NCBI RefSeq assembly: GCF_017348835.2
Contig: NZ_CP071375.1
Source of the DNA: Escherichia coli
Lineage (GTDB): Bacteria > Pseudomonadota > Gammaproteobacteria > Enterobacterales > Enterobacteriaceae
Strand: one strand, 5' to 3'
Length of the DNA: 64,000 nucleotides
Shown here: positions 1-64,000 of the stretch, piece after piece
Layout of the letters: every line of letters starts with the position of its first letter
Numbering within the stretch: the stretch's first letter is position 1
Notes under the pieces: generated by a model
The model's input: the letters and a program-made list of their open reading frames with translations, nothing else
What the model was told of the DNA's origin: nothing
Databases searched by the model: none
Program-made: the position numbers and the translations under genes

Positions 1-30
1 GGCTTGTTCAGCGGTCAGTACGGCAGACAT
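1..30 (-). CDS. yigI: First 10 codons of yigI-like thioesterase gene, cut by window edge
   Basis: Minus strand reads ATG TCT GCC GTA CTG ACC GCT GAA CAA GCC (MSAVLTAEQA) from position 30 downward; matches remembered YigI N-terminus and K-12 synteny (divergent from pldA). Confidence 0.4.
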   Translation of the reverse strand, partial: MSAVLTAEQA

Positions 31-194
31 ATCATCCTTACACTTCATTGGTTAATGAAATGTTGATTTTATGCTTCTTTGTTGTTGGTTTCTACTTTAG
101 GAAGGGATAACTAACGGCAATGGAGTTAAGTATGTAAAATAGCCCGCAGAAAAACATTCACCTTATCAATAATTCGTTACGGAGAACACGACCG

Positions 195-1064
195 ATGCGG
201 ACTCTGCAGGGCTGGTTGTTGCCGGTGTTTATGTTGCCTATGGCAGTATATGCACAAGAGGCAACGGTGAAAGAGGTGCATGACGCGCCAGCGGTGCGTG
301 GCAGTATTATCGCCAATATGCTGCAGGAGCATGACAATCCGTTCACGCTCTATCCTTATGACACCAACTACCTCATCTACACCCAAACCAGCGATCTGAA
401 CAAAGAAGCGATTGCCAGTTACGACTGGGCGGAAAATGCGCGTAAGGATGAAGTAAAGTTTCAGTTGAGCCTGGCATTTCCACTGTGGCGTGGGATTTTA
501 GGCCCGAACTCGGTGTTGGGTGCGTCTTATACGCAAAAATCCTGGTGGCAACTGTCCAATAGCGAAGAGTCTTCACCGTTTCGTGAAACCAACTACGAAC
601 CGCAATTGTTCCTCGGTTTTGCCACCGATTACCGTTTTGCAGGTTGGACGCTGCGCGATGTGGAGATGGGGTATAACCACGACTCTAACGGGCGTTCAGA
701 CCCGACCTCCCGCAGCTGGAACCGCCTTTATACTCGCCTGATGGCAGAAAACGGTAACTGGCTGGTAGAAGTGAAGCCGTGGTATGTGGTGGGTAATACT
801 GACGATAACCCGGATATCACCAAATATATGGGTTACTACCAGCTTAAAATCGGCTATCACCTCGGTGATGCGGTGCTCAGTGCGAAAGGACAGTACAACT
901 GGAACACCGGCTACGGCGGCGCGGAGTTAGGCTTAAGTTACCCGATCACCAAACATGTGCGCCTTTATACTCAGGTTTACAGCGGCTATGGCGAATCGCT
1001 CATCGACTATAACTTCAACCAGACCCGTGTCGGTGTGGGGGTTATGCTAAACGATTTGTTTTGA
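195..1064 (+). CDS. pldA: Outer membrane phospholipase A (OMPLA)
   Basis: 289-aa ORF with signal peptide; sequence recognised as E. coli PldA; synteny with recQ. Confidence 0.95.
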   Translation: MRTLQGWLLPVFMLPMAVYAQEATVKEVHDAPAVRGSIIANMLQEHDNPFTLYPYDTNYLIYTQTSDLNKEAIASYDWAENARKDEVKFQLSLAFPLWRGILGPNSVLGASYTQKSWWQLSNSEESSPFRETNYEPQLFLGFATDYRFAGWTLRDVEMGYNHDSNGRSDPTSRSWNRLYTRLMAENGNWLVEVKPWYVVGNTDDNPDITKYMGYYQLKIGYHLGDAVLSAKGQYNWNTGYGGAELGLSYPITKHVRLYTQVYSGYGESLIDYNFNQTRVGVGVMLNDLF

Positions 1065-1147
1065 TGAACGGTTGAGTGGTTGGCAAATCTGGAATCCAGC
1101 ATCCAGGATTACCCTCTCAGAGACTAAAAGCATTGCAGTTTCTCGCG

Positions 1148-1178
1148 CAGGCGCTGAAAATAGCGCCTGTTTTTATTT
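1148..1178 (+). terminator. Rho-independent terminator downstream of pldA
   Basis: GC stem CAGGCGCT / AGCGCCTG followed by T-run TTTTTATTT. Confidence 0.55.
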
Positions 1179-1196
1179 CAGGCAATCGGGGTGAAT

Positions 1197-3026
1197 GTGG
1201 CGCAGGCGGAAGTGTTGAATCTGGAGTCCGGAGCTAAACAGGTTTTACAAGAAACCTTTGGCTACCAACAGTTTCGCCCCGGCCAGGAAGAAATTATCGA
1301 CACTGTGCTTTCCGGTCGCGATTGCCTGGTCGTCATGCCCACCGGTGGCGGAAAATCCCTTTGCTATCAAATTCCTGCCTTATTGCTAAACGGCCTTACC
1401 GTGGTTGTTTCACCGCTGATTTCGTTGATGAAAGATCAGGTGGATCAACTGCAAGCCAACGGCGTGGCGGCGGCGTGCCTTAACTCGACGCAAACCCGCG
1501 AACAGCAACTTGAAGTGATGACAGGCTGCCGCACCGGGCAAATTCGTCTGCTTTATATCGCCCCGGAACGCCTGATGCTGGATAACTTTCTTGAGCATCT
1601 GGCGCACTGGAATCCGGTGTTATTAGCCGTTGATGAAGCGCACTGTATCTCCCAATGGGGCCACGATTTCCGCCCGGAATATGCCGCGCTCGGTCAGTTG
1701 CGCCAGCGGTTCCCGACGCTGCCGTTTATGGCGCTGACCGCCACAGCCGACGACACCACGCGCCAGGATATCGTGCGCCTGCTGGGGCTGAACGATCCGC
1801 TGATTCAAATCAGCAGTTTTGACCGTCCGAATATTCGCTACATGCTGATGGAGAAATTCAAACCGCTCGATCAGTTGATGCGCTACGTGCAGGAACAGCG
1901 CGGTAAGTCCGGCATTATCTACTGCAACAGCCGGGCGAAAGTAGAAGACACCGCTGCGCGCCTGCAAAGCAAGGGTATTAGCGCGGCGGCCTATCATGCC
2001 GGGCTGGAAAATAATGTCCGCGCCGACGTGCAGGAGAAATTCCAGCGCGATGACCTGCAAATTGTGGTGGCGACGGTGGCGTTCGGCATGGGCATCAATA
2101 AACCAAACGTTCGCTTCGTGGTCCACTTTGATATTCCGCGCAATATCGAATCCTATTATCAGGAAACCGGTCGCGCCGGGCGTGATGGCCTGCCTGCGGA
2201 AGCGATGCTGTTTTACGATCCGGCTGATATGGCGTGGCTGCGCCGTTGTCTGGAAGAGAAGCCGCAGGGGCAGTTGCAGGATATCGAGCGCCACAAACTC
2301 AATGCGATGGGCGCGTTTGCCGAAGCGCAAACTTGCCGTCGTCTGGTATTGCTGAACTATTTTGGCGAAGGGCGTCAGGAGCCGTGCGGGAACTGCGATA
2401 TCTGCCTCGATCCGCCGAAACAGTACGACGGTTCAACCGATGCTCAGATTGCCCTTTCCACCATTGGTCGTGTGAATCAGCGGTTTGGGATGGGTTATGT
2501 GGTGGAAGTGATTCGTGGTGCTAATAACCAGCGTATCCGCGACTATGGTCATGACAAACTGAAAGTCTATGGCATGGGCCGTGATAAAAGCCATGAACAT
2601 TGGGTGAGCGTGATCCGCCAGCTGATTCACCTCGGCCTGGTGACGCAAAATATTGCCCAGCATTCTGCCCTACAACTGACAGAGGCTGCGCGCCCGGTGC
2701 TGCGCGGCGAATCCTCTTTGCAACTTGCCGTGCCGCGTATCGTGGCGCTCAAACCGAAAGCGATGCAGAAATCGTTCGGCGGCAACTATGATCGCAAACT
2801 GTTCGCCAAATTACGCAAACTGCGTAAATCGATTGCCGATGAAAGTAATGTCCCGCCGTACGTGGTGTTTAACGACGCAACCTTGATTGAGATGGCTGAA
2901 CAGATGCCGATCACCGCCAGCGAAATGCTCAGCGTTAACGGCGTTGGGATGCGCAAGCTGGAACGCTTTGGTAAACCGTTTATGGCGCTGATTCGTGCGC
3001 ATGTCGATGGCGACGACGAAGAGTAG
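1197..3026 (+). CDS. recQ: ATP-dependent DNA helicase RecQ
   Basis: ORF track 1191..3026 (611 aa, GTG); DEAH helicase motifs (PTGGGKS, DEAH), zinc-binding CxxC region, HRDC C-terminus; annotated start likely second GTG at 1197 (MAQAEV..., 609 aa). Confidence 0.95.
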
Positions 3027-3089
3027 TCAGCAGCATAAAAAAGTGCCAGGATGAAGACTCCGTAAACGTTTCCCCCGCGAGTCAAATGT

Positions 3090-3710
3090 ATGTTGATGTT
3101 ATTTCTCACCGTCGCCATGGTGCACATTGTGGCGCTTATGAGTCCCGGTCCCGATTTCTTTTTTGTCTCTCAGACCGCTGTCAGTCGTTCCCGTAAAGAA
3201 GCGATGATGGGCGTGCTGGGTATTACCTGCGGCGTTATGGTTTGGGCAGGGATTGCGTTGCTTGGCCTGCATTTGATTATCGAAAAAATGGCCTGGCTGC
3301 ATACGCTGATTATGGTTGGCGGTGGCCTGTATCTCTGCTGGATGGGTTACCAGATGCTGCGCGGCGCGCTGAAAAAAGAGGCGGTTTCTGCACCTGCGCC
3401 ACAGGTCGAGCTGGCGAAAAGTGGGCGCAGTTTCCTGAAAGGTTTACTGACCAATCTCGCTAATCCGAAAGCGATTATCTACTTTGGCTCGGTATTCTCA
3501 TTGTTTGTCGGTGATAACGTTGGCACTACCGCGCGCTGGGGCATTTTTGCGCTGATCATTGTCGAAACACTGGCGTGGTTTACCGTCGTTGCCAGCCTGT
3601 TTGCCCTGCCGCAAATGCGCCGTGGTTATCAACGTCTGGCGAAGTGGATTGATGGTTTTGCCGGGGCGTTATTTGCCGGATTTGGCATTCATTTGATTAT
3701 TTCGCGGTGA
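3090..3710 (+). CDS. rhtC: Threonine efflux protein RhtC (LysE/RhtB family)
   Basis: 206-aa membrane ORF, recognised as RhtC; synteny recQ-rhtC-rhtB. Confidence 0.92.
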   Translation: MLMLFLTVAMVHIVALMSPGPDFFFVSQTAVSRSRKEAMMGVLGITCGVMVWAGIALLGLHLIIEKMAWLHTLIMVGGGLYLCWMGYQMLRGALKKEAVSAPAPQVELAKSGRSFLKGLLTNLANPKAIIYFGSVFSLFVGDNVGTTARWGIFALIIVETLAWFTVVASLFALPQMRRGYQRLAKWIDGFAGALFAGFGIHLIISR

Positions 3711-3733
3711 TGCCAGACGCGTCTTCAGAGTAA

Positions 3734-3763
3734 GTCGGATAAGGCGTTTACGCCGCATCCGAC
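3734..3763. repeat. REP (repetitive extragenic palindromic) element
   Basis: GTCGGATAAGGCGTTTACGCCGCATCCGAC, canonical E. coli REP palindrome between convergent rhtC and rhtB. Confidence 0.6.
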
Positions 3764-3771
3764 ATTATTTT

Positions 3772-4392
3772 TCACGCATGCCTCGCCGATGCTAACAGCG
3801 CTCCCACCAGCATAAACAACGAGCCGAAAATCTTATTCAGCGCCTTCATCTGCTTTGGTCCTTTAATCCATAGAGCAATCCGTTGAGCAAGGGTGGCGTA
3901 ACCGATCATCACAATAATATCGACCACAATAGTGGTGACACCGAGCACGATATACTGCATCAGTTGCGGCTGTTGCGGCATGATGAATTGCGGAAATAGC
4001 GCCGCCAGAAACACAATACTTTTGGGATTGGTGAGATTCACAAAAACTGCGCGCTGGAACAAATGTCGACGCGATTGAGTAGAGGCCAGCGATTTAAGAT
4101 CAATTGCGCCAGCGGCGCGCCATTGCTGTATTCCCAGCCAAATCAAGTAAGCCGCGCCTGCCCACTTCAACACTTCAAACGCAATCACTGAGCGGGAAAA
4201 TAGCGTCCCCAACCCCACGCCAACCAGCACAATATGAATCGCCAGTCCGGTCTGAAGCCCAGCAATAGACGCCACCGCGCCGCGATAACCGTGGTTGAGC
4301 GAGGTGGTCATAGTGTTGATTGCACCAGAGCCTGGCGACAGGCTTAAAATGATTGATGTCAGTAGGTAGGCAAACCACCATTCTAAGGTCAT
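3772..4392 (-). CDS. rhtB: Homoserine/homoserine-lactone efflux protein RhtB
   Basis: 206-aa membrane ORF, LysE family, recognised as RhtB. Confidence 0.92.
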
Positions 4393-4502
4393 GATGAACT
4401 CCCGGTGTGTCTATTTTTGTGCCACAATACGCTACTGTCGCAGCGTTGTGTCAGGCACGCTAAAAAAAACGATTTTACGTGGTTTAAGAGGCAGATTACC
4501 CG

Positions 4503-5525
4503 ATGTTTCAGCAGCAAAAAGACTGGGAAACAAGAGAAAACGCGTTTGCTGCTTTTACCATGGGACCGCTGACTGATTTCTGGCGTCAGCGTGATGAAGC
4601 AGAGTTTACTGGTGTGGATGACATTCCGGTGCGCTTTGTCCGTTTTCGCGCACAGCACCATGACCGGGTGGTAGTCATCTGCCCGGGGCGTATTGAGAGC
4701 TACGTAAAATATGCGGAACTGGCCTACGATTTGTTCCATTTGGGGTTTGATGTCTTAATCATCGACCATCGCGGGCAGGGACGTTCCGGTCGCCTGTTAG
4801 CCGATCCGCATCTCGGGCATGTTAATCGCTTTAATGATTATGTTGATGATCTGGCGGCATTCTGGCAACAGGAGGTCCAGCCCGGTCCGTGGCGTAAACG
4901 CTATATACTGGCACATTCGATGGGCGGTGCGATCTCCACATTATTTCTGCAACGCCATCCAGGTGTATGTGACGCCATTGCGCTAACTGCGCCAATGTTT
5001 GGGATCGTGATTCGTATGCCGTCATTTATGGCACGGCAGATCCTCAACTGGGCCGAAGCGCATCCACGTTTCCGTGATGGCTATGCAATAGGCACCGGGC
5101 GCTGGCGCGCGTTGCCGTTTGCTATCAACGTACTGACCCACAGCAGACAGCGATATCGACGTAACTTACGCTTCTATGCTGATGACCCAACGATTCGCGT
5201 CGGTGGGCCGACCTACCATTGGGTACGCGAAAGTATTCTGGCTGGCGAACAGGTGTTAGCCGGTGCGGGTGATGACGCCACGCCAACGCTTCTCTTGCAG
5301 GCTGAAGAGGAACGCGTGGTGGATAACCGCATGCATGACCGTTTTTGTGAACTCCGCACCGCCGCGGGCCATCCTGTCGAAGGAGGACGGCCGTTGGTAA
5401 TTAAAGGTGCGTACCATGAGATCCTTTTTGAAAAGGACGCAATGCGCTCAGTCGCGCTCCACGCCATCGTTGATTTTTTCAACAGGCATAACTCACCCAG
5501 CGGAAACCGCTCTACAGAGGTTTAA
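4503..5525 (+). CDS. pldB: Lysophospholipase L2
   Basis: 340-aa ORF with alpha/beta-hydrolase GHSMGG nucleophile elbow; recognised as PldB. Confidence 0.93.
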   Translation: MFQQQKDWETRENAFAAFTMGPLTDFWRQRDEAEFTGVDDIPVRFVRFRAQHHDRVVVICPGRIESYVKYAELAYDLFHLGFDVLIIDHRGQGRSGRLLADPHLGHVNRFNDYVDDLAAFWQQEVQPGPWRKRYILAHSMGGAISTLFLQRHPGVCDAIALTAPMFGIVIRMPSFMARQILNWAEAHPRFRDGYAIGTGRWRALPFAINVLTHSRQRYRRNLRFYADDPTIRVGGPTYHWVRESILAGEQVLAGAGDDATPTLLLQAEEERVVDNRMHDRFCELRTAAGHPVEGGRPLVIKGAYHEILFEKDAMRSVALHAIVDFFNRHNSPSGNRSTEV

Positions 5526-5532
5526 ATTTCTT

Positions 5533-6333
5533 ATGTACCAGGTTGTTGCGTCTGATTTAGATGGCACGTTACTTTCTCCCGACCATACGTTATCCCCTTA
5601 CGCCAAAGAAACTCTGAAGCTGCTCACCGCGCGCGGCATCAACTTTGTGTTTGCGACCGGTCGTCACCACGTTGATGTGGGGCAAATTCGCGATAATCTG
5701 GAGATTAAGTCTTACATGATTACCTCCAATGGTGCGCGCGTTCACGATCTGGATGGTAATCTGATTTTTGCTCATAACCTGGATCGCGACATTGCCAGCG
5801 ATCTGTTTGGCGTAGTCAACGACAATCCGGACATCATTACTAACGTTTATCGCGACGACGAATGGTTTATGAATCGCCATCGCCCGGAAGAGATGCGCTT
5901 TTTTAAAGAAGCGGTGTTCAAATATGCGCTGTATGAGCCTGGATTACTGGAGCCGGAAGGCGTCAGCAAAGTGTTCTTCACCTGCGATTCCCATGAACAA
6001 CTGCTGCCGCTGGAGCAGGCGATTAACGCTCGTTGGGGCGATCGCGTCAACGTCAGTTTCTCTACCTTAACCTGTCTGGAAGTGATGGCGGGCGGCGTTT
6101 CAAAAGGCCATGCGCTGGAAGCGGTGGCGAAGAAACTGGGCTACAGCCTGAAGGATTGTATTGCGTTTGGTGACGGGATGAACGATGCCGAAATGCTGTC
6201 GATGGCGGGGAAAGGCTGCATTATGGGCAGTGCGCACCAGCGTCTGAAAGACCTTCATCCCGAGCTGGAAGTGATTGGTACTAATGCCGACGACGCGGTG
6301 CCGCATTATCTGCGTAAACTCTATTTATCGTAA
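5533..6333 (+). CDS. yigL: HAD-family sugar-phosphate / pyridoxal-phosphate phosphatase YigL
   Basis: ORF track 5407..6333 overlaps pldB; internal Met43 (MYQVVASDLDGTLL, HAD motif I DxDGT) gives 266 aa as in K-12. Confidence 0.9.
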   Translation: MYQVVASDLDGTLLSPDHTLSPYAKETLKLLTARGINFVFATGRHHVDVGQIRDNLEIKSYMITSNGARVHDLDGNLIFAHNLDRDIASDLFGVVNDNPDIITNVYRDDEWFMNRHRPEEMRFFKEAVFKYALYEPGLLEPEGVSKVFFTCDSHEQLLPLEQAINARWGDRVNVSFSTLTCLEVMAGGVSKGHALEAVAKKLGYSLKDCIAFGDGMNDAEMLSMAGKGCIMGSAHQRLKDLHPELEVIGTNADDAVPHYLRKLYLS

Positions 6334-6408
6334 TCGTTCTTTATTTGGTCAGTTGTCAACCTGATACTTCGCTACAATGGATACTCGTTAATCAAAGAGT
6401 TTTCCATT

Positions 6409-7308
6409 GTGGCGCTACTTATCATCACCACGATTCTGTGGGCCTTCTCCTTTAGCTTTTATGGCGAGTACCTTGCGGGGCACGTCGATAGCTATTTTGC
6501 GGTGCTGGTGCGCGTTGGCCTGGCGGCACTCGTTTTTCTGCCGTTTCTGCGTACCCGTGGCAATAGCCTGAAAACAGTCGGCCTGTATATGCTGGTGGGC
6601 GCGATGCAGCTCGGCGTGATGTATATGCTGAGTTTCCGCGCTTATCTCTACCTGACGGTTTCCGAACTGCTGCTGTTCACCGTACTGACGCCGCTCTACA
6701 TCACGCTGATTTATGACATCATGAGTAAGCGCCGTCTGCGCTGGGGATATGCTTTTAGTGCCTTGTTGGCGGTGATTGGTGCCGGGATTATTCGCTATGA
6801 TCAGGTCACCGACCATTTCTGGACTGGCTTGTTGCTGGTGCAACTCTCCAATATCACTTTTGCCATCGGCATGGTGGGTTACAAACGCCTGATGGAAACT
6901 CGCCCGATGCCGCAGCATAACGCCTTTGCGTGGTTCTATCTTGGCGCGTTCCTGGTGGCGGTAATTGCATGGTTCTTGCTGGGAAATGCGCAGAAAATGC
7001 CGCAAACCACGTTGCAATGGGGCATTCTGGTGTTTCTTGGCGTGGTGGCTTCCGGGATTGGCTACTTTATGTGGAACTACGGCGCAACCCAAGTAGACGC
7101 CGGAACGCTGGGCATTATGAATAATATGCACGTTCCGGCAGGGCTGCTGGTTAACCTTGCTATCTGGCACCAACAGCCGCACTGGCCAACGTTTATTACA
7201 GGCGCGCTGGTGATCCTGGCCTCACTGTGGGTGCATCGTAAGTGGGTCGCTCCGCGCTCTTCACAAACGGCAGATGATCGCAGGCGTGATTGCGCGCTGA
7301 GCGAATAA
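6409..7308 (+). CDS. yigM: EamA/DMT-family inner membrane transporter YigM (biotin transporter BioP)
   Basis: 299-aa polytopic ORF, GTG start; recognised as YigM; 3' end overlaps metR convergently. Confidence 0.85.
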
Positions 7309-8149
7309 ATGCTTCTGTAATCGGCTGACGCTGCTCGCCATCGCGCACGGCGGCGTACAGCCGGCTCCACAAGCCTTCGCCCAGGGTTTTGGTCACCACC
7401 AGATCCTGGCGCTCAAAACTCTCTACTACCCAATGTGGTAGCGCGGCAATACCCATCCGCGCGGCAACCATCTGAATCAACAATAAGGTGTTATCGACGC
7501 TTTTCAGTGACGGGCTGACGCCTGCCGGCTGAAGAAAATGCCGCCAGACATCCAGTCGACTACGCTGCACCGGATAAATTAATAGCGTCTCGCAGGCGAG
7601 ATCTTCCGGTGTAATACGCGTTTTTGCCGCCAGTGGATGGTCAGGTGCTAACACCAGGCGTACTTCATAATCGAACATCGGCGAATAATGCAGGCCACTG
7701 CGCGGCAGGATATCGGAGGTCATCACCAGATCCAGCTCGCCCTGTTGCAACGCGGGCTGCGGGTCAAACGTCACGCCCGATTTAAAATCCATCTCTACCT
7801 GCGGCCAGTTCTTATGGAAATTTTCTAACGCGGGTGTCAGCCACTGAATACAGCTATGGCACTCAATGGCAATGCGCAGACGCGTCTGCTGCGGTTCATT
7901 GCAGGCTTGCAGTGCCTGGCTAATTTGTGGCAGCACCTGGTTTGCCAGTTGCAACAGGATTTCTCCCTGCGGTGTAAAGCGAAGCGGCTGGCTCTTACGC
8001 ACAAATAGCCGGAAGCCAAGGCGTTGTTCCAGATCGCTAAACTGGTGAGACAGGGCGGATTGCGTCTGATGCAACGTCGCCGCAGCGGCTGCGAGAGAGC
8101 CGCAGTTCCGCAACGCTTGTAGCGTTTTCAGGTGTTTTACTTCGATCAT
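7196..8149 (-). CDS. metR: LysR-type transcriptional activator MetR
   Basis: 317-aa ORF with N-terminal HTH; recognised as MetR; divergent from metE. Confidence 0.95.
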
Positions 8150-8384
8150 GAAAGTCCTTCACTTCGGCATGAATAATTTGCGCTTGAGGAATATACAGTA
8201 ACCGCCAATTATGGATGTGTAAACATCTGGACGGCTAAAATCCTTCGTCTTTTAAATTTATGGTGCGTTGGCTGCGTTTCTCCACCCCGGTCACTTACTT
8301 CAGTAAGCTCCCGGGGATGAATAAACTTGCCGCCTTCCCTAAATTCAAAATCCATAGGATTTACATATAATTAGAGGAAGAAAA
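8150..8384. promoter_or_regulatory. metR-metE divergent control region (promoters, MetJ met-box repeats, MetR site)
   Basis: Intergenic 235 bp; tandem met-box-like octamers AAACATCT GGACGGCT AAAATCCT TCGTCTTT at about 8221-8252; TATAAT-like hexamer and GAGGA RBS before metE ATG. Confidence 0.5.
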
Positions 8385-10646
8385 ATGACAATATTGAATC
8401 ACACCCTCGGTTTCCCTCGCGTTGGCCTGCGTCGCGAGCTGAAAAAAGCGCAAGAGAGTTATTGGGCGGGGAACTCCACGCGTGAAGAACTGCTGGCGGT
8501 AGGGCGTGAATTGCGTGCTCGTCACTGGGATCAACAAAAGCAAGCGGGTATCGACCTGCTGCCGGTGGGCGATTTTGCCTGGTACGATCATGTACTGACC
8601 ACCAGTCTGCTGCTGGGTAACGTTCCGGCGCGTCATCAGAACAAAGACGGTTCGGTAGATATCGACACCCTGTTCCGTATTGGTCGTGGACGTGCGCCGA
8701 CTGGCGAACCTGCGGCGGCAGCGGAAATGACCAAATGGTTTAACACCAACTATCACTACATGGTGCCGGAATTCGTTAAAGGCCAACAGTTCAAACTGAC
8801 CTGGACGCAGCTGCTGGAGGAAGTGGACGAGGCGCTGGCGCTGGGCCACAACGTTAAGCCTGTGCTGCTGGGGCCGGTTACCTGGCTGTGGCTGGGGAAA
8901 GTGAAAGGTGAACAGTTTGACCGCCTTAGCCTGCTGAACGACATTCTGCCGGTTTATCAGCAAGTGCTGGCAGAACTGGCGAAACGCGGCATCGAGTGGG
9001 TACAGATTGATGAACCCGCGCTGGTACTGGAACTACCACAGGCGTGGCTGGACGCATACAAACCCGCTTACGACGCGCTCCAGGGACAGGTGAAACTGCT
9101 GCTGACCACCTATTTTGAAGGCGTAACGCCAAATCTCGACACGATTACTGCGCTGCCTGTTCAGGGGCTGCATGTGGACCTTGTACATGGTAAAGATGAC
9201 GTTGTTGAACTGCACAAGCGCCTGCCTTCTGACTGGCTGCTGTCTGCGGGTCTGATCAATGGTCGTAACGTCTGGCGCGCCGATCTTACTGAGAAATATG
9301 CGCAAATTAAGGACATTGTCGGCAAACGTGATTTGTGGGTGGCATCTTCCTGCTCGTTGCTGCACAGCCCCATCGACCTGAGCGTGGAAACGCGTCTTGA
9401 TGCAGAAGTGAAAAGCTGGTTTGCCTTCGCCCTGCAAAAATGTCATGAACTGGCACTACTGCGAGATGCGCTGAACAGTGGTGATACGGCAGCTCTGGCA
9501 GAGTGGAGCGCTCCAATTCAGGCGCGTCGTCACTCTACTCGTGTACATAACCCGGCAGTAGAAAAGCGTCTGGCGGCGATCACCGCCCAGGACAGCCAGC
9601 GTGCGAATGTCTATGAAGTGCGTGCCGAAGCCCAGCGTGCGCGTTTTAAACTGCCAGCGTGGCCGACCACCACGATTGGTTCCTTCCCGCAAACCACGGA
9701 AATTCGTACCCTGCGTCTGGATTTCAAAAAGGGTAATCTCGACGCCAACAACTACCGCACGGGCATTGCGGAACATATCAAGCAGGCCATTGTTGAACAG
9801 GAACGTTTAGGTCTGGATGTGCTGGTACATGGCGAGGCCGAGCGTAATGACATGGTGGAATACTTTGGCGAGCACCTCGACGGGTTTGTCTTTACGCAAA
9901 ACGGTTGGGTACAGAGCTACGGTTCCCGCTGCGTGAAGCCACCGATTGTTATTGGTGACGTTAGTCGCCCGGCACCGATTACCGTGGAGTGGGCGAAGTA
10001 TGCGCAATCTCTGACTGATAAACCGGTGAAAGGGATGCTGACTGGCCCGGTGACCATTCTCTGCTGGTCGTTCCCGCGTGAAGATGTCAGCCGTGAAACC
10101 ATCGCCAAACAAATTGCGCTGGCGCTGCGTGATGAAGTGGCGGACCTGGAAGCCGCAGGAATTGGCATCATCCAGATTGATGAACCGGCGCTGCGCGAAG
10201 GTTTACCGCTGCGTCGTAGCGACTGGGATGCATATCTCCAGTGGGGCGTGGAGGCCTTCCGTATCAACGCCGCCGTGGCGAAAGATGACACACAAATCCA
10301 CACTCACATGTGTTATTGCGAGTTCAACGACATCATGGATTCGATTGCGGCACTGGATGCAGACGTCATCACCATCGAAACCTCGCGTTCCGACATGGAG
10401 TTGCTGGAGTCGTTTGAAGAGTTTGATTATCCGAATGAAATCGGTCCAGGCGTCTATGACATTCACTCGCCAAACGTACCGAGCGTAGAATGGATTGAAG
10501 CCTTGCTGAAGAAAGCAGCAAAACGAATTCCGGCAGAGCGCCTGTGGGTTAACCCGGACTGTGGCCTGAAAACGCGCGGCTGGCCAGAAACCCGCGCCGC
10601 GCTGGCGAACATGGTACAGGCGGCGCAGAATTTGCGTCGGGGGTAA
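8385..10646 (+). CDS. metE: Cobalamin-independent methionine synthase
   Basis: 753-aa ORF recognised as MetE; adjacent divergent metR. Confidence 0.97.
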
Positions 10647-10651
10647 AATCC

Positions 10652-10683
10652 AAACCGGGTGGTAATACCACCCGGTCTTTTCT
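10652..10683. terminator. Bidirectional rho-independent terminator between metE and ysgA
   Basis: Perfect stem ACCGGGTGG / CCACCCGGT flanked by A-run upstream and T-run downstream. Confidence 0.65.
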
Positions 10684-10685
10684 CA

Positions 10686-11501
10686 TTACAGCGACTTCTT
10701 CCCACCATACTGCTTAAACCATTCCAGCATACGCTGCCAGCCATCTTCTGCAGATGCGGCATGATAGCTCGGGCGATAATCAGCGTTGAATGCATGCCCG
10801 GCGTCCGGGTACACGATAATCTCTGCTTTCGCATTAGCAGCCCGCAGCGCCTGGCGCATGGTTTCAACGCTCTCCTGCGGAATGCTGTTATCCTGACCAC
10901 CATATAAGCCGAGAACCGGCGCGTTAAGATCGGTTGCGATATCAACAGGTTGTTTCGGTGAATTCAGCGACTTGTCGCCCGTCAGTTTGCCGTACCACGC
11001 CACTGCGGCTTTTAGCTGTGGATTATGCGCGGCATACAGCCAGGTGATACGTCCACCCCAGCAGAATCCGGTGATCATTAAACGATGAACATCGCCGCCG
11101 TTGCGGGAAGCCCAACTGGCGACATGATCGAGATCGGCCAGCACCTGCGAGTCAGGCACTTTTGCTACCAGACCGCTAAGCAACGTGGGGATATCGGCAA
11201 AATCATTCGGATCGCCTTCGCGGAAGTAAAGTTCAGGTGCGATAGCCAGATACCCCTCCAGCGCCAGACGGCGACAAATGTCGCGGATATGTTCATGCAC
11301 GCCAAAAATTTCCTGCACTACAATGACCACTGGCAGTGGGCCATCGCTTTGCTTTGGTCTGGCATGGTAAGCAGGCATGTTATCCCCTTGTGAAGGGATA
11401 GAGGTGAAGCCCGCCACAATCGCGTCGTCCGGGGTCTGAACGATGGTCGAAGCGAGAGGCGATGCAGCAGGTGCAAATCCAGATTGTTGTGTTGTTGCCA
11501 T
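10686..11501 (-). CDS. ysgA: Dienelactone hydrolase family protein
   Basis: ORF track 10686..11567; start chosen at Met23 (MATTQQ, preceded by GGAG RBS) giving 271 aa; alpha/beta hydrolase. Confidence 0.85.
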
Positions 11502-11762
11502 GGTATTCTCCGTACCCTTATAAAAATGTTGCGCAATGTTAACTATAGTCAGCATGCAACAAATCACATTGCCTGAATCGGCTCATCTTTTATGCAGTCC
11601 TGCAGAATGAAGAGTGATTTATGTGATTTGCATCACTTTTGGTGGGTAAATTTATGCAACGCATTTGCGTCATGGTGATGAGTATCACGAAAAAATGTTA
11701 AACCCTTCGGTAAAGTGTCTTTTTGCTTCTTCTGACTAAACCGATTCACAGAGGAGTTGTAT

Positions 11763-12524
11763 ATGTCCAAGTCTGATGTTTTTCATCTCGGCCTCACTAA
11801 AAACGATTTACAAGGGGCTACGCTTGCCATCGTCCCTGGCGACCCGGATCGTGTGGAAAAGATCGCCGCGCTGATGGATAAGCCGGTTAAGCTGGCATCT
11901 CACCGCGAATTCACCACCTGGCGTGCAGAGCTGGATGGTAAACCTGTTATCGTCTGCTCTACCGGTATCGGCGGCCCGTCTACCTCTATTGCTGTTGAAG
12001 AGCTGGCACAGCTGGGCATTCGCACCTTCCTGCGTATCGGTACAACGGGCGCTATTCAGCCGCATATTAATGTGGGTGATGTCTTGGTTACCACGGCGTC
12101 TGTCCGTCTGGATGGCGCGAGCCTGCACTTCGCACCGCTGGAATTCCCGGCTGTCGCTGATTTCGAATGTACGACTGCGCTGGTTGAAGCTGCGAAATCC
12201 ATTGGCGCGACAACTCACGTTGGCGTGACAGCTTCTTCTGATACCTTCTACCCAGGCCAGGAACGTTACGATACTTACTCTGGTCGCGTAGTTCGTCACT
12301 TTAAAGGTTCTATGGAAGAGTGGCAGGCGATGGGCGTAATGAACTATGAAATGGAATCTGCAACCCTGCTGACCATGTGTGCAAGTCAGGGCCTGCGTGC
12401 CGGTATGGTAGCGGGTGTTATCGTTAACCGCACCCAGCAAGAGATCCCGAATGCTGAGACGATGAAACAAACTGAAAGCCAAGCGGTGAAAATCGTGGTG
12501 GAAGCGGCGCGTCGTCTGCTGTAA
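11763..12524 (+). CDS. udp: Uridine phosphorylase
   Basis: ORF track from TTG 11757; ATG at 11763 gives [11 protein letters not shown], 253 aa, recognised as Udp. Confidence 0.95.
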
Positions 12525-12543
12525 TTCTCTTCTCCTGTCTGAA

Positions 12544-12570
12544 GGCCGACGCGTTCGGCCTTTTGTATTT
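12544..12570 (+). terminator. Rho-independent terminator after udp
   Basis: Stem GGCCGACGC / GCGTTCGGCC followed by TTTTGTATTTTTG. Confidence 0.6.
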
Positions 12571-12664
12571 TTGCGTAGCGCCTCGCAGGAAATGCCTTTC
12601 CAACTGGACGTTTGTACAGCACAATTCTATTTTGTGCGGGTAAGTTGTTGCGTCAGGAGGCGTT

Positions 12665-14092
12665 GTGGATTTCTCAATCATGGTTTACGCAGTTATTGCG
12701 TTGGTGGGTGTGGCAATTGGCTGGCTGTTTGCCAGTTATCAACATGCGCAGCAAAAAGCCGAGCAATTAGCTGAACGTGAAGAGATGGTCGCGGAGTTAA
12801 GCGCGGCAAAACAACAAATTACCCAAAGCGAGCACTGGCGTGCAGAGTGCGAGTTACTCAATAACGAAGTGCGCAGCCTGCAAAGTATTAACACCTCTCT
12901 GGAGGCCGATCTGCGTGAAGTAACCACGCGGATGGAAGCCGCACAGCAACATGCTGACGATAAAATTCGCCAGATGATTAACAGCGAGCAGCGCCTCAGT
13001 GAGCAGTTTGAAAACCTCGCCAACCGTATTTTTGAGCACAGCAATCGCCGGGTTGATGAGCAAAACCGTCAGAGTCTGAACAGCCTGTTGTCGCCGCTAC
13101 GTGAACAACTGGACGGTTTCCGCCGTCAGGTTCAGGACAGCTTCGGTAAAGAAGCACAAGAACGCCATACCCTGACCCACGAAATTCGCAATCTCCAGCA
13201 ACTCAACGCGCAAATGGCCCAGGAAGCGATCAACCTGACGCGCGCGCTGAAAGGCGACAATAAAACCCAGGGCAACTGGGGCGAGGTAGTATTGACGCGG
13301 GTGCTGGAGGCTTCCGGTCTGCGTGAAGGGTATGAATATGAAACCCAGGTCAGCATCGAAAATGACGCCCGCTCGCGGATGCAGCCGGATGTCATCGTGC
13401 GGCTGCCGCAGGGAAAAGATGTGGTGATCGACGCCAAAATGACGCTGGTCGCCTATGAACGCTATTTTAACGCCGAAGACGACTACACCCGCGAAAGCGC
13501 GCTACAGGAACATATCGCGTCGGTGCGTAACCATATCCGTTTGCTGGGACGCAAAGATTATCAACAGCTGCCGGGGCTGCGAACTCTGGATTACGTGCTG
13601 ATGTTTATTCCCGTTGAACCCGCTTTTTTACTGGCGCTTGACCGCCAGCCGGAGCTGATCACCGAAGCGTTGAAAAACAATATCATGCTGGTTAGCCCGA
13701 CTACGCTGCTGGTGGCGCTGCGCACTATCGCCAACCTGTGGCGTTATGAGCATCAAAGCCGCAACGCCCAGCAAATCGCCGATCGTGCCAGCAAGCTGTA
13801 CGACAAGATGCGTTTGTTCATCGATGACATGTCCGCGATTGGTCAAAGTCTCGACAAAGCGCAGGATAACTATCGGCAGGCAATGAAAAAACTCTCTTCA
13901 GGGCGCGGAAATGTGCTGGCGCAGGCAGAAGCGTTTCGCGGTTTAGGAGTAGAAATTAAACGCGAGATTAATCCGGATTTGGCTGAACAGGCGGTGAGCC
14001 AGGATGAAGAGTATCGACTTCGGTCGGTTCCGGAGCAGCCGAATGATGAAGCTTATCAACGCGATGATGAATATAATCAGCAGTCGCGCTAG
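12665..14092 (+). CDS. rmuC: DNA recombination protein RmuC
   Basis: 475-aa ORF, N-terminal TM segment plus long coiled-coil, recognised as RmuC. Confidence 0.9.
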   Translation: MDFSIMVYAVIALVGVAIGWLFASYQHAQQKAEQLAEREEMVAELSAAKQQITQSEHWRAECELLNNEVRSLQSINTSLEADLREVTTRMEAAQQHADDKIRQMINSEQRLSEQFENLANRIFEHSNRRVDEQNRQSLNSLLSPLREQLDGFRRQVQDSFGKEAQERHTLTHEIRNLQQLNAQMAQEAINLTRALKGDNKTQGNWGEVVLTRVLEASGLREGYEYETQVSIENDARSRMQPDVIVRLPQGKDVVIDAKMTLVAYERYFNAEDDYTRESALQEHIASVRNHIRLLGRKDYQQLPGLRTLDYVLMFIPVEPAFLLALDRQPELITEALKNNIMLVSPTTLLVALRTIANLWRYEHQSRNAQQIADRASKLYDKMRLFIDDMSAIGQSLDKAQDNYRQAMKKLSSGRGNVLAQAEAFRGLGVEIKREINPDLAEQAVSQDEEYRLRSVPEQPNDEAYQRDDEYNQQSR

Positions 14093-14186
14093 CCCATTGG
14101 GAGTAGTTAAGCCGGGTAGAAATCTAGGGCATCGACGCCCAATCTGTTACACTTCTGGAACAATTTTTTGATGAGCAGGCATTGAG

Positions 14187-14942
14187 ATGGTGGATAAGTC
14201 ACAAGAAACGACGCACTTTGGTTTTCAGACCGTCGCGAAGGAACAAAAAGCGGATATGGTCGCCCACGTTTTCCATTCCGTGGCATCAAAATACGATGTC
14301 ATGAATGATTTGATGTCATTTGGTATTCATCGTTTGTGGAAGCGATTCACGATTGATTGCAGCGGCGTACGCCGTGGGCAGACCGTGCTGGATCTGGCTG
14401 GTGGCACCGGCGACCTGACAGCGAAATTCTCCCGCCTGGTCGGAGAAACTGGCAAAGTGGTCCTTGCTGATATCAATGAATCCATGCTCAAAATGGGCCG
14501 CGAGAAGCTGCGTAATATCGGTGTGATTGGCAACGTTGAGTATGTTCAGGCGAACGCTGAGGCGCTGCCGTTCCCGGATAACACCTTTGATTGCATCACC
14601 ATTTCGTTTGGTCTGCGTAACGTCACCGACAAAGATAAAGCATTGCGTTCAATGTATCGCGTGCTGAAACCCGGCGGCCGCCTGCTGGTGCTTGAGTTCT
14701 CGAAGCCAATTATCGAGCCGCTGAGCAAAGCCTATGATGCATACTCCTTCCATGTGCTGCCGCGTATTGGCTCACTGGTCGCGAACGACGCCGACAGCTA
14801 CCGTTATCTGGCAGAATCCATCCGTATGCATCCCGATCAGGATACCCTGAAAGCCATGATGCAGGATGCCGGATTCGAAAGTGTCGACTACTACAATCTG
14901 ACTGCAGGGGTTGTGGCGCTGCATCGTGGTTATAAGTTCTGA
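14187..14942 (+). CDS. ubiE: Ubiquinone/menaquinone C-methyltransferase UbiE
   Basis: 251-aa ORF with SAM-binding LDLAGGTGD motif. Confidence 0.95.
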
Positions 14943-14955
14943 CAGGAGACCGGAA

Positions 14956-17198
<2,243 letters not shown>

Positions 17199-17276
17199 TT
17201 TTTTCATCGCTCAAGGCGGGCCGTGTAACGTATAATGCGGCCTTGTTTAATCATCATCTACCACAGAGGAACATGT

Positions 17277-17546
17277 ATGGGTGGTATCAGTATTTGGCAG
17301 TTATTGATTATTGCCGTCATCGTTGTACTGCTTTTTGGCACCAAAAAGCTCGGCTCCATCGGTTCCGATCTTGGTGCGTCGATCAAAGGCTTTAAAAAAG
17401 CAATGAGCGATGATGAACCAAAGCAGGATAAAACCAGTCAGGATGCTGATTTTACTGCGAAAACTATCGCCGATAAGCAGGCGGATACGAATCAGGAACA
17501 GGCTAAAACAGAAGACGCGAAGCGCCACGATAAAGAGCAGGTGTAA
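17277..17546 (+). CDS. tatA: Twin-arginine translocase subunit TatA
   Basis: Internal Met15 ([21 protein letters not shown]) with GAGGA RBS gives 89 aa. Confidence 0.95.
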
Positions 17547-17549
17547 TCC

Positions 17550-18065
17550 GTGTTTGATATCGGTTTTAGCGAACTGCTATTGGTGTTCATCATCGGCCTC
17601 GTCGTTCTGGGGCCGCAACGACTGCCTGTGGCGGTAAAAACGGTAGCGGGCTGGATTCGCGCGTTGCGTTCACTGGCGACAACGGTGCAGAACGAACTGA
17701 CCCAGGAGTTAAAACTCCAGGAGTTTCAGGACAGTCTGAAAAAGGTTGAAAAGGCGAGCCTCACTAACCTGACGCCCGAACTGAAAGCGTCGATGGATGA
17801 ACTACGCCAGGCCGCGGAGTCGATGAAGCGTTCCTACGTTGCAAACGATCCTGAAAAGGCGAGCGATGAAGCGCACACCATCCATAACCCGGTGGTGAAA
17901 GATAATGAAGCTGCGCATGAGGGCGTAACGCCTGCCGCTGCACAAACGCAGGCCAGTTCGCCGGAACAGAAGCCAGAAACCACGCCAGAGCCGGTGGTAA
18001 AACCTGCTGCGGACGCTGAACCGAAAACCGCTGCACCTTCCCCTTCGTCGAGTGATAAACCGTAA
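17550..18065 (+). CDS. tatB: Twin-arginine translocase subunit TatB
   Basis: 171-aa ORF, GTG start, N-terminal TM helix then amphipathic helix. Confidence 0.95.
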
Positions 18066-18067
18066 AC

Positions 18068-18844
18068 ATGTCTGTAGAAGATACTCAACCGCTTATCACG
18101 CATCTGATTGAGCTGCGTAAGCGTCTGCTGAACTGCATTATCGCGGTGATCGTGATATTCCTGTGTCTGGTCTATTTCGCCAATGACATCTATCACCTGG
18201 TATCCGCGCCATTGATCAAGCAGTTGCCGCAAGGTTCAACGATGATCGCCACCGACGTGGCCTCGCCGTTCTTTACGCCGATCAAGCTGACCTTTATGGT
18301 GTCGCTGATTCTGTCAGCGCCGGTGATTCTCTATCAGGTGTGGGCATTTATCGCCCCAGCGCTGTATAAGCATGAACGTCGCCTGGTGGTGCCGCTGCTG
18401 GTTTCCAGCTCTCTGCTGTTTTATATCGGCATGGCGTTCGCCTACTTTGTGGTCTTTCCGCTGGCATTTGGCTTCCTTGCCAATACCGCGCCGGAAGGGG
18501 TGCAGGTATCCACCGACATCGCCAGCTATTTAAGCTTCGTTATGGCGCTGTTTATGGCGTTTGGTGTCTCCTTTGAAGTGCCGGTGGCAATTGTGCTGCT
18601 GTGCTGGATGGGGATTACCTCGCCAGAAGACTTACGCAAAAAACGCCCGTATGTGCTGGTTGGTGCATTCGTTGTCGGGATGTTGCTGACGCCGCCGGAT
18701 GTCTTCTCGCAAACGCTGTTGGCGATCCCGATGTACTGTCTGTTTGAAATCGGTGTCTTCTTCTCACGCTTTTACGTTGGTAAAGGGCGAAATCGGGAAG
18801 AGGAAAACGACGCTGAAGCAGAAAGCGAAAAAACTGAAGAATAA
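18068..18844 (+). CDS. tatC: Twin-arginine translocase subunit TatC
   Basis: 258-aa six-TM ORF recognised as TatC. Confidence 0.95.
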
Positions 18845-18885
18845 ATTCAACCGCCCGTCAGGGCGGTTGTCATATGGAGTACAGG

Positions 18886-20198
<1,313 letters not shown>

Positions 20199-20319
20199 TT
20201 ACGCTAAGTTAATTATATTCCCCGGTTTGCGTTATACCGTCAGAGTTCACGCTAATTTAACAAATTTACAGCATCGCAAAGATGAACGCCGTATAATGGG
20301 CGCAGATTAAGAGGCTACA

Positions 20320-21813
20320 ATGGACGCCATGAAATATAACGATTTACGCGACTTCTTGACGCTGCTTGAACAGCAGGGTGAGCTAAAACGTATCACGCTC
20401 CCGGTGGATCCGCATCTGGAAATCACTGAAATTGCTGACCGCACTTTGCGTGCCGGTGGGCCTGCGCTGTTATTCGAAAACCCTAAAGGCTACTCAATGC
20501 CGGTGCTGTGCAATCTGTTCGGTACGCCAAAGCGCGTGGCGATGGGCATGGGGCAGGAAGATGTTTCGGCGCTGCGTGAAGTTGGTAAATTATTGGCGTT
20601 TCTGAAAGAGCCGGAGCCGCCAAAAGGTTTCCGCGACCTGTTTGATAAACTGCCGCAGTTTAAGCAAGTATTGAACATGCCGACAAAGCGGCTGCGCGGT
20701 GCGCCTTGCCAACAAAAAATCGTCTCTGGCGATGACGTCGATCTCAATCGCATTCCCATTATGACCTGCTGGCCGGAAGATGCCGCGCCGCTGATTACCT
20801 GGGGGCTGACCGTAACGCGCGGCCCGCATAAAGAGCGGCAGAATCTGGGCATTTATCGCCAGCAGCTGATTGGTAAAAACAAACTGATTATGCGCTGGCT
20901 GTCGCATCGCGGCGGCGCGCTGGATTATCAGGAGTGGTGTGCGGCGCATCCGGGCGAACGTTTCCCGGTTTCTGTGGCGCTGGGTGCCGATCCCGCCACG
21001 ATTCTCGGTGCAGTCACCCCCGTTCCGGATACGCTTTCAGAGTATGCGTTTGCTGGATTGTTGCGCGGCACCAAGACCGAAGTGGTGAAGTGTATCTCCA
21101 ATGACCTTGAAGTGCCCGCCAGTGCGGAGATTGTGCTGGAAGGGTATATAGAACAAGGCGAAACTGCGCCGGAAGGGCCGTATGGCGACCACACCGGTTA
21201 CTATAACGAAGTCGATAGTTTCCCGGTATTTACCGTGACGCATATTACCCAGCGTGAAGATGCGATTTACCACTCCACCTATACTGGTCGTCCGCCGGAT
21301 GAACCCGCGGTGCTAGGTGTCGCACTGAACGAAGTGTTTGTGCCGATTCTGCAAAAACAGTTCCCGGAAATTGTCGATTTTTACCTGCCGCCGGAAGGCT
21401 GTTCTTATCGTCTGGCGGTAGTGACGATCAAAAAACAGTACGCCGGACACGCGAAGCGCGTCATGATGGGCGTCTGGTCGTTCTTACGCCAGTTTATGTA
21501 CACTAAATTTGTGATCGTTTGCGATGATGACGTCAACGCACGCGACTGGAACGATGTGATTTGGGCGATTACCACCCGTATGGACCCGGCGCGGGATACT
21601 GTTCTGGTAGAAAATACGCCTATTGATTATCTGGATTTTGCCTCGCCTGTCTCCGGGCTGGGTTCAAAAATGGGGCTGGATGCCACGAATAAATGGCCGG
21701 GGGAAACCCAGCGTGAATGGGGACGTCCCATCAAAAAAGATCCAGATGTTGTCGCGCATATTGACGCCATCTGGGATGAACTGGCTATTTTTAACAACGG
21801 TAAAAGCGCCTGA
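20320..21813 (+). CDS. ubiD: 3-octaprenyl-4-hydroxybenzoate decarboxylase UbiD
   Basis: 497-aa ORF recognised as UbiD. Confidence 0.95.
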
Positions 21814-21858
21814 TGCGCGTTTGTTTTGCCCTATTTATCGATCCGACAGAGAAAGCGC

Positions 21859-22560
21859 ATGACAACCTTAAGCTGTAAAGTGACCTCGGTAGAAGCTATC
21901 ACGGATACCGTATATCGTGTCCGCATCGTGCCAGACGCGGCCTTTTCTTTTCGTGCTGGTCAGTATTTGATGGTAGTGATGGATGAGCGCGACAAACGTC
22001 CGTTCTCAATGGCTTCGACGCCGGATGAAAAAGGGTTTATCGAGCTGCATATTGGCGCTTCTGAAATCAACCTTTACGCGAAAGCAGTCATGGACCGCAT
22101 CCTCAAAGATCATCAAATCGTGGTCGATATTCCCCACGGAGAAGCGTGGCTGCGCGATGATGAAGAGCGTCCGATGATTTTGATTGCGGGCGGCACCGGG
22201 TTCTCTTATGCCCGCTCGATTTTGCTGACAGCGTTGGCGCGTAACCCAAACCGTGATATCACCATTTACTGGGGCGGGCGTGAAGAGCAGCATCTGTATG
22301 ATCTCTGCGAGCTTGAGGCGCTTTCGTTGAAGCATCCTGGTCTGCAAGTGGTGCCGGTGGTTGAACAACCGGAAGCGGGCTGGCGTGGGCGTACTGGCAC
22401 CGTGTTAACGGCGGTATTGCAGGATCACGGTACGCTGGCAGAGCATGATATCTATATTGCCGGACGTTTTGAGATGGCGAAAATTGCCCGTGACCTGTTT
22501 TGCAGTGAGCGTAATGCGCGGGAAGATCGCCTGTTTGGCGATGCGTTTGCATTTATCTGA
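21859..22560 (+). CDS. fre: NAD(P)H-flavin reductase Fre
   Basis: ORF track 21826..22560; Met12 ([21 protein letters not shown]) gives 233 aa; ferredoxin-NADP reductase fold. Confidence 0.93.
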
Positions 22561-22563
22561 GAT

Positions 22564-22591
22564 ATAAAAAAACCCGCCCCTGACAGGCGGG
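22564..22591 (-). terminator. Rho-independent terminator oriented for the minus strand (distal end of the fadBA transcript region)
   Basis: Stem CCCGCCCCTGACAGGCGGG with an A-run on the plus strand (T-run when read on minus). Confidence 0.5.
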
Positions 22592-22629
22592 AAGAACGGC
22601 AACTAAAACTTTATTCAGTGGCATTTAGA

Positions 22630-22750
22630 TCTATGTCGCATCCGGCATTCGGCACACGATGCCTGATGCGACGCTGGCGCGTCTTATCAGGCCTACATTG
22701 GTGCCGGATCGGTAGACCGGATAAGGCGTTCACGCCGCATCCGGCAAGTG
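22630..22750. repeat. Cluster of REP/BIME elements
   Basis: Several GCC(G/T)GATGCGACGCTGGCGCGTCTTATCAGGCCTAC and CGGATAAGGCGTTCACGCCGCATCCGGCA palindromic units. Confidence 0.65.
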
Positions 22751-22751
22751 G

Positions 22752-23924
<1,173 letters not shown>

Positions 23925-26114
23925 TTAAGCCGTTTTCAGGTCGCCAACCGGACGGGCTGGCTCAACCGGGGGATAGTACGGTTCATTATGACGCGCTTTA
24001 TTACGCAGACCTTCCGGCACTTCATACAGCGGGCCGAGGTGCTGATATTGCTGTGCCATATCGAGGTATTTTGCGCTACCGAGGGTGTCCAGCCAGCGGA
24101 ACGCGCCGCCGTGGAACGGAGGGAAGCCCAGACCGTAGACCAGCGCCATATCCGCTTCTGCCGGAGTGGCGATAATGCCTTCCTCCAGACAGCGCACCAC
24201 TTCGTTGACCATCGGGATCATCATGCGGGCGATAATCTCTTCTTCGCTGAAATCGCGCTTCGGCTGGCTGACTTCTGCCAGCAGGTCGTCAACAGCGGCG
24301 TCTTCTTCTTTCTTCGGCTTACCTTTGCTGTCTTCTTTATAACGCCAGAAACCGAGGCCGTTCTTCTGACCAAAGCGGTTGGCATCAAACAGCGCGTCGA
24401 TGGCATCGCGATAATCTTTCTGCATCCGCTGCGGGAAGCCTGCTGCCATCACCGCCTGAGCGTGATGCGCGGTGTCAATGCCCACGACATCCAGCAGATA
24501 TGCCGGACCCATCGGCCAGCCAAACTGTTTTTCCATCACTTTGTCGATCTTGCGGAAATCAGCGCCGTCGCGCAGCAACAGGCTGAAACCGGCGAAATAC
24601 GGGAACAGCACGCGGTTGACGAAGAAGCCGGGGCAGTCGTTAACCACAATCGGCGTTTTGCCCATCTTGCTCGCCCAGGCGACGACTTTCGCGATGGTTT
24701 CGTCGGAGCTTTTCTCGCCGCGAATTATTTCTACCAACGGCATTCGGTGGACCGGGTTAAAGAAGTGCATCCCGCAGAAGTTTTCTGGACGTTCCAGCGC
24801 GTTGGCCAGTTCGCTGATAGGAATGGTTGAAGTGTTAGACGCCAGCACGGTATCCGGGCGTACTTTCTGCTCGGTTTCTGCCAGTACGGCTTTTTTCACT
24901 TTCGGGTTTTCAACAACCGCTTCTACCACAATATCCACGCGGTCAAACCCGGCGTAGTCGAGCGTTGGGTGGATTGTAGAGATCACGCCAGCCAGTTTCA
25001 GACCATCGATCTTGCCGCGCTCAAGCTGCTTGTTCAGCAGTTTCGCGGCTTCGGTCATGCCGAGGGTTAACGACTTGTCGTTGATATCTTTCATGACAAC
25101 CGGCACGCCTTTCCACGCAGACTGGTAAGCGATGCCGCCGCCCATAATGCCTGCGCCCAGCACAGCGGCCTGTTTCGGGGTTTCAACGTCTTTGGTGAGT
25201 TTCTTCGCTTTGCCTTTTACATATTGATCGTTAAGGAATATGCCGACCAGTGCGCGAGCTTCATTGGTATGCGCCAGCGGGACAAAACTTTTGTTTTCCA
25301 GGTTTAGGGCTTCTTCACGACCAAAACGGGCCGCAGCTTCAATGGTTTTTACTGCGGTGATGGGGGCCGGATAATGTTTCCCCGCCGTTTGTGCGACCAT
25401 CCCTTTAGCGATGGTGAAGCTCATGGTAGCTTCAATCTTGCTCAGTTTTAGCGGTTCCAGCTTCGGCTGACGTTTCGCTTTCCAGTCGAGGTCGCCGTTA
25501 ATGGCCTGGCGTAAAATCGCCATCGCCCCTTCAATCAGTTTTTCTGCTTTGACTACGCCATCCACCAGACCGATTTTCAGCGCCTGATCCGCGCCGACAT
25601 CTTTACCGGCGGCAATGATTTCCAGCGCACTGTCAGCGCCCAGCATACGTGGCATACGTACAGAACCGCCAAAGCCCGGCATGATGCCCAGTTTGGTTTC
25701 CGGCAGACCGATGCGCAGATCCGGCGTCGCCAGACGGTAATCGGTCGCCAGCACGCATTCGCAGCCACCGCCCAGCGCATAGCCATTGACGGCAGCAATG
25801 GTCGGCACCGGCAGATCTTCCAGGCGATTAAACACGCTATTGGCAAAGTGCAGCCACTGACTTAACTGTTCTTCAGGAACGAGGAACAGGGACAAAAATT
25901 CGGTGATATCAGCACCGACGATAAAGGCTGCTTTGTTCGAACGCAGCAGCAGCCCTTTTAGATCTGATTGCTGTTCCAGCACGCCGATGGCCTCGCCGAG
26001 GCTGGCGACGGTCGCAGTGTCGAGTTTATTAACTGAACCTGGGGCATCAAATACCAGTTCGGCAATGCCATCTTCCAGCCAGTCAAGGTACAGGGTGTCG
26101 CCTTTGTAAAGCAT
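23925..26114 (-). CDS. fadB: Fatty-acid oxidation complex alpha subunit FadB
   Basis: ORF track 23925..26240; start at Met43 ([20 protein letters not shown]) preceded by AGGAG gives 729 aa. Confidence 0.95.
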
Positions 26115-26139
26115 GTCAGTCTCCTGAATCCGCAAGGTG

Positions 26140-26156
26140 ATCTGGTCGTACCAGAT
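26140..26156. promoter_or_regulatory. FadR operator in the fadB promoter
   Basis: 17-bp ATCTGGTCGTACCAGAT (reverse complement ATCTGGTACGACCAGAT) matches FadR consensus, about 25 bp upstream of fadB start. Confidence 0.65.
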
Positions 26157-26303
26157 GCATCGAAGTGTGTATTTTGTGTTAAAAATATGCAAACAAAAGA
26201 TTAAAGAAATGCCGATCTGATCACGCTCGGCAGAAATCACGCTCTGGATGAACGATGTGCTAAGATGCGGAGACTTAAGGTCAAAAAAACAGAAGGGTAA
26301 AAA

Positions 26304-27635
26304 ATGGAATCACTGGCCTCGCTCTATAAAAATCATATAGCTACCTTACAAGAACGGACTCGCGATGCGCTGGCGCGCTTCAAGCTGGATGCGTTACTTA
26401 TTCACTCCGGCGAGCTGTTCAATGTTTTTCTCGACGATCATCCCTATCCGTTTAAAGTGAACCCGCAATTCAAAGCGTGGGTGCCGGTAACTCAGGTGCC
26501 AAACTGCTGGTTGCTGGTGGATGGCGTGAACAAGCCGAAACTGTGGTTTTATCTGCCGGTTGATTACTGGCACAACGTCGAACCGCTGCCGACCTCCTTC
26601 TGGACTGAAGATGTGGAAGTGATCGCGCTGCCGAAAGCCGATGGCATTGGTAGCCTGCTGCCTGCTGCGCGCGGCAATATCGGTTATATCGGTCCGGTGC
26701 CGGAGCGTGCGCTGCAACTGGGTATTGAGGCCAGCAACATCAACCCGAAAGGGGTTATCGACTACCTGCATTACTATCGCTCCTTCAAAACCGAGTACGA
26801 ACTGGCCTGTATGCGTGAAGCGCAGAAAATGGCGGTCAACGGTCATCGTGCGGCAGAAGAAGCGTTCCGTTCTGGCATGAGCGAGTTCGATATCAATATT
26901 GCCTATCTGACCGCGACCGGTCATCGTGATACCGACGTACCTTACAGCAACATTGTGGCGCTCAACGAACATGCTGCGGTGCTGCATTACACCAAACTGG
27001 ACCATCAGGCACCGGAAGAGATGCGCAGCTTCCTGCTGGATGCCGGGGCAGAATATAACGGCTATGCGGCTGACCTGACCCGTACCTGGTCGGCAAAAAG
27101 TGACAACGACTACGCGCAGCTGGTGAAGGACGTTAATGATGAACAACTGGCGCTGATCGCCACCATGAAAGCAGGCGTCAGCTATGTGGATTACCACATC
27201 CAGTTCCATCAGCGCATCGCCAAACTGCTGCGTAAACATCAAATCATCACCGATATGAGTGAAGAAGCGATGGTCGAAAACGATCTCACCGGACCGTTTA
27301 TGCCGCACGGTATCGGCCATCCGCTGGGCCTCCAGGTGCATGACGTCGCCGGTTTTATGCAGGATGATAGCGGTACGCACCTCGCGGCACCGGCAAAATA
27401 TCCGTACCTGCGCTGCACCCGTATTCTCCAGCCGGGCATGGTGTTAACCATCGAACCGGGTATCTACTTCATTGAATCGCTACTGGCACCGTGGCGTGAA
27501 GGGCAGTTCAGCAAGCACTTCAACTGGCAGAAAATTGAAGCACTGAAACCGTTCGGCGGCATTCGTATCGAAGACAACGTGGTGATCCACGAAAACAACG
27601 TGGAAAACATGACCCGGGATCTGAAACTGGCGTGA
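26304..27635 (+). CDS. pepQ: Xaa-Pro dipeptidase (prolidase) PepQ
   Basis: 443-aa ORF, M24 metallopeptidase, recognised as PepQ. Confidence 0.95.
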
Positions 27636-28249
27636 TGGAAAGCTGGTTAATTCCTGCGGCACCGGTCACGGTCGTTGAAGAGATCAAAAAGAGCCGCTTC
27701 ATAACGATGTTGGCGCATACCGATGGCGTTGAGGCGGCGAAAGCGTTTGTTGAATCGGTGCGGGCAGAACACCCCGATGCCCGGCACCATTGCGTGGCGT
27801 GGGTCGCGGGTGCGCCGGATGATTCTCAACAGCTGGGTTTCTCTGACGACGGGGAGCCGGCGGGAACGGCAGGTAAACCGATGCTCGCCCAGCTAATGGG
27901 CAGCGGCGTCGGGGAAATTACCGCTGTGGTAGTGCGTTACTACGGCGGCATATTGCTTGGCACCGGTGGGTTAGTGAAAGCGTATGGCGGCGGCGTGAAT
28001 CAGGCGCTGCGCCAGCTAACGACCCAACGCAAGACGCCATTAACCGAATATACTTTGCAATGTGAATATAGTCAGTTAACCGGCATTGAAGCGTTGCTGG
28101 GGCAGTGTGACGGCAAAATTATCAACAGTGATTATCAGGCATTCGTTCTGCTGCGGGTGGCGCTTCCGGCGGCGAAAGTGGCTGAATTTTCCGCAAAGCT
28201 GGCGGATTTTAGCCGTGGTTCATTGCAATTGTTAGCGATTGAAGAATAA
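27635..28249 (+). CDS. yigZ: IMPACT-family protein YigZ
   Basis: ORF track 27632..28249 (GTG); ATG at 27635 overlaps pepQ TGA (ATGA) giving 204 aa. Confidence 0.88.
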   Translation: MESWLIPAAPVTVVEEIKKSRFITMLAHTDGVEAAKAFVESVRAEHPDARHHCVAWVAGAPDDSQQLGFSDDGEPAGTAGKPMLAQLMGSGVGEITAVVVRYYGGILLGTGGLVKAYGGGVNQALRQLTTQRKTPLTEYTLQCEYSQLTGIEALLGQCDGKIINSDYQAFVLLRVALPAAKVAEFSAKLADFSRGSLQLLAIEE

Positions 28250-28287
28250 TCCCCACTTCGTTTTGCAGAACTAAGGAAGCGGCAGAG

Positions 28288-29739
28288 ATGCATTTTCGCG
28301 CCATTACCCGAATCGTTGGACTACTGGTCATCTTATTTTCAGGGACCATGATTATCCCTGGGCTGGTAGCACTCATCTACCGGGATGGAGCGGGCCGCGC
28401 TTTTACCCAGACCTTTTTTGTCGCCCTCGCCATTGGCTCTATGCTGTGGTGGCCGAACCGCAAAGAGAAGGGCGAACTGAAATCCCGTGAGGGGTTTCTG
28501 ATAGTGGTGCTGTTCTGGACCGTGCTGGGTAGTGTCGGTGCGCTCCCTTTTATCTTCTCGGAAAGCCCGAACCTCACGATTACCGATGCGTTTTTTGAAT
28601 CTTTCTCTGGCCTGACCACCACCGGGGCCACTACGCTGGTGGGGCTGGATTCGCTCCCTCATGCCATCCTCTTTTATCGCCAGATGCTGCAATGGTTTGG
28701 CGGGATGGGGATCATCGTGTTAGCGGTTGCGATACTGCCTATCCTCGGCGTGGGTGGGATGCAGCTCTATCGTGCAGAAATGCCCGGCCCGCTGAAAGAT
28801 AACAAAATGCGCCCGCGAATTGCGGAAACGGCGAAAACCCTGTGGTTGATTTATGTCTTGCTGACCGTCGCCTGTGCGCTGGCGTTGTGGTTTGCCGGAA
28901 TGGATGCCTTTGATGCCATCGGCCATAGCTTTGCGACTATCGCTATTGGCGGCTTCTCGACACATGATGCCAGTATCGGTTATTTCGATAGCCCGACTAT
29001 TAACACTATCATTGCTATCTTCCTGCTGATCTCCGGCTGTAACTACGGTCTGCACTTTTCACTGTTAAGTGGGCGTAGTCTGAAGGTTTATTGGCGCGAT
29101 CCGGAATTTCGCATGTTTATCGGCGTACAGTTTACGCTGGTGGTTATTTGTACCCTCGTACTGTGGTTTCATAATGTCTACAGTTCGGCGCTGATGACAA
29201 TTAACCAGGCGTTTTTCCAGGTGGTGTCGATGGCGACAACCGCCGGGTTTACGACTGACAGCATTGCCCGCTGGCCGCTCTTTTTGCCGGTACTGCTTTT
29301 ATGTTCAGCTTTTATCGGCGGTTGTGCCGGGTCAACGGGCGGTGGCCTGAAAGTGATCCGCATCCTGCTGCTGTTTAAGCAGGGGAACCGTGAACTGAAA
29401 CGACTGGTGCATCCGAACGCCGTCTATAGCATTAAGCTGGGGAATCGCGCACTGCCGGAACGTATCCTCGAAGCCGTTTGGGGATTTTTCTCCGCCTATG
29501 CATTGGTGTTTATTGTCAGTATGCTGGCGATTATCGCCACGGGCGTGGATGACTTTTCTGCCTTTGCCTCGGTTGTTGCGACATTGAATAACCTGGGGCC
29601 AGGGCTTGGCGTGGTTGCTGATAACTTTACCAGTATGAACCCGGTGGCTAAATGGATCCTGATTGCCAACATGCTGTTTGGTCGTCTCGAGGTCTTTACA
29701 TTGCTGGTGCTCTTTACCCCGACTTTCTGGCGTGAATGA
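28288..29739 (+). CDS. trkH: Potassium uptake protein TrkH
   Basis: 483-aa polytopic ORF recognised as TrkH. Confidence 0.95.
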   Translation: MHFRAITRIVGLLVILFSGTMIIPGLVALIYRDGAGRAFTQTFFVALAIGSMLWWPNRKEKGELKSREGFLIVVLFWTVLGSVGALPFIFSESPNLTITDAFFESFSGLTTTGATTLVGLDSLPHAILFYRQMLQWFGGMGIIVLAVAILPILGVGGMQLYRAEMPGPLKDNKMRPRIAETAKTLWLIYVLLTVACALALWFAGMDAFDAIGHSFATIAIGGFSTHDASIGYFDSPTINTIIAIFLLISGCNYGLHFSLLSGRSLKVYWRDPEFRMFIGVQFTLVVICTLVLWFHNVYSSALMTINQAFFQVVSMATTAGFTTDSIARWPLFLPVLLLCSAFIGGCAGSTGGGLKVIRILLLFKQGNRELKRLVHPNAVYSIKLGNRALPERILEAVWGFFSAYALVFIVSMLAIIATGVDDFSAFASVVATLNNLGPGLGVVADNFTSMNPVAKWILIANMLFGRLEVFTLLVLFTPTFWRE

Positions 29740-29750
29740 TGGAGTAATAC

Positions 29751-30296
29751 GTGAAAACATTAATTCTTTTCTCAACAAGGGACGGACAAACGCGCGAGAT
29801 TGCCTCCTACCTGGCTTCGGAACTGAAAGAACTGGGGATCCAGGCGGATGTCGCCAATGTGCACCGCATTGAAGAACCACAATGGGAAAATTATGACCGT
29901 GTGGTCATTGGTGCTTCTATTCGCTATGGTCACTACCACTCTGCGTTCCAGGAATTTGTCAAAAAACATGCGACGCGACTGAATTCGATGCCGAGCGCCT
30001 TTTATTCCGTAAACCTGGTGGCGCGCAAACCGGAGAAGCGTACTCCACAGACCAACAGCTACGCGCGGAAGTTTCTGATGAACTCGCAATGGCGTCCCGA
30101 TCGCTGCGCGGTCATTGCCGGGGCGCTGCGTTACCCACGTTATCGCTGGTACGACCGTTTTATGATCAAGCTGATTATGAAGATGTCAGGCGGTGAAACG
30201 GATACGCGCAAAGAAGTTGTCTATACCGATTGGGAGCAGGTGGCGAATTTCGCCCGAGAAATCGCCCATTTAACCGACAAACCGACGCTGAAATAA
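29751..30296 (+). CDS. hemG: Flavodoxin-like protoporphyrinogen oxidase HemG
   Basis: 181-aa ORF, GTG start, flavodoxin fold, recognised as HemG. Confidence 0.95.
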
Positions 30297-30345
30297 GCAT
30301 AAAGAATAAAAAATGCGCGGTCAGAAAATTATTTTAAATTTCCTC

Positions 30346-30373
30346 TTGTCAGGCCGGAATAACTCCCTATAAT
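30346..30373 (+). promoter_or_regulatory. rrnA P1 promoter (-35 TTGTCA, 16-bp spacer, -10 TATAAT) with AT-rich UP/Fis region upstream
   Basis: TTGTCAGGCCGGAATAACTCCCTATAAT; canonical rrn P1 architecture. Confidence 0.75.
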
Positions 30374-30464
30374 GCGCCACCACTGACACGGAACAACGGC
30401 AAACACGCCGCCGGGTCAGCGGGGTTCTCCTGAGAATTCCGGCAGAGAAAGCAAAAATAAATGC

Positions 30465-30492
30465 TTGACTCTGTAGCGGGAAAGCGTATTAT
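30465..30492 (+). promoter_or_regulatory. rrnA P2 promoter (-35 TTGACT, -10 TATTAT)
   Basis: TTGACTCTGTAGCGGGAAAGCGTATTAT about 120 bp downstream of P1. Confidence 0.7.
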
Positions 30493-30529
30493 GCACACCC
30501 CGAGCCGCTGAGAAAAAGCGAAGCGGCAC

Positions 30530-30542
30530 TGCTCTTTAACAA
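30530..30542 (+). promoter_or_regulatory. rrn leader boxA antitermination element
   Basis: TGCTCTTTAACAA in the leader between P2 and 16S. Confidence 0.7.
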
Positions 30543-30673
30543 TTTATCAGACAATCTGTGTGGGCACTCGAAGATACGGATTCTTAACGTCGCAAGACGA
30601 AAAATGAATACCAAGTCTCAAGAGTGAACACGTAATTCATTACGAAGTTTAATTCTTTGAGCATCAAACTTTT

Positions 30674-32215
<1,542 letters not shown>

Positions 32216-32283
32216 CCTTAAAGAAGCGTTCTTTGTAGTGCTCACACAGATTGTCTGATGAAAATGAGCAGTAAAACCTCTAC

Positions 32284-32360
<77 letters not shown>

Positions 32361-32402
32361 AATTTGCACGGCAAATTTGAAGAGGTTTTAACTACATGTT
32401 AT

Positions 32403-32478
32403 GGGGCTATAGCTCAGCTGGGAGAGCGCCTGCTTTGCACGCAGGAGGTCTGCGGTTCGATCCCGCATAGCTCCACCA
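32403..32478 (+). tRNA. alaT: tRNA-Ala (TGC anticodon)
   Basis: GGGGCTATAGCTCAGCTGGGAGAGCGCCTGCTTTGCACGCAGGAGGTCTGCGGTTCGATCCCGCATAGCTCCACCA. Confidence 0.97.
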
Positions 32479-32652
32479 TCTCTGTAGTGATTAAATAAAA
32501 AATACTTCAGAGTGTACCTGCAAAGGTTCACTGCGAAGTTTTGCTCTTTAAAAATCTGGATCAAGCTGAAAATTGAAACACTGAACAATGAAAGTTGTTC
32601 GTGAGTCTCTCAAATTTTCGCAACTCTGAAGTGAAACATCTTCGGGTTGTGA

Positions 32653-35555
<2,903 letters not shown>

Positions 35556-35648
35556 ACAACGCCGAAGGTGTTTTGGCGGATTGAGAGAAGATTTTCAGCC
35601 TGATACAGATTAAATCAGAACGCAGAAGCGGTCTGATAAAACAGAATT

Positions 35649-35768
35649 TGCCTGGCGGCCGTAGCGCGGTGGTCCCACCTGACCCCATGCCGAACTCAGA
35701 AGTGAAACGCCGTAGCGCCGATGGTAGTGTGGGGTCTCCCCATGCGAGAGTAGGGAACTGCCAGGCAT
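35649..35768 (+). rRNA. rrfA: 5S ribosomal RNA
   Basis: TGCCTGGCGGCCGTAGCGCGGTGGTCCCACCTGACCCCATGCCGAACTCAG...CTGCCAGGCAT, 120 nt. Confidence 0.97.
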
Positions 35769-35779
35769 CAAATTAAGCG

Positions 35780-35808
35780 AAAGGCCATCCGTCAGGATGG
35801 CCTTTTTG
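35780..35808 (+). terminator. rrnA operon rho-independent terminator
   Basis: AAAGGCCATCCGTCAGGATGGCCTTTTTG hairpin plus T-run immediately after 5S. Confidence 0.75.
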
Positions 35809-35826
35809 CATTGGCGCAGAAAAAAA

Positions 35827-35860
35827 TGCCGGATGCGACGCTGGCGCGTCTGCTCCAGCC
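35827..35860. repeat. REP element
   Basis: GCCGGATGCGACGCTGGCGCGTCTGCTCCAGCCTAC-type palindromic unit. Confidence 0.5.
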
Positions 35861-35869
35861 TACTCTTGC

Positions 35870-36397
35870 TTATCCGTCCTGATTTTGCATCCACTCCACC
35901 ACAAAATCAGCCAGCCCCTCAACATCATTAATATCCAGTAATGCGACATCAAGATTAAGCGGCACATCACTGGCTACAGCAATAACATGCCTGTCTATCA
36001 CTAATTCTTCAGGTCGATGTCCGGCTCCATCGCGAAACAGCACAATCTTTGCGATCTCTTCATGCTTAAACTCTTCGACCAGAATCAAATCCAGCTTTGA
36101 GGTATCCATTCGACTTGCGAGAAAATGTAGATCCAGCTCTTCTTCGTCTGGTGTTTCCGTCATCAAGGCCCATCGTTGCTGGCTGGCAACGATGGTTTGT
36201 GCCGCGCCAGCCTTGCGCAGCTCATAGCTATCTTTGCCTGGCTTATCAACATCCATATCATGGTGCGTATGCTTAATCAGCCCTGGACGGATCCCTCTGG
36301 CGCATAATGCCGGGATCAGTTTTTTCAAAAGCGTAGTTTTTCCGGTACCACTCCACGCGGCAAAGGCGAGTAACGGTATCATCGTTTTTCCTGCCAT
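35870..36397 (-). CDS. mobB: Molybdopterin-guanine dinucleotide biosynthesis adapter MobB
   Basis: 175-aa ORF with Walker A GTGKTT; recognised as MobB. Confidence 0.93.
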
Positions 36398-36963
36398 CGG
36401 GCAAGCTCCTCTGGCGTATTCACGTTAACAAATGCATCTTTATGATCGCTGAAATCAACCGCATGACCGCCAGCCAGACGCATAAATGCCATTACCCGGC
36501 GTTCTCCTGCTTGCAGATATTCCAGTAATAAAGGCTCAATAGCGCGGTTTACCAGAGCAATAGTCGGGTGATCGCGTTCACCGTCATGGACCCACACGAC
36601 AGGCGCATCTTTGCGCTGATGATTAAGCCTGGCTGCTAAATCAGGGGGAATGTAAGGCGTATCGCACGGGCAAAACAAAAACCACTCACCAGCTTCCTGC
36701 TGCATTACTGAAAGCATTCCTGCCAGAGGGCCTGGGTAATCCGCCAGTGAATCTTCAATCACTTTCAGACCGCCTGCCTGATAGATTTCCTGATGACGAT
36801 TAGCATTAACCACGACGTGAGAGAGCTGCGTCATAAGCGCGTCAGCGACATGTTGCCACAGCGGTTTGCCATTTAAGTCCAGCAATCCTTTATCTACGCC
36901 GCCCATTCGTCTGGCTTTACCGCCTGCCAGCACAACGCCTGTTATCGTCGTCATCAGATTCAC
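36379..36963 (-). CDS. mobA: Molybdenum cofactor guanylyltransferase MobA
   Basis: 194-aa ORF recognised as MobA; 19-nt overlap with mobB. Confidence 0.93.
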
Positions 36964-37032
36964 CGATATCGCCTCTTTTATTGTGGGATTGACCCTGCTA
37001 ACGTGTCTGTCTCAAGAGTAAGGAGCATCACT

Positions 37033-37302
37033 ATGAAATGTAAACGTCTGAATGAAGTTATTGAACTCCTCCAGCCAGCCTGGCAAAAAGAGCCAGACCT
37101 TAACCTGTTGCAATTTTTGCAGAAACTGGCGAAAGAGTCAGGTTTTGACGGCGAACTGGCGGATTTGACGGATGACATTCTGATCTATCACCTGAAAATG
37201 CGTGATTCCGCGAAAGATGCGGTGATCCCGGGTTTGCAGAAAGATTATGAAGAAGACTTCAAAACGGCGCTGTTACGCGCTCGTGGCGTAATTAAAGAGT
37301 AA
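37033..37302 (+). CDS. yihD: DUF1040 protein YihD
   Basis: ORF track 37003..37302; Met11 ([13 protein letters not shown]) preceded by AGGAG gives 89 aa. Confidence 0.88.
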
Positions 37303-37378
37303 AAGCTTGTAAGCGGCGCCACCAAAATCATCGTGAAATGATATCCTTCATCATTCGTAATGTTTTCCGGATGATGGG

Positions 37379-38365
37379 ATGAACAACAGCGCTTTTACTT
37401 TCCAGACACTACACCCGGATACCATCATGGACGCTCTGTTTGAACAAGGGATCCGGGTGGATTCCGGTCTTACCCCGCTTAACAGCTATGAAAACCGTGT
37501 CTATCAATTTCAGGACGAAGATCGTCGACGTTTTGTCGTCAAATTTTATCGTCCTGAACGTTGGACAGCCGATCAAATCCTCGAAGAACATCAATTTGCG
37601 TTGCAGCTGGTAAATGATGAAGTTCCGGTTGCAGCACCTGTGGCTTTTAACGGTCAGACTTTATTGAATCATCAGGGATTTTATTTCGCTGTTTTTCCCA
37701 GCGTCGGTGGTCGCCAGTTCGAAGCTGATAATATCGATCAGATGGAAGCGGTTGGGCGTTATTTAGGGCGTATGCACCAGACGGGGCGCAAACAGCTTTT
37801 TATCCATCGCCCGACCATCGGTCTGAATGAATATCTCATTGAGCCACGCAAGCTGTTTGAGGACGCTACACTGATACCTTCCGGGTTGAAAGCGGCATTC
37901 CTGAAAGCGACAGATGAGCTGATCGCCGCCGTTACAGCACACTGGCGGGAAGACTTCACCGTTCTGCGGCTACATGGAGACTGCCACGCCGGGAATATTC
38001 TCTGGCGCGATGGTCCAATGTTTGTTGATCTGGATGATGCACGTAATGGTCCAGCTATTCAGGATTTGTGGATGTTGCTCAATGGCGATAAAGCCGAGCA
38101 GCGGATGCAACTGGAAACTATTATTGAAGCTTATGAAGAATTTAGCGAGTTCGACACCGCTGAAATCGGACTGATTGAACCTTTACGCGCCATGCGTTTG
38201 GTTTATTATCTTGCCTGGCTAATGCGGCGTTGGGCTGATCCCGCGTTCCCGAAAAATTTCCCGTGGTTAACCGGGGAAGATTACTGGCTACGACAGACGG
38301 CGACTTTTATAGAACAGGCAAAAGTTCTACAAGAACCCCCTTTGCAATTAACACCTATGTATTAA
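37379..38365 (+). CDS. srkA: Stress response Ser/Thr kinase SrkA (RdoA/YihE)
   Basis: 328-aa ORF, aminoglycoside-phosphotransferase-like kinase fold (HGDCHAGN catalytic loop). Confidence 0.93.
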   Translation: MNNSAFTFQTLHPDTIMDALFEQGIRVDSGLTPLNSYENRVYQFQDEDRRRFVVKFYRPERWTADQILEEHQFALQLVNDEVPVAAPVAFNGQTLLNHQGFYFAVFPSVGGRQFEADNIDQMEAVGRYLGRMHQTGRKQLFIHRPTIGLNEYLIEPRKLFEDATLIPSGLKAAFLKATDELIAAVTAHWREDFTVLRLHGDCHAGNILWRDGPMFVDLDDARNGPAIQDLWMLLNGDKAEQRMQLETIIEAYEEFSEFDTAEIGLIEPLRAMRLVYYLAWLMRRWADPAFPKNFPWLTGEDYWLRQTATFIEQAKVLQEPPLQLTPMY

Positions 38366-38381
38366 TCGGAGAGAGTAGATC

Positions 38382-39008
38382 ATGAAAAAGATTTGGCTGG
38401 CGCTGGCTGGTTTAGTTTTAGCGTTTAGCGCATCGGCGGCGCAGTATGAAGATGGTAAACAGTACACTACCCTGGAAAAACCGGTAGCTGGCGCGCCGCA
38501 AGTGCTGGAGTTTTTCTCTTTCTTCTGCCCGCACTGCTATCAGTTTGAAGAAGTTCTGCATATTTCTGATAATGTGAAGAAAAAACTGCCGGAAGGCGTG
38601 AAGATGACTAAATACCACGTCAACTTCATGGGTGGTGACCTGGGCAAAGATCTGACTCAGGCATGGGCTGTGGCGATGGCGCTGGGCGTGGAAGACAAAG
38701 TGACTGTTCCGCTGTTTGAAGGCGTACAGAAAACCCAGACCATTCGTTCTGCTTCTGATATCCGCGATGTATTTATCAACGCAGGTATTAAAGGTGAAGA
38801 GTACGACGCGGCGTGGAACAGCTTCGTGGTGAAATCTCTGGTCGCTCAGCAGGAAAAAGCTGCAGCTGACGTGCAATTGCGTGGTGTTCCGGCGATGTTT
38901 GTTAACGGTAAATATCAGCTGAATCCGCAGGGTATGGATACCAGCAATATGGATGTTTTTGTTCAGCAGTATGCTGATACAGTGAAATATCTGTCCGAGA
39001 AAAAATAA
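38382..39008 (+). CDS. dsbA: Periplasmic thiol:disulfide oxidoreductase DsbA
   Basis: 208-aa ORF with signal peptide and CPHC active site. Confidence 0.97.
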
Positions 39009-39027
39009 TTCAATGTAAATTACATAA

Positions 39028-39057
39028 AGCCCGTGAATATTCACGGGCTTTTTTTAT
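39028..39057 (+). terminator. Rho-independent terminator after dsbA
   Basis: AGCCCGTGAATATTCACGGGCT hairpin followed by TTTTTTTATT. Confidence 0.75.
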
Positions 39058-39162
39058 TATTTAATAAATATAAATACATTCTGATAATGCATCCTGCCGC
39101 TGGACATTATTTCAGCATAAGTGGATATTCAAAGTTTTGCTGTTTTATCAGGGAATATTTAT

Positions 39163-40593
39163 ATGATACGTAAGTCAGCTACAGGTGTTATTGTTGCGTT
39201 AGCCGTAATCTGGGGTGGTGGCACATGGTACACAGGTACGCAAATTCAGCCTGGTGTCGAAAAATTTATTAAAGATTTTAACGATGCTAAAAAGAAAGGT
39301 GAACATGCCTACGATATGACGTTAAGTTATCAAAATTTTGACAAAGGCTTTTTTAATTCCCGTTTTCAAATGCAAATGACATTCGATAACGGTGCACCTG
39401 ATCTCAATATCAAGCCAGGCCAGAAAGTTGTATTTGATGTGGATGTTGAGCACGGTCCGTTGCCCATCACAATGTTAATGCATGGTAATGTCATCCCAGC
39501 ACTGGCAGCGGCAAAAGTGAACTTAGTGAATAATGAACTGACACAACCGCTATTTATCGCCGCGAAAAATAAATCGCCCGTGGAAGCGACATTGCGATTC
39601 GCGTTTGGTGGCTCATTCTCCACGACATTAGATGTTGCCCCTGCAGAGTATGGAAAATTCTCTTTTGGTGAAGGCCAGTTTACTTTTAATGGTGATGGTA
39701 GTTCATTGTCTAACCTGGATATTGAAGGCAAAGTCGAAGATATTGTTCTGCAATTTTCACCAATGAACAAAGTAACGGCGAAAAGTTTTACCATTGATTC
39801 TCTGGCGCGATTAGAAGAAAAGAAATTTCCGGTTGGTGAAAGCGAGTCGAAATTTAATCAGATTAACATTATCAATCACGGGGAAGACGTTGCCCAAATC
39901 GATGCTTTCGTTGCAAAAACCAGGCTGGAACGCGTTAAAGACAAAGATTATATCAATGTCAATCTGACCTACGAACTTGATAAGTTAACAAAAGGGAATC
40001 AGCAACTCGGTAGTGGTGAGTGGTCATTGATTGCTGAATCTATTGATCCCTCAGCAGTGCGCCAATTTATCATCCAGTATAACATTGCGATGCAGAAGCA
40101 GCTTGCTGCACACCCTGAGTTAGCAAACGATGAAGTTGCTCTGCAAGAAGTGAATGCTGCATTGTTCAAAGAGTATTTACCGTTATTACAACAAAGTGAG
40201 CCGACCATTAAACAACCGGTAAGATGGAAGAACGCACTCGGCGAACTAAATGCCAATCTGGATATCAGTATTGCCGACCCAGCCAAATCTTCATCATCCA
40301 CAAACAAAGATATCAAATCGCTCAATTTTGATGTGAAGTTACCGCTTAATGTCGTCACAGAAACCGCAAAACAGCTTAATTTATCTGAAGGAATGGATGC
40401 GGAAAAAGCGCAAAAGCAGGCTGATAAACAAATCAGCGGGATGATGACATTAGGTCAGATGTTTCAGTTAATCACGATTGACAACAATACCGCCTCGCTG
40501 CAGCTGCGTTATACACCGGGTAAAGTTGTTTTTAACGGACAGGAGATGAGCGAAGAAGAATTTATGTCTCGTGCCGGACGTTTTGTTCATTAA
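39163..40593 (+). CDS. yihF: DUF945 family protein YihF (signal-anchored, secreted/periplasmic)
   Basis: ORF track 39121..40593; Met15 (MIRKSATGVIVALAVIWGGG) gives 476 aa. Confidence 0.85.
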   Translation: MIRKSATGVIVALAVIWGGGTWYTGTQIQPGVEKFIKDFNDAKKKGEHAYDMTLSYQNFDKGFFNSRFQMQMTFDNGAPDLNIKPGQKVVFDVDVEHGPLPITMLMHGNVIPALAAAKVNLVNNELTQPLFIAAKNKSPVEATLRFAFGGSFSTTLDVAPAEYGKFSFGEGQFTFNGDGSSLSNLDIEGKVEDIVLQFSPMNKVTAKSFTIDSLARLEEKKFPVGESESKFNQINIINHGEDVAQIDAFVAKTRLERVKDKDYINVNLTYELDKLTKGNQQLGSGEWSLIAESIDPSAVRQFIIQYNIAMQKQLAAHPELANDEVALQEVNAALFKEYLPLLQQSEPTIKQPVRWKNALGELNANLDISIADPAKSSSSTNKDIKSLNFDVKLPLNVVTETAKQLNLSEGMDAEKAQKQADKQISGMMTLGQMFQLITIDNNTASLQLRYTPGKVVFNGQEMSEEEFMSRAGRFVH

Positions 40594-40598
40594 AATAC

Positions 40599-40630
40599 TC
40601 ACTCGCCTCTGCTCATTCAGAGGCGAGTAA
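40599..40630. terminator. Shared hairpin between convergent yihF and yihG
   Basis: CTCGCCTCTG - loop - AGAGGCGAG stem located between the two stop codons. Confidence 0.5.
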
Positions 40631-40633
40631 AAC

Positions 40634-41566
40634 TTACTTATTCTGACGCTGTGATGACATGAGAGACGTCAGAAGCCGGTCTTTTTCCTGCCACAATGAG
40701 TTCAGCCATTGCTGAAAATGGCGCTTAAAGCTTTTGTCATTGATGTAGTCGCCATGTAACTCATCGGCAATAGGCTGTAAATCCACATGTACGACAATCC
40801 GCGTCAGTTTACCGCTTAACATATCGAAGAACGGCTGACGGTTATTGTCCGGATAACACAACGTAACATTAAGCAGTTTATCGAATTGTTTACCCAGTAC
40901 ATTTAGCGCCATCGCAATGCCTGCCGCCTTTGGTGGCAACAAGTTTTGGAAAGTGGAGTGGGTTTGCTGATGTTTTTCTTGCGTGAAACGGGAGCCTTCA
41001 ACGAAATTGACAATGGTGGTGGGATGCAGGCGAAACTTTTCACAAGAACGCCGAGTGGTTTCAACATCTTTACCACGTCGCTCCGGATGACGTAATAAAT
41101 AAGCGCGGGAATAACGCTTCATAAACGGCATATCCAGCGCCCAGCACGCCAGGCCAAGAAATGGCACCCAGGCCAGCTGTTGCTTGAGGAAATATTTATT
41201 CATCGGAATGTGCTTACGAAACAGCACGCACAGTACGACAATATCTGCCCAACTACGGTGGTTACAAATAAGCAGATACCAGTTCTTCTTACTTAACCCT
41301 TCCAGCCCGTGAACTTCCCATTGCAGGTGTGGGTTCAGATGCAGTAATACCGCCAGACCTTCACACCAGCAATACATCATAAAATCACAAAAACGCGAAA
41401 CCTTTCGCCAAATGACTGGCACAGGTAGCAATAGTTTTACAATCCCGGCAATGATGATCGGGACGGAACAAAAAATAGTGACCAAAATGGTCAATACGAT
41501 ACTCAGCAAAAGGGTTATCGCAGCGAGTATTCTCGTCATAATGAATTTATTCAAAAGGTTAGCCAT
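40634..41566 (-). CDS. yihG: Membrane-bound acyltransferase YihG (PlsC family)
   Basis: ORF track 40634..41590; Met9 ([17 protein letters not shown]) gives 310 aa; [10 protein letters not shown] acyltransferase motif. Confidence 0.85.
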
Positions 41567-41929
41567 AGACAGTGCGCTAAAGAAGCGCAAGGCGCAGATT
41601 TTAGCAGAAAACGACCCAAATAACGGATGATCCTTAAGGAGAAAAATAATTCATATCTATCCACATTAGAAAAAATCCCATTATCTCAATTATTAGGGAT
41701 GGCTTTATTTTTAACTGCATGAAAAACAAAGACAAACATCATGCTGTAAAAAGCATGATAATAAATTAAAAGCGATGTAAATAATTTATGCACAAAGTTA
41801 TCCACATGACGATTTGCGAGCGATCCAGAAGATCTACAAAAGATTTTCACGAAAAGCGGTGAAAAACTCATGTTTTTATCCTGTCTGTGGCATCCTTTAC
41901 CCATAATCTGATAAACAGGCACGGACATT

Positions 41930-44716
41930 ATGGTTCAGATCCCCCAAAATCCACTTATCCTTGTAGATGGTTCATCTTATCTTTATCGCGCATATCACGC
42001 GTTTCCCCCGCTGACTAACAGCGCAGGCGAGCCGACCGGTGCGATGTATGGTGTCCTCAACATGCTGCGCAGTCTGATCATGCAATATAAACCGACGCAT
42101 GCAGCGGTGGTCTTTGACGCCAAGGGAAAAACCTTTCGTGATGAACTGTTTGAACATTACAAATCACATCGCCCGCCAATGCCGGACGATCTGCGAGCAC
42201 AAATCGAACCCTTGCACGCGATGGTTAAAGCGATGGGACTGCCGCTGCTGGCGGTTTCTGGCGTAGAAGCGGACGACGTTATCGGTACTCTGGCGCGCGA
42301 AGCCGAAAAAGCCGGGCGTCCGGTGCTGATCAGCACTGGCGATAAAGATATGGCGCAGCTGGTGACGCCAAATATTACGCTTATCAATACCATGACGAAT
42401 ACCATCCTCGGACCGGAAGAGGTGGTGAATAAGTACGGCGTGCCGCCAGAACTGATCATCGATTTCCTGGCGCTGATGGGTGACTCCTCTGATAACATTC
42501 CTGGCGTACCGGGCGTCGGTGAAAAAACCGCGCAGGCATTGCTGCAAGGTCTTGGCGGGCTGGATACGCTGTATGCCGAGCCAGAAAAAATTGCTGGGTT
42601 GAGCTTCCGTGGCGCGAAAACAATGGCAGCGAAGCTCGAGCAAAACAAAGAAGTTGCTTATCTCTCATACCAGCTGGCGACGATTAAAACCGACGTTGAA
42701 CTGGAGCTGACCTGTGAACAACTGGAAGTGCAGCAACCGGCAGCGGAAGAGTTGTTGGGGCTGTTCAAAAAGTATGAGTTCAAACGCTGGACTGCTGATG
42801 TCGAAGCGGGCAAATGGTTACAGGCCAAAGGGGCAAAACCCGCCGCGAAGCCACAGGAAACCAGTGTTGCAGACGAAGCACCAGAAGTGACGGCAACGGT
42901 GATTTCTTATGGCAACTACGTCACCATCCTTGATGAAGAAACACTGAAAGCGTGGATTGCGAAGCTGGAAAAAGCGCCGGTATTTGCATTTGATACCGAA
43001 ACCGACAGCCTTGATAACATCTCTGCTAACCTGGTCGGGCTTTCTTTTGCTATCGAGCCAGGCGTAGCGGCATATATTCCGGTTGCTCATGATTATCTTG
43101 ATGCGCCCGATCAAATCTCTCGCGAGCGTGCACTCGAGTTGCTAAAACCGCTGCTGGAAGATGAAAAGGCGCTGAAGGTCGGGCAAAACCTGAAATACGA
43201 TCGCGGTATTCTGGCGAATTACGGCATTGAGCTGCGTGGGATTGCGTTTGATACCATGCTGGAGTCCTACATTCTCAATAGCGTTGCTGGCCGTCACGAT
43301 ATGGACAGCCTCGCAGAACGTTGGTTGAAGCACAAAACCATCACTTTTGAAGAGATTGCGGGTAAAGGCAAAAATCAACTGACCTTTAACCAGATTGCCC
43401 TCGAAGAGGCCGGACGTTACGCCGCCGAAGATGCAGATGTCACCTTGCAGTTGCATCTGAAAATGTGGCCGGATCTGCAAAAACACAAAGGGCCGTTGAA
43501 CGTCTTCGAGAATATCGAAATGCCGCTGGTGCCGGTGCTTTCACGCATTGAACGTAACGGTGTGAAGATCGATCCGAAAGTGCTGCACAATCATTCTGAA
43601 GAGCTTACCTTGCGTCTGGCTGAGCTGGAAAAGAAAGCGCATGAAATTGCAGGTGAGGAATTTAACCTTTCTTCCACCAAGCAGTTACAAACCATTCTGT
43701 TTGAAAAACAGGGCATTAAACCGCTGAAGAAAACGCCGGGTGGCGCGCCGTCAACGTCGGAAGAGGTACTGGAAGAACTGGCGCTGGACTATCCGTTGCC
43801 AAAAGTGATTCTGGAGTATCGTGGTCTGGCGAAGCTGAAATCGACCTACACCGACAAGCTGCCGCTGATGATCAACCCGAAAACCGGGCGTGTGCATACC
43901 TCTTATCACCAGGCAGTAACTGCAACGGGACGTTTATCGTCAACCGATCCTAACCTGCAAAACATTCCGGTACGTAACGAAGAAGGTCGCCGTATCCGCC
44001 AGGCGTTTATTGCGCCAGAGGATTATGTGATTGTCTCAGCGGACTACTCGCAGATTGAACTGCGCATTATGGCGCATCTCTCGCGTGACAAAGGCTTGCT
44101 GACCGCATTCGCGGAAGGAAAAGATATCCACCGGGCAACGGCGGCAGAAGTGTTTGGTTTGCCACTGGAAACCGTCACCAGCGAGCAACGCCGTAGCGCG
44201 AAAGCGATCAACTTTGGTCTGATTTATGGCATGAGTGCTTTCGGTCTGGCGCGGCAATTGAACATTCCACGTAAAGAAGCGCAGAAGTACATGGACCTTT
44301 ACTTCGAACGCTACCCTGGCGTGCTGGAGTATATGGAACGCACCCGTGCTCAGGCGAAAGAGCAGGGCTACGTTGAAACGCTGGACGGACGCCGTCTGTA
44401 TCTGCCGGATATCAAATCCAGCAATGGTGCTCGTCGTGCAGCGGCTGAACGTGCAGCCATTAACGCGCCAATGCAGGGAACCGCCGCCGACATTATCAAA
44501 CGGGCGATGATTGCCGTTGATGCGTGGTTACAGGCTGAGCAACCGCGTGTACGTATGATCATGCAGGTACACGATGAACTGGTATTTGAAGTCCATAAAG
44601 ATGATGTCGATGCCGTCGCGAAGCAGATTCATCAACTGATGGAAAACTGTACCCGTCTGGATGTGCCGTTGCTGGTGGAAGTGGGGAGTGGCGAAAACTG
44701 GGATCAGGCGCACTAA
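41930..44716 (+). CDS. polA: DNA polymerase I
   Basis: 928-aa ORF with 5'-3' exonuclease, 3'-5' exonuclease and polymerase domains (motif A DYSQIELR, motif C QVHDEL). Confidence 0.98.
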
Positions 44717-44863
44717 GATTCGCCTGAACATGCCCTTTTTTCGTAAGTAAGCAACATAAGCTGTCACGTTTTGTGATGGCTATTAGAAATTCCTATGCAA
44801 CAACTGAAAAAAAATTACAAAAAGTGCTTTCTGAACTGAACAAAAAAGAGTAAAGTTAGTCGC

Positions 44864-44972
44864 GTAGGGTACAGAGGTAAGATGTTCTATCTTTCAGACC
44901 TTTTACTTCACGTAATCGGATTTGGCTGAATATTTTAGCCGCCCCAGTCAGTAATGACTGGGGCGTTTTTTA
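44864..44972 (+). ncRNA. spf: Spot 42 small regulatory RNA
   Basis: GTAGGGTACAGAGGTAAGATGTTCTATCTTTCAGACCTTTTACTTCACGTAATCGGATTTGGCTGAATATTTTAGCCGCCCCAGTCAGTAATGACTGGGGCGTTTTTTA matches the known Spot 42 sequence with its intrinsic terminator; located just downstream of polA as in K-12. Confidence 0.92.
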
Positions 44973-44990
44973 TTGGGCGAAAGAAAAAAT

Positions 44991-45080
44991 CCGCAATGCC
45001 TGATGCGCCATGTTTATCAGGCCAACGGTAGAATTGTAATCTATTGAATTTACGGGCCGGATACGCCACATCCGGCACAA
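44991..45080. repeat. REP elements
   Basis: CCGCAATGCCTGATGCGCCATGTTTATCAGGCC and GGGCCGGATACGCCACATCCGGCACA palindromic units. Confidence 0.5.
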
Positions 45081-45097
45081 GCATTAAGGCAAGAAAA

Positions 45098-45730
45098 TTA
45101 TTCGCCGTCCTGCGTTTCTTCTACAGGCTGCATCTCGCTAAACCAGGTATCCAGTTTCTGCCGCAGCTTGTCCACGCCTTGTTTCTTCAGCGAAGAAAAC
45201 GTTTCAACCTGCACATCACCGTTAAACGCCAGCACCGCTTCACGCACCATATTCAATTGCGCTTTACGTGCGCCACTTGCCAGTTTGTCCGCTTTGGTCA
45301 GCAGTACCAGCACGGCGATATTGCTGTCTACCGCCCACTCAATCATCTGCTGATCCAAATCTTTCAGCGGATGGCGAATATCCATTAGCACCACCAGACC
45401 TTGCAGGCTCTGACGTTTTTCGAGGTACTCGCCGAGCGCGCGCTGCCATTTGCGCTTCATCTCTTCCGGGACTTCCGCATAACCGTACCCAGGCAAGTCA
45501 ACCAGACGCTTGCCGTCAGCCACTTCAAACAGGTTGATAAGCTGGGTGCGTCCAGGGGTTTTTGAGGTACGAGCCAGGCTTTTCTGGTTAGTCAGCGTGT
45601 TCAGCGCGCTGGATTTACCTGCGTTGGAACGGCCTGCAAAAGCCACTTCAATTCCGGTATCGGAAGGTAGGTGGCGAATATCAGGCGCACTCATCACAAA
45701 ATGCGTCTGTTGATAATTCAAATTAGTCAA
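45098..45730 (-). CDS. engB: Ribosome biogenesis GTP-binding protein EngB (YihA)
   Basis: 210-aa ORF with G1 GRSNAGKSS and G3 DLPGYG motifs. Confidence 0.95.
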
Positions 45731-46000
45731 AGCGGTCGTCTCCGTCAGTCAAAGCTTTGCGGCGATTATACCTGAACCATAATAAAAGGCGGATTTTTCG
45801 GCGTGAGCGTTGTAAGTAAAAGCCATACGCTTTGTGAGACATTGCCGATAGTCTTTATGCGAAATAGCAGAGAAAATTCTGCGATGCATGTCAAATAAGC
45901 TATATAAATCAGTGAATTGCTTTTATATAAAACTCTGAAAATGAGCAAATACTGATGGCGGTTGATTGTTTGTTTAAAGCAAAGGCGTAAAGTAGCACCC

Positions 46001-46245
46001 ATAGAGCGAGGACGCTAACAGGAACAATGACTCAGGATGAGGGTCAGGAGCGCCAGGAGGCGAAGACAGAGGATTGTCAGGAAGACAAACGTCCGGAGAC
46101 GTAATTAAACGGAAATGGAATCAACACGGATTGTTCCGGCTAATGGAAAAACAGGGTGTGTTGGCGGCCTGCAAGGATTGTAAGACCCGTTAAGGGTTAT
46201 GAGTCAGGAAAAAAGGCGACAGAGTAATCTGTCGCCTTTTTTCTT
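46001..46245 (+). ncRNA. csrC: CsrC small RNA (CsrA-sequestering)
   Basis: About 245 nt with many GGA motifs (AGGACG, CAGGAUGA, CAGGAGC, CAGGAGG, CAGAGGA, CAGGAAG, ACGGAAA...), ending in hairpin GGCGACAGAGTAATCTGTCGCC plus TTTTTTCTTTG; sits between engB and yihI as in K-12. Confidence 0.8.
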
Positions 46246-46311
46246 TGCTTGCTTTCTGTTAGATTCCGCCGCAAATCTATACTGAATAAAACGGCTAAAA
46301 GACGAACCATT

Positions 46312-46818
46312 ATGAAACCATCTTCACCATCACGCAGCAAAGGTCATGCAAAAGCGCGTCGCAAAACGCGCGAAGAGCTGAATCAGGAAGCTCGTGACCG
46401 CAAGCGTCAGAAAAAACGTCGTGGTCATGCGCCGGGCAGCCGCGCAGCGGGCGGTAACACCACGTCAGGCAGCAAAGGCCAGAACGCACCAAAAGATCCA
46501 CGTATTGGCAGTAAAACCCCTATTCCATTGGGCGTGACTGAAAAAGTCACCAAACAGCACAAACCGAAGAGTGAGAAACCTATGCTTTCACCGCAGGCGG
46601 AGTTGGAATTACTGGAAACGGATGAGCGTCTGGATGCGCTGCTGGAACGTCTGGAAGCAGGCGAAACCCTGAGCGCCGAAGAGCAATCCTGGGTGGATGC
46701 CAAACTGGATCGTATTGATGAGTTGATGCAGAAGCTCGGCCTCTCTTATGACGATGACGAAGAAGAGGAAGAAGACGAGAAGCAAGAAGACATGATGCGT
46801 CTGCTGCGGGGCAACTAA
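46312..46818 (+). CDS. yihI: Der GTPase-activating protein YihI
   Basis: ORF track 46249..46818 (TTG); Met22 ([23 protein letters not shown]) gives 168 aa; basic N-terminus, acidic C-terminus. Confidence 0.9.
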
Positions 46819-47006
46819 CGGATTGCCGCCGTGGGCCTTCCCGTTCTGCTGATAACCCTTCCGGTTATATGTTATCTGGTGTGGTTATTCGTTAAACTAC
46901 AGCGGTTGTCGCGGCGACAAAAGTGGCTGCGCAACCGGCTGATGACCCGAAACGGGCATCCGCCGGTACGCCGTAGCCGCCAGAGACGCCATCGGAAGGA
47001 GTGAGC

Positions 47007-48380
47007 ATGTCTGTACAGCAAATCGACTGGGATCTGGCCCTGATCCAGAAATATAACTATTCCGGGCCACGATACACCTCGTACCCGACCGCGCTGGAGT
47101 TTTCAGAAGACTTCGGCGAACAGGCGTTTTTACAAGCCGTGGCGCGCTATCCTGAGCGTCCATTATCTCTCTACGTACATATCCCGTTCTGCCATAAGCT
47201 TTGTTACTTCTGCGGTTGCAATAAGATTGTTACTCGCCAGCAGCACAAGGCCGATCAGTATCTGGACGCGCTGGAGCAAGAAATCGTCCATCGTGCACCG
47301 CTGTTCGCCGGGCGTCACGTCAGCCAGCTGCACTGGGGCGGCGGAACGCCGACGTATCTTAATAAAGCGCAAATCAGCCGCCTGATGAAGCTGCTGCGCG
47401 AAAACTTCCAGTTCAATGCCGATGCGGAGATTTCGATCGAAGTCGATCCGCGGGAAATCGAACTGGATGTACTCGATCATTTACGCGCCGAGGGCTTTAA
47501 TCGCCTGAGTATGGGCGTGCAGGACTTCAACAAAGAAGTGCAACGTCTGGTTAACCGCGAGCAGGATGAAGAGTTCATCTTTGCGCTGCTTAACCATGCG
47601 CGTGAGATTGGCTTTACCTCCACCAACATCGACCTGATTTACGGCCTGCCGAAACAGACGCCGGAAAGTTTCGCCTTTACCCTGAAACGCGTGGCGGAGC
47701 TGAACCCTGATCGTCTGAGCGTCTTTAACTATGCGCATCTGCCGACCATTTTTGCTGCTCAGCGCAAAATCAAAGATGCTGACCTGCCGAGTCCGCAGCA
47801 AAAACTCGATATCCTGCAGGAAACCATCGCCTTCCTGACGCAATCGGGCTATCAGTTTATCGGTATGGATCACTTTGCCCGTCCGGATGACGAGCTGGCG
47901 GTGGCCCAGCGTGAAGGCGTGCTGCATCGTAATTTCCAGGGCTACACCACTCAGGGCGATACCGATCTGCTGGGGATGGGCGTTTCCGCCATCAGCATGA
48001 TTGGCGACTGCTACGCGCAGAACCAGAAAGAGTTGAAGCAGTACTATCAGCAAGTGGATGAACAAGGCAATGCGCTGTGGCGTGGTATTGCGCTAACGCG
48101 TGATGACTGTATTCGCCGCGATGTGATTAAGTCGCTCATCTGCAACTTCCGTCTGGATTACGCCCCTATTGAGAAACAGTGGGATTTGCACTTCGCTGAT
48201 TACTTTGCGGAAGATCTCAAGCTGCTCGCCCCGTTAGCAAAAGATGGGCTGGTGGATGTGGATGAGAAGGGAATACAGGTGACGGCGAAAGGTCGCTTGC
48301 TGATCCGCAACATTTGCATGTGCTTTGATACCTATCTGCGCCAGAAAGCGCGGATGCAGCAGTTCTCTCGGGTGATTTAA
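47007..48380 (+). CDS. hemN: Oxygen-independent coproporphyrinogen III oxidase HemN (radical SAM)
   Basis: ORF track 47001..48380; ATG at 47007 gives MSVQQIDWDL, 457 aa; CxxxCxxC radical-SAM motif (CHKLCYFCGC). Confidence 0.95.
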   Translation: MSVQQIDWDLALIQKYNYSGPRYTSYPTALEFSEDFGEQAFLQAVARYPERPLSLYVHIPFCHKLCYFCGCNKIVTRQQHKADQYLDALEQEIVHRAPLFAGRHVSQLHWGGGTPTYLNKAQISRLMKLLRENFQFNADAEISIEVDPREIELDVLDHLRAEGFNRLSMGVQDFNKEVQRLVNREQDEEFIFALLNHAREIGFTSTNIDLIYGLPKQTPESFAFTLKRVAELNPDRLSVFNYAHLPTIFAAQRKIKDADLPSPQQKLDILQETIAFLTQSGYQFIGMDHFARPDDELAVAQREGVLHRNFQGYTTQGDTDLLGMGVSAISMIGDCYAQNQKELKQYYQQVDEQGNALWRGIALTRDDCIRRDVIKSLICNFRLDYAPIEKQWDLHFADYFAEDLKLLAPLAKDGLVDVDEKGIQVTAKGRLLIRNICMCFDTYLRQKARMQQFSRVI

Positions 48381-48445
48381 ATAGTGAATGGCGCTTCGTT
48401 TACAAAGTAGAAAACGAAAGCGCCATCAATGTGCTGAGAACAAGA

Positions 48446-48536
48446 TTGCCTGATGCGCTACGCTTATCAGGCCTACAAAACCTGTTGAAAATATTGCTTT
48501 TGTAGACCGGATAAGGCGTTCACGCCGCATCCGGCA
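48446..48536. repeat. REP/BIME elements
   Basis: GCCTGATGCGCTACGCTTATCAGGCCTAC and CCGGATAAGGCGTTCACGCCGCATCCGGCA units. Confidence 0.55.
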
Positions 48537-48569
48537 TGAACAAAGAGCACTTCATCAGCAATCTGAAAC

Positions 48570-48680
48570 TCAACTAAACAGCCCAATCATCGCGGCACAC
48601 AGCACGGCAGCAACGGCAGTTTGCGGTGTGTGGCTGTCAACTGCGCCACTCGATACCAGATTAATTATTGATTCCAGCAT
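48570..48680 (-). CDS. yshB: Small protein YshB (36 aa)
   Basis: Minus-strand ATG at 48680 preceded by GGGGAGAG RBS; translates MLESIINLVSSGAVDSHTPQTAVAAVLCAAMIGLFS-stop; below ORF-track threshold; position between hemN and glnG matches K-12 yshB. Confidence 0.55.
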   Translation of the reverse strand: MLESIINLVSSGAVDSHTPQTAVAAVLCAAMIGLFS

Positions 48681-48791
48681 AATGACTCTCCCCGTTTTCC
48701 GGGCAAGATCATACTGAACTTATCGGAACAGTAAAGCGCAAAATACCAGCAATTTGCGCTCAATAATCAATCTTTACACACAAGCCGTGAA

Positions 48792-50201
48792 TCACTCCAT
48801 CCCCAGCTCTTTTAACTTACGCGTCAGAGTGTTGCGGCCCCAGCCAAGTAGCCGCGCCGCTTCCTGTTTATGCCCCTGCGTATGTCGCAACGCGGTCGTC
48901 AGTAACGTCCGCTCCAGCTCTGGCTGCGCTTCGGAAAGCAGATTTTGATGACCGGAACGCAGCGCTCTGTCTGCCCACTGCGCTAAAAGTGTCGCCCAAC
49001 TGTCCGGTTGCATTTGCGAAGTACTCTCCGCAACCGTTGATTCAAACAGTTCGCCGGGCAAATCCTGAATCAACACTTCCTGCCCGGCGGCCATCACCGT
49101 TAGCCAGCGGCAGGTGTTTTCCAGCTGGCGCACGTTGCCTGGCCACGCCAGACGCGTCAGAGCAGCTTCGGTTTCCGGATGCAGCAACTTCGCTTCTACG
49201 CCCAGTTCGCGCGCGGCAACCTGTAAAAAATGGCGCGCCAGACGGGGAATATCTTCCCGACGTTCGCGCAGCGGCGGCAGATGAACGCGGATAACGTTCA
49301 GGCGGTGGAACAGATCCTCACGGAACTTACCTTCCTGCACCCGCTGTTCGAGATTCTGGTGAGTGGCAGCGATAATCCGCACATCCACTTTCACCGGCGC
49401 ATAGCCGCCAACGCGGTAAAACTGACCGTCTGCCAGCACGCGCAGCAAACGCGTCTGCACATCCAGCGGCATATCGCCAATTTCATCGAGAAATAATGTA
49501 CCGCCATCAGCCTGTTCAAAACGCCCCTGACGAATGGTATTCGCGCCGGTAAATGCGCCTTTCTCGTGACCAAACAGTTCTGATTCGATCAAATCTTTTG
49601 GGATAGCTGCCATATTCAGCGCGATAAACGGCGCTTTGGCTCGCGGACTGTGGCGATGCAGGGCATGAGCGACCAGTTCTTTACCGGTACCGGATTCGCC
49701 GTTAATCAGCACGCTAATAGAAGAACGCGAAAGCCGACCGATAATACGGAACACGTCCTGCATGGCTGGCGCTTCGCCGATGATATCGGTCGTTGGGCCG
49801 TTAAGCTGAACATTACGCGGCTGCTGCTGTTCCTGGTAATGACTGATGGCGCGCTCAACCAGCGCCACGGCTTCGTCGATATCAAACGGTTTGGGCAGAT
49901 AATCGAACGCCCCTTGTTGATAGGCACTGACGGCAGCATCCAGATCGGAATGTGCGGTCATAATGATGACCGGAAGCATCGGATGGCGCTGTTTAATCTG
50001 CTTGAGCAGCGCCAGCCCGTCCATTCCCGGCATACGGATATCTGAAAGCAGCACATCCGGCGTTTTGCTCGCCAGCGCCTCCAGTACCTCCGCGCCGTTC
50101 TCAAATGTCGTACAGGTTAAACCCGCTCCAGCGAGCGCACGTTCAAGCACCCAACGGATGGAACTATCGTCATCGACTACCCAGACTATCCCTCGTTGCA
50201 T
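48792..50201 (-). CDS. glnG: Nitrogen regulation response regulator NtrC (sigma-54 activator)
   Basis: ORF track 48792..50261; Met21 ([12 protein letters not shown]) gives 469 aa; receiver domain, AAA+ GESGTGKE, C-terminal HTH. Confidence 0.95.
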
Positions 50202-50212
50202 AAACGTCACCT

Positions 50213-51262
50213 TTATTTCCTGATAGGCAGGTAAACCGAGAACTCGGTATGCCCTGGCCAACTGGTAAATTCAATTTTGCCTGAATGCTGATCAATCAAA
50301 TTACGAGCGATGGATAAGCCAAGCCCGGTGCCACCTTCGCGGCCGCTGACCATCGGGTAAAACAGCGTATCCTGCAAATGAGGCGGAATGCCTGGCCCGT
50401 TATCTTCCACATCAATCCGCGCCGCCAGCCGGTAGCGCTCGCCGTGTAAGGTCAGTTGAAACGCGGTGCGGGTACGCAGAATGATTTCACCACCCTCCGG
50501 CCCCAGCGCCTGTAGCGCATTGCGCACAATATTCAGCAAGACCTGTTCAATTTGATCCGGGTCGTGCGCCAGTTCCGGCAGGCTGGGATCGTAATCACGA
50601 ATCAACCGCACGTTGTCCGGCAGTTCCATCGACACCAGCGTTACCACGCGTTCAGCTACTTTGTGAATACTTTCGGTAACGCGCGTACCGGGCAGCTGCG
50701 GCCCCAACAGACGGTCGACCAGATTTCGCAGCCGGTCCGCCTGTTCGATAATCACTTTGGTATATTCGAGTAGTGACGGGTCAGGTAATGCTTTGCTGAG
50801 TAGCTGCGCCGCGCCACGTAAACCGCCAAGCGGATTTTTAATCTCATGTGCCAGGCCGCGCACTAAATCACGGGCAGCAACCTGCTGGGCGTGCTGTAGT
50901 TGTTCCTGACTTAAGCGGCGCTGGTTATCCATCGGTGCCATCTCCAGCAGGATCATGCCGTCCGGCATACGCTGGGCCGTCACAGAAAGGATATGCGAGC
51001 GCCCGTCGATGACCAGCGTCACTTCGTTATCGGTAAAACCTTGCCCCGCCTCCAGACTTTCTTGCATCAGCTCGATATTTAATGAGAAGTAGCTCAACAG
51101 TTCCGGTAACGGTGTACCAAACAATTTGCGGGAGCTTTGGGCGAGCAGTTGTTGCGCGGCGGGGTTGGCGTAATGGATCGCCAGGTTGTCATCGATTAAC
51201 AAAATACTGTTAATCAGCGAGTTGAGGATCTGCCCAGCATCGGGCTGCGTGCCTGTTGCCAT
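50213..51262 (-). CDS. glnL: Nitrogen regulation sensor histidine kinase NtrB
   Basis: 349-aa ORF, PAS plus HisKA (H-box LAHEIKNPL) plus HATPase. Confidence 0.95.
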
Positions 51263-51349
51263 AAAGCAGTCTCCTGAACAGGTTGCACCATTTTAGTGCA
51301 TTATAGCTTTTTACGGATAAAAAGCGCGAAGCATCAGAGAATTGACGGA

Positions 51350-51419
51350 GAAAAAAGCCCATGCAGAGATGGGCTGAAAGTTTCCACGGCAACTAAATCC
51401 CGGCGTTGTTGCGCCGGGT
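51350..51419 (-). terminator. glnA 3' UTR with two hairpins, distal one a rho-independent terminator (region of the 3'UTR-derived sRNA GlnZ)
   Basis: Minus strand: CCCGGCGCAACAACGCCGGG hairpin 17 nt after glnA stop, then AGCCCATCTCTGCATGGGCT followed by TTTTTT. Confidence 0.55.
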
Positions 51420-51435
51420 AGTACAACTTCAACTA

Positions 51436-52845
51436 TTAGACGCTGTAGTACAGCTCAAACTCTACCGGATGCGGAGTCATACGCACGCGGTCATCTTCTT
51501 CGCGACGCAGAGCGATGTACGCATCGATCGCTTCATCCGTGAACACGCCACCGGCTTTCAGGAACTCGCGGTCCAGATCCAGCTCGTTCAGTGCTTCTTC
51601 CAGAGAGCCTGCAACTTGTGGGATCTCTTTCGCTTCTTCTGGCGGCAGGTCATACAGGTTTTTGTCCATGGCTTCGCCCGGATGGATCTTGTTCTTGATA
51701 CCATCAAGACCGGCCATCAGCAGGGCAGCAAAGCACAGGTACGGGTTAGCCGCCGGATCCGGGAAACGTACTTCGATACGACGTGCTTTCGGAGAAGAAA
51801 CCACCGGAATACGGATAGACGCAGAACGGTTGCGTGCAGAGTAAGCCAGCATTACCGGTGCTTCGTAGCCCGGGACCAGACGCTTATAAGAGTTGGTGGT
51901 CGGGTTTGCCAGGGCGTTAATCGCTTTAGCGTGTTTGATTACGCCGCCAATGTAGTACAGCGCCTGCTCAGACAGACCTGCGTATTTGTCGCCCGCGAAC
52001 AGGTTAACGCCGTTTTTAGACAGCGACATGTGGCAGTGCATACCGGAGCCGTTATCACCGAACATCGGTTTTGGCATAAAGGTCGCGGTTTTACCGAAGC
52101 GGTGCGCCACGTTGTGCACAACATATTTGTAGATCTGAATTTCGTCAGCTTTTTTGGTCATGGTATTGAAGCGGGTAGCCACTTCGTTCTGACCAGCAGT
52201 CGCTACTTCGTGGTGATGGGCTTCAACCACCAGACCCATCTGTTCCATCACCAGACACATTTCAGAACGAATATCCTGAGCAGAGTCTACCGGCGGAACC
52301 GGGAAGTAACCGCCTTTCACTGCCGGACGGTGACCTTTGTTGCCACCTTCGTATTGGGTGGAGGAGTTCCATGCGCCTTCAATATCGTCGATGGCAACGT
52401 GAGAACCGGAGATAGATGATCCGAAACGGATGTCATCGAACAGGAAGAATTCAGGTTCTGGCCCGAACAGTACGGTGTCGGCAATGCCAGTGGAACGCAG
52501 GTAATCTTCGGCGCGCTTCGCAATAGAGCGCGGGTCACGGTCATAGCCTTGCAGGGTGCCAGGTTCAAGGATGTCGCAACGGATAATCAGGGTGGAGTCG
52601 GCGAAGAACGGGTCAATCACTGCGGTGGATGCGTCTGGCATCAGCACCATGTCGGATTCGTTAATGCCTTTCCAGCCGCCAATCGAGGAGCCGTCAAACA
52701 TTTTGCCTTCTTCGAAGAATTCAGCATTCACCTGATGAGCAGGGATAGTGACGTGCTGTTCTTTACCTTTAGTATCGGTGAAGCGCAAATCAACAAACTT
52801 CACTTCGTGCTCGTTCAGCATCGTCAGTACGTGTTCAGCGGACAT
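51436..52845 (-). CDS. glnA: Glutamine synthetase
   Basis: 469-aa ORF recognised as GlnA (adenylylation-site region NLYDLP present). Confidence 0.97.
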
Positions 52846-52927
52846 ACTTTAACTCTCCTGGATTGGTCATTGTCGTCGTGGTAACGAAATCTGCAATTAT
52901 TTTGGCCGTGTCGCCGTAAAAAAGATA

Positions 52928-52946
52928 AAGCGAAAACTGTGCCAAC
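52928..52946 (-). promoter_or_regulatory. glnAp2 sigma-54 promoter
   Basis: Minus strand TTGGCACAGTTTTCGCT (-24 GG / -12 GC spacing), about 85 bp upstream of glnA ATG. Confidence 0.7.
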
Positions 52947-52998
52947 TTTTAAATTGCCCCTAAAAGGCGTTATCATGCTTAACATCGTGCAAAAGGGC

Positions 52999-53067
52999 TG
53001 CACCATGATGTGAATGTTGCACCAATATAGTGCTTCAATGGAAACATTAAGCACCATATTGGTGCAA
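52999..53067. promoter_or_regulatory. NtrC enhancer sites upstream of glnAp2
   Basis: TGCACCATGATGTGAATGTTGCACCAA and GCACCATATTGGTGCAA dyads (TGCACC-N5-GGTGCA-like). Confidence 0.7.
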
Positions 53068-53217
53068 TGACCTTTGGATAACCCTTTTTATGCTCCGTGA
53101 AAGCGATCACAAAGGGACTCTGCAATACTTGTTTGCGGAGGATGTTTGTGATCCTGTTTTGTAGTGCGATTAATCCGTGTACAATAACGCGCTATTTCTA
53201 ATGCCTGAGGCAAAGTT

Positions 53218-55041
53218 GTGATCGAAAAATTGCGTAATATCGCCATCATCGCGCACGTAGACCATGGTAAAACCACCCTGGTAGACAAGCTGCTCCAACA
53301 ATCCGGTACGTTCGACTCTCGTGCCGAAACCCAAGAGCGCGTGATGGACTCCAACGATTTGGAGAAAGAGCGTGGGATTACCATCCTCGCGAAAAACACC
53401 GCTATCAAATGGAATGATTACCGTATCAACATCGTTGATACCCCGGGGCACGCCGACTTCGGTGGTGAAGTTGAACGTGTAATGTCCATGGTAGACTCAG
53501 TGCTGCTGGTGGTTGACGCATTTGACGGCCCGATGCCGCAAACGCGCTTCGTAACCAAAAAAGCGTTTGCTTACGGCCTGAAGCCGATTGTTGTTATCAA
53601 CAAAGTTGACCGCCCTGGCGCGCGTCCTGATTGGGTTGTGGATCAGGTATTCGATCTGTTCGTTAACCTCGACGCGACCGACGAGCAGCTGGACTTCCCG
53701 ATCGTTTACGCTTCTGCGCTTAACGGTATCGCGGGTCTGGACCACGAAGATATGGCGGAAGACATGACCCCGCTGTATCAGGCGATTGTTGATCACGTTC
53801 CTGCGCCGGACGTTGACCTTGACGGTCCGTTCCAGATGCAGATTTCTCAGCTCGATTACAACAGCTATGTTGGCGTTATCGGCATTGGCCGCATCAAGCG
53901 CGGTAAAGTGAAGCCGAACCAGCAGGTCACTATCATCGATAGCGAAGGCAAAACCCGCAACGCGAAAGTCGGTAAAGTGCTGGGCCACCTCGGTCTGGAA
54001 CGTATCGAAACCGATCTGGCGGAAGCTGGCGATATCGTGGCGATCACGGGCCTGGGCGAACTGAACATTTCTGACACCGTTTGCGACACGCAAAACGTTG
54101 AAGCGCTGCCGGCACTCTCCGTTGATGAGCCGACCGTTTCTATGTTCTTCTGCGTTAACACCTCGCCGTTCTGCGGTAAAGAAGGTAAGTTCGTAACGTC
54201 TCGTCAGATCCTGGATCGTCTGAACAAAGAACTGGTACACAACGTTGCGCTGCGCGTAGAAGAAACCGAAGACGCCGATGCGTTCCGCGTTTCTGGTCGT
54301 GGCGAACTGCACCTGTCTGTTCTGATCGAAAACATGCGTCGTGAAGGTTTCGAACTGGCGGTATCCCGTCCGAAAGTTATCTTCCGTGAAATCGACGGTC
54401 GTAAACAAGAGCCGTATGAAAACGTGACTCTGGACGTTGAAGAACAGCATCAGGGTTCTGTAATGCAGGCGCTGGGCGAACGTAAAGGCGACCTGAAAAA
54501 CATGAATCCAGACGGTAAAGGCCGCGTACGTCTCGACTACGTGATCCCAAGTCGTGGTCTGATTGGCTTCCGTTCTGAGTTCATGACCATGACTTCCGGT
54601 ACTGGTCTGCTGTACTCCACCTTCAGCCACTACGACGACGTACGTCCGGGCGAAGTGGGTCAGCGTCAGAACGGTGTACTGATCTCTAACGGTCAGGGTA
54701 AAGCGGTCGCGTTCGCGCTGTTCGGTCTGCAGGATCGCGGTAAGCTGTTCCTCGGTCACGGTGCAGAAGTTTACGAAGGTCAAATTATCGGTATTCACAG
54801 CCGCTCTAACGACCTGACTGTAAACTGCCTGACCGGTAAGAAACTGACCAACATGCGTGCTTCCGGTACTGACGAAGCCGTTGTTCTGGTTCCGCCTATC
54901 CGCATGACTCTGGAACAAGCTCTGGAGTTCATCGATGATGACGAACTGGTAGAAGTGACTCCGACCTCTATTCGTATTCGTAAACGTCACCTGACGGAAA
55001 ACGATCGTCGCCGCGCCAACCGCGCACCGAAAGACGATTAA
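53218..55041 (+). CDS. typA: Ribosome-associated translational GTPase BipA/TypA
   Basis: 607-aa ORF, GTG start, EF-G-like GTPase ([14 protein letters not shown]). Confidence 0.95.
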
Positions 55042-55060
55042 TTTCGTTTTTTAGTCATAA

Positions 55061-55090
55061 AAAACCTGCCAGCGATGGCAGGTTTTTTTT
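55061..55090 (+). terminator. Rho-independent terminator after typA
   Basis: AAACCTGCCAGCGATGGCAGGTTT hairpin followed by TTTTTTTTTG. Confidence 0.75.
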
Positions 55091-55257
55091 TGCCTGTCGT
55101 GAGCGCACACCAATGCGAGTATCTCCCTTATAAGTCTGTGATTACGTCAATAGAGAGCTTTGTCACAATTATCTGCAAAGTCATACACCGTTAATTGCTT
55201 TCTTTTTTGGCGTAAGCGTAAGATGCTTCATCTGGTTTAAACCAAAAGGATTAAACA

Positions 55258-55968
55258 ATGGCGGAGAATCAATCCACCGTAGAAAATGCAAAAGAGAAAC
55301 TGGATCGGTGGTTGAAAGATGGCATCACCACGCCGGGTGGAAAACTCCCTTCAGAAAGAGAGCTGGGAGAGCTGCTGGGCATTAAACGTATGACGTTGCG
55401 CCAGGCGTTGTTGAACCTCGAGGCAGAATCCAAAATCTTCCGTAAGGATCGTAAAGGGTGGTTTGTGACCCAGCCGCGATTTAATTACAGTCCGGAGCTG
55501 TCAGCGAGCTTTCAGCGGGCCGCAATTGAGCAAGGGCGGGAACCTTCCTGGGGTTTTACTGAGAAAAGCCGTACCAGCGATATTCCCGAGACTCTCGCGC
55601 CACTGATTGCAGTGACGCCATCAACTGAACTCTATCGCATCACCGGCTGGGGAGCGCTGGAAGGACATAAAGTTTTCTATCACGAAACATATATTAATCC
55701 TGAAGTTGCCCCGGGTTTTATTGAACAACTTGAAAACCACTCATTTTCTGCAGTCTGGGAAAAGAGCTACCAGAAAGAGACGGTAGTAAAAAAATTGATT
55801 TTCAAACCCGTCAGAATGCCAGGCGATATCAGCAAGTATCTTGGCGGTTCTGCGGGTATGCCAGCGATCTTAATTGAAAAGCATCGCGCCGACCAGCAAG
55901 GCAATATTGTCCAGATAGATATTGAATATTGGCGATTTGAGGCCGTAGACCTCATCATTAATCTGTAG
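55258..55968 (+). CDS. yihL: GntR-family transcriptional regulator YihL
   Basis: 236-aa ORF with N-terminal winged HTH and UTRA-like C-terminal domain. Confidence 0.9.
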   Translation: MAENQSTVENAKEKLDRWLKDGITTPGGKLPSERELGELLGIKRMTLRQALLNLEAESKIFRKDRKGWFVTQPRFNYSPELSASFQRAAIEQGREPSWGFTEKSRTSDIPETLAPLIAVTPSTELYRITGWGALEGHKVFYHETYINPEVAPGFIEQLENHSFSAVWEKSYQKETVVKKLIFKPVRMPGDISKYLGGSAGMPAILIEKHRADQQGNIVQIDIEYWRFEAVDLIINL

Positions 55969-55975
55969 GTGTTTT

Positions 55976-56956
55976 ATGGTGACAATAAATAACGCAAGAA
56001 AGATTCTACAACGTGTCGACACTCTTCCTCTTTATTTACATGCTTATGCCTTTCATTTAAATATGCGGCTGGAAAGAGTGTTGCCTGCTGATTTACTTGA
56101 TATCGCAAGTGAAAATAATCTACGTGGCGTCAAAATCCATGTTCTGGATGGCGAGCGTTTTTCTCTTGGTAATATGGACGATAAAGAACTCTCTGCCTTT
56201 GGAGATAAAGCCCGCCGTCTGAACCTTGATATTCATATTGAAACCAGCGCCTCAGATAAGGCATCTATTGACGAAGCCGTCGCCATCGCGTTGAAAACTG
56301 GGGCATCGTCCGTACGTTTTTATCCACGTTATGAAGGTAATTTGCGCGACGTATTATCGATTATCGCTAACGACATTGCCTATGTACGGGAAACGTATCA
56401 GGACAGCGGCCTGACTTTTACGATCGAGCAGCATGAAGATTTAAAAAGTCATGAGTTGGTGTCGCTGGTCAAAGAAAGTGAGATGGAGTCTCTTTCCTTA
56501 CTGTTTGATTTTGCGAACATGATCAATGCAAATGAGCATCCCATAGACGCCTTAAAAACGATGGCACCGCATATTACCCAGGTCCATATCAAAGATGCCT
56601 TGATCGTTAAAGAACAGGGTGGCCTGGGTCATAAAGCCTGTATTTCAGGTCAGGGTGATATGCCGTTCAAAGCGTTATTAACGCACCTTATCTGCCTGGG
56701 TGATGATGAGCCGCAGGTGACGGCATATGGCCTGGAAGAAGAGGTTGATTATTATGCACCGGCGTTCCGCTTTGAAGACGAAGATGATAATCCGTGGATC
56801 CCTTATCGCCAGATGAGTGAAACACCATTGCCAGAAAATCATTTACTGGATGCGCGGTTACGTAAAGAAAAAGAAGATGCAATTAATCAGATAAATCATG
56901 TGCGTAACGTACTACAACAAATCAAACAAGAGGCAAACCATCTTCTGAACCACTAA
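55976..56956 (+). CDS. yihM: Sugar-phosphate isomerase/epimerase (TIM-barrel) family protein YihM
   Basis: 326-aa ORF recognised as YihM. Confidence 0.88.
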   Translation: MVTINNARKILQRVDTLPLYLHAYAFHLNMRLERVLPADLLDIASENNLRGVKIHVLDGERFSLGNMDDKELSAFGDKARRLNLDIHIETSASDKASIDEAVAIALKTGASSVRFYPRYEGNLRDVLSIIANDIAYVRETYQDSGLTFTIEQHEDLKSHELVSLVKESEMESLSLLFDFANMINANEHPIDALKTMAPHITQVHIKDALIVKEQGGLGHKACISGQGDMPFKALLTHLICLGDDEPQVTAYGLEEEVDYYAPAFRFEDEDDNPWIPYRQMSETPLPENHLLDARLRKEKEDAINQINHVRNVLQQIKQEANHLLNH

Positions 56957-57057
56957 TAAGTTTTAACTCATACGCAGTTAACAAAACCATTCCATATGAA
57001 TGGTCGGTATCTTATTGCCTTTAAAACAGTGATTTTAAAAATCGCTTAGGGGATGTT

Positions 57058-58323
57058 ATGCTCACGAAAAAGAAATGGGCGTTATTTAGTCTATTAACAC
57101 TGTGTGGCGGTACAATTTATAAATTACCGTCGCTGAAAGATGCGTTTTATATCCCGATGCAGGAATATTTCCATTTGACCAATGGTCAAATTGGTAATGC
57201 TATGTCGGTAAACTCATTTGTTACCACAGTGGGCTTTTTTCTGTCTATTTATTTTGCCGATAAACTACCGCGCAGATACACCATGTCATTCTCACTCATT
57301 GCGACAGGATTACTGGGTGTTTATTTGACGACAATGCCGGGGTATTGGGGCATCCTCTTTGTCTGAGCGCTATTTGGCGTTACTTGCGACATGATGAACT
57401 GGCCGGTCTTGCTCAAGTCGGTAAGTCGATTGGGCAATAGCGAACAACAAGGTCGGTTGTTTGGCTTCTTCGAAACAGGGCGTGGCATTGTCGATACCGT
57501 GGTGGCATTTTCTGCGTTGGCAGTATTTACCTGGTTTGGCAGTGGCTTATTGGGTTTTAAAGCAGGCATCTGGTTCTATTCCCTTATTGTGATTGCCGTA
57601 GGCATTATTATTTTCTTTGTCCTGAATGACAAAGAAGAGGCACCGTCCGTTGAGGTGAAAAAAGAAGACGGAGCATCGCAAAACACCAGTATGACCTCGG
57701 TGCTGAGAGACAAAACTATCTGGCTTATCGCTTTCAACGTCTTCTTCGTTTACGCGGTTTACTGTGGCCTGACATTCTTCATTCCATTCCTGAAAAACAT
57801 CTATCTATTGCCCGTTGCGCTGGTGGGGGCTTACGGCATCATTAACCAATACTGTCTGAAAATGATTGGTGGACCGATTGGTGGCATGATTTCAGATAAG
57901 ATCCTGAAATCGCCAAGTAAATATCTATGCTACACCTTTATCATCAGTACCGCTGCGCTCGTACTGTTGATTATGCTGCCGCACGAAAGTATGCCGGTCT
58001 ATTTAGGGATGGCATGTACGCTGGGCTTTGGCGCGATAGTCTTTACACAGCGAGCCGTATTTTTTGCACCTATCGGCGAAGCAAAAATTGCTGAGAATAA
58101 AACAGGCGCGGCGATGGCGTTGGGTAGCTTTATTGGTTACGCCCCGGCGATGTTCTGCTTCAGTCTGTATGGCTACATTCTGGATTTAAATCCGGGGATT
58201 ATTGGCTACAAAATCGTGTTTGGCATTATGGCCTGCTTCGCATTCTGTGGTGCGGTGGTTTCCGTAATGCTGGTTAAGCGTATTAGCCAACGTAAGAAAG
58301 AGATGCTGGCGGCTGAAGCTTAA
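57058..58323 (+). pseudogene. yihN: MFS transporter yihN interrupted by an in-frame TGA at 57364-57366
   Basis: Two same-frame ORFs (102 aa ending ...GILFV-stop, then 310 aa from MMNWPVLL) separated by 24 nt that translate in frame (ALFGVTCD); together they reconstruct a 421-codon MFS transporter. Confidence 0.8.
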
Positions 58324-58328
58324 TTAAT

Positions 58329-58406
<78 letters not shown>

Positions 58407-58413
58407 TTTCACA

Positions 58414-59106
58414 TCAGAAGAAATACTTCGTCCCGATACGAATCTGGTTTTGCTCGCGGTGGTACGGTTCCACGTTGCGATCTAACCAGCGCAATTCAAT
58501 ATAGGGCAGCCAGTGCTCGTTAATGCGGTAACGGAAGGTGTTAGTGATTTCCCAGTGATGCTTCGTGCCATTGCTGCTATTGAAATCATTAATGTTATAA
58601 AAATAATGCGGCTCAAAGGTATATGAGAACTTATCGGTAATAATAAAGTTCCAGTAGTTGCCAATCTCGTAGCTGTCATTATTATCCAGATCACCGTTTA
58701 AATCGGTTGAGCTGTAGTTATTATGGTTAAAACGATTGCGCACTGTCAGGTTAAACCACGGAGTAAATTTGTAGTTAACATCCAGATAAACAGCACCACC
58801 GGAACCGGCGCTCTTATCATTAATTAAGCCACCGGGCTGGATGGTTAATTTATCGGTTGGTTTAAATAACGGATACCAGCCTTCAATTTCGTTATATCCA
58901 TGTTTTAGTTCATCTTCTCGCTGAAAGGTGTAGGTATTGGTTAACATAATACCCGCGCCCATATCGAAGTTATAACCCACACGTAGCATAACCTCGCCCT
59001 GATCGGAGGCGAGATTATATGCCTCCCTGTTTTCGACGTATGCGCCAGCGAATACTGAGGCAGAGGTCAGAGAAGATAATAAAATTATTGCATTAATATT
59101 TTTCAT
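58414..59106 (-). CDS. ompL: Outer membrane porin L
   Basis: ORF track 58414..59172; Met23 (MKNINAIILLSSLTSASVFA signal peptide) gives 230 aa; C-terminal aromatic YFF. Confidence 0.9.
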   Translation of the reverse strand: MKNINAIILLSSLTSASVFAGAYVENREAYNLASDQGEVMLRVGYNFDMGAGIMLTNTYTFQREDELKHGYNEIEGWYPLFKPTDKLTIQPGGLINDKSAGSGGAVYLDVNYKFTPWFNLTVRNRFNHNNYSSTDLNGDLDNNDSYEIGNYWNFIITDKFSYTFEPHYFYNINDFNSSNGTKHHWEITNTFRYRINEHWLPYIELRWLDRNVEPYHREQNQIRIGTKYFF

Positions 59107-59172
59107 AATAAGTCCATTTTTAAACGTAGGGAGGCCGCCACCCACCAGGATGGAAATAGCGGCTATTGACAT

Positions 59173-60056
59173 TTATAACGTTACGGAAGCCGTTTTTTCT
59201 TCTGTCGCCATCTCTTTATTTTTGCGTTGGTTGATTTCCTCAATAATCAACGCAAACCGTTTTTCATTGAGTGTGTAAAAGAATCCCATCGTCAATGCAG
59301 CAATAATTGCCAGTGCACAAGGCCAGATAAAAATGAGCTGACGCAAACCCTGTAATGTCGCATCACTTTGCGCGATGTTTGGAACATAACCGATTTGCGT
59401 CAGCATAATCCCTGGCAAGAAGCCAGCAAGTGCGGCAGAAATTTTACGAAAGAAGGTATAACCGGTATAAACAGAACCTTCGGCACGAATACCGGTTTTC
59501 CATTCACCGTAATCTACGGTATCTGGTACCAGTGCCCAGTTCAGGCTGTTTACAAAGGCCGTGCCAAAAAAGGCGACACAAGAGAACATGACGAAAGTGA
59601 AAGAGTTACTTCCCCAGAAATAATTCAGGATATCACCAACCGCCCATAGCACCATGCCAGCTAAATAAACCTGTTTTTTACCAAAACATTTTACAGTTAA
59701 TGGCACCAGTAATACGCCGATGAGGATGCATCCCATACTGAAGAATCCCATCCACGACAATAAATTAATATCATTCAGCACATACTGGGTGTAATAGACC
59801 TGAATCGCCAGTTTGATATTAAATGCCGCCAGGGTACACAAGTTAGCAATGCATAAAACCAGCAATGGCGGATTCCGAAATATCGCGCAAAATGATTTGA
59901 GAATACTGGCTTTATGTCCGGTTGGCGTTGTGTCCACATAATGCTCTTTGACGCCTCTGTAGCACAGCATCATAAAAATAAAGCCGCCAATGGAGAACAT
60001 AAGTGCCGCACAGGCATAACCGACGGTTGAGTCAGAAAAAAGCGACTGCAACGGAA
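59173..60056 (-). pseudogene. yihO: C-terminal ~294 codons of MFS (GPH family) transporter yihO; N-terminal ~170 codons absent, frame runs into IS629 end
   Basis: ORF-track product begins mid-protein (xQSLFSDSTVGYACAALMFSIGG...) with open frame upstream up to the IS inverted repeat at 60057; K-12 YihO is about 467 aa. Confidence 0.8.
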
Positions 60057-60098
60057 TGAACCGCCCCGGGTTTCCTGGAGAGTGTTTTATCTGTGAAC

Positions 60099-60986
60099 TC
60101 AGGCTGCCAGATCATTATTTCCGATGGAAGCATAATAAGCTTTTTCTGCTTCTGCCGGAGGAATATGGCCCAGCCTTTCCAGCAATCGTCGATTGTTATA
60201 CCAGTCCACCCACGTTAGTGTGGCCAGTTCCACTTCTGTCCGGTTTTTCCAGCTCTTACGGTGTATTACCTCCGCTTTGTAAAGACCATTGATGCTCTCA
60301 GCCATCGCGTTGTCATACGAGTCGCCAGTACTCCCTGTTGATGCCAGTAATCCGGCTTCCTTAAGCCGCTGCGTGTAGGCCAGCGATACATACTGAGAAC
60401 CTTTATCACTGTGATGGATTGTGCCGGACGGCCGACGGGCCCACAACGCCTGCTCCAGTGCATCCAGCACGAATGTTGTTTCCATGGATGATGAGACCTG
60501 CCATCCCACGATGTATCCGGCGAACACATCAATGATGAACGCCACATAAACGAAGCCCTGCCATGTGCTTACCCAGGTAAAATCAGCCACCCACAACTGG
60601 TCTGGACGTTCTGCCACGAACTGACGGTTTACGCGGTCGCATGCGGCAACGGCTTTCCGGCTGACGGTAGTGCGGACCTTTTTACCCCGGAGAACACCGG
60701 CAAGTCCCATAACTGCCATGAGACGTGCCACAGTGCATCTGGCCACTCTGATACCTTCCCGTAACAACTGACGCCAGACTTTACGCACACCGTATACCTG
60801 GTGATTTTCATCGTATACGCGCTGTATCTCTTTCTTCAGCCAGTCATCGTGCTGCGCACGGGCACTGCGTTTATCCGGATGATGTCGCTGTTGCTGACAA
60901 TGGTAATACGTTGACGGGGCAATATGCAGTTCGCTGCATACCGGTCCGCCCCCGTACTGCTCACGCAGCTTATCCAGCAGTGGCAT
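60099..60986 (-). CDS. IS629 transposase OrfB (DDE catalytic part)
   Basis: 295-aa ORF in the -1 frame relative to OrfA, overlapping its stop (AAAAAATAATG); DDE integrase-like (…WVADFTW…HSDKGSQY…). Confidence 0.9.
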   Translation of the reverse strand: MPLLDKLREQYGGGPVCSELHIAPSTYYHCQQQRHHPDKRSARAQHDDWLKKEIQRVYDENHQVYGVRKVWRQLLREGIRVARCTVARLMAVMGLAGVLRGKKVRTTVSRKAVAACDRVNRQFVAERPDQLWVADFTWVSTWQGFVYVAFIIDVFAGYIVGWQVSSSMETTFVLDALEQALWARRPSGTIHHSDKGSQYVSLAYTQRLKEAGLLASTGSTGDSYDNAMAESINGLYKAEVIHRKSWKNRTEVELATLTWVDWYNNRRLLERLGHIPPAEAEKAYYASIGNNDLAA

Positions 60987-61312
60987 TATTTTTTCCAGAG
61001 GCGGTCGAACTCCGCCTTCGCAAAATAAGCGGAAGCCTGGCGAAGGATATCGTTACTGCGGCGCAGTTCACGATTTTCACGTTCCAGCTCTTTCAGACGC
61101 TGACGTTCAGCGGTGGTGAGTCCACCATCACCACTCCCGGTATCCCGCTCATGCTGGCGAACCCAGACACGCAGAGTCTCCGGCGTACAGCCAATCTTTG
61201 GGGCAATGGAACAAATTGCCGCCCACTGTGAGTCATATTCATCCTGACTTTCCAGAACCATACGAATCGCCCGCTGACGGACTTCGGGGGAAAAACGAGT
61301 ATTTTTAGTCAT
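60986..61312 (-). CDS. IS629 transposase OrfA (HTH DNA-binding part)
   Basis: 108-aa [26 protein letters not shown]... with leucine-zipper-like C-terminus, typical IS3 OrfA. Confidence 0.9.
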
Positions 61313-61455
61313 CCTGTTTACCTCTTTCTCAGGGAGTTTAGTCTCCAGGATTTCCGGGGCGGTTCACATATCCATACCTGCCAGAGAGTTCATAAATATT
61401 TGACCAATATCATTTGAATCTATGGAGAGAAAAGTACCCTTGTCGGATCTTTAAA

Positions 61456-61535
61456 GAAAGCTCATTTACGCATCATTTTTTATTTTTGCGAGGCGTTTTC
61501 CAGATATGATGTAACAGTTGCAGTTATTATAAGTT
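61456..61535. repeat. Imperfect direct repeat, copy A (about 80 bp)
   Basis: GAAAGCTCATTTACGCATCATTTTTTATTTTTGCGAGGCGTTTTCCAGATATGATGTAACAGTTGCAGTTATTATAAGTT; about 75-80% identical to copy B at 61895. Confidence 0.6.
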
Positions 61536-61609
61536 CAAGTAAAACAGCCTTGTATTAATACCAGAATAAGGGCATCTGTTTTTTTATATTCAAGAATGAA
61601 AAATTTTTG

Positions 61610-61828
61610 TCATTCCTTATGCTCCTTACACTGATCATCAACACCAACTACCTCCCCCTTTTGCCTGCCTCCCTTTGCTTTACGTACCGGAAATTGCTGA
61701 CGTTCCAGATATTGCTCTACCGCTTCGCGTAAAATTGCAGATCGTGAAACCTTACGCCAGCCCCGAAGCTTGTTCAGCCGTTTAATTGCCTCTTCTGATA
61801 AATGAAGAAAAACCGTATTCATCGCCAT
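61610..61828 (-). CDS. Ribbon-helix-helix (CopG/Arc/MetJ-like) small DNA-binding protein, 72 aa; possibly YiiE-like
   Basis: ORF track 61610..61855; start at Met10 (MAMNTVFLHLSEEAIKRLNKLRGWRKVSRSAILREAVEQYLERQ) preceded by AAGGTGG RBS; beta-strand then two helices pattern of RHH fold; basic C-terminal tail. Confidence 0.7.
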   Translation of the reverse strand: MAMNTVFLHLSEEAIKRLNKLRGWRKVSRSAILREAVEQYLERQQFPVRKAKGGRQKGEVVGVDDQCKEHKE

Positions 61829-61894
61829 TACCACCACCTTACATATATTACTCATTAATGTATGTGCGAAAATTACGCCGGAAAATTAATTAAC

Positions 61895-61975
61895 GAAAGC
61901 GGATTTTTGCATGTTGTTTTGTTTTTGCGAGACGTTCTCCAGAAATAATAAGAGCGTTGCAGTTGTTTCATTTGT
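61895..61975. repeat. Imperfect direct repeat, copy B (about 80 bp), upstream of the RHH gene
   Basis: GAAAGCGGATTTTTGCATGTTGTTTTGTTTTTGCGAGACGTTCTCCAGAAATAATAAGAGCGTTGCAGTTGTTTCATTTGTT. Confidence 0.6.
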
Positions 61976-62331
61976 TACTCAAAAATGGTTTAGTTATCGC
62001 CCAGGATGAGTTATGGGTGCTACGAATATATTATATTCAGGGATATTTATTTGCATAATCTGAATGGTGTAGCCGAAAAACGTCAGCATCCTAACAGCAC
62101 CAGGATTTAAGGTGAAATTAATCTTCCATCACAGACCTGTCAGTACTGCCACCAACCGGTCTTTACTTGCTCATCGTTATAATTTTGTTGGTAACAGTTC
62201 GGGAAACAAGGAATTCCTTCCGGCCCCCCCGGTATCATCCGATAGCATTGACGTCAATCATCGGCTCGACGGTGAGTTTTTTTAATCGCATCATAGGGTG
62301 GCAACGTTCAGCACGATACGGGTCATAACAA

Positions 62332-62371
62332 AACTCCTGAGCAGCGGCACTATGCCGCTTTCACAGGAGTT
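62332..62371 (-). terminator. Long stem-loop about 130 bp downstream of the large minus-strand ORF, candidate terminator
   Basis: AACTCCTG-AGCAGCGGCA-cta-TGCCGCT-tt-CACAGGAGTT; on the minus strand followed by TTGT (weak U-tract). Confidence 0.4.
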
Positions 62372-62498
62372 CTGAATGCTGGTGCTTTCTGTATGGCTTC
62401 GCCATGACCCTCGCGGCTAAGTGCCTGCACACTTCTCTCTATATTTGATTTTTGCAATGCATTGGCCGAATTCTGATAATCCTAATGAGTTTTACTCT

Positions 62499-63974
62499 TC
62501 AGACTCCCATCCCTACGGTATACGAGTTAGATTCATGAATGAAATCGACATTTTTAAAAAACGAATCTTGTAAAACATCCGTGTTGATATTACCTTGCAA
62601 CCCAACATTAAATTTGTTAGAGACATGAAGAACTCGAATATCAAAAAGGTCTTTTAACATCATTACTTCTTCGGCTGTTAATGAATCGCAACTAAAATAT
62701 CCCTGTTGATCAAAAAGGTTTTCTATTTCTCCACCATCGGCGAGGCGTTTTTCAAGGAGTGTTTGCAACATCGAGTTGCCAAGGACAATGGATATAGTGC
62801 GATCTTTCGCAGATTTACACCCCATCACAACGGCAACATTCGTATCCCCCTCAGGAGTTTCATTTATCGCTGTCGCTAAAATGGTGGTCAAACACGCAAA
62901 CGGAACTGTATTTCTTTCGTGATTTAATTTATCTACCAGTTCATTCCATTTATCAAAAGCCGGACGATATTTGTTGCGCACAGAAATATCCGACTGGTTA
63001 AACAATTCAGCCATGCGATTTTTTATCATCTCGATATCCGGCGAACCAGAAAGACTTTGCGCATAATACGGTCCTGATGATGTTGCATACATTAAAGCCG
63101 AGCCCACACCTGTCGCCATGATGGGCGCAGCCACGGTTTTGGCAAGGGCGACGCTGCGATGGCTATGCGCTTCACAGGTTAAAGGAACATATTCCACTGA
63201 CTGCGGTAATTCCTTACATGCCTCCCTCATCATTGCGGTATGCTTTACAAACAACGGTTTTTCACTGCCAAAAAAAACCTTCTGCTTAATTGCACTAAGA
63301 AAACGCAAATCAAAAATGATTGTTTTTGGTTTATTATTTTTTGGCACATTTCCTATTATCCCGCTAAGAACCTTCCTTGCTGCATGGAGATTTTTTTGCA
63401 CAGCACATAACACAATTGACGAAGCCTTCTCTACTTCGTCATTGATTTTAATTTTAAAATCTGCATGATATACGTTGACGGGCAGTGCAAGTATATCTGG
63501 CCCTACATCTTTGGCTGAGTATTTATTGGTGATCGACGGCCGTGAATCCACGAGAAAACTTAGCTGCAAATTATGCTCTATATTACCAGCTGTTTTTGTG
63601 GTGTGATTAAACATAGAGATGCCACCTCTCATTCTTTCACACATATCCTCAACTTTTTCACTTCGTTCTTGTGGCAATTTGGCTTTAACGTTAATTTGAT
63701 GATTTTTACCCGTGCATTCCTTAACTACAAGGGGAATGTTATCTAAAGTGCCATACAGGCTAATAACGTCACCAGGATTTTTATCATGTAAGTAAGTTTG
63801 ATTAATACTTGAAGCATTCACAAAGAGGTCAATATTATAACTGTTTATAACTTCACCTACATCAAATGTGTAGTGCTTACTCTGGAGGCTGCCATCCTTA
63901 TTTAATTGTATATCAATCAATATATCCCCGGACTTTGTCACCATATCTTTGCCATAAACCATTTGCATAGCCAT
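62499..63974 (-). CDS. Putative CX5R P-loop phosphatase, phosphoinositide-phosphatase-like (INPP4 / SopB / IpgD-type); N-terminus probably beyond window edge
   Basis: 491-aa ORF with no in-frame stop between first ATG (63974) and window end; exact CKSAKDRT octapeptide at residues 386-393 (minus strand 62819..62796, read directly as TGT AAA TCT GCG AAA GAT CGC ACT); AT-rich composition; next to IS629. Confidence 0.6.
   Translation of the reverse strand: MAMQMVYGKDMVTKSGDILIDIQLNKDGSLQSKHYTFDVGEVINSYNIDLFVNASSINQTYLHDKNPGDVISLYGTLDNIPLVVKECTGKNHQINVKAKLPQERSEKVEDMCERMRGGISMFNHTTKTAGNIEHNLQLSFLVDSRPSITNKYSAKDVGPDILALPVNVYHADFKIKINDEVEKASSIVLCAVQKNLHAARKVLSGIIGNVPKNNKPKTIIFDLRFLSAIKQKVFFGSEKPLFVKHTAMMREACKELPQSVEYVPLTCEAHSHRSVALAKTVAAPIMATGVGSALMYATSSGPYYAQSLSGSPDIEMIKNRMAELFNQSDISVRNKYRPAFDKWNELVDKLNHERNTVPFACLTTILATAINETPEGDTNVAVVMGCKSAKDRTISIVLGNSMLQTLLEKRLADGGEIENLFDQQGYFSCDSLTAEEVMMLKDLFDIRVLHVSNKFNVGLQGNINTDVLQDSFFKNVDFIHESNSYTVGMGV

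Positions 63975-64000: not shown

Follow-up and report, generated by a model that had tools for sequence, protein, structure and literature searches.

A conserved 113-nt convergent overlap of yigM (bioP) and metR in which coding constraint is largely partitioned between the two frames

INTRODUCTION

Antisense sharing of sequence between bacterial neighbors takes several forms. In the excludons of Listeria, a long antisense transcript represses one neighbor and at the same time serves as the mRNA for the other. At the level of the coding frames themselves, the convergent orientation is the only one in which some long overlaps have been accepted as real, and conservation of most of these presumed real cases goes no further than very close species (Pallejà et al., 2008, PMC2478687).

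The present work concerns the convergent genes yigM and metR of Escherichia coli, whose 3' ends share 113 nt. By the account of Côté et al. (2016) and the design of the Keio collection, its deletions of metR and yigM reach into the partner gene. The overlap is already known: it is annotated in RefSeq and was noted in E. coli K-12 by Côté et al. (2016, mBio, PMC5120140), who recognized yigM as the biotin transporter BioP on genetic evidence, found that a metR deletion phenocopies the loss of yigM, and put down both the synthetic lethality of that deletion with bioA and its sensitivity to a BioA inhibitor to collateral disruption of yigM. We deal here with the same locus and the same overlap; conservation and frame constraint were not analyzed in that study, and what is added beyond it is a partition of the shared DNA into three segments and a set of natural truncated YigM alleles.

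RESULTS

The two genes and the geometry of their overlap

In the window, by which we mean the whole 64,000-nt stretch of E. coli DNA analyzed, yigM/bioP occupies 6409-7308 on the plus strand, from a GTG start to a TAA stop at 7306-7308, and encodes a 299-aa biotin transporter of the DMT/EamA family with 10 transmembrane (TM) helices. On the minus strand, metR extends from an ATG start at 8149 down to 7196, its TAA being the reverse complement of 7196-7198, and encodes a 317-aa LysR-type activator of metE/metH. Both assignments are well founded in the proteins themselves. YigM has two Pfam EamA repeats, the ten TM helices of a BioP transporter, and equivalog-level similarity to the family (TIGR00950, 309.9 bits against a cutoff of 230.2), and RefSeq gives its product name as "bioP: biotin transporter." MetR couples an N-terminal HTH_1 domain to a LysR_substrate domain, both recognized by Pfam, and matches its NCBIfam equivalog at full length (NF011950, 736 bits against a cutoff of 382, residues 1-317); PDB entry 5fo5 is residues 1-92 of the E. 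coli protein.

The convergent overlap spans 7196-7308 on both strands, encoding YigM codons 263-299 plus the stop in one direction and MetR codons 281-317 plus the stop in the other. A preliminary description of this DNA had proposed just such a 113-bp overlap, with about 37 last codons of each gene on opposite strands, and the ORF coordinates and RefSeq agree with it. The yigM stop (7306-7308) takes its first base from MetR I282 and its second and third from F281; the metR stop (7196-7198) lies inside YigM I263 (second and third bases) and T264 (first base). According to the ORF listing and the sequence, the phase is such that the first codon positions (cp1) of the two genes face each other, yigM cp2 faces metR cp3, and yigM cp3 faces metR cp2.

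RefSeq annotates both genes at full length, with exactly these coordinates, in an E. coli genome with 100% identity, and positions 6300-8300 are 100% identical to E. coli strain PE164. The gene order in the window, by the RefSeq annotation of the matching genome, is pldB-yigL-bioP(yigM)-metR-metE, with metR and metE divergent, which agrees with the known regulon. At an identity of at least 95%, the locus is found in 5425 of 5426 complete E. coli genomes. One of its 5430 matching places lies on a plasmid. In E. coli Z135-6 (H12, NZ_CP159632.1 2012480-2014498), the match covers only 42% of the 2-kb query and is split in two, and the annotation there has "hypothetical protein" and "LysR family transcriptional regulator" in place of metR, a pattern suggesting that metR may be interrupted in this strain.

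Among the approximately 58 annotated CDS of the window, 113 nt is by far the longest overlap, the others measuring 1, 4, 4, and 19 nt, so that the preliminary description was right to call it unusually long. The sole other convergent overlap annotated in the window, that of rfaH and tatD (approximately 51122-51125; 12333-12336 in locus L095), is a 4-nt overlap of the common short type, in contrast to the 113 nt of yigM/metR. A separate open frame of 255 aa on the minus strand (6415-7182) lies antisense to nearly all of yigM, in a frame that meets a single stop along the gene; its appearance is that of the "shadow" ORFs typical of coding regions with a G+C bias and not that of a gene.

Folded domains and tails face each other

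The domain boundaries of the two proteins fall within or close to the shared DNA. The Pfam EamA match ends at YigM residue 275 and the LysR_substrate match at MetR residue 288, and the solved regulatory domain of the Neisseria MetR (PDB 4ab5) aligns to residues 87-296 of the E. coli protein. The AF2 model of YigM (pLDDT 93) contains ten helices, the last of which covers residues 259-298, and in the final 19 residues its pLDDT, above 90 before them, drops to 74 and 69. Taken together, the ends of the two Pfam domains, the range of the 4ab5 alignment, and the drop in AF2 confidence place each folded part opposite the tail of its partner.

The overlap is conserved across Enterobacterales

A scan with one genome per species yielded 80 Enterobacteriaceae loci, which with the PE164 locus (L001) make 81 that were analyzed. 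The same geometry (YigM of 299 aa, MetR of 317 aa, and an overlap of 113 nt) is present in 78 of them, 75 being complete and three cut at a contig end. A MetR of 318 aa extends the overlap to 116 nt in two loci, and a MetR of 312 aa shortens it to 98 nt in one (Citrobacter gillenii). The 81 loci also include one YigM of 284 aa and one disrupted yigM. The latter is from Kluyvera genomosp. 3 YDC799 (L040), where the yigM frame is interrupted early on, a fixed-frame extraction showing several stops, and metR is intact; this yigM may be a pseudogene, carry an indel, or use a different start.

Outside the Enterobacteriaceae, the overlap is 113 nt in Yersinia, 98 nt in Dickeya, and 95 nt in Rahnella, and it is again 98 nt in a metagenomic relative (L088) with 57% YigM identity. 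In all four, YigM is 299 aa long and its stop lies on MetR codons F281/I282. The metagenomic locus was kept for its 3'-end geometry alone; its YigM (P0243) was dropped as a clean distant orthologue because an internal stretch reads like a shifted frame. The segment concerned, of about 45 aa ("VQVGGTGVSWRGGVGPGLFHVELWRH...," within the gene at 556-1455 of L088), resembles a +1-frame translation of E. coli yigM and may stem from two frameshifts that compensate each other or from misassembly of the Logan contig.

The two stops differ in their stability: the yigM stop is invariant across loci, and the metR stop is less fixed, with MetR ending at 311, 312, 317, or 318 aa in different lineages. MetR F281, which supplies two bases of the yigM stop, is invariant even in comparison with Neisseria; as can be read from the sequence, a synonymous TTC at this codon would turn the yigM TAA into TGA, which is still a stop. 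The bioP-metR-metE trio is kept together, and the other neighbor of yigM changes: E. coli has yigL there, Yersinia a Mem_trans gene, and Dickeya pagP.

The alternative raised in the preliminary description, that the yigM C-terminus is shorter than the open frame suggests, is rejected as a general statement, as the 299-aa length and the same stop hold across loci. Orthologues with a conserved earlier yigM stop, which it had named as counterevidence, were looked for across Enterobacterales, and none was found among the 81 Enterobacteriaceae loci, Yersinia, Dickeya, Rahnella, and L088; only minority alleles of 284 and 285 aa were encountered. More broadly, the yigM or metR frame could have been wrongly extended by an error of annotation or sequence, with the protein ending before the overlap. 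Long overlaps in databases are indeed mostly misannotations (124 of the 178 in convergent orientation that exceed 60 bp; Pallejà et al., 2008, PMC2478687), and both proteins here are 10 to 15 aa longer than their distant homologues. However, the C-termini are fixed by the first in-frame stop and not by a gene-calling choice, the same stops recur in 5422 E. coli genomes (at least 95% identity) and across Enterobacterales, and there is no frameshift relative to orthologues. Moreover, the overlap contains the points at which the EamA domain and the solved LysR regulatory fold end, and deletion of metR inactivates yigM function (Côté et al., 2016, PMC5120140). An artefact is thus effectively refuted and has hardly any probability left to it.

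The features by which real long convergent overlaps have been recognized (Rogozin et al., 2002; Pallejà et al., 2008) are present: both partners are bona fide functional genes, and the lengths of 299 and 317 aa are common throughout the Enterobacteriaceae, even though they exceed those of the distant homologues. It is the conservation of the overlap, in 80 species of Enterobacteriaceae and in three more Enterobacterales genera, and not its existence, that exceeds chance. The 3' extension is ancestral to the order and is no annotation error.

Constraint switches from one frame to the other

Per-site entropy was computed over 78 species, and changes were counted by Fitch parsimony on a tree of 73 to 75 species; the locus with the 284-aa YigM (L061) and that with the disrupted yigM (L040) were left out of the rate analysis. 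Because yigM cp3 faces metR cp2 and yigM cp2 faces metR cp3, the gene under protection can be told from the codon position at which changes occur. Both measures show a sharp switch, at about 7243-7254, from variation at yigM cp3 to variation at metR cp3, which divides the overlap into three segments.

In the first (7196-7242), YigM dominates, with the end of its TM helix 10 (codons 263-278) opposite the distal tail of MetR (codons 303-317). Here, yigM cp3 (metR cp2) shows 9.0 changes per site versus 1.6 to 2.3 at the other two positions (block taken to 7242 or 7245); the last TM helix of YigM is conserved, and MetR residues 303-317 are highly variable. Most fourfold-degenerate sites of YigM in this segment evolve at a normal rate (14 to 18 changes versus a mean of 17.2), the exceptions being V268, H276, and, to a lesser extent, L270.

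The second segment (7243-7254) is the core of dual constraint, TGGGTCGCTCCG, where YigM W279-V280-A281-P282 lies opposite MetR P302-R301-E300-A299. Entropy is zero at 11 of its 12 positions across the 78 species, the lone variable one being an A/V site. At the fourfold sites of V280 and P282 in YigM and of A299 and R301 in MetR, 0 changes were counted, versus means of 14 to 17 elsewhere. In the same set of 78 species, the MetR Pro302 codon CCC and the Arg301 codon CGA (7244-7249, minus strand) are invariant because no other proline or arginine codon fits the bases of YigM W279 and V280. Both CCC and CGA are rare codons in E. coli; their presence at MetR 301-302 is a visible translational cost of the overlap.

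In the third segment (7255-7308), MetR dominates, with the last helix of its regulatory domain (codons 281-298) opposite the cytoplasmic tail of YigM (codons 283-299 and the stop). Over the block 7246-7308, metR cp3 (yigM cp2) shows 5.6 changes per site versus 0.5 to 0.8 at the other positions. MetR residues 281-298 are almost invariant, and the changes in the YigM tail are radical (D/G, R/K/T, A/E/V).

Silent sites bear a further mark of the shared DNA. The cp3 changes in MetR codons 281-301 amount to 5.3 per site versus 12.1 outside the overlap, a value below that of every one of 260 windows of equal size; when the ends under double constraint are taken off (leaving codons 283-298), the value is 6.9 per site, and 7 of 265 windows are as low. 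The corresponding figure for YigM codons 263-280 is 8.5 per site versus 13.2 outside, with 1 of 245 windows as low. The rates are bimodal, most silent sites evolving normally and a few being frozen (YigM V268, H276, V280, and P282). A change of YigM V268 to GTT or GTC would end MetR at 312 aa, as is the case in Dickeya and C. gillenii, and the third position of H276, opposite MetR D305, is invariant. The invariance at V268 and H276 would imply selection on MetR S313, or against a stop at that point, and on D305. Between families, the codon identity of MetR is higher inside the overlap than outside it in 6 of 6 pairs (individual p values of 0.004 to 0.33), and the corresponding comparison for YigM shows no excess inside the overlap.

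These data bear on the reading that true dual coding is maintained by selection, both C-terminal tails being functional and both needed, with putative examples in a contribution of the basic cytoplasmic tail of YigM to topology or stability and of the Pro-rich tail of MetR to oligomerization or turnover. Such a reading would account for the approximate halving of silent-site rates inside the overlap in both genes, for the raised MetR codon identity between families, for the strict conservation of the 299-aa YigM length and the recurrence of "QTADDR" in its tail, and for the placement of MetR S313, D305, and P311 opposite invariant or near-invariant silent sites of YigM. Yet we consider it unlikely. 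Both frames are invariant only at 7243-7254 and at a few isolated sites, and YigM 283-299 and MetR 303-317 vary, which falls short of a fully dual-coding overlap. The silent sites of YigM lack extra conservation at inter-family depth, and MetR ends anywhere from 311 to 318 aa depending on the lineage, with an unconserved distal tail sequence. YigM occurs naturally at 284 and 285 aa, the alleles falling in clusters of 42 and 66 sequences, and nonoverlapping homologues do without the tails. Finally, the P/T/A/S/G/R-rich composition of the tails is what the phase would lead one to expect opposite G+C-rich third positions.

The orthologue alignment that the preliminary description had proposed for finding the frame under purifying selection thus gives a divided answer: yigM over 7196-7242, both genes over 7243-7254, and metR over 7255-7308. 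Its suggestion that both tails are real and mutually constrained holds insofar as both are encoded; as for mutual constraint, the burden is mostly partitioned, and constraint on both frames is confined to about 12 nt (7243-7254) plus scattered sites. The residual mutual constraint is real but modest. On the pattern of changes, the YigM tail is under weak residual selection, and the distal tail of MetR is under almost none apart from a few sites.

The tails resemble run-on extensions

Comparison with distant homologues shows that both proteins are longer at their ends. In E. coli YigM, the near-invariant N239 is followed by 60 residues, versus a median of 50 in 110 distant homologues, only 5 of which are as long. 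The three YigM homologues of about 50% identity whose context was examined are 282 to 294 aa long and do not lie beside metR. Neisseria MetR, compared as a protein alone, is 309 aa long and ends at about E. coli position 302. Across starting positions on the antisense strand of either gene, a run of at least 15 to 17 codons without a stop has a probability of about 0.46 to 0.57; long run-ons are therefore common, arising at about half of the starts, and the lengths of the tails need no special explanation. On this evidence, both tails look like run-on extensions of about 10 to 15 aa beyond the distant homologues compared.

Natural alleles speak to the importance of the YigM tail. An Enterobacteriaceae genome (MGYG-HGUT-00110; L061, the same as L093) has a TGA at YigM codon 285 (2353-2355) and hence a 284-aa YigM, and its MetR is left unchanged, since V296 (GTC) and R297 (AGG) are both Enterobacteriaceae consensus residues. 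A Salmonella genome (SRR5278823; L094) has a TAA at codon 286 (2356-2358) and a 285-aa YigM, together with a V296M change in MetR. From these rare natural alleles, the distal tail of YigM is probably dispensable, although the motif "QTADDR...NE" within it is recognizable from E. coli to Dickeya. Avoidance of stops was considered as the main cause of the open YigM tail and rejected: as read from the sequence, the MetR residues allow a stop in the YigM frame at only 3 or 4 dipeptide positions, and long antisense run-ons are common. The openness of the YigM tail is thus largely passive.

Convergent transcription at the locus

A further possibility is that the overlap is retained because convergent transcription across it, through polymerase collision or excludon-like antisense pairing, links the methionine/SAM status of the cell to biotin uptake, and this could coexist with a run-on origin of the overlap. 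No intrinsic terminator was found in or near the overlap on either strand, the single terminator-like match (7902-7918, inside metR) being within shuffle expectation, and each transcript must therefore extend into the other gene by at least 113 nt. Biotin synthesis consumes SAM via BioA, BioB, and BioC, which makes a physiological link conceivable, and the bioP-metR-metE trio stays together while the flank on the other side of yigM changes. Nevertheless, this synteny is an automatic consequence of the overlap, a literature search on antisense regulation at yigM found nothing relevant, and no Rfam match for a structured RNA or sRNA was found at E ≤ 1 in 6800-7700. Since the conservation pattern is also fully explained by protein-coding constraint in two frames, we regard such a link as improbable. 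The weak, consistent suppression of MetR-silent changes opposite the YigM tail could in part reflect a function at the level of the RNA or of the tail. The more specific proposal, that duplex formation or convergent transcription over the shared 95 to 116 nt reciprocally tunes MetR and the biotin importer and so couples methionine/SAM supply to biotin uptake, is a speculation to which we give slightly less weight still.

DISCUSSION

The explanation that we favor, and hold to be likely, is that the tail-to-tail overlap of yigM and metR is real and old, that the two genes are unrelated and function independently, and that the overlap arose by 3' run-on of both frames and was then frozen. The 3' ends of the two genes would have come into contact at or before the root of Enterobacterales, presumably through loss of a stop or a deletion that brought the gene ends together. 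Their essential parts meet over about four codons (7243-7254), with TM helix 10 of YigM ending at about W279-P282 and the last helix of MetR at about residues 296-302. Beyond this core, ribosomes would read the antisense of the partner as far as the first in-frame stop, a run-on that would add about 17 residues to YigM (283-299) and about 15 to MetR (303-317). The cost of sharing is borne mainly by these tails: as yigM cp3 pairs with metR cp2 and the reverse, changes that are silent in the partner are absorbed by the tails as amino acid changes. The YigM stop is pinned by the conserved I282/F281 of MetR, and the MetR stop is less pinned and has moved in evolution. The shared DNA now locks both genes together as well. 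We infer that the tails are largely dispensable, though they, above all that of YigM, may have some function.

Several practical and conceptual points follow from this arrangement. Any deletion, insertion, or recoding of either 3' end alters the other protein, and 7196-7308 has to be treated as shared in the engineering of the locus. Keio-collection phenotypes are already confounded in this way, the metR deletion acting as a biotin-transport mutant. Conceptually, the locus offers a clean and deeply conserved example of how a long antisense overlap can be tolerated: where a folded domain stands opposite the expendable tail of its partner, only about a dozen bases are left under true double constraint. 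A new biological question would open only if convergent transcription proved to be regulatory.

Set against described systems, the yigM/metR overlap resembles the long convergent overlaps accepted as real (Rogozin et al., 2002; PMC2478687) in that it joins well-characterized genes, exceeds 60 nt, is conserved between species, and involves no ambiguity of starts. Unlike most of the cases of Pallejà et al., it spans at least three families of Enterobacterales; their set required genes in KEGG pathways, and yigM probably lies outside it. A resemblance is also seen to overlaps produced by 3' extension after stop loss or deletion (PMC2478687, PMC3887535), each protein having about 10 to 15 extra residues that end at the first antisense stop. 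However, in contrast to extensions that stem from strain-specific mutation or sequencing error, this one is old and fixed in a whole order, and it involves both genes, whose functional cores touch at 7243-7254. Like the neighbors in an excludon, yigM and metR lie on opposite strands with no terminator between them, and their transcripts must overlap, a likeness that may be taken as architectural only. All in all, the overlap conforms to theoretical expectation for overlaps of convergent genes (Pallejà et al., 2008, PMC2478687).

Follow-up and report, generated by a model that had tools for sequence, protein, structure and literature searches.

The pepQ-yigZ junction of Escherichia coli: a one-nucleotide stop-start overlap compatible with translational coupling

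At the junction of pepQ and yigZ in Escherichia coli, the codon that ends the first gene runs into the codon that begins the second, and two in-frame triplets, an ATG and a GTG, are candidates for the yigZ start. The questions raised by this locus are which of the two triplets opens yigZ and whether the resulting overlap ties the translation of yigZ to that of pepQ. The junction was analysed within a stretch of 64,000 nt of E. coli chromosomal DNA, hereafter the window, which aligned over its whole length to E. coli PE164 at 99.96% identity. A 2.2-kb query matched 5,425 of 5,426 complete E. coli genomes and was 100% identical to PE164. The pepQ-yigZ overlap is a known, already annotated and ordinary operon layout. 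An initial annotation of this DNA had likewise called it ordinary, and the literature agrees, as genes on the same strand in E. coli are most often spaced by -4 or -1 nt (PMC10666635; PMC12548453).

Genes and geometry of the junction

The upstream gene, pepQ (positions 26304-27635 of the window, + strand), encodes a 443-aa Xaa-Pro dipeptidase with Pfam matches to PepQ_N (5.5e-63) and Peptidase_M24 (7.1e-44), and is annotated as pepQ in RefSeq. The downstream gene, yigZ (27635-28249, + strand; 204 aa plus stop), belongs to the IMPACT family and is annotated as yigZ in RefSeq. Its product has the domain architecture of the IMPACT/YigZ family, in which UPF0029/Impact_N (PF01205, 6.1e-35, residues 18-125) is followed by DUF1949 (PF09186, 1.6e-15), and its match to PDB 1VI7, the solved crystal structure of YigZ from E. 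coli, has a value of 3.9e-133. Pfam matches well above the cut-offs, together with RefSeq, identify pepQ and yigZ as adjacent protein-coding genes that both lie on the + strand. The local gene order is fadA and fadB, which are divergent, followed by pepQ, yigZ, trkH and hemG, and then by rrnA. The trkH gene (28288-29739, + strand) begins 38 nt after yigZ in the same orientation and possesses its own Shine-Dalgarno (SD) sequence, AAGGA; a promoter-like site was found by consensus scan at 28223-28250, just upstream of trkH.

Direct reading of the sequence places the pepQ stop codon, TGA, at 27633-27635 and the yigZ start codon, ATG, at 27635-27637, both on the + strand, with the A at 27635 common to the two. 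Bases 27630-27637 are GCG TGA TG, and the wider segment 27620-27640 is tctgaaactg gcgtgatgga a, in which the pepQ frame ends CTG AAA CTG GCG TGA. A stop and a start codon that share a single base in this way define the -1 overlap class, and the motif is TGATG. The initial annotation had located the shared A correctly and had misnamed the motif ATGA. No ATGA is present at 27632-27638, and the overlap with the ATG start is 1 nt, which places the pair outside the -4 class. A 4-nt overlap arises only as GTGA, when yigZ is started at the alternative in-frame GTG (27632-27634, + strand), a triplet composed of the last base of the Ala codon GCG and the TG of the stop; that start would give a 205-aa product. 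Short motifs of this kind are common in themselves: the hexamer GTGATG is found in 60 copies in the 64-kb window, versus approximately 34 expected, and the chance that a stop codon ending in A is followed by TG is about 1/16. The TGATG at this junction is nevertheless meaningful, because its ATG opens a 204-codon open reading frame (ORF) with Pfam matches and because the junction is invariant in 80 of 80 species.

The proposal that yigZ starts at the ATG rather than at the GTG agrees with both the RefSeq/PGAP and MG1655 annotations, and with the presence of the ATG in 80/80 species and of the GTG in 7/80. In the RefSeq annotation of PE164, pepQ ends and yigZ begins at one and the same base (2936 in locus coordinates), and the two genes also meet at a shared base in MG1655 and in the E. 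coli strain that diverges most among those sampled. In MG1655, yigZ (b3848, NP_418290.4) starts at 4032492, the position at which pepQ ends, and its 615 nt account for 204 amino acids plus the stop. The ORF track does begin yigZ at the upstream GTG, as had been noted: the mechanical list gives 27632-28249 and 205 aa, since its rule is to open each ORF at the earliest start codon that follows the preceding in-frame stop. The next in-frame ATG within yigZ is codon 25, and a start there would cut into the Impact_N domain; the N-termini of 11 distant YigZ homologues (39-52% identity) lie within two residues of E. coli Met1. The real start of yigZ is the ATG at 27635.

The junction was compared in 80 Enterobacteriaceae loci, one genome per species, in which YigZ identity ranged from 78 to 99%. 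Every one of these species has the yigZ ATG and the 1-nt overlap (T[GA]ATG), while neighbouring synonymous positions and the stop codon vary. The junction is TGATG in 36 species and TAATG in 44; pepQ thus ends in TGA 36 times, in TAA 44 times and never in TAG, which would destroy the yigZ ATG. Within the family, purifying selection acting on two conserved protein ends, the C-terminus of PepQ (…DLKLA) and the N-terminus of YigZ (MESW or MDSW), could by itself account for the invariance, and this explanation weakens the claim that the overlap is selected for the stoichiometry of PepQ and YigZ. The protein homologue search contained only close Enterobacteriaceae among the 120 matches listed. A distant sample was made up of representatives at 43-53% YigZ identity, located on their contigs; with the arrangements described below for this sample, the -1 geometry is a feature of the Enterobacteriaceae family level.

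Probable reinitiation or independent initiation at the yigZ start

The overlap had been taken to indicate translational coupling, which is plausible. An overlap permits coupling and is not proof of it: in reporter assays of native overlapping E. coli pairs, four of five were coupled and bioBF was not (PMC6728339). Coupling requires an overlap or a very short distance between the genes (PMC10666635; PMC6728339; PMC12548453), is most efficient from -4 to +3 nt (PMC12548453), and in the case of reinitiation collapses once the distance reaches about 20 nt (PMC10666635). The commonest spacing of unidirectional E. coli pairs is -4, followed by -1 and -8, and the range from -8 to +6 includes 707 of 2,987 pairs (PMC10666635).

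In the mechanism proposed for this junction, a ribosome that ends pepQ at the UGA would stay on the mRNA, pick up the AUG that overlaps the stop and translate yigZ by termination-reinitiation, and the output of yigZ would then be tied to the translation of pepQ. The layout is compatible with this mechanism and is probably used for it. Termination-reinitiation is the most likely reading because yigZ is without a usable SD and because a consensus pattern scan turned up nothing that would separate the genes, neither a promoter-like site on the + strand of pepQ nor a terminator-like site where pepQ meets yigZ. The two genes would then share one transcript, from which reinitiation, rather than independent initiation, would supply most of the YigZ protein.

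The only SD-like element upstream of yigZ is a weak GGGA (27616-27619, + strand), which at 15 nt before the ATG is too far away. For yigZ, the best calculated anti-SD duplex reaches only -1.5 kcal/mol where an SD would canonically sit, and the one at the GGGA reaches -4.1 kcal/mol; values elsewhere in the window are -9.3 for ubiB, -6.0 for trkH and -4.6 kcal/mol for pepQ. A conserved SD before yigZ was considered and rejected, given that the energies are weak across the 80 loci (median best anti-SD energy about -3 kcal/mol) and that the GGGA spans Arg CGN and Asp GAY codons, which are variable among species. No SD at a working distance of 5-10 nt from the yigZ start was found in E. coli or in any of the 80 species. 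For coupled pairs, an SD inside the upstream gene is typical and usually enhancing, and is not strictly defining. Removal of the SD lowered reinitiation in four of five E. coli pairs (Huber et al. 2019, PMC6728339), and bioBF, which is overlapping and has a weak SD, is translated by de novo initiation (PMC6728339). It follows that an SD-less junction could reinitiate poorly or could initiate independently.

Independent initiation is the alternative that survives best, although it is judged unlikely. Here the overlap would represent incidental compaction, and most translation of yigZ would come from ribosomes that load afresh onto an initiation region devoid of structure and of an SD, independently of pepQ translation. 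The example of bioBF, with its weak SD and de novo initiation, establishes that overlapping pairs can be uncoupled (PMC6728339), and the pepQ-yigZ junction itself has neither significant structure (z = -1.15) nor a conserved hairpin, so the yigZ AUG may be freely accessible. A possible source of yigZ message that lacks pepQ is also on record. MazF cleavage has been reported 28 nt upstream of yigZ (table entry "yigZ 28", PMC5001579), and an ACA at 27607-27609 (+ strand), 28 nt upstream of the yigZ ATG, is by its distance presumably the reported site. Such a cut would yield a pepQ-less yigZ mRNA under stress (PMC5001579).

The distant relatives also favor independent initiation, in that six of them have yigZ without pepQ upstream. 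Three of the six keep yigZ-trkH-hemG (L089, L091, L096) and have upstream of yigZ a phosphoesterase gene, a rhodanese gene (in a -8 overlap) or divergent fadBA, the last being the arrangement of L096, where yigZ is the first gene after fadBA. The other three (L088, L094, L095) have neither neighbour; in L088 and L094 different genes lie upstream of yigZ, and in L095 yigZ is preceded by an oppositely oriented gene. Where pepQ does precede yigZ, the spacing differs. A relative at 45% identity (L093) has a 10-nt gap (+10) between the two genes, so that a pepQ/yigZ pair without any overlap exists. Another, at 53% identity (L086), keeps pepQ-yigZ-trkH-hemG with an 8-nt overlap (-8) and a TTG start, TTGCCTGA, and the ATG of its TGATG is out of frame with yigZ. 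These arrangements indicate that the stable partners of yigZ are trkH and hemG, not pepQ.

Against independent initiation stand the absence of an SD at a working distance in all 80 Enterobacteriaceae species (0/80), the retention of the 1-nt overlap in the same 80/80, and the finding that most of the overlapping E. coli pairs tested were coupled (PMC6728339). Termination-reinitiation is retained as the preferred reading of the junction.

The upstream GTG and the predicted hairpin

Use of the GTG at 27632 as the main or a substantial second start of yigZ, which would create the GTGA overlap and a 205-aa protein beginning Met-Met-Glu, is very improbable. The triplet has several properties expected of a start: GTG is a valid bacterial start codon, is in frame with the ATG, is the earliest one downstream of the in-frame stop, and would give the NTGA (-4) arrangement that is the commonest coupling geometry (PMC12548453). 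A 205-aa model that used the GTG evidently preceded the present one: the accession NP_418290 has reached version 4, and the protein construct of PDB 1VI7 has the sequence …L-MESWLIP…, in which a residue from cloning occupies the place of the GTG-encoded Met. Initiation in E. coli is more efficient at AUG than at GUG, and the current curated and PGAP annotations choose the ATG.

The decisive evidence against the GTG comes from conservation. Among the 80 species, the triplet at its position is most often GTA, no start codon at all (43 species), and otherwise CTG (29), GTG (only 7) or CTA (1), while the neighbouring ATG never varies. The two bases that change in the triplet are the third base of the PepQ Ala codon (GCG/GCC) and the middle base of the stop (TGA/TAA), and the triplet thus seems to drift as an unconstrained sequence. 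The seven GTG cases are scattered among Escherichia, one Citrobacter amalonaticus, Leclercia and two other Enterobacteriaceae. Although independent variation at the two bases would predict about 22 species with GTG, a signal of GTG "avoidance" was rejected: the 80 species form genus-level clades that share GCG-TAA or GCC-TGA, and the deficit is on this account most simply phylogenetic. The GTG at 27632 arises by accident where the pepQ Ala codon GCG meets the TGA, and it has no conserved role; minor use of this codon for yigZ may take place in Escherichia. The papers that mention yigZ are silent on both coupling and the start codon, and the gene is absent from the supplements of the TRAINSPOTTER N-terminomics, tetracycline TIS profiling, Huber 2019 coupling and kasugamycin translatome studies.

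Coupling could also operate through RNA unfolding, in which a hairpin hides the start codon until ribosomes finishing pepQ melt it and a new ribosome binds, but there is little reason to believe that it does so here. A hairpin is predicted at 27631-27670 (+ strand), in which CGUGAUGG (27631-27638) pairs with CC.GGUCACG (27662-27670). The minimum-free-energy fold of 27585-27685 has an 8-bp stem that covers both the GUG and the AUG, and a stem core of 5-6 bp is possible in the majority of the 80 species. However, the stability of this fold is not above that of shuffled sequences (z = -1.15; 22 of 200 shuffles gave an equal or better fold), and of the pairs in the stem the centroid structure retains only four. 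An alignment of 81 sequences gave 75.7% paired cells versus 75.4% in shuffles, and its covariation score was reached by 165 of 500 shuffles; the conserved pairs fall in invariant coding columns. A new ribosome recruited in this way would, moreover, still be without an SD. With neither excess stability nor covariation, a conserved hairpin over the yigZ start was rejected, and the RNA-unfolding form of coupling is unsupported.

The idea that PepQ and YigZ are needed in a fixed ratio, perhaps as a complex or in one pathway, and that the SD-less overlap has been kept for this purpose, is the least credible of all, though if it were true the junction would hint at what the IMPACT proteins of bacteria do.

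Relation to other overlapping gene pairs

The significance of these findings is small and lies mainly in annotation hygiene. The 204-aa ATG model of yigZ is confirmed, the 205-aa GTG model that persists in the 1VI7 construct and in naive ORF calls is not right, and the overlap class is corrected from ATGA to TGATG. Published -1 overlap pairs resemble pepQ/yigZ in having the TGATG motif, co-directional ORFs with nothing between them, and family-wide conservation (PMC6728339; PMC10666635; PMC12548453). A difference from this published class is that PepQ and YigZ are not known as subunits of one complex. The published E. coli reporter tests employed -4 (ATGA) pairs, mostly with an SD (PMC6728339), whereas pepQ/yigZ has a -1 overlap without a usable SD. 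As a clean natural -1 overlap that lacks an SD, pepQ/yigZ represents a class outside these tests, and reinitiation that does not depend on an SD could be tested on it.

The bioB/bioF pair shares with pepQ/yigZ an overlapping stop and start codon and, ahead of the second gene, a very weak SD at most (PMC6728339). The two differ in that bioB/bioF has a 4-nt overlap and its independent initiation was demonstrated by experiment (PMC6728339), whereas pepQ/yigZ has a 1-nt overlap and its mode of initiation is predicted from sequence.

A second comparison is available within the same genome, where ubiJ and ubiB (ORFs 14911-15561 and 15558-17198, + strand) likewise have a stop/start overlap inside an operon and on the same strand. 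The initial annotation had cited this junction as showing the same arrangement as pepQ/yigZ. It carries a genuine ATGA, a 4-nt overlap at 15558-15561 that belongs to the -4 (ATGA) class, but this is a sister class and not the same arrangement. The ubiJ/ubiB overlap comprises four bases, and a strong SD, GGAGG (-9.3 kcal/mol), precedes ubiB, whereas the pepQ/yigZ overlap comprises a single base and has no SD.

Overlapping genes in the window

Among the same-strand annotated gene pairs of the window, overlap of a stop codon with the following start codon is found only at pepQ/yigZ (-1 spacing; shared base 27635) and at ubiJ/ubiB (-4 spacing; 15558-15561). Three other annotated overlaps involve a same-strand pair, mobA/mobB (19 nt, ~36381-36399), and two convergent pairs, rfaH/tatD (4 nt, ~19665-19668) and metR/bioP (113 nt, ~7196-7308); the coordinates of these three were converted from the closely related strain PE164 and are possibly off by 1-2 bases.

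The ubiJ/ubiB junction coincides with the end of a match to an RNA family. An Rfam match to RF02757 (the "Erse"/EsrE sRNA), which at 315 bits lies far over the gathering score, spans 15310-15561 (+). It falls entirely within the 3' portion of the ubiJ gene, and its last bases are precisely the ubiJ TGA in the ATGA overlap. This segment may function as an RNA or may simply encode the UbiJ C-terminus.

A possible MazF site upstream of yigZ

An ACA sequence is present at 27607-27609 (+), 28 nt 5' of the yigZ ATG, and yigZ is listed with a cleavage distance of 28 in a study of the MazF regulon (PMC5001579). Because of this agreement in distance, yigZ mRNA may be severed from pepQ under MazF stress, in which case the two genes would be uncoupled.

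Read-through, polymorphism, and genomic context of yigZ

A 303-aa protein from one E. coli assembly (P0001), named "elongation factor" and corresponding to window positions ~27340-28246, consists of a frameshifted PepQ C-terminus that continues into YigZ, with the GTG that precedes the yigZ ATG (27632-27634) read as an internal Val. The frameshift probably arose in the run of A residues near 27600, through either an indel or a mistake in sequencing. Within YigZ itself, residue 147 (codon 28073-28075) is Ser here vs. His in K-12 and in the crystal structure of the E. coli protein (PDB 1VI7), a difference that is a strain polymorphism.

Across distant relatives (loci L086, L089, L091, L093, and L096), trkH and hemG are conserved as neighbors of yigZ; pepQ is dispensable. 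The trkH and hemG neighbors in these relatives frequently show 1-nt overlaps or abut; in L089, one base is common to yigZ and trkH and another to trkH and hemG. Enterobacteriaceae-type pepQ-yigZ loci were also encountered under the labels Chryseobacterium sp. 18061 (locus L076), a Bacteroidota genus, and Vagococcus sp. WN89Y (protein P0109), a Firmicutes genus. Their YigZ proteins are 83-84% identical to that of E. coli, and both records are probably mislabeled or contaminated.

Other RNAs and the right end of the window

The CsrC sRNA was matched by Rfam at 46001-46254 (+) with 278 bits. Overlapping this stretch, PGAP annotates a pseudogene in PE164 ("hypothetical protein, frameshifted; internal stop"; 4851263-4851429, about 46029-46195 in the window), which looks like an annotation artefact placed on top of the sRNA gene. 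Further Rfam matches over the gathering score correspond to Spot 42 (44854-44972, +), ES222 (53029-53136, +), STnc370 (55026-55094, +), and, from an IS3-family transposase, the ALIL frameshift pseudoknot (60915-61031, -). IS elements and disrupted genes are found at the right end of the window.

What the first reader, a model, noticed from the sequence alone, without database searches (positions are those of the whole stretch)
48570..48680. Unlisted 36-codon gene (yshB-like) with a strong RBS between hemN and glnG
The ORF track omits it because of the length cutoff, but the minus strand has GGGGAGAG, a spacer, then ATG opening a 36-codon frame (MLESIINLVSSGAVDSHTPQTAVAAVLCAAMIGLFS) with a hydrophobic C-terminal half, matching the known small protein at this K-12 position.
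Basis: partly seen in the sequence, partly recalled or inferred. Interest (0 to 1): 0.2.

Follow-up and report, generated by a model that had tools for sequence, protein, structure and literature searches.

The report
Known small-protein gene yshB

Summary
The ORF at window 48570..48680 (minus strand) exists exactly as described. It translates to MLESIINLVSSGAVDSHTPQTAVAAVLCAAMIGLFS, which is 100% identical to K-12 YshB (WP_000893994.1 / YSHB_ECOLI). RefSeq annotates it as "YshB family small membrane protein" between glnG and hemN, and it is single-copy in 5,425 of 5,426 complete E. coli genomes. It scores 72.1 bits against the NCBIfam equivalog NF033841 (cutoff 34).

The frame stays intact in Citrobacter, Enterobacter-type, Salmonella and Erwiniaceae orthologs, always downstream of glnA-glnL-glnG. 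E. coli versus Citrobacter shows 21 substitutions, 18 at third codon positions (P = 1.1e-6), with dN/dS of about 0.06. No other frame is stop-free in all six lineages.

A sigma70-like promoter (TTTACT, 16 nt, TATGAT) and a G-rich Shine-Dalgarno site are conserved across lineages. Published work reports the protein by top-down mass spectrometry, its cleavage by the RseP protease, and a virulence role for the Salmonella homolog. Its molecular function in E. coli remains unknown.

Verdict: observation confirmed, interpretation supported, already known, low interest.

The parts
48570..48680 (-). yshB coding sequence: 36 codons plus a TGA stop at 48572..48570
   Evidence: Searches give the sequence and translation. 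It is identical to K-12 YshB. NF033841 scores 72.1 bits. dN/dS is 0.06-0.16 against other genera.
48686..48693 (-). Shine-Dalgarno sequence GGGGAGAG, with the GGAG core 7 nt upstream of the ATG
   Evidence: Read directly from the sequence. Duplex with the 16S 3' end is -8.1 kcal/mol. A G-rich SD is kept in all orthologs at -8.1 to -11.5 kcal/mol. The leader is unstructured.
48708..48735 (-). sigma70-like promoter for yshB: -35 TTTACT (48735..48730), 16-nt spacer, -10 TATGAT (48713..48708). The inferred transcription start is near 48701.
   Evidence: It is the only promoter-like hit in 48300-48900, which is not significant alone (shuffles average 0.7). However, CGCTTTAC and GTATNAT are the only invariant blocks of the spacer across Enterobacteriaceae and Erwiniaceae, at fixed spacing. 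PMC9731577 states that yshB has its own promoter. The start-site position is inferred.
48735..48760 (-). Perfect 8-bp hairpin AGCGCAAA / TTTGCGCT with a 10-nt loop, 32 nt after the glnG stop. It is the likely end of the glnALG transcript, and its 3' arm abuts the yshB -35.
   Evidence: I4. It is conserved in Citrobacter and L089 but not clearly in Erwiniaceae. It did not pass the simple terminator scan because it lacks a T-run, so the terminator role is inferred.
48463..48534 (.). REP/BIME-type palindromic repeats in the yshB 3' region, between the convergent yshB and hemN
   Evidence: Inverted repeats I1 and I2. These sequences recur a median of 34 times per E. coli genome. There is a sub-threshold Rfam naRNA4 (REP-derived) hit at 32 bits. 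Copy number varies by strain, and K-12 has an extra element right after the stop. The 3' region folds at -82.4 kcal/mol, z = -7.1.
48388..48426 (.). Long hairpin (ATGGCGCTT...AAGCGCCAT, extendable) just beyond the hemN stop. It probably ends both convergent transcripts.
   Evidence: I3; the terminal stem in the minimum-free-energy fold. No T-run follows on either strand, so the terminator function is inferred.
48792..50201 (-). glnG (ntrC), the upstream neighbour; included as context only
47007..48380 (+). hemN, the convergent downstream neighbour; included as context only
   Evidence: The RefSeq CDS is 1374 nt.

Best explanation
This is yshB, a core gene of E. coli and of Enterobacteriaceae and Erwiniaceae generally. 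It is a self-contained unit in the spacer between glnG and the convergent hemN. It has its own sigma70-type promoter, a roughly 20-nt unstructured leader with a good Shine-Dalgarno site, a 36-codon ORF, and a highly structured REP-containing 3' end.

The product has no Lys or Arg. It is predicted to form an amphipathic N-terminal helix (residues 2-14), a conserved hinge (S/T-H-T-P-Q-T-A), and a short Ala-rich hydrophobic C-terminal helix (residues 19-34) that carries a conserved Cys28. Published experiments show that the protein is made and that it is cleaved by the intramembrane protease RseP.

The mechanism is inferred, not shown. I think it most likely acts like other bacterial small membrane proteins, by sitting in or on the inner membrane and binding a larger membrane protein to modulate it, with RseP limiting its abundance. 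Its partner and its cellular role in E. coli are unknown. In Salmonella the 92%-identical homolog is reported to promote intracellular replication.

Confidence is 0.97 that this is a genuine, expressed yshB. Confidence in the 'modulator of a larger membrane protein' mechanism is only about 0.4.
For: Identity: 100% to K-12 YshB, same RefSeq accession, and named YSHB_ECOLI. It is annotated as yshB, single copy, in 5,425 of 5,426 complete E. coli genomes. NF033841 equivalog scores 72.1 bits against a cutoff of 34.

Coding selection: E. coli versus Citrobacter differences by codon position are 3/0/18, P = 1.1e-6, dN/dS 0.06. The value is 0.15-0.16 against the L089 metagenomic ortholog (whose peptide the sources name as Enterobacter YshB) and against Erwinia tracheiphila. 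Two Erwiniaceae alleles differ by 3 synonymous and 0 nonsynonymous changes. This is the only frame stop-free in all lineages.

Synteny: glnA-glnL-glnG-yshB with convergent hemN in every locus recovered.

Expression signals: the -35 and -10 blocks and the SD are conserved while the rest of the spacer diverges, and the leader is accessible.

Literature: own promoter, not induced by nitrogen limitation (PMC9731577). Detected intact by top-down mass spectrometry (PMC12529367). More than 11,000 copies per stationary-phase cell was estimated, attributed to the Li et al. 2014 ribosome-profiling study (PMC7549839). Class I RseP substrate, positive in all four assays including purified enzyme (PMC10470546). 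The Salmonella homolog promotes intracellular replication (Bomjan 2019, as cited), and the Salmonella protein differs at 3 of 36 residues.

Structure: AlphaFold gives H2-14 and H19-34, mean pLDDT 72. The hydrophobic core is residues 21-35, with no K or R in any ortholog.
Against: Nothing argues against the identification. Several points argue against the inferred mechanism.

The hydrophobic stretch is only about 15 residues. A simple summed Hessa scale is favourable only for a 15-residue window (-1.1 kcal/mol) and unfavourable at 19-21 residues. There is no positive-inside signal. The RseP paper's table lists only a TOPCONS prediction for it, with N-out/C-in orientation, which is opposite to typical RseP substrates. 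All RseP assays used N-terminally tagged fusions, which can force topology, as the authors themselves caution. [quoted passage not shown] No interaction partner is known, and no solved structure contains it. The AlphaFold model rests on six sequences and has moderate confidence.
Confidence: 0.97

Rival explanations
1. YshB is a real protein but not a classical membrane-spanning one. It would be a peripheral, interfacial or re-entrant helix-hinge-helix peptide, or partly soluble, and its RseP cleavage would be an artefact of the tagged fusions.
For: The hydrophobic stretch is only about 15 residues, with no K or R in any ortholog and an amphipathic N-terminal helix. AlphaFold gives two helices with a break at the conserved hinge. 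The RseP paper's table lists only a TOPCONS prediction, with the 'wrong' orientation for RseP. [quoted passage not shown] The authors caution that tags may alter topology.
Against: It was cleaved by RseP in all four assays, including chromosomal-level RseP and purified enzyme. NCBI curators name the family a small membrane protein. From memory, and not checkable here, Hemm et al. 2008 reported tagged YshB in the membrane fraction.
Confidence: 0.15
2. The transcript acts mainly as a small regulatory RNA, or as a dual-function RNA, and the ORF is secondary.
For: The transcript is short with its own promoter, a conserved 5' region and a highly structured 3' end. From memory, the Salmonella gene was encountered during a screen of small RNAs (Bomjan 2019; not held).
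Against: Synonymous sites inside the ORF are near saturation between genera (pS 0.48-0.86), while amino acids are conserved. This is the opposite of what an RNA-level constraint would give. The region after the stop codon aligns only poorly between E. coli and Citrobacter (24% identical columns in a global alignment). No Rfam family matches apart from a sub-threshold REP-derived hit. The protein is detected directly.
Confidence: 0.03
3. It is a chance ORF in a non-coding spacer, annotated only by propagation.
For: Short ORFs are abundant: 57 of 20 aa or more overlap this 4-kb stretch. The single promoter hit is not significant alone.
Against: Third-position bias with P = 1.1e-6, dN/dS 0.06-0.16, the frame intact in six lineages while all other frames break, a conserved SD and promoter, and the intact protein observed by top-down mass spectrometry.
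Confidence: 0.01

Closest known systems
YshB of E. coli K-12 (YSHB_ECOLI, WP_000893994.1; NCBIfam NF033841 'YshB family small membrane protein')
   Same: The amino-acid sequence is identical over 36 of 36 residues. The position (glnG then yshB, convergent with hemN), the SD and the promoter are the same.
   Different: There are two synonymous nucleotide differences in the CDS. K-12 also carries an extra REP-like element immediately after the stop codon, about 39 nt more in net length. The window is 100% identical over 651 nt to strain PE164.
YshB of Salmonella enterica (Bomjan et al. 2019, J Bacteriol 201:e00314-19)
   Same: 33 of 36 residues are identical, the length is the same, and so is the locus downstream of glnG/ntrC. 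It is reported to have its own promoter and not to be induced by nitrogen limitation.
   Different: It differs by V23L, M31L and I32V. The reported role in intracellular replication and virulence concerns a pathogen lifestyle and has not been shown for E. coli. I could not read that paper.
Small membrane-protein regulators of E. coli such as MgrB (PhoQ inhibitor), MgtS and Blr
   Same: This is a functional analogy only: a peptide under 50 aa with one hydrophobic helix. Blr is a class I RseP substrate like YshB, and MgrB is a class II candidate. They provide the model for how YshB may act.
   Different: There is no sequence relationship. Those proteins have longer hydrophobic helices of 19-23 residues and flanking charged residues. 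YshB has about 15 hydrophobic residues and no K or R, and no partner is known.

Membership tests
YshB family small membrane protein (NCBIfam NF033841, equivalog) | Score at or above the curated cutoff of the family HMM over its full length | tested here: met
   72.1 bits against a cutoff of 34, E = 2.4e-20, residues 1-36 on profile positions 1-40 of 40
YshB family small membrane protein (NCBIfam NF033841, equivalog) | Sequence identity to the type member, E. coli K-12 YshB | tested here: met
   36 of 36 residues identical, same RefSeq protein accession, named YSHB_ECOLI
YshB family small membrane protein (NCBIfam NF033841, equivalog) | Conserved genomic position: immediately downstream of glnALG, same strand, convergent with hemN | tested here: met
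   In the window: glnG stop at 48792, yshB at 48680..48570, hemN end at 48380. The same order holds in Citrobacter, the L089 metagenomic ortholog and Erwiniaceae loci.
YshB family small membrane protein (NCBIfam NF033841, equivalog) | Conserved core motif H-T-P-Q-T-A ... A..C-A ... F and a length of 36-37 aa | tested here: met
   Invariant columns are M1, E3, H17, T18, P19, Q20, T21, A22, A25, C28, A29 and F35 in six diverse orthologs. One E. marmotae variant has HAPQTA.
YshB family small membrane protein (NCBIfam NF033841, equivalog) | Frame under purifying selection in relatives (a real protein-coding gene) | tested here: met
   dN/dS 0.06-0.16 against other genera, third-position bias P = 1.1e-6, and the only frame open in all lineages
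YshB family small membrane protein (NCBIfam NF033841, equivalog) | Localisation in the inner membrane | not testable with these tools
   Only sequence-based indications are available: a 15-residue hydrophobic helix and a two-helix model. The literature evidence is indirect, namely RseP cleavage of tagged fusions.
Pfam PF28018 (YshB) | Match to the Pfam model | tested here: inconclusive
   The local Pfam-A copy gives no hit for this protein. It also gives no hit for P0014 and P0015, whose precomputed annotation is PF28018:YshB. The model therefore appears to be absent from the local library, so the blank is uninformative.
RseP (S2P) substrates among small membrane proteins | RseP-dependent cleavage within the transmembrane segment | not testable with these tools
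   Reported for E. coli YshB, which has the same sequence as here, in four assays (PMC10470546). It was not tested on the native untagged protein.

The most novel reading that the evidence does not exclude
YshB may not be a conventional single-pass membrane protein. It could instead be a charge-poor (no Lys or Arg) helix-hinge-helix peptide with an unusually short, Ala-rich hydrophobic helix and an invariant HTPQTA hinge and Cys28. Such a peptide might insert as a re-entrant or interfacial element and regulate a specific, still-unknown membrane complex. Its strict linkage to glnALG across Enterobacteriaceae and Erwiniaceae might hint at that partner, even though its transcription is independent of nitrogen status.
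Probability: 0.12. Interest if true: 0.35.

Novelty: already known. Interest (0 to 1): 0.06.

Why it matters
It matters little as a discovery. The gene has been annotated in E. coli K-12 since the 2008 small-protein surveys and is named in essentially every RefSeq E. coli genome. The result does show that a sequence-only reader can recover a sub-cutoff small gene from an RBS plus ORF pattern. It also gives an independent comparative confirmation (dN/dS, promoter and SD footprints, synteny) that the annotation is sound. The open question is YshB's molecular function and partner, which this window cannot answer.

Tried and rejected

2. I anchored on GlnG in genome contigs instead. The set still served as an outgroup panel. 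No YshB-like sequence follows glnG in Photorhabdus (a transposase sits there), Vibrio, Shewanella, Pseudomonas or beyond.

3. The Pfam scan returned nothing. I attribute this to the local library lacking PF28018, not to the protein.

4. The PDB profile search, run to see whether YshB is a hidden subunit of a solved complex, gave only chance hits with E above 2.

5. Rfam on the locus gave only a sub-threshold REP-derived naRNA4 hit. I rejected the sRNA reading.

6. A CCCG-N5-CGGG mini-hairpin lies at the predicted mRNA 5' end. Its fold is no better than shuffled sequence (z = +0.4) and it is absent in E. tracheiphila, so I do not claim it.

7. The simple terminator scan found no canonical intrinsic terminator. 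The hairpins are reported as inferred transcript ends only.

8. The primary papers were not held: Hemm 2008, Hemm 2010, Fontaine 2011, Bomjan 2019, Li 2014, Weaver 2019, and the EcoSal and J Bacteriol reviews. Their content is cited only through papers that quote them, or is marked as memory.

Full report
OBSERVATION. The minus strand of window 48570..48680 carries an ATG-initiated 36-codon ORF ending in TGA. GGGGAGAG lies at 48693..48686, followed by TCATT and the ATG. The GGAG core is 7 nt from the start codon, and the computed pairing with the 16S rRNA 3' end is -8.1 kcal/mol. The 43-nt leader and start region has no significant structure (z = +0.4), so the start site should be accessible. 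The C-terminal half is hydrophobic, with the best Kyte-Doolittle window at residues 21-35 (mean 2.37). A short ORF is not remarkable in itself, since 57 ORFs of 20 aa or more overlap the surrounding 4 kb. The case therefore rests on the comparative evidence below.

IDENTITY. A megablast of the 651-nt neighbourhood against 5,426 complete E. coli genomes found it in 5,399 at 80% coverage or better. The annotation was always glnG | yshB 'YshB family small membrane protein' | hemN. The window is 100% identical to strain PE164. The ORF alone is present once in each of 5,425 of 5,426 genomes, at 90% identity or better. The RefSeq protein at this position is WP_000893994.1 in both PE164 and a K-12 strain, and the K-12 translation is identical to the window's. 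In the large protein collection the exact sequence is named 'Uncharacterized protein YshB ... RepID=YSHB_ECOLI'. It scores 72.1 bits against the NCBIfam equivalog NF033841 small_YshB, whose cutoff is 34. The local Pfam copy gave no hit. It also gave none for orthologs whose precomputed annotation is PF28018:YshB, so that blank reflects the library version.

IS THE FRAME CONSERVED IN RELATIVES? An exhaustive HMMER search of 1.84 billion cluster representatives found only 15 proteins at E of 1e-3 or better. Several are visibly frameshifted or mis-started calls of the same gene. The family is therefore small and narrow.

Named members occur in Shigella, Salmonella, E. marmotae, Citrobacter, Leclercia and Enterobacter. 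The most divergent members occur in Erwiniaceae, including Erwinia tracheiphila. In every locus recovered, the small ORF follows glnA-glnL-glnG on the same strand and faces a convergent hemN. The E. tracheiphila lineage has an SBP_bac_5 gene inserted before hemN. GlnG in these loci is 92-96% identical to E. coli's.

No YshB-like sequence follows glnG in Photorhabdus (a transposase sits there), Vibrio, Shewanella, Pseudomonas or more distant Proteobacteria.

At the codon level, E. coli versus Citrobacter shows 21 differences distributed 3/0/18 over codon positions (binomial P = 1.1e-6) and dN/dS = 0.06. E. coli versus the L089 metagenomic ortholog, whose peptide the sources name as Enterobacter YshB, gives 0.15. 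E. coli versus E. tracheiphila gives 0.16. Two Erwiniaceae alleles differ by 3 synonymous and 0 nonsynonymous changes. The yshB frame is the only one of six without stops in all six lineages. In a global alignment of the 100 nt after the stop codon, only 24% of columns are identical between E. coli and Citrobacter. The refutation conditions are not met.

EXPRESSION SIGNALS. The 111-nt glnG-yshB spacer contains three elements, listed 5' to 3' on the minus strand.
- A perfect 8-bp hairpin at 48760-48735, probably the end of the glnALG transcript. This is inferred, since no T-run follows it.
- A sigma70-like promoter: TTTACT at 48735..48730, a 16-nt spacer, and TATGAT at 48713..48708.
- The Shine-Dalgarno sequence.

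One promoter-like hit is not significant alone (shuffles average 0.7). In the alignment of eight spacers, however, CGCTTTAC and GTATNAT are the only invariant blocks besides the G-run of the SD, and their spacing is constant while the flanks diverge freely. [quoted passage not shown]

Downstream lie a REP/BIME pair at 48463-48534 and a long hairpin at 48388-48426, next to the hemN stop. The 192-nt 3' region folds at -82.4 kcal/mol, z = -7.1. K-12 carries an additional REP-like element right after the stop codon.

THE PROTEIN. All orthologs lack Lys and Arg. Twelve columns are invariant in six diverse sequences: M1, E3, H17-T-P-Q-T-A22, A25, C28, A29 and F35. AlphaFold on this shallow alignment gives helix 2-14, a break at 15-18 and helix 19-34, with mean pLDDT 72.

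The N-terminal segment is amphipathic. The hydrophobic core is only about 15 residues, and a simple summed biological hydrophobicity scale is favourable only for a 15-residue window. That is short for a membrane span. The RseP paper's table lists only a TOPCONS prediction for it, with N-out/C-in orientation. No solved structure contains it.

WHAT IS KNOWN EXPERIMENTALLY (from papers read here).
- Intact YshB was detected by top-down proteomics (PMC12529367).
- More than 11,000 copies per stationary-phase cell was estimated, attributed to the Li et al. 2014 ribosome-profiling study (PMC7549839).
- A C-terminally His-tagged version was not detectable.
- YshB is a class I RseP substrate, positive in all four assays. 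All used N-terminally tagged constructs, and there is additional RseP-independent periplasmic cleavage (PMC10470546).
- The Salmonella homolog, 33 of 36 residues identical, is cited as promoting intracellular replication and virulence (Bomjan 2019). I could not read that paper itself.
- yshB mRNA was down-regulated in a reporter E. coli in DSS-colitis mice (PMC12592466).

MECHANISM. Three things are shown: it is a real, selected, expressed small-protein gene with its own conserved promoter and SD. Two things are reported by others: the protein is present, and RseP cleaves it. The rest is inferred. I think it works like other small membrane proteins, as a membrane-embedded or membrane-associated helix that binds and modulates a larger membrane protein, with RseP and another protease limiting its level. 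I put this at about 0.4.

The main rival is that it is peripheral or re-entrant rather than spanning (0.15). An sRNA or dual-function reading is unlikely (0.03), because synonymous sites are near saturation while residues are conserved. A chance ORF is excluded.

VERDICT. Interest is low.

Noticed in passing
window 48463-48569 (compare L002 1882-2110): REP/BIME content between yshB and hemN varies by strain. K-12 has an extra REP-like element directly after the yshB stop codon (about 39 nt more in net length) that this window and strain PE164 lack. The REP sequence recurs a median of 34 times per E. coli genome.
   Followed up: partly
window 48708-48742 and orthologous spacers in L003, L083-L086, L089: CGCTTTAC (overlapping the -35) and GTATNAT (the -10) are invariant across Enterobacteriaceae and Erwiniaceae while the rest of the glnG-yshB spacer diverges. 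The 3' arm of the glnG-distal hairpin abuts the yshB -35, so the end of the glnALG transcript and the yshB promoter share sequence.
   Followed up: partly
window 48691-48703 (-): A CCCG-GAAAA-CGGG mini-hairpin sits at the predicted 5' end of the yshB mRNA and overlaps the first G of the SD. The stem is kept in Citrobacter and L089 and plausibly in L083 and L084, but not in E. tracheiphila. It is not significant by folding (z = +0.4).
   Followed up: partly
YshB orthologs (alignment A2): No ortholog contains any Lys or Arg, and the hydrophobic helix is only about 15 residues. Both features are unusual for a protein annotated as a membrane protein. A single invariant Cys (C28) lies in the middle of that helix.
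   Followed up: partly
L004 4036-5445 (Photorhabdus caribbeanensis): In Photorhabdus, a 469-aa transposase-like ORF lies directly after glnG on the opposite strand, where Enterobacteriaceae have yshB. No YshB-like ORF is present there.
   Followed up: no
L085-L088 3795-5423 (Erwinia tracheiphila lineage): A 542-aa SBP_bac_5 solute-binding protein gene is inserted between yshB and hemN in this lineage only.
   Followed up: no
E. coli genome collection: Two of the 5,425 yshB matches lie on records labelled as plasmids, and one complete genome of 5,426 has no match.
   Followed up: no
window 15310-15561, 30674-35766, 44854-44972, 46001-46254, 53029-53136, 55026-55094, 60915-61031: Rfam gathering-threshold hits elsewhere in the window are the Erse sRNA, a complete rrn operon with two tRNAs, StyR-44, Spot 42, CsrC, ES222, STnc370 and an ALIL pseudoknot (minus strand). 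ALIL is an IS3-family frameshift element, which suggests an insertion sequence near 61 kb.
   Followed up: no
protein collection: Many 'representatives' of the YshB family are 26-91-aa variants with frameshifted tails or upstream extensions (for example P0002, P0005-P0008, and the 39-46-aa Enterobacter calls). This shows how inconsistently gene callers treat this small gene.
   Followed up: no
tool library: The local Pfam-A copy lacks PF28018 (YshB), although the precomputed annotations cite it. A blank Pfam result for this family is therefore uninformative.
   Followed up: yes

Follow-up and report, generated by a model that had tools for sequence, protein, structure and literature searches.

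The window analysed here is a stretch of 64,000 nucleotides of Escherichia coli DNA. On its minus strand, the glnA stop codon (TAA, 51438-51436) is followed by the glnL start codon (ATG at 51262), and the element between them, at 51435-51351, has the position of the small RNA (sRNA) GlnZ. The parental transcript is the glnA mRNA, and the sRNA comes from its 3′ end. The features of the locus are as follows.

52929-52944, minus strand: sigma-54 elements TGGCAC-N5-TCGCT, presumably glnAp2 (read from the sequence)
51436-52845, minus strand: glnA coding sequence, glutamine synthetase, 469 aa (open reading frame list and the glnA annotation in identical E. coli records)
51351-51435, minus strand: very probable GlnZ of the O157 type, or class I (synonym EsrF), comprising the whole 85-nt glnA 3′ UTR (read from the sequence; published length; identity to O157:H7)
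51419-51435, minus strand: 5′ spacer UAGUUGAAGUUGUACUA (read from the sequence; compared with the minimal alleles of loci L082 and L015)
51399-51418, minus strand: hairpin 1, CCCGGCG / CAACAA / CGCCGGG, seven G-C pairs (fold and hairpin scan)
51377-51397, minus strand: GlnZ seed UUUAGUUGCCGUGGAAACUUU, 21 nt, in the linker between the hairpins (identity to the K-12 seed; target pairing)
51351-51375, minus strand: Rho-independent terminator (hairpin 2), AGCCCAU-CUCUGC-AUGGGCU and six U (hairpin scan)
51284-51305, minus strand: glnL promoter, with the −10 element TATAAT (51305-51300) and the adjoining NtrC operator TGCACTAAAATGGTGCA (51300-51284)

From the first base past the glnA stop to the last U of the terminator, the 3′ UTR measures exactly 85 nt and reads UAGUUGAAGUUGUACUA-CCCGGCG-CAACAA-CGCCGGG-A-UUUAGUUGCCGUGGAAACUUU-C-AGCCCAU-CUCUGC-AUGGGCU-UUUUU. 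The 5′ spacer holds two copies of AGUUG, echoing the AGUUG at the start of the seed. Hairpin 1 begins 17 nt past the stop and is not followed by a continuous U run, the next letters being AUUUAGUU. A 23-nt linker containing the seed separates it from hairpin 2, whose stem-loop (51375-51356) has a 7-bp stem and a 6-nt loop; the first U of the run, which extends to 51351, closes the stem. Hairpin 2 has the GC-rich stem-loop and subsequent U run of an intrinsic terminator, and it carries at the 3′ end the GCCCAU...AUGGGC stem of the GlnZ terminator. It is presumed to form both the 3′ end of GlnZ and its Hfq-binding 3′ module. A simple hairpin scan picks out both structures. The folding energy of a 101-nt stretch was −31.5 kcal/mol, compared with −21.95 ± 3.04 for 200 dinucleotide shuffles (z = −3.1), and none of the 200 shuffles folded as well. 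A small open reading frame at 51210-51392 (minus strand, 60 aa, TTG start), which overlaps the terminator and, out of frame, glnL, was set aside as spurious.

The original prediction had described two successive hairpins 3′ of glnA, and these are indeed present at 51418-51399 and 51375-51356 on the minus strand. It read the character of both correctly, the first as GC-rich without a U-tract and the second as a canonical terminator with a U-run, but its distances were loose: hairpin 1 does not come immediately after the stop, and the spacing is not about 30 nt. The range it gave, 51343-51435, covers the 85-nt UTR and 8 nt past the terminator. Its placement of the element between glnA and the glnL promoter agrees with the −10 element and start codon of glnL found here.

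A 238-nt query that starts in the 3′ end of glnA, takes in the UTR and reaches glnL matches E. coli O157:H7 and many other strains with 100% identity. A 65-nt segment diagnostic of this allele is identical in O157:H7 and in enteropathogenic E. coli (EPEC) O127:H6, and a 24.5-kb stretch of the window is 100% identical to the porcine E. coli isolate PE164. As the window is E. coli, matches PE164 and carries a stretch identical to O157:H7, its element can be equated with the published 85-nt GlnZ. PE164 (NZ_CP114128.1, 3,300,755-3,335,150) came from a pig with diarrhoea and encodes EspX2, Cif, NleH and an EspJ pseudogene; by these type III secretion effectors, this carrier of the short GlnZ allele is EPEC/EHEC-like.

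The RNA itself has been described. [quoted passage not shown] Under the name EsrF, an 85-nt transcript was defined by 5′ and 3′ RACE and Northern blotting, with its 5′ end at the base next to the glnA stop, and it was lost in an hfq deletion mutant (PMC8092317). The O157 RNA was shown to be a functional GlnZ (PMC9731577; bioRxiv 10.1101/2022.04.01.486790). Walling et al. named the short form class I GlnZ and found that EsrF is induced by nitrogen deprivation and represses glnP, sucA and aceE, the glnP case being backed by compensatory mutants (bioRxiv 10.1101/2022.04.01.486790). In EPEC, GlnZ is covered by Hfq RIL-seq (PMC8550237). We therefore consider it very likely that 51351-51435 on the minus strand is the O157-type, class I GlnZ (EsrF): an RNA released by RNase E, induced through NtrC, bound by Hfq and repressing sucA, glnP and aceE through its seed. 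For the strain of the window, such functional statements are carried over from identical or homologous sequences and should be read as predictions. The identification as GlnZ made in the original prediction is borne out by the K-12 seed and terminator and by complete identity to the O157:H7 allele, while the RNA of 100–200 nt that it expected is mis-sized for this allele, which should give an RNA of ~85 nt alongside precursors that are a little longer and a processed form that is shorter. The feature is already published and ordinary, and the window brings no new biology.

The window allele was aligned with those of K-12, an O111-type strain and another K-12-type strain. Only two blocks are common to all of them: the 21-nt seed, and the terminator with everything downstream. 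The seed is identical at 21 of 21 nt to the K-12 glnZ seed, which directly follows the K-12 glnA stop, and the terminator is the same in the K-12, O111-type and window alleles. In MG1655, this glnA-glnL locus is annotated with the ncRNA glnZ (b4836, 194 nt). The O111-type allele equals the window allele with an insertion of 145 nt after CGCCGG, inside the 3′ arm of hairpin 1. This insertion, seen in strain 14EC029, sits between hairpin 1 and the seed and has AGGTTCAAA direct repeats. Among 5,426 complete E. coli genomes, the full 65-nt diagnostic of the short allele was found in 2,857 (53%). In 993 (18%) it breaks off after 41–42 nt, the O111-type pattern, and the remaining ~29%, which include the K-12 REP type, lack it. 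One further genome, strain AMSHJX01, matched the query only from the terminator-proximal part, with ybhP and clsB pseudogene fragments in place of glnA upstream of glnL, a sign that its glnA locus has been either rearranged or misassembled.

The distribution of the seed and terminator beyond E. coli was examined by scanning one genome per species for the pattern GCCGTGGAAACTTT-N1-3-GCCC, which gave at least 120 loci. In 96 of these listed loci the match lies 15–220 nt past the glnA stop (...ELYYSV*) and is followed by the same terminator, GCCCAUC-loop-GAUGGGC and a U run; the core GCCGUGGAAACUUU is thus present after glnA in at least 96 loci of other genomes. The genera with the glnA-linked arrangement include Citrobacter, Enterobacter, Pantoea, Erwinia, Serratia, Yersinia, Rahnella, Dickeya, Brenneria, Lonsdalea, Edwardsiella and Plesiomonas. 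About 20 of the listed hits, in unrelated phyla and lacking the terminator, are the chance matches to be expected. The 14-nt seed core was fixed by the design of the scan, so that the evidence here lies in position and context and not in independent conservation of the core. Flanks that the pattern left free are kept as well: on the upstream side a U-rich run and then GUU, and in the terminator its 3′ arm. Over 33 distinct sequences taken from other genomes, 96.6% of the cells of the terminator stem are paired, and shuffles do equally well; covariation statistics are uninformative because the stem is nearly invariant. A compensatory change from C-G to U-A is seen at the innermost stem pair of a Yersinia terminator. 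A Plesiomonas terminator (GCCCGC...GCGGGC) looks compensatory, yet is misaligned by one column. The seed-plus-terminator module follows glnA across the Enterobacterales with a very variable spacer.

For the target analysis, sucA, glnP and aceE sequences were taken from PE164, whose sdhB-sucA and pdhR-aceE intergenic regions are identical to those of K-12. Duplexes of the whole 85-nt RNA with whole leaders gave meaningless end-to-end pairings, no better than those of shuffles, and were replaced by seed-only duplexes computed with the 23-nt linker. The seed paired with sucA at −48 to −27 (−20.4 kcal/mol) and with glnP at −22 to −11, just upstream of the Shine-Dalgarno sequence (−18.4 kcal/mol). 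With aceE it paired at −105 to −91 (−20.8 kcal/mol), with 13 consecutive pairs that include the published C-99. All three in silico duplexes of the seed, with sucA, glnP and aceE, therefore fall at the published sites. Duplexes as good as those with sucA, aceE and glnP arose in 7, 6 and 36, respectively, of 426 tiles of 300 nt from the window, and with 28, 3 and 26 of 1000 shuffled seeds; the glnP duplex is only moderately above background (36/426) and not exceptional. Essentially every one of the 5,426 E. coli genomes keeps both the sucA and the glnP site, and the target sites have been validated by compensatory mutations, partly with the O157 RNA (PMC9731577; bioRxiv 10.1101/2022.04.01.486790). 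The isolated fold of the 85-nt RNA, which counts against the proposed pairing, leaves the seed only partly open: its unpaired probability averages 0.55, and positions 41–43 and 54–57 are predicted to be paired.

The elements TGGCAC-N5-TCGCT upstream of glnA (52944-52929), which we take to be the NtrC-activated promoter glnAp2, are preceded by NtrC-type sites at 53066-53050 and 53034-53018. Both of these sites are overlapped by a full-length match to the Rfam sRNA ES222 (RF02755; 53029-53136, plus strand; 133 bits against a gathering score of 62), situated between the divergent genes glnA and typA and antisense to the sequence upstream of glnA; a terminator-like hairpin is present there on the plus strand at 53118-53140. 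At the other end of the locus, TGCACTAAAATGGTGCA is a perfect palindromic NtrC site that directly abuts TATAAT, 46 nt beyond the last base of GlnZ. By what is established for the glnALG operon, we take the pair to be the classical autoregulated glnLp, and this region marks the downstream boundary of the GlnZ locus.

[quoted passage not shown] Right after hairpin 1, the sequence GGGA↓UUUAG fits the RNase E consensus RN↓WUU, and the position of GGGA↓UUU matches both the start of K-12 GlnZ194 relative to the seed and the cut site of Salmonella GlnZ2. On the basis of this fit and of these equivalent positions, we infer a second RNase E site here that would release a core RNA of ~47 nt comprising seed and terminator. 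Such a core is consistent with the 'processed species' reported for O157 (PMC9731577).

These elements suggest the following course of events. Under nitrogen limitation, NtrC would activate glnAp2 and drive glnA and GlnZ together, and part of the transcription would end at the intrinsic terminator, 85 nt beyond the glnA stop. RNase E would cut close to the stop codon and probably a second time at GGGA↓UUU; the products would be the ~85-nt RNA and the ~47-nt core, and Hfq binding would stabilise the released RNA. The single-stranded seed UUUAGUUGCCGUGGAAACUUU would then pair with the leaders of sucA, glnP and aceE and repress them, and this repression would shift 2-oxoglutarate towards the synthesis of glutamate and glutamine.

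The same sequence has been given a different interpretation. Jia et al. (2021) described EsrF as an independently transcribed sRNA whose own sigma-70 promoter lies within the 3′ end of glnA. In their model it is repressed by NtrC and so higher in high ammonium, and it serves mainly to activate flhB, and with it motility and virulence, through GGGAUUUAG, that is, the 3′ arm of hairpin 1 and the linker. [quoted passage not shown] In the window, the sequence before the 5′ end that comes closest to a sigma-70 promoter (TCCGCA-17-TGTACT) agrees at 7 of 12 positions, 29 positions in glnA are as good or better, and a stricter scan found no sigma-70 promoter on the minus strand. The weakness of this match is suggestive evidence against EsrF being a primary transcript. 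As regards flhB, binding of its leader was seen by EMSA (PMC8092317), and the leader contains the complementary CUAAAUCCC at about −97 to −82 (K-12 sequence). The duplex (−19.8 kcal/mol) is no better than those of shuffles (133/1000), however, and it needs the 3′ arm of hairpin 1, which is closed with an unpaired probability of ~0. As far as sequence can tell, the evidence favours GlnZ processed from glnA mRNA, and we consider an independent, NtrC-repressed EsrF improbable.

A related question is whether the three E. coli GlnZ alleles are functionally unequal, with hairpin 1 and the GGGAUUUAG linker giving the short allele an extra property of its own. We think this rather unlikely. Were the alleles unequal, the short one might have a second face for pairing, as claimed for EsrF (flhB, motility, virulence), or a distinct RNase E processing to the ~47-nt core.

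Within GlnZ of the O157 type, hairpin 1 lies outside the conserved core. Across the listed Enterobacterales loci, the spacer between stop and seed ranges from 15 to 220 nt and is an insertion hot spot. Minimal spacers consist of 15–24 U-rich nucleotides, and in many lineages the spacer holds GC hairpins that are unrelated in sequence, or palindromic inserts of ~140 nt; the latter resemble one another across genera, for example in ...GAATTTCGCGTTGCAGCAAGGCGGCAA.... Because spacers elsewhere hold such varied hairpins and inserts, hairpin 1 is to be regarded as a lineage-variable spacer element. The original prediction took the architecture of two hairpins as the mark of GlnZ. Both hairpins are there, yet hairpin 1 is missing from K-12 GlnZ and from many other Enterobacterales and so cannot be defining; what defines GlnZ is the linker seed, which that reading overlooked. 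A homologous hairpin occupies the same place in five Enterobacter loci (L013, L041, L062, L085 and L115). Removal of nucleotides 13–46 (34 nt) turns the UTR of the window into the minimal sequence of locus L082, and AGUUG flanks this 34-nt segment on both sides, which suggests that the segment may be an old small insertion. Hairpin 1 is probably a spacer insertion that the RNA tolerates, holding the 5′ part in a folded state while the seed stays exposed.

Such an insertion could in principle be a copy of a dispersed palindromic repeat, similar to REP/BIME, ERIC or MITE elements, that landed in the 3′ UTR. The variability of the spacer, the REP insertion of the K-12 allele and the 145-nt insertion of the O111 type are in keeping with this origin, as are the AGUUG flanks and the minimal L082 sequence left on removal of the segment. 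In E. coli, however, hairpin 1 is not a member of a dispersed family, because its 36-nt segment has exactly one place per genome in all 3,850 of the 3,850 E. coli genomes that have it (E ≤ 10, sensitive mode). The exact palindrome likewise occurs once in the window, against 0.00 occurrences expected by chance. Multiple copies being lacking, the candidate was rejected as a dispersed repeat in E. coli, and we hold such an origin to be unlikely.

That both hairpins serve purely in cis as ends of the glnA mRNA, as a stabilising stem and an operon-internal terminator that sets glnA against glnLG, with no trans-acting RNA, is highly improbable: hairpin 2 is a canonical terminator, its deletion in K-12 slightly lowers GlnA (PMC9731577), and unrelated GC hairpins occur in the same spacer in many genera, as generic 3′ stabilisers would, but this leaves unexplained the 21-nt single-stranded identity between otherwise differing alleles, the fixed position of the seed beside the terminator across an order and its complementarity to sucA, glnP and aceE, and compensatory mutations and seed-dependent repression in trans are already published for this allele (PMC9731577; bioRxiv 10.1101/2022.04.01.486790).

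The O157-type GlnZ of the window can be set beside several named systems. EsrF of O157:H7 EDL933 matches it in sequence over 238 nt, is likewise 85 nt long and has spacer, hairpin, seed and terminator in the same order, so that only the host strain differs. K-12 GlnZ (b4836, 194 nt, class III) shares the locus, the seed, the terminator and the downstream glnL promoter region. Its seed, however, comes right after the stop, a REP-containing insertion of ~110 nt precedes the terminator and hairpin 1 is absent; in the window allele, by contrast, hairpin 1 comes first and is followed by the seed, which adjoins the terminator. According to the literature, K-12 GlnZ likewise targets sucA, glnP and aceE. 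GlnZ of Salmonella enterica (185 nt, class II), compared here by its published description, has a spacer of ~140 nt unrelated to that of the window. It is processed to GlnZ2 of ~50 nt, which parallels the ~47-nt core predicted here. In Salmonella, the short seed-plus-terminator species suffices for repression of sucA, and an extra G beside the seed changes the specificity for aceE and deoD (PMC9731577). The sRNAs CpxQ, SdhX, NarS and MalH are also released by RNase E and dependent on Hfq, carry a seed near an intrinsic terminator and act in the same pathway as the encoded protein (PMC9731577). Their loci, seeds and targets are different, and the likeness is one of mechanism and not of homology.

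A search of the whole window with Rfam 15 found no family at its gathering threshold over GlnZ, and no GlnZ family was found. The closest relation is to Ysr49 (Yersinia sRNA 49, RF02766), which aligns to the seed and terminator of the window and leaves the spacer part of the model unmatched. With 34.1 bits against a gathering score of 95 (E = 4.4e-4), in the seed and terminator part only, the window does not qualify as a Ysr49 member; this sub-threshold alignment runs from 51351 to 51455 on the minus strand. In a Yersinia-type locus (L092, 5303-5426, plus strand), a Ysr49 match of 151 bits spans the glnA stop, spacer, seed and terminator, and on this ground Ysr49 is a GlnZ homologue filed under a different name. 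No Rfam model catches the E. coli GlnZ alleles. Elsewhere in the window, matches at gathering score, at 15310-15561, 30674-35766, 44854-44972, 46001-46254, 55026-55094 and 60915-61031, are to Erse sRNA, a complete rrn operon with two tRNAs, Spot 42, CsrC, STnc370, which directly follows typA, and, on the minus strand, an ALIL pseudoknot. An ALIL pseudoknot typically marks the frameshift site of an IS3-family element.

The RefSeq/PGAP record checked for a strain with the short allele has no ncRNA at glnA-glnL, and a BLAST search with K-12 glnZ misses the short allele (PMC8550237). Since PGAP, Rfam 15 and K-12 BLAST all miss it, about half of E. coli genomes carry an sRNA that is characterised yet unannotated, and it is mainly for annotation that recognition of the short allele matters. 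GlnZ joins nitrogen assimilation to flux through the TCA cycle: one mRNA gives rise both to glutamine synthetase and to an sRNA that lowers 2-oxoglutarate dehydrogenase and the import of glutamine.

Follow-up and report, generated by a model that had tools for sequence, protein, structure and literature searches.

The window analysed here is a stretch of 64,000 nucleotides of Escherichia coli DNA, and it carries the gene order typA–yihL–yihM–yihN–ompL, as in K-12. Two genes upstream of yihN are intact on the plus strand: yihL (55258–55968), encoding a GntR regulator, and yihM (55976–56956), encoding a member of the sugar-phosphate isomerase/epimerase family. Both are uninterrupted open reading frames (ORFs), and in the genomes PE164 and F2_81 PGAP annotates them without a pseudogene flag. 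On the other side, ompL (58414–59106, minus strand; placed by transferring the PGAP annotation of PE164 by coordinates) is convergent with yihN. The gene between them, yihN (57058–58323, plus strand), is a pseudogene of an MFS transporter with one internal stop, recognised by its identity to yihN of PE164, F2_81 and K-12. Translation of this interval gives 421 codons with a normal terminal stop and a single internal one, a TGA at 57364–57366 that occupies codon 103. The ORF list accordingly holds two pieces, one of 102 aa (57058–57366) covering TM1–TM3 and the first seven residues of TM4, and one of 310 aa (57391–58323) that begins at M112 and is a possible restart product. The original prediction described two same-frame pieces of 102 and 310 aa split by one TGA, and the translation and the ORF list agree with it: the 24-nt gap reads ALFGVTCD and leads directly into M112 and M113. 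The Shine-Dalgarno (SD) sequence of the native start, AGGGGA at 57048–57053 on the plus strand, is intact, with a duplex energy of -6.4 kcal/mol. Two minor features lie close by. At 55026–55094 on the plus strand, Rfam matches the enterobacterial sRNA STnc370 (55.6 bits against a gathering score of 54), over the 3' terminus of typA and the first part of the typA–yihL spacer, and just downstream of yihN the sequence at 58340–58410 (…ccgtaggccggataaggcgtttacgccgcatccggca…) resembles, by eye, a REP-type palindromic element.

What stood at codon 103 before the stop? The gene in the window is 99.1% identical at the nucleotide level to the intact yihN of K-12 over 1266 nt, and this identity, together with the shared gene order, marks K-12 YihN (UniProt P32135 as cited in PMC8131027; WP_000956313.1) as the orthologue at the same locus. 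In K-12, codon 103 is TGG (Trp) and the gene encodes a 421-aa protein, whereas the window allele ends after 102 aa. Within 131 nt around the site the sole difference between the two is this codon, TGG in K-12 against TGA in the window, a G to A change at 57366. Over the whole gene, the W103 stop is accompanied by ten ordinary allelic differences and no further lesion. An in-frame stop thus stands at a sense codon of the orthologue in a gene otherwise alignable over its full length, the situation that PGAP labels an internal stop. By megablast, yihN is present in 4,300 of 5,426 complete E. coli genomes, always chromosomal and annotated as 'yihN: MFS transporter'; a match is absent from the other 1126 (21%). 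When a 61-nt probe centred on codon 103 was matched exactly against the 4288 complete genomes carrying the site, 4045 matched with TGG, two with TGA and none with TAG. The closest intact allele among complete genomes is that of XJ34 (99.6%), from which the window differs by the stop and four synonymous changes, with no non-synonymous change, frameshift or second stop. Because the nearest intact allele is this close, and because yihL and yihM are intact, the lesion looks young. The original prediction of a recent pseudogene created at a Trp codon (TGG to TGA), including its statement that K-12 has W here, is therefore borne out by the K-12 alignment, the allele counts, the homologues described below and the comparison with XJ34.

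Is the stop a real mutation, or was the true codon TGG and the base misread? The suspicion is natural for a single base that departs from the consensus of thousands of genomes, and a sequencing error had been named as one alternative. However, yihN of PE164 (a pig isolate from Nanjing, China; NZ_CP114128) and of F2_81 (a pig rectal swab from Australia; NZ_CP043542) is 100% identical to the window over 1266 nt, TGA included. PGAP labels both copies (LZG51_RS23615 and CPH39_RS23590, respectively) as 'MFS transporter', pseudogene, 'internal stop', so the pseudogene state was already known. The neighbourhood yihL–yihM–yihN–ompL is also as in the window. The window and PE164 differ by two mismatches in 12,943 nt, neither of them in yihN; the window and F2_81 differ by three mismatches and a single gap in the 9,735 nt that run up to an IS3 junction. 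Among complete genomes, the yihL–yihM segment is 100% identical in these two strains only, the next match being at 99.3%. The two carriers nevertheless differ in structure downstream: PE164 has the IS3 junction in yihO, like the window, whereas yihO of F2_81 is intact. The exact 102-aa product is recorded on 185 contigs, and three of nine loci compared add further copies of the identical nucleotide allele, in GCA_900195765.1, GCA_019365225.1 and an ENA metagenome contig (ERZ27235121). Moreover, the site lies outside any homopolymer. With the same allele seen by independent laboratories on different platforms and continents, in complete, draft and metagenome assemblies and in two different downstream structures, an artefact is ruled out for practical purposes, and a true TGG at this position is hardly credible. 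The TGA is a clean lineage marker for the pig-associated clone of PE164 and F2_81. As a separate observation, the window departs from the RefSeq record of PE164 at just two of the 12,943 nt, at 59724, in a fragment of yihO, and at 60949, inside the ALIL pseudoknot region of an IS3-family element; it therefore comes from a strain very closely related to PE164 or is another assembly version of PE164 itself.

What would be lost with the C-terminal part of the protein? Residues 33–364 of intact K-12 YihN match Pfam PF07690 (MFS_1; E = 9.9e-27), and both fragments in the window carry precomputed hits to the same family. A hydropathy scan (threshold 1.5) missed the N-terminal helices, and helix boundaries were instead taken from an AlphaFold2 model of intact YihN built on 24 homologues (pLDDT 85, pTM 0.84). 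The model places helices at residues 4–37 (kinked), 42–69, 72–90, 96–123, 131–159 and 164–188, then a loop in the centre that is disordered, and after it another six helices. Foldseek matches this model, with TM-scores of 0.75–0.82, to GlpT (PDB 1pw4, 0.80), human G6PT/SLC37A4, SPNS2 and DgoT, and also to sialin. The best structural matches, GlpT and G6PT (TM-score about 0.8), share only 13–17% sequence identity with YihN. Membership of the OPA (organophosphate:phosphate antiporter) family was considered and rejected: YihN scores 65.3 bits against TIGR00881 (the PgtP subfamily, PgtP/GlpT/UhpT-type), far below the curated NCBIfam cut-off of 407.75, and the likeness is one of fold only. W103 sits in the first third of helix 96–123, which is TM4, so the allele in the window has no uninterrupted ORF for all twelve helices; the twelve-helix MFS fold, with its two bundles of six, is found, by model and Foldseek, for intact YihN alone. 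With the stop this early in TM4, the 102-aa product, judged on the modelled fold, cannot form a twelve-helix MFS transporter and would not be expected to transport. W103 is invariant across 24 full-length homologues at 55–90% identity, drawn from Enterobacterales, Aeromonas, Neisseriaceae, Acinetobacter and Clostridia (Raoultella, Klebsiella, Budvicia, Pragia, Serratia, Morganella, Aeromonas, Uruburuella, Acinetobacter and several Clostridia, among others), and conservation along the protein is highest in the N-terminal ~100 residues (102). All 24 measure about 420 aa, with no start at M112 and no natural split among them. The comparison of orthologues, suggested at the outset as something that could overturn the pseudogene, leaves it standing.

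Could the cell still make a transporter from the two pieces? The original prediction pointed to the MM doublet eight codons downstream as a restart that could yield a truncated 310-aa protein. Taken further, ribosomes would terminate at 57364–57366 and restart 24 nt on at the ATG at 57391 (M112), and the 102-aa and 310-aa pieces would assemble into a split transporter. The two ORFs are indeed in frame, close together and otherwise intact, and there are MFS proteins, LacY among them, that tolerate being expressed in two parts. The signals for initiation, however, argue against it. In the 20 nt before the ATG at 57391 the anti-SD duplex energy is -1.5 kcal/mol, compared with -6.4 at the native start, and is weaker than the gene-wide mean of -2.35; among all in-frame starts up to codon 165, no SD matches the native one, the best reaching -4.9 kcal/mol. 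The position of the break is no more favourable, since in the AlphaFold2 model it falls inside TM4 and not in a loop. By the same model the product from M112 would lack TM1–TM3 and residues 96–111 of TM4, and residues 103–111 (WALFGVTCD) are missing from both fragments. These include the invariant W103 along with A104, F106 and D111, which are nearly invariant (24 homologues). The absence of any naturally split homologue, or of one starting here, points the same way. A working split transporter is very improbable. As for the restart alone, it is physically possible, but it finds no support in an SD sequence and its product would be without TM1–TM3 and most of TM4.

Is the stop always obeyed? 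A second way to retain some function would be a leaky stop, in which Trp-tRNA-Trp, near-cognate to UGA, occasionally decodes it as the original Trp, so that a little wild-type YihN is made, enough for some function. UGA is the stop codon most prone to read-through, and the UGA-A context is reported to be especially prone to misreading by tRNA-Trp in E. coli (PMC5289835). In a K-12 reporter, read-through by Trp-tRNA-Trp in competition with RF2 is about 2% at 37 °C and 4% at 25 °C (PMC10570021). The rest of the ORF is free of other lesions and of non-synonymous changes relative to XJ34. Against this, the base after the stop is a G, so that the context here is UGA-G and not the misreading-prone UGA-A, and no downstream structure or conservation marks a programmed site. 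Other lineages have TAG at codon 103, beyond rescue by tRNA-Trp. Furthermore, RF2 of K-12 is an unusually weak variant, and read-through is probably lower in natural isolates. The transporter is already poorly expressed, and a few percent of it at most are also unlikely to matter. Functionally relevant leakage is thus quite unlikely. Since read-through by tRNA-Trp would restore exactly the wild-type residue, a trace of wild-type YihN is possible, and the TGA allele, though severe, may be hypomorphic instead of strictly null.

A programmed event, with the UGA as a selenocysteine codon or a regulated read-through site, has in its favour that UGA is the codon used for selenocysteine. The homologues speak clearly against it, as the residue is Trp in 24 of 24 and never Sec or Cys, and so does the predominance of TGG in E. 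coli (4045 of 4288 genomes). Programmed read-through would call for a stop conserved among orthologues, and only two of the 4288 complete genomes have it. No SECIS hairpin was found 3' of the UGA: the 73 nt at 57358–57430 fold no better than shuffled sequences (z = +0.22) and there is no Rfam match at the site. With neither a SECIS element nor Sec or Cys in relatives, nothing identifies yihN as a selenoprotein gene. The read-through site that the original prediction listed as its less likely alternative is marked by nothing in the sequence as programmed, and recoding has a negligible probability.

How, then, is the locus best explained? Very probably, a real and inherited G-to-A transition turned the invariant Trp103 codon (TGG) into TGA in one E. 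coli lineage, leaving a 102-residue fragment as the main product and YihN function lost or nearly lost. The complete genomes of this lineage are those of the pig isolates PE164 and F2_81, the window being nearly identical to PE164. Translation would end inside TM4 and release the TM1–3 fragment, with little or no restart product; function is predicted to be lost or nearly so because a fragment of this length cannot form the twelve-helix transporter. Rho-dependent polarity would weaken expression of the untranslated 3' part of yihN. A polar effect on other genes is not expected, since the next gene, ompL, is convergent. The loss would be tolerated because yihN is dispensable. Counted against this reading is the intactness of yihL and yihM, as the locus as a whole is not decayed. 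Judged from its sequence, yihN is here an ordinary lineage-specific nonsense pseudogene of a dispensable accessory transporter, fixed in a single sampled lineage and already annotated as such by RefSeq for the identical sequence. It should be called one pseudogene, as RefSeq does, and not two ORFs. Strains of the PE164/F2_81 lineage would be natural yihN nulls or near-nulls and possible controls in a search for the substrate of the transporter. Beyond annotation the importance is small, and the case adds one more data point that natural E. coli and Shigella can dispense with an orphan MFS importer and have lost it repeatedly.

How often has this happened? The loci that encode the same 102-aa product have different allelic backgrounds and use both TGA and TAG, which indicates at least four separate origins of the W103 stop in E. 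coli. Each allele was compared with its closest intact allele in complete genomes. The window allele (TGA) is 5 nt from XJ34, and another TGA allele (locus L009) is 3 nt from CFSAN061763. The TAG alleles of loci L008 and L014 are 1 nt from HKUOPY1 and EC812A1, and that of L011, to which L010 is similar, is 1 nt from CFSAN061763. TGA thus arose twice and TAG at least twice. Recurrence elsewhere in the gene was assessed by counting contigs that encode the products of ten other single-transition nonsense mutations up to codon 222. Each of the ten products is on record, on 10–297 contigs: Q35 (172), Q44 (148), W97 (42), W115 (152), R124 (48), Q130 (45), Q131 (34), W159 (158 aa; 297, including a 4.77-Mb chromosome), W172 (41) and W222 (10). 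As every one of these transition-accessible alleles exists, yihN is a dispensable gene and often lost. Other complete genomes have IS1 and IS903B insertions in the gene (ET734, MB51), and, as a side observation, there is a variant of 383 aa with an in-frame deletion of 38 residues. The other natural nulls of E. coli and Shigella share the outcome with the window, a truncated YihN, but they originated independently, in other lineages, and either lie at other positions or use another stop codon. In K-12, the Keio yihN deletion strain is viable, and its uptake of many fluorescent cationic dyes is lowered, by more than 10-fold (PMC8131027). DiSC3(5) and rhodamine 700 are among the dyes that depend on YihN.

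A mutational hotspot at codon 103 was considered as a source of the recurrence and rejected: beside ten other nonsense products on 10–297 contigs, the 185 contigs of the 102-aa product are unexceptional. Inspection of the surrounding bases also shows no Dcm motif (CCWGG) at this codon.

Contig counts of this kind are noisy. Comparable truncations in control genes are found on 0–59 contigs, namely typA W65 (38), W139 (35) and Q108 (0), glnA W58 (46), W159 (54) and Q99 (27), yihL W68 (54), W98 (59) and W131 (0), and yihM Q142 (35). This background probably reflects assembly errors, contig ends (locus L015 is one such artefact) and uneven clonal sampling. A few clones that expanded under relaxed selection, several of them named Shigella, could account for the higher counts of some yihN alleles. 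Is the loss of YihN adaptive and not merely tolerated? The Q35, Q44, W115 and W159 stops are on 150–300 contigs compared with 0–59 for the controls, and with at least four origins of the W103 stop they form the basis of such a reading. As dye uptake falls more than 10-fold without yihN, its loss might protect against toxic cationic compounds, for example in livestock niches, and the TGA alleles, unlike those with TAG, could be leaky and reversible knock-downs by way of tRNA-Trp. We regard adaptive loss as unlikely. The contig counts were trusted only in part and were rejected as proof of selection for yihN loss, and adaptive loss is not demonstrated. Mere tolerance of a dispensable gene's loss is the preferred reading.

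Across E. coli, the structure of the region that follows yihN is unstable. In the window, 59173–61312 holds a 3' fragment of yihO (59173–60060) and an IS3-family element (60099–61312) that splits the gene; yihO is annotated as an MFS/GPH transporter gene and adjoins the sulfoquinovose-catabolism genes yihP–yihV. Rfam finds the IS3 ALIL frameshift pseudoknot at 60915–61031 on the minus strand. In the PE164 record (4817494–4837357) a second, inverted IS3 copy adjoins yiiF with the other fragment of yihO beside it, and the ~18.7 kb between the two copies (yihP through yiiE) are inverted relative to K-12. Since F2_81 has the same stop in yihN but an intact yihO, the IS3 rearrangement is younger than the yihN mutation. 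Some other strains have lost genes here: in XJ34 (NZ_CP098231, 7341–7744) remnants of csqR (yihW) and yihV directly follow yihN, and in GCA_014328835.1 (5326–7050; locus L010) the complete csqR (yihW) and yihV do so, which means that ompL through yihU are deleted in both. Further along the window, 62499–63974 on the minus strand is a single ORF of 491 aa, which PGAP annotates in PE164 as a 305-aa transposase and an adjacent partial hypothetical protein.

Follow-up and report, generated by a model that had tools for sequence, protein, structure and literature searches.

The window, by which we mean the entire 64-kb stretch of DNA that was analysed, consists for the most part of ordinary E. coli backbone extending from pldA over an rrn operon, polA and glnA to typA. 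Analysis of its right-hand end revealed an intact ompL porin gene (58414–59106, minus strand), recovered at full length by tblastn and annotated by PGAP, followed by a 3′ fragment of yihO (59173–60056, minus strand) that corresponds to nucleotides 521–1404 of the 1404-nt gene and represents a non-functional remnant. The open reading frame at this position (59173–60051, minus strand), when extended to 60056, encodes the C-terminal portion of YihO: a tblastn search with the 467-aa K-12 protein returned a match of 100% identity to about residues 173/174–467, and the N-terminal ~172 codons are absent from 59173–60056. In an NCBIfam profile search the fragment covered positions 163–437 of the 437 positions of the GPH symporter model TIGR00792, and no full-length YihO of ~467 aa spanning the whole model was found at this site. 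The breakpoint, mapped against the pig isolate F2_81, coincides with the exact start of the terminal inverted repeat of an insertion sequence, and PGAP had independently called the fragment “missing N-terminus” in the matching public record. An earlier note, made from the sequence of the window, had described yihO as truncated at an insertion sequence, and this was confirmed, with only residues 173–467 of the K-12 protein remaining directly against the element.

The adjoining element is a complete, 1310-bp copy of IS629 (IS3 family; 60057–61366, minus strand), as judged from its inverted repeats, NCBIfam, PGAP and its similarity to phage BP-4795, whose copy annotated as IS629 (transposase OrfA/OrfB) is 99.5% identical over 1310 bp. 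The 25-nt terminal inverted repeats at 60057–60081 and 61342–61366, with arms that are 88% complementary (TGAACCGCCCCGG...), enclose two overlapping reading frames, orfA (60986–61312, minus strand, 108 aa) and orfB (60099–60986, minus strand, 295 aa), which match positions 1–86 and 93–369 of the NCBIfam model NF033516 (transpos_IS3), respectively. PGAP describes the same element as “IS3 family transposase, programmed frameshift” and additionally marks a pseudoknot. Beyond the element lies a stretch (61367–61609) that is colinear with F2_81 from L002 20001 onwards and constitutes the former yiiE–yiiF intergenic DNA, which natively precedes yiiF but is no longer connected to it. It is followed by an intact yiiE encoding a CopG/RHH regulator (61610–61828, minus strand; PGAP, 100% identical to K-12 YiiE) and by an open reading frame carrying a CX5R motif. 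As these are the next genes after the element, and as tblastn detected no homologues of yihP–yihW within the 64-kb window, the earlier observation that the K-12 neighbours of yihO are not adjacent to it was borne out.

Comparison of the last 12 kb of the window with the chromosome of E. coli PE164 (NZ_CP114128.1) gave 2 mismatches in 12,001 bases, and the yihO′–IS–yiiE junction was found in PE164 only, that is in 1 of 5,426 complete genomes. PE164 is a pig aEPEC/ExPEC hybrid (O108:H9) with a 5.03-Mb chromosome, obtained in Nanjing from a piglet suffering from bloody diarrhoea, while F2_81 is a close relative from a pig in Australia that has neither the IS nor an inversion at this locus. In PE164 the order to the left of the IS is typA, yihL, yihM, yihN, ompL and yihO′, and the block behind the IS, of which yiiE is the first gene, comprises yiiE, the open reading frame, fabY, dtd, yihY, yihX, csqR, yihV, yihU and yihT and continues with yihS, yihR, a TauE/SafE gene, yihQ, yihP and ′yihO, after which a further IS, yiiF and fdhE follow. 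According to their gene tables, K-12 and F2_81 carry the same block free of IS elements and in the opposite orientation, and the synteny comparison with K-12 proposed earlier yields the same genes with the block reversed. Using tblastn, we found YihP, YihQ, YihR, YihS, YihT, YihU, YihV, CsqR, YihX, YihY, Dtd and FabY at full length in PE164 with 95–100% identity to K-12; the yihP–csqR cluster runs in reversed order and starts ~4.4 kb outside the window. Of the suggestion that the start of this cluster had been deleted or relocated, only the relocation stands, as the reversed block lies just past the window end and nothing has been lost. The likewise proposed search for yihP–yihW homologues recovered the cluster intact in PE164; an intact yihO was not recovered, and the gene is represented by two fragments only. 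YihO residues 1–174 map to the opposite strand of the PE164 chromosome at a distance of 18.6 kb (tblastn), where nucleotides 1–523 of the gene adjoin a second copy of IS629 and are annotated by PGAP as a 522-bp “MFS transporter, missing C-terminus”. These data demonstrate that yihO has been broken into two parts, neither of which is functional. Of the ten genes of the long sulfoquinovose cassette (ompL, yihO–yihV and yihW/csqR), nine are intact in PE164, and the exception is the split yihO.

The second IS629 is located in inverted orientation in the PE164 chromosome at the start codon of yiiF and shares 99.85% identity with the window copy, from which it differs at two positions, and at one position from the counterpart of that copy in the RefSeq record. 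In the PE164 record the two copies occupy 4817452–4818761 and 4836090–4837399 on opposite strands, and the segment between them (4818762–4836089) measures 17.3 kb. The junctions of the window copy read ...CAACGGAA–IS–CATATCC..., and those of the second copy ...TGCCCAT–IS–GAATAAACG.... A matching target duplication is absent around the window copy; the 3-bp flanks are swapped between the two elements, GAA–IS–CAT in the window versus CAT–IS–GAA at the second copy, so that both duplications appear once the flanks are paired across the copies. The GAA at 60054–60056 corresponds to nucleotides 521–523 of yihO (TTC on the gene strand) and is one copy of the target duplication of the yihO insertion, the other copy flanking the second IS629 outside the window. 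Likewise, the CAT at 61367–61369 belongs to the duplication made by the second insertion, as one of its two copies, and represents the reverse complement of the yiiF ATG as annotated in K-12, an assignment that was made by comparison with the upstream sequences of K-12 and F2_81. On the uninterrupted F2_81 chromosome the two yihO flanks share a 3-bp overlap (L002 37326–37328), as do the two yiiE/yiiF flanks (L002 20001–20003). Joining the yihO pieces of 523 and 884 nt minus one duplication restores an open frame of 1404 nt with 0 mismatches to the intact F2_81 gene, which indicates that the split is very recent. A literature search combining IS629, target-site duplication and inversion returned no report, and a broader one yielded general IS629 background; the duplication length of 3 bp was accordingly read off the sequence.

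Near-identical IS copies in opposed orientation, the reciprocal exchange of their duplications and the retention of all intervening genes in reversed order were thus found together, and we consider it likely that the locus arose by two IS629 insertions followed by recombination that inverted the 17.3-kb segment. In such a course of events, two copies of IS629 would have inserted independently in the PE164 lineage, the first into yihO after nucleotide 523 and co-directional with the gene, the second, facing the other way, precisely at the yiiF ATG, and at each site 3 bp of target DNA would have been duplicated. In a later step, homologous recombination between the inverted 1310-bp copies would have flipped the 17.3 kb between them, including yiiE, the adjacent open reading frame, fabY, dtd, yihY, yihX, csqR, yihV–yihR, the TauE/SafE gene, yihQ, yihP and the first 523 nt of yihO. 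In this way, ompL and the yihO 3′ fragment would have become linked via IS629 to yiiE, and the cluster would have remained intact in reversed orientation. None of the 5,426 genomes was found to carry one insertion without the other, and the order of events is therefore deduced rather than observed; in TST3 and TBE6, the best partial matches to the junction, the IS3-family element is located around yihM/yihN. The only gene destroyed is yihO, and the rearrangement is an ordinary strain-specific event.

The four junctions between flanks and IS are identical whether or not the segment is inverted, and the orientation of the block accordingly rests on the assembly or on reads spanning 1.3 kb. The same junctions would also be obtained from two simple IS629 insertions, into yihO and into the yiiF start codon, with the apparent inversion reflecting an assembly choice or a culture of mixed orientation, and in the uninverted order each element would be flanked by perfect 3-bp direct repeats, TTC/TTC and CAT/CAT. 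Furthermore, Illumina NovaSeq and Unicycler are the only sequencing procedures named in the paper describing PE164, which mentions neither IS629 nor PacBio or Nanopore (PMC12233904). The PE164 assembly is moreover a second version, from which the window differs at two bases, 59724 (G/A, in the yihO fragment) and 60949 (C/A, position 893 of IS629); with one of these differences located inside the IS, the PE164 sequence has evidently been revised, and the window probably derives from a different version of this assembly or from a sibling isolate. However, a single closed circle of 5.03 Mb, despite ~32 IS629 places and the rRNA operons, is unlikely to have been obtained without spanning information, and the yihO′–IS–yiiE join is present both in the window and in the RefSeq record, although the two are not byte-identical. 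We therefore regard two insertions without inversion as unlikely, though still deserving some weight; if this were the case, yihO would still be disrupted by IS629, and only the relocation would disappear.

IS elements of the IS3 family transpose by a copy-out-paste-in mechanism via a circular intermediate, which leads to simple insertions and not to inversions. A one-step intramolecular transposition, in which a resident IS629 attacked the other site and thereby generated the second copy and the inversion together, is a poor fit to this mechanism, even though it would leave the same sequence signature as recombination and lead to the same end product of inverted copies with both 3-bp repeats exchanged. 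The lack of a single-insertion intermediate among the surveyed genomes would also be in line with a single step. On the other hand, the two copies differ at 1–2 positions, whereas a freshly made copy should be identical, and we judge this route improbable.

Two independent insertions with subsequent recombination, the reading that we prefer, would also have altered the surroundings of the genes at both ends of the block. In K-12, ompL is located 67 bp downstream of yihO; in PE164 the gene has been parted from yihP and from the 5′ portion of yihO, and the IS629 transposase genes now precede it on its own strand. At the other end, yiiF (L003 12234–12452, outside the window) has kept its ATG, the IS629 end replacing the ribosome-binding region and promoter. 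Judged by this arrangement, both ompL and yiiF would have lost their native upstream DNA and now each lie directly downstream of the right end of an IS629 copy, on the transposase strand. OmpL itself is only 93% identical to the K-12 protein, compared with 98–100% for the neighbouring proteins, and looks like a divergent porin allele. The yihN gene for an MFS transporter (57058–58323, plus strand) is a pseudogene owing to W103* (TGG>TGA at 57364–57366, as compared with the K-12 codons), which PGAP flags as an internal stop; the nonsense codon reported in the earlier note is thus real. The exact 61-mer around this stop occurs in PE164 and F2_81 only, among 4,288 genomes carrying the region, which makes it a marker of this lineage of pig isolates from China and Australia in a separate transporter gene, and provides no evidence of decay of the sulfoquinovose pathway. 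It is conceivable, but in our view has only a very slim chance of being correct, that the IS629-bounded block is a reversible or selected rearrangement which frees ompL and yiiF from their native control and switches sulfoquinovose import off, as an adaptive rewiring in a pig aEPEC/ExPEC lineage that also carries the yihN nonsense codon.

An IS-mediated deletion of the 5′ part of yihO together with at least the start of yihP–yihW, as part of locus decay, is suggested within the window by an IS without matching duplication followed by DNA that is 13.5 kb away in K-12, and such a deletion is known from the pig strain PM7 (csqR′–IS1–′yihO), but it was rejected as practically untenable for PE164, as the second IS, the yihO 5′ fragment (nucleotides 1–523) and all cluster genes from yihP to fabY are present at full length on the same chromosome and the missing halves of both target duplications were found at the second IS copy. 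Consequently, the sugar-locus decay put forward earlier did not hold: one gene was broken by an IS and an inversion, and yihP–yihV and csqR are all of full length. The same applies to the supposed pattern of host-restricted Escherichia/Shigella lineages, given that the genome is that of a 5.03-Mb pig aEPEC/ExPEC E. coli, though with an expanded IS629 complement; neither genome decay nor host restriction finds support in PE164. More generally, a gene truncated by an IS and followed by distant DNA can mimic a deletion as long as a single window is considered, and unmatched 3-bp flanks are a clue to a partner IS copy and to seemingly lost genes elsewhere.

IS629 matches the PE164 chromosome at 32 places and the F2_81 chromosome at 26, with 6 further matches on one F2_81 plasmid, compared with a median of 4 among genomes having any. 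The element is thus expanded in the PE164/F2_81 lineage to a similar extent as in O157, for which 23 copies have been reported (PMC9943667). Inversions, deletions and the inactivation of genes are known effects of ISs in general, and for IS629 many gene inactivations and deletions have been described in O157 (PMC9943667). The IS629 polymorphisms of O157:H7 and other EHEC/EPEC involve the same element at high copy number, likewise with gene inactivation and rearrangement; PE164 differs from the O157 cases in that a 17.3-kb inversion rather than a deletion or excision is present, in a porcine O108:H9 aEPEC/ExPEC host. A closer counterpart at this locus is E. coli PM7, also a pig isolate with a yihO 3′ remnant beside ompL and an IS at the break. 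In PM7, however, yihP–yihV are truly lost (csqR′–IS1A–′yihO–ompL), whereas PE164 retains all of them. The PM7 locus (L008 12803–14126) displays an IS1A-mediated deletion that extends from yihO, of which 141 bp are left, into csqR.

Among the 5,426 complete genomes, 3,890 carry yihO, in 3,880 of which the gene is of full length in one place, and about 28% are without it; no genome has more than two yihO places, and the pair in PE164 corresponds to its two fragments. Two forms of the yih (sulfo-EMP) cassette have been described, a long ompL-yihOPQRSTUVW form and a short form with reversed yihTUVW (Kaznadzey et al. 2025, PMC12608037). The common absence of yihO fits the published short cassette, and disruption inside the long cassette is rare. 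PE164 shares the locus with both published forms, whose orientation is already variable, but combines the full long cassette and a TauE/SafE gene, inverted together with yihX–yiiE, with an IS629-split yihO. Its arrangement is a third form of the yih cassette, seen in one genome. The TauE/SafE-family sulfite exporter gene, an accessory member of the sulfoquinovose cluster, is located between yihQ and yihR in both PE164 and F2_81 (L001 27380–28255 and L003 17903–18778, outside the window) and does not occur in the published scheme of long and short cassettes; in K-12 the gap between yihQ and yihR amounts to 199 bp only and is free of this gene.

Regarding the possible consequences, sulfoquinovose is predicted to be imported by YihO, and the Keio collection ΔyihO mutant of K-12 does not grow on this sugar (PMC6278857). 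PE164 resembles this mutant in that both are without the predicted importer and have intact enzymes; we would therefore predict that PE164 possesses all sulfoglycolysis enzymes without YihO, and has probably lost the predicted route of import while retaining every enzyme. As Nissle 1917, which is without yihO, still grows on sulfoquinovose (PMC12608037), the phenotype of PE164 cannot be assumed from its genotype.

The open reading frame behind yiiE, located between yiiE and fabY inside the inverted block, does not form part of the rearrangement event. It comprises 604 codons in an uninterrupted frame on the minus strand, of which the 3′ 1.5 kb lie in the window (62499–64000, on to 64313; L001 16200–18014), but PGAP divides it between a “transposase” and a “hypothetical protein” labelled pseudo. 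No Pfam match, including to the IpgD family, was obtained for the protein or for any of 22 relatives, and the protein had no sequence match in NCBIfam or the PDB. An exhaustive HMMER search delineated a family of 52 representatives, and in a 22-member alignment of diverse relatives C499, D504 and R505 of the CX5R motif GCKSAKDRT are invariant. The AF2 model reached a pLDDT of 84.4 with the family alignment, compared with 36 from the single sequence. Foldseek returned Salmonella SopB (8jzl_A, E 5.5e-8) as the top PDB match, followed by the Legionella phosphoinositide phosphatases 4jza and 4fyf, with TM-scores of only 0.3–0.46 in the fold comparison. Neighbours in the AFDB beyond the Escherichia/Shigella orthologues carry IpgD, SopB or inositol phosphatase names at E values of about 1e-8. 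The phosphatase-like label that the earlier note had given to this gene is therefore right by fold and motif (SopB 8jzl_A, CX5R), while its phosphatase activity is putative. A literature search for SopB/IpgD homologues linked to yiiE found none. It is possible that this strain, which carries a LEE type III secretion system, encodes a SopB/IpgD-like phosphoinositide phosphatase that has so far gone undescribed.

The reading frame is ~98% identical in many E. coli, including O157:H7. K-12 has kept only its first 22 codons (L004 20850–20915), a clean ~2.0-kb deletion joining the flanks, which explains the 852-bp “empty” gap between fabY and yiiE in that strain. With its SopB-like fold, its wide distribution in E. 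coli and its deletion in K-12, this gene is probably of more interest than the split of yihO.

Follow-up and report, generated by a model that had tools for sequence, protein, structure and literature searches.

The IS629-like element at positions 60057–61366 of the window (the whole stretch of 64,000 nt of Escherichia coli DNA analysed here) is one of two inverted copies that, in the deposited chromosome of E. coli PE164, bound a reversed segment of 17.3 kb. The arrangement very probably arose when two copies that had inserted independently, in opposite orientation, underwent homologous recombination. It is a known element with a known mechanism in a strain-specific instance, and the puzzling junction in yihO is fully explained as a standard IS-mediated inversion.

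Structure of the IS629-like element

The copy in the window, designated as copy 1, is an intact IS of 1310 bp from the IS3 family, group IS629/IS1203/IS3411, with the transposase coded on the minus strand (60057–61366). The terminal motif TGAACCGCCCCGG has exactly two matches in the window, at 60057–60069 (+) and 61354–61366 (−), against 0.1 matches expected from dinucleotide shuffles, and these two matches set the limits and the length of the element. A full-length IS with both inverted repeats and intact orfA and orfB had been read from the sequence alone; the motif is indeed present at both ends, and both ORFs are open. IRR (60057–60081, +) lies downstream of orfB and adjoins yihO, while IRL (61342–61366, −) lies upstream of orfA and adjoins a 5' stub of yiiF. 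When the ends were compared, 22 of the first 25 positions matched and the first 13 were perfect. The size of about 1.3 kb, the imperfect inverted repeats, and the 5'-TG...CA-3' ends are those of an IS3-family element.

The product of orfA (60986–61312, −) is 108 aa long and matches the N-terminal part of the IS3 transposase model of NCBIfam. The orfB frame (60099–60986, −; 295 aa from ATG) codes for the DDE transposase domain and scored 307.9 bits against NCBIfam NF033516 (IS3 transposase; cut-off 160). In RefSeq, orfA and orfB are annotated as one CDS for an IS3 family transposase with a programmed frameshift, and orfB is predicted to be expressed as an OrfAB fusion via a −1 frameshift. An A6 slippery run was found at 60989–60994, and the ALIL frameshift-stimulating pseudoknot that spans it was recognized at 60915–61031 (−) by Rfam RF01497 with 116.1 bits and an E value of 5.7e-31 (gathering score 50). 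A scan for promoters and terminators around copy 1 gave nothing exceeding the shuffled expectation.

Copy 1 has the triplet GAA on its left (60054–60056) and CAT on its right (61367–61369), so that it is not framed by a direct repeat, as the sequence-only reading had claimed. That reading had also left the breakpoint at yihO ambiguous across four nucleotides, which does not hold. Intact yihO continues from GAA with TAAACG and the IS starts with TGAACC, with only the T at 60057 in common. Four other copies of the IS begin with TGAACC behind different flanks, and the end of the element is therefore fixed at 60057. The proposed coincidence of TGAA with the coding of yihO (Phe-Ile) is true for the amino acids but not for the nucleotides, which are TTC ATT here and TTT ATT in intact yihO; the protein of the fragment reads ...RFIPLQS, that of intact YihO ...AFIPLQS.

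Genes flanking copy 1

Positions 58400–64000 are 100% identical over the full length to the chromosome of PE164 (pig, Nanjing; AC No. NZ_CP114128.1). Among 5,426 complete E. coli genomes, none but PE164 covers at least 80% of this region in one place. Copy 1 corresponds to PE164 record positions 4836090–4837399. In the RefSeq annotation of PE164, yihN (+), ompL (−), and a fragment of yihO without the N-terminus (−) lie to the left of it. To the right are yiiE, an AT-rich island, fabY, dtd, yihY, yihX, csqR, and yihV (all −), and beyond them yihU, yihT, and yihS (+).

The yihO fragment at 59173–60056 (−), supported by the ORF list, RefSeq, and comparison with the intact gene, represents the 3' 884 nt of yihO (nt 521–1404 of 1404), and its reading frame runs straight into the inverted repeat of copy 1, as had been described from the sequence. 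The 5' 523 nt of the gene are now 18.6 kb away. The triplet GAA at 60054–60056 (TTC in the orientation of the gene and the IS) is one of the two repeats of the 3-bp target duplication in yihO, and its partner is beside the second copy of the IS. Likewise, CAT at 61367–61369 (ATG in gene orientation) is one of the two repeats of the 3-bp target duplication in yiiF, with its partner also beside the second copy.

The right flank had been regarded as unrelated AT-rich DNA. Its G+C content is low (37–45%), but it is not unrelated: it is the 5' stub of yiiF (61367–61393, −), which comprises 27 nt from the start of the long, 81-codon form and is cut off from the remainder of the gene, followed by yiiE (61610–61828, −), which codes in RefSeq for a ribbon-helix-helix protein of the CopG family and is the first intact gene within the inverted segment. 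This DNA is normally 17 kb from yihO. The visible part of the inverted segment covers 61367–64000, and the segment runs past the window to record position 4818762.

At first sight, the truncated yihO and the AT-rich DNA next to it could represent an IS-mediated adjacent deletion or an acquisition of foreign DNA beside the IS. The AT-rich DNA, however, is the ordinary yiiE–fabY region, which most E. coli have, and nothing of the two genes is missing, since the 5' part of yihO and the remainder of yiiF are both found beside the second copy; this explanation therefore has a negligible probability.

Several observations were made on the neighbouring genes. In the MFS transporter gene yihN (57058–58323, +), an internal stop near 57367 leaves two ORFs, 57058–57366 and 57391–58323, and the gene is a pseudogene. 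The same defect is annotated in the close relative F2_81, and it therefore predates the IS events.

Between fabY and yiiE, the AT-rich island has an apparently intact ORF of 604 aa, which is coded at 62499–64000 (−) and continues at positions 12100–13914 of locus L002, with the family start Met at L002 13914. It carries CKSAKDRT, which we take to be identical to the CX5R P-loop of inositol polyphosphate 4-phosphatases and similar to the SopB/IpgD motif; the octapeptide is kept in a 73%-identical homologue. In RefSeq this ORF is split into a 304-aa 'transposase' and a pseudogene of a 'hypothetical protein', which looks like a mis-annotation. Its homologues are only 'hypothetical proteins' from Escherichia/Shigella or from unnamed metagenomes, and no match was obtained in Pfam, NCBIfam, PDB sequences, or PADLOC. 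An AlphaFold model from a 4-sequence alignment had a mean pLDDT of 36.6 and was unusable.

A gene of the TauE/SafE family, similar to sulfite exporters, is located outside the window between yihR and yihQ (L003 16903–17778 in PE164, L004 13466–14341 in F2_81). In K-12 there is presumably no gene between yihR and yihQ. The tauE-like gene is part of the sulfoquinovose cluster and may code for an exporter of the sulfonate end product.

Second copy with reciprocal flanks

The partner copy with reciprocal flanks, anticipated from the sequence alone, was found outside the window. Copy 2, also 1310 bp long, is located at PE164 record positions 4817452–4818761 (L003 11453–12762), and 17,328 bp separate it from copy 1. 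In the record, the two copies have their transposases on opposite strands and are therefore inverted. Copy 2 sits between the remainder of yiiF and the fragment of yihO without the C-terminus, in the context ...CTGCCCAT–IS–GAATAAACG..., with CAT on the yiiF side and GAA on the side of the yihO 5' part. In the orientation of the IS, copy 1 is preceded by ATG and followed by TTC (ATG-IS-TTC), and for copy 2 the two triplets change places (TTC-IS-ATG), so that the exchange is reciprocal. When the flanks of both copies are paired again, the 3-bp duplications TTC/TTC and ATG/ATG are recovered.

Copies 1 and 2 differ by two mismatches in 1310 bp, at IS positions 160 (T/G) and 893 (C/A). Copy 2 is identical to the copy on a PE164 plasmid, which has the states G-A at these positions, and T-A occurs in the copies near 670 kb of PE164 and 648 kb of F2_81. 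Since the same states occur in other copies from PE164 and F2_81, the two differences are, judged by these haplotypes, standing polymorphism among donor copies rather than new mutations. The crossover was not locatable from positions 160 and 893 with three extra copies sampled, because each of the two possible parental pairings, (T,C)+(G,A) and (T,A)+(G,C), has one haplotype absent from these three copies; each also has one haplotype seen elsewhere. Wherever the crossover fell, the original parental copies would have differed at both positions.

This bears on a one-step origin, in which the transposase of a single copy already resident in yihO or yiiF attacks the second of these sites within the same DNA molecule, by a replicative or one-ended reaction. 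Such a reaction would make the second copy and the inversion together and split the target triplet between the copies, and its product (a-IS-t' and a'-IS-t) is formally identical to the structure observed. Sister copies, however, are identical at formation, yet there are two differences here, both with states known from other copies of the lineage. At the divergence between PE164 and F2_81 (5 in 25,001 bp), about 0.26 new differences are expected per 1310 bp, and P is about 0.03 for two or more. The comparison of sister copies is suggestive rather than decisive, as later gene conversion could mimic the differences at 160 and 893. Elements of the IS3 family (IS911, IS2, IS3) transpose by copy-out-paste-in via a circular intermediate, which gives simple insertions and not replicative inversions of the Shapiro type. 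A one-step origin is thus very unlikely.

Ancestral gene order

Strain F2_81 (AC No. NZ_CP043542.1), a close relative of PE164, has intact yihO (1404 nt) and yiiF (243 nt). Its order is fdhE, yiiF, yiiE ... fabY ... yihV, yihU ... yihP, yihO, ompL, yihN, and it was taken as the usual arrangement; most of the other top matches to 58400–64000 also annotate yiiF beside yiiE. Relative to this order, the region from the 5' part of yihO through yiiE is reversed in PE164.

The empty sites were rebuilt by joining the halves of yihO with a single GAA and the halves of yiiF with a single CAT, and both resulting 120-nt sites match F2_81 exactly. As deposited, PE164 aligns to F2_81 in three blocks, of which the middle one of 17,328 bp is reversed. 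When both IS copies and one triplet each were removed and the 17,328-bp segment was re-inverted, PE164 was colinear with F2_81 across 25,001 bp, in which 5 positions mismatched and no gap was needed. The comparison with a close relative, suggested in the sequence-only reading, thereby gave the ancestral arrangement. That reading had offered deletion, inversion, or recombination between two IS copies; inversion by recombination stood, and deletion did not. The rearrangement is a pure inversion, with no DNA lost or acquired, and a junction to a deletion or a foreign island is ruled out by the gapless reconstruction. The inverted 17,328 bp carry yiiE, the AT-rich island, fabY, dtd, yihY, yihX, csqR, yihV, yihU, yihT, yihS, yihR, the tauE-like gene, yihQ, and yihP, up to the 5' part of yihO.

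Probable origin of the inversion

In the lineage of PE164, one IS629-like copy would have entered yihO after nt 523, duplicating TTC, and another would have entered yiiF behind nt 27 of its long form, where ATG was duplicated. They would then have been 17.3 kb apart in opposite orientation, each with an ordinary 3-bp duplication. Homologous recombination between them, presumably dependent on RecA of the host, would have flipped the 17,328 bp in between, with each copy retaining one flank of its own and acquiring one from the other. Under this recombination model, copy 1 would be recombined from the two original copies, those in yihO and yiiF, and it would join the 3' part of yihO to the yiiF stub and yiiE with no direct repeat because the flanks were exchanged. 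Recombination between inverted IS copies is a standard route to IS-bounded inversions (PMC5009759; PMC4173774).

When 300-bp queries were used for each of the two junctions, both were found in PE164 only, one of the 5,426 complete E. coli genomes, and for this reason both insertions and the inversion are probably recent and specific to the strain or to a narrow lineage. Intermediates with one insertion, or with both insertions but un-inverted, were not found with 300-bp junction queries among the same genomes, and the missing single-insertion intermediate is also what a one-step origin would leave.

The orientation of the 17.3-kb segment is taken entirely from the deposited assembly. If the segment were mis-oriented there, the insertions in PE164 would be simple ones, yihO::IS and yiiF::IS, both framed by a 3-bp duplication of their own, and the inversion would not be physical. 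The paper on PE164 mentions only Illumina NovaSeq reads and Unicycler (PMC12233904). Paired-end reads do not detect an inversion between inverted IS copies, since it brings no junction that was not there before: all four IS-flank junctions are the same in the inverted and the un-inverted state, and the segment cannot be oriented by short reads (PMC5009759). The occurrence of the arrangement in a single genome also fits an artefact. On the other hand, a closed chromosome of 5.03 Mb with about 32 IS copies can hardly have been reached unless long reads, which easily cross 1.3 kb, or some equivalent scaffolding were used. Reference-guided ordering would have given the common, un-inverted order, and the assembly kept both copies as distinct sequences with two differences. 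These points are indirect and not a direct proof, but they make mis-orientation unlikely, and the assembled orientation is probably the physical one. More generally, inversions of this kind cannot be validated by short reads alone.

Other IS copies in the lineage

With a query containing the IS, about 32 places were matched in the chromosome of PE164 and 28 in that of F2_81, while the median is 4 places per E. coli genome with any match, which suggests an expansion of the IS in the O108:H9 pig lineage. Insertion sequences are not mentioned in the paper on PE164 (PMC12233904). Two of the three other copies examined in PE164 and F2_81 are without matching duplications. One is at PE164 record positions 670206–671515 (L005), has TAC/AAG flanks, and adjoins a truncated thymidylate kinase gene; the other is at F2_81 record positions 648336–649645 (L007), between ygjR and ygjQ, with ATG/ATA flanks. 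These unmatched copies suggest that the IS has mediated more rearrangements or deletions in this lineage. On the PE164 plasmid, the copy (L006) lies within an IS2 remnant and has a clean 3-bp AAC/AAC duplication.

Two further matches to 58400–64000 (H2 and H3) cover its left half in two separate pieces, spread over 5.4 kb of the matching record; their IS3-family element presumably lies elsewhere in the yihM–yihO region.

Probable consequences for yihO and yiiF

In PE164, yihO is split after nt 523 of 1404. The gene is, as we assume, that of the predicted importer of sulfoquinovose in the yih sulfoglycolysis cluster. Because yihO is split, PE164 may be impaired in the uptake of sulfoquinovose. 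In PE164, yiiF is annotated as a 72-codon form; the insertion is directly before its ATG, and this ATG is the duplicated triplet. In the 81-codon form annotated in F2_81, the insertion is 27 nt inside the gene. The shorter coding sequence of yiiF is intact but severed from its upstream region. By the inversion, 15 genes would switch orientation relative to replication.

More speculatively, the segment could flip within a population as a switch that toggles sulfoquinovose uptake, with yihO and yiiF uncoupled from and recoupled to their promoters. We consider such a switch, or a one-step inversion by the IS3-family transposase in its place, highly improbable, and prefer two insertions followed by recombination. 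Where an intact IS has no target duplication, a partner copy with reciprocal flanks is worth looking for.

Comparison with known systems

In the practice of ISfinder, an isoform has at least about 95% nt identity to the named reference element. Copies 99.9% identical to copy 1 are widespread across E. coli. The IS629/IS1203/IS3411 group, known from Shigella sonnei and from E. coli O157:H7, O111, and O26, has the same length of 1310 bp, the same TGAACCGCCCCGG ends, and the same orfA/orfB with the A6 run and ALIL pseudoknot, as well as a 3-bp duplication and a high copy number. Copy 1 differs from one O157:H7 copy labelled in RefSeq as 'IS1203 family', to which it is 95.9% identical. IS629 sub-types are 4–5% apart, and IS1203 and IS3411 count as isoforms (PMC3271280); because the 95.9% identity falls within this published spread, 'IS629-like' is a fair name, which does not commit copy 1 to any one isoform.

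Target duplications of IS629 are 3–4 bp long, and matching duplications were reported at just 21 of 47 IS629 sites in four O157:H7 genomes (Rump et al. 2011; PMC3271280). Unmatched flanks as at copy 1 are thus common there too. The difference is that in PE164 the partner copy and the exact ancestral sites are identified, and the cause of the missing duplication is resolved. The inversion described in PMC7430833 was mediated by prophages and not by IS629.

The closest parallels are inversions between inverted IS copies in E. coli/Shigella, from long-term evolution (PMC4173774) and mutation-accumulation lines (PMC5009759). They have the same inverted bounding copies, likewise no gain or loss of sequence, and mismatched flanks at each copy. 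Unlike them, the event in PE164 covers only 17.3 kb of a single replichore and is so far known from one strain, and the underlying insertions are also strain-specific.

Follow-up and report, generated by a model that had tools for sequence, protein, structure and literature searches.

We analysed the recoding region of an IS629-type insertion sequence in Escherichia coli and consider it likely that two sites for -1 frameshifting operate there. The main site would be a run of uridines in orfA that is stimulated by a downstream pseudoknot, the second would be a run of six adenines immediately before the orfA stop codon, and OrfB would also be made by reinitiation of translation. An earlier note on the window (the whole 64-kb stretch of E. 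coli DNA under analysis) had placed the slip site within 60975–61000, on the adenine run. The bases in this interval form the 3′ end of a known feature, the recoding region of IS629 (IS3 family, IS51 group), which lies on the minus strand. The frameshift biology of IS629, IS3411 and the ALIL pseudoknot family is already known. From the anatomy of the region, its Rfam match, its conservation and its covariation, we infer which site is used and how often; the motif assignments for IS3411 and IS629 are drawn from indirect citations. Few insertion sequences of pathogenic E. coli are better known than IS629, and experiments have already addressed its frameshift region; the significance of the present analysis is mainly one of correct annotation.

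The element occupies positions 60057–61366 of the window on the minus strand and is complete at 1310 bp, as judged from its pair of inverted repeats and its full-length identity to other copies. The left inverted repeat (IRL, TGAACCGCCCCGGAAATCCTGGAGA) is located at 61342–61366 on the minus strand, and the right inverted repeat (IRR, 60057–60081, plus strand) is 88% complementary to it. These 25 nt repeats are imperfect and give the element termini that read TGAACC...GGTTCA; both the size and the imperfect repeats ending in 5′-TG...CA-3′ are those of the IS3 family, whose members measure about 1.2–1.5 kb. The earlier note had named the element IS629, and we agree. Across its full length the sequence shares 99.9% identity with IS copies from numerous E. 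coli genomes, and 4261 of 5426 complete genomes of this species contain a match. OrfB shows 97% identity to the protein that carries the name 'IS629 transposase OrfB', and the element's protein shares a 90% cluster with 'IS3-like element IS629 family transposase', so that near-identity to IS629 is established against a named protein and its cluster rather than against the original reference sequence. The fused product scores 363 bits against the curated IS3-family transposase model NF033516 (cut-off 160), and RefSeq gives such copies an 'AL1L pseudoknot' feature and the label 'IS3 family transposase, programmed frameshift'. A search of the 64-kb window for a second copy of the element found none.

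Both IS1203 and IS3411 are isoforms of IS629 (PMC3271280). The window copy resembles these elements in its length of 1310 bp and its 25 nt inverted repeats, in its 108-aa orfA and its 295-aa orfB in the -1 frame, and in the possession of the U-run, the A-run and the ALIL cassette. It differs from them in two respects, which are a rare single-nucleotide change in the internal loop of the pseudoknot (T418G, window position 60949, Val122Gly) and unequal 3-bp flanks, the latter because of an apparent inversion.

The two open reading frames have the arrangement typical of the IS3 family, in which an orfA encoding a helix–turn–helix (HTH) protein is followed, in -1 phase and with overlap, by an orfB encoding a DDE (rve) protein. 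Specifically, orfA (60986–61312, minus strand; 108 aa plus stop) encodes an HTH_Tnp_1 domain. The product of orfB (60099–60986, minus strand; 295 aa plus stop; -1 frame) has HTH_21, rve (DDE) and rve_3 domains and carries the motifs WVADF, HHSDKG and DNAMAES. What the earlier note had read at the junction is indeed there, on a strand that it left unstated. The 3′ end of orfA reads ...CTC TGG AAA AAA TAA, with the six adenines at 60994–60989 and the stop codon at 60988–60986 (together 60994–60986). The ATG of orfB (60986–60984) shares one A with this TAA, forming UAAUG, and is in the -1 frame. Traced back from the ATG, the orfB frame continues without a stop for 66 nt (22 codons), to a TAA at 61055–61053. 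Codon-by-codon reading therefore gives an overlap of 67 nt (60986–61052, minus strand) in which the orfB frame is open and orfA is unterminated. Only two Z_ZZN tetramers stand in frame within it, U_UUU (61025–61022) and A_AAA (60992–60989).

The first of these tetramers forms part of U_UUU_G (61021–61025, minus strand), which is read in the 0 frame as UAU UUU GCG and resides 33 nt (11 codons) upstream of the A-run. We assign it as the family-conserved -1 slip site on the basis of its spacing from a stem-loop, its conservation and the joins found in NCBI protein records. The conserved site at 61025–61021 falls outside the interval in which the earlier note had placed slippage. The region at 61031–60915 (minus strand) matches the Rfam family ALIL (RF01497) over the full length of the model (1–117) with a score of 116.1 bits (E = 5e-31), the gathering score of this family being 50 bits. 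Stem-loop I (SLI, 61000–61016, minus strand), identified by Rfam and by folding, has the 17 nt sequence GGCGG-AGUUCGA-CCGCC and a predicted stability of -7.5 kcal/mol. Its GGCGG begins after a 5 nt spacer from U_UUU, inside the 4–10 nt range sought for a stem-loop 3′ of an in-frame slip motif. Stem-loop II (SLII, 60915–60954, minus strand; -20.3 kcal/mol), which is defined by Rfam RF01497, folding and covariation, carries an internal loop at 60949–60944. The apical loop of SLI, GUUCGA (61005–61010, minus strand), is complementary to the consensus of this internal loop, UCGGAC, through six pairs; in the window copy the internal loop reads GCGGAC and five of the six are kept. Folding recovers both SLI and SLII, and the 127 nt region has a z-score of -3.4. 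The window thus shares with ALIL RF01497, the stimulator of IS3411-type elements, a full-length match, an SLI located 5 nt past U_UUU and the loop complementarity, and departs from it in that the terminal loop-loop A-U pair is replaced by A-G.

This layout agrees with that described for related elements. In IS51-group elements, both stem-loops are located downstream of the slippery site (PMC4737148; PMC5009743), with stem 1 adjoining the shift site and stem-loop 2 situated 44–104 nt further 3′ (PMC5009743). Under published search rules, the U-run has the 17 nt SLI at +5 nt, whereas the A-run has only a long SLII-based helix at +10 nt. In a list ranked by structure size, which starts at 17 nt, the first element is IS3411 (PMC4066793); this smallest size equals the length of SLI. 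We found no IS3411 or IS629 motif entries in the supplementary tables of that study. Stimulation of -1 frameshifting in vivo by the ALIL pseudoknot of IS3411 is attributed to Mazauric et al. 2008 by the papers that cite it (PMC4066793; PMC5009743; PMC4737148). Of the tetramers measured in E. coli, U_UU.U and U_UU.C rank in the top three for shifting and A_AA.A comes last of six, and tetramers that lack a stimulator shift near background (PMC4066793).

To compare the two candidate motifs without favouring either, the SLI 17-mer (GGCGGAGYTCGACCGCC) was used as a query against 100,044 species' genomes, one for each bacterial or archaeal species. Among its 121 matches, 86 adjoin same-strand sequence similar to IS629 OrfA or OrfB, and these relatives come from many phyla and have OrfB identities of 37–93%. 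In frame and exactly 5 nt before SLI, 78 of the 86 carry T_TTT (40 cases) or T_TTC (38 cases), and the eight that have neither at this position appear decayed. In the stretch from SLI to the orfA stop, an in-frame tetramer of any kind is found in only two of the 86 relatives, and a single one, an IS629 relative from E. albertii (AAA AAG TGA), has an A-run. Some relatives have an overlap of about 46–49 nt, in which the -1 frame opens 21 nt before SLI and only T_TTY and SLI are found inside. Representatives on plasmids of Acetobacter, Xanthomonas, Acinetobacter, Rhizobium and Streptomyces combine a U-run and an ALIL match with no A-run, and the Acinetobacter plasmid copy has a true heptamer, U_UUU_UUC. 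Since the codons of the U-run also encode a conserved A-Y-F motif of OrfA, part of this nucleotide conservation could be driven by the protein.

Covariation is evident in the RNA structure itself. In an alignment of 84 sequences, 87.6% of the cells at ALIL pairs form standard pairs, versus 30–44% when the partners are slid, and both members of 11 pairs change. For the loop-loop helix, pairing reaches 96% in the same sequences, with one compensatory change (C-G to U-A) that is specific to the IS629 lineage. The earlier note had allowed that a reference IS629 might show the frameshift site elsewhere, and the conservation of the U-run together with the ALIL match largely establishes that it does.

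In the mechanism that we propose, ribosomes translating orfA would reach U_UUU_G, 5 nt beyond which the apical loop of the 17 nt SLI would pair with the internal loop of SLII, which follows 45 nt downstream, to form the ALIL pseudoknot. The pseudoknot would stall the ribosome, tRNA-Phe would slip one base back from UUU to UUU, and reading would then continue in the orfB frame to yield OrfAB with the junction AYF/CEGG. A second and weaker slip could occur 33 nt further on, at the A_AAA_U that lies within the pseudoknot linker just before the orfA stop. The resulting protein, with the junction ...LWKK/IMPLL, would differ from the U-run product over 11 residues. The UAAUG overlap would also permit OrfB to be made alone by reinitiation.

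Several features of this scheme are shared with other members of the family. IS911, IS150 and IS3, which undergo -1 slippage on A_AAA_AAG or A_AAG, resemble the window element in having an overlap, a downstream structure and an OrfAB product, and in having OrfA and OrfB as possible regulators. They differ in using A-rich motifs and tRNA-Lys, whereas the window has a conserved U-run and tRNA-Phe, and in that their stimulator is a hairpin or an H-type pseudoknot instead of an apical-loop/internal-loop pseudoknot. IS6110 of Mycobacterium tuberculosis (U_UUU_AAA_G) likewise belongs to the IS3 family and combines a U-containing motif with a pseudoknot downstream, although its motif is heptamer-like (UUUUAAAG) and its sequence is distant. 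In IS6110, the pseudoknot has been shown to control transposase production (PMC5896891).

That OrfAB arises by a -1 frameshift, as the earlier note proposed, is the accepted mechanism for this family and is consistent with the RefSeq label. The A-rich heptamer that it invoked is absent, since the A-run reads G_AAA_AAA in the orfA frame, which does not conform to X_XXY_YYZ and leaves only the tetramer A_AAA as slippery. The run together with the stop codon's first base (60988–60994, minus strand) includes the last sense codon of orfA and holds A_AAA_U (60992–60988), the candidate second slip site. Runs of this kind are not unusual by count, as the window contains 93 A6/T6 matches against 76 ± 10 expected from shuffles, and hence it is the context and not the run itself that is meaningful. 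The A-run is located in the linker between SLI and SLII, downstream of SLI, and SLII starts 35 nt past it. The stimulatory structure consequently surrounds the A-run rather than following it. We also considered a hairpin just past the run, for which an ACUGCU/AGCAGU stem exists, and rejected it as a stimulator, given that the 34 nt linker has a z-score of -0.5 relative to shuffles.

These observations bear directly on the alternative that the A6 run is the sole or principal slip site for OrfAB, with its stimulator downstream. A_AAA is in frame and within the overlap, and every enterobacterial variant seen retains either this tetramer or A_AAG. A-rich motifs are, moreover, the commonest in the IS3 family (PMC4066793), and an extended helix containing SLII could begin at +10 nt from the run (-40.5 kcal/mol over 92 nt), although its outer pairs are not obviously conserved. 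In two NCBI protein records, P0003 and P0005, the fusion of the frames falls at the orfA stop. Against this, G_AAA_AAA provides no canonical heptamer, A_AA.A is the weakest usable tetramer and would shift at background level if unstimulated (PMC4066793), and the 34 nt downstream are structured no better than their shuffles. SLI is positioned upstream of the run and SLII 35 nt downstream, and 85 of the 86 relatives lack the A-run yet have the overlap, the U-run and the pseudoknot. We therefore regard the A-run as very unlikely to be the principal site.

A lesser role for the A-run is better accommodated. It is retained only in the enterobacterial IS629 lineage, and judged by its sequence it is most likely a second, auxiliary slip site that is lineage-specific and weaker than the U-run. 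The low rank of A_AA.A and the near-background shifting of unstimulated tetramers (PMC4066793) lead us to expect a weaker site, and the lack of a convincing stimulator argues for low efficiency there. The proposal of the earlier note that slippage occurs at the A-run accordingly survives in part: this is not the conserved, structure-stimulated site, which is U_UUU_G, but it holds the only other in-frame tetramer. Chen & Hu 2006, to go by its title, announces 'Two frameshift products' for IS629. Such a title needs a second site in addition to the U-run, and within the overlap A_AAA is the only other in-frame candidate. Chen and Hu are said to have described two signals, TTTTG and AAAAT, both of them active in -1 frameshifting in lacZ fusions, and one of the two products is reportedly the transposase while the other bound and stabilised it. 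This pair of signals fits both the anatomy of the region and the enterobacterial retention of A_AAA or A_AAG.

Alternatively, the A-run may have no recoding role, and simply supply two lysine codons and an A-rich spacer between a weak Shine–Dalgarno-like element, GGA, and the orfB AUG. All OrfAB would then come from the U-run, and UAAUG would serve for reinitiation of OrfB. The overlap of stop and start codons (UAAUG, 60984–60988, minus strand) is a likely termination–reinitiation site, and together with the GGA located 7 nt upstream of the AUG it fits a reading in which OrfB is probably made alone in this way. Overlap of the orfA stop by a start codon was counted in 63 of 83 relatives (ATG in 44 of them), but the count is weak evidence because three of the four bases that can precede TGA make NTGA contain a start codon by chance. 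OrfB of IS629 has been reported to reduce transposition (PMC5771124), which is compatible with its separate synthesis. The failure of the A-run to persist in the wider family and the lack of a significant adjoining stimulator also suit a spacer. Two frameshift products are nevertheless difficult to derive from one site, and at this position the E. albertii relative carries A_AAG, which is more slippery. On balance, we consider it unlikely that the A-run is without a recoding function, and we retain it as the second slip site in our model.

A further possibility is that RNA polymerase slips on the A6 run, so that transcriptional realignment would place some mRNAs in the orfB frame. Efficient realignment of this kind in E. 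coli takes about nine or more adenines; six is short, which makes such slippage unlikely. Homopolymeric A or T runs can cause it, and IS3-family elements use both mechanisms (PMC3711429; PMC4066793), but the conservation of the pseudoknot argues for a mechanism based on the ribosome. We regard the transcriptional route as extremely improbable and favour slippage by the ribosome.

The joins in public protein records offer a separate view of the junction, although their positions are computational and inconsistent and so carry supporting weight only. The exact fusion protein of the window copy, joined at the U-run, is present as NCBI WP_435367415.1, whereas an exact look-up of the A-run fusion (...LWKK/IMPLL) in the NCBI protein collection did not find it. 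Among 128 full-length relatives fetched, 126 are joined at the U-run, as AYF/C (72) or AYF/G (54), both at the UUUU/G boundary. In the remaining two, P0003 (on 99 contigs) and P0005, the frames meet at the orfA stop, giving ...LWKK/LMPLL. The IS3 family HMM scores the U-run fusion 4.7 bits above the A-run fusion, but it is a weak judge of the junction. When the fused transposase was used to look for diverged relatives, all the proteins recovered came from E. coli and Shigella and were 88–99% identical, and so gave no information on divergence. For one and the same DNA, three different junctions are now found in public records, and for prediction or engineering of the transposase the frames are best joined at the U-run (...AYF/CEGG...) and not at the orfA stop.

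The window copy differs from the common sequence of its subtype at a single base. Position 418 of the element (60949, minus strand) is G where the consensus has T, and a 41-mer containing G418 occurs in seven of 5426 complete E. coli genomes. The internal loop of SLII starts with this base, and the change turns the terminal loop-loop A-U pair into A-G. The predicted probability that the internal loop is unpaired falls from 0.88 to 0.57, and the loop-loop duplex is predicted to become weaker, from -5.4 to -4.8 kcal/mol. In the protein, T418G replaces Val122 of OrfAB with Gly; this valine, part of a conserved Y-G-V motif, is present in 124 of 130 relatives. By breaking the terminal pair and favouring an alternative register of SLII, the change could lower frameshifting at the U-run. 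The copy might then be an attenuated or re-tuned variant of IS629 in which the balance between the two transframe products, or that of OrfAB with OrfA and OrfB, is shifted, a reading that we hold to be quite unlikely. The suggestion in the earlier note that the copy is potentially active is plausible, as its inverted repeats, both ORFs and its DDE motifs are intact, but it must be qualified by the rare change in the pseudoknot loop and the loss of a conserved valine.

The flanks of the element bear on its history. The 3-bp sequences on either side are unequal, ATG adjoining IRL and TTC adjoining IRR. The near-identical strain PE164 has the same flanks as the window, and in it the element joins a 5′-truncated yihO, which encodes a GPH/MFS_2 transporter, to yiiE. 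The ordinary E. coli gene order is fdhE-yiiF-yiiE-fabY. PE164 has a second, inverted copy of IS629 18.6 kb away, between the other half of yihO and yiiF, and the flanks of this partner are reciprocal (TTC and ATG). Reciprocal flanks imply two 3-bp duplications that were exchanged by inversion, and a 3-bp target-site duplication of the IS3-family type is accordingly recovered indirectly, by way of the PE164 partner copy, whose counterpart would lie beyond the end of the window. From these sequences, the element appears to be one end of an inverted yihP-yiiE segment (18.6 kb) that arose by recombination between two IS629 copies, and an inversion of this kind needs no transposase activity.

The IS629 copy in the window (60057-61366, minus strand) is flanked by unequal 3 bp sequences, TTC at 60054-60056 and ATG at 61367-61369. 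In the near-identical E. coli strain PE164 (loci L129 and L131), a second IS629 lies 18.6 kb away in inverted orientation, and its flanks are reciprocal to these. Taken together, the unequal flanks and their reciprocal counterparts at the partner copy show that the window element is one boundary of an inverted yihP...yiiE segment, which arose by recombination between the two insertion sequences.

Adjoining the right inverted repeat (IRR) is yihO (59173-60051, minus strand), which encodes a GPH/MFS_2 sugar transporter and in the window lacks roughly the first 167 profile positions. The truncation results from insertion of the IS, which cut the gene, and the remaining half of yihO is found next to the partner IS629 copy in PE164. 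Upstream of yiiE is an ORF of 491 amino acids (62499-63974, minus strand), for which a Pfam search returned no family above threshold. It contains the motif CKSAKDR, which is similar to the CX5R motif of phosphoinositide phosphatases. The RefSeq annotation of PE164 breaks this region up, with one part labelled 'transposase' and the other 'incomplete hypothetical protein'.

The element itself differs from the common IS629 sequence by a single base at 60949 (G versus T). The variant is rare: among the 5426 complete genomes of E. coli, 7 carry it. This position falls in the internal loop of SLII, the part that pairs with SLI in the ALIL pseudoknot, and the change converts the conserved Val122 of the OrfAB fusion transposase to Gly. 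For the same IS629 DNA, the fused proteins at NCBI (P0001-P0135) carry three different junctions, AYF/CEGG, AYF/GEGG and LWKK/LMPLL, the first two of which differ solely in the base that is read twice; these discrepancies are an annotation inconsistency.

In an IS629 relative from Escherichia albertii (L052:335-457), orfA ends in AAA AAG TGA, such that A_AAG, a far more slippery tetramer, occupies the position of A_AAA in the window. Several actinobacterial relatives that bear ALIL (L023, L032, L083, L110 and L113) carry an 18 nt insertion in the SLI-SLII linker (columns 82-99 of alignment A1), and their motifs are of the U_UUC_UUC type rather than UAU_UUU.
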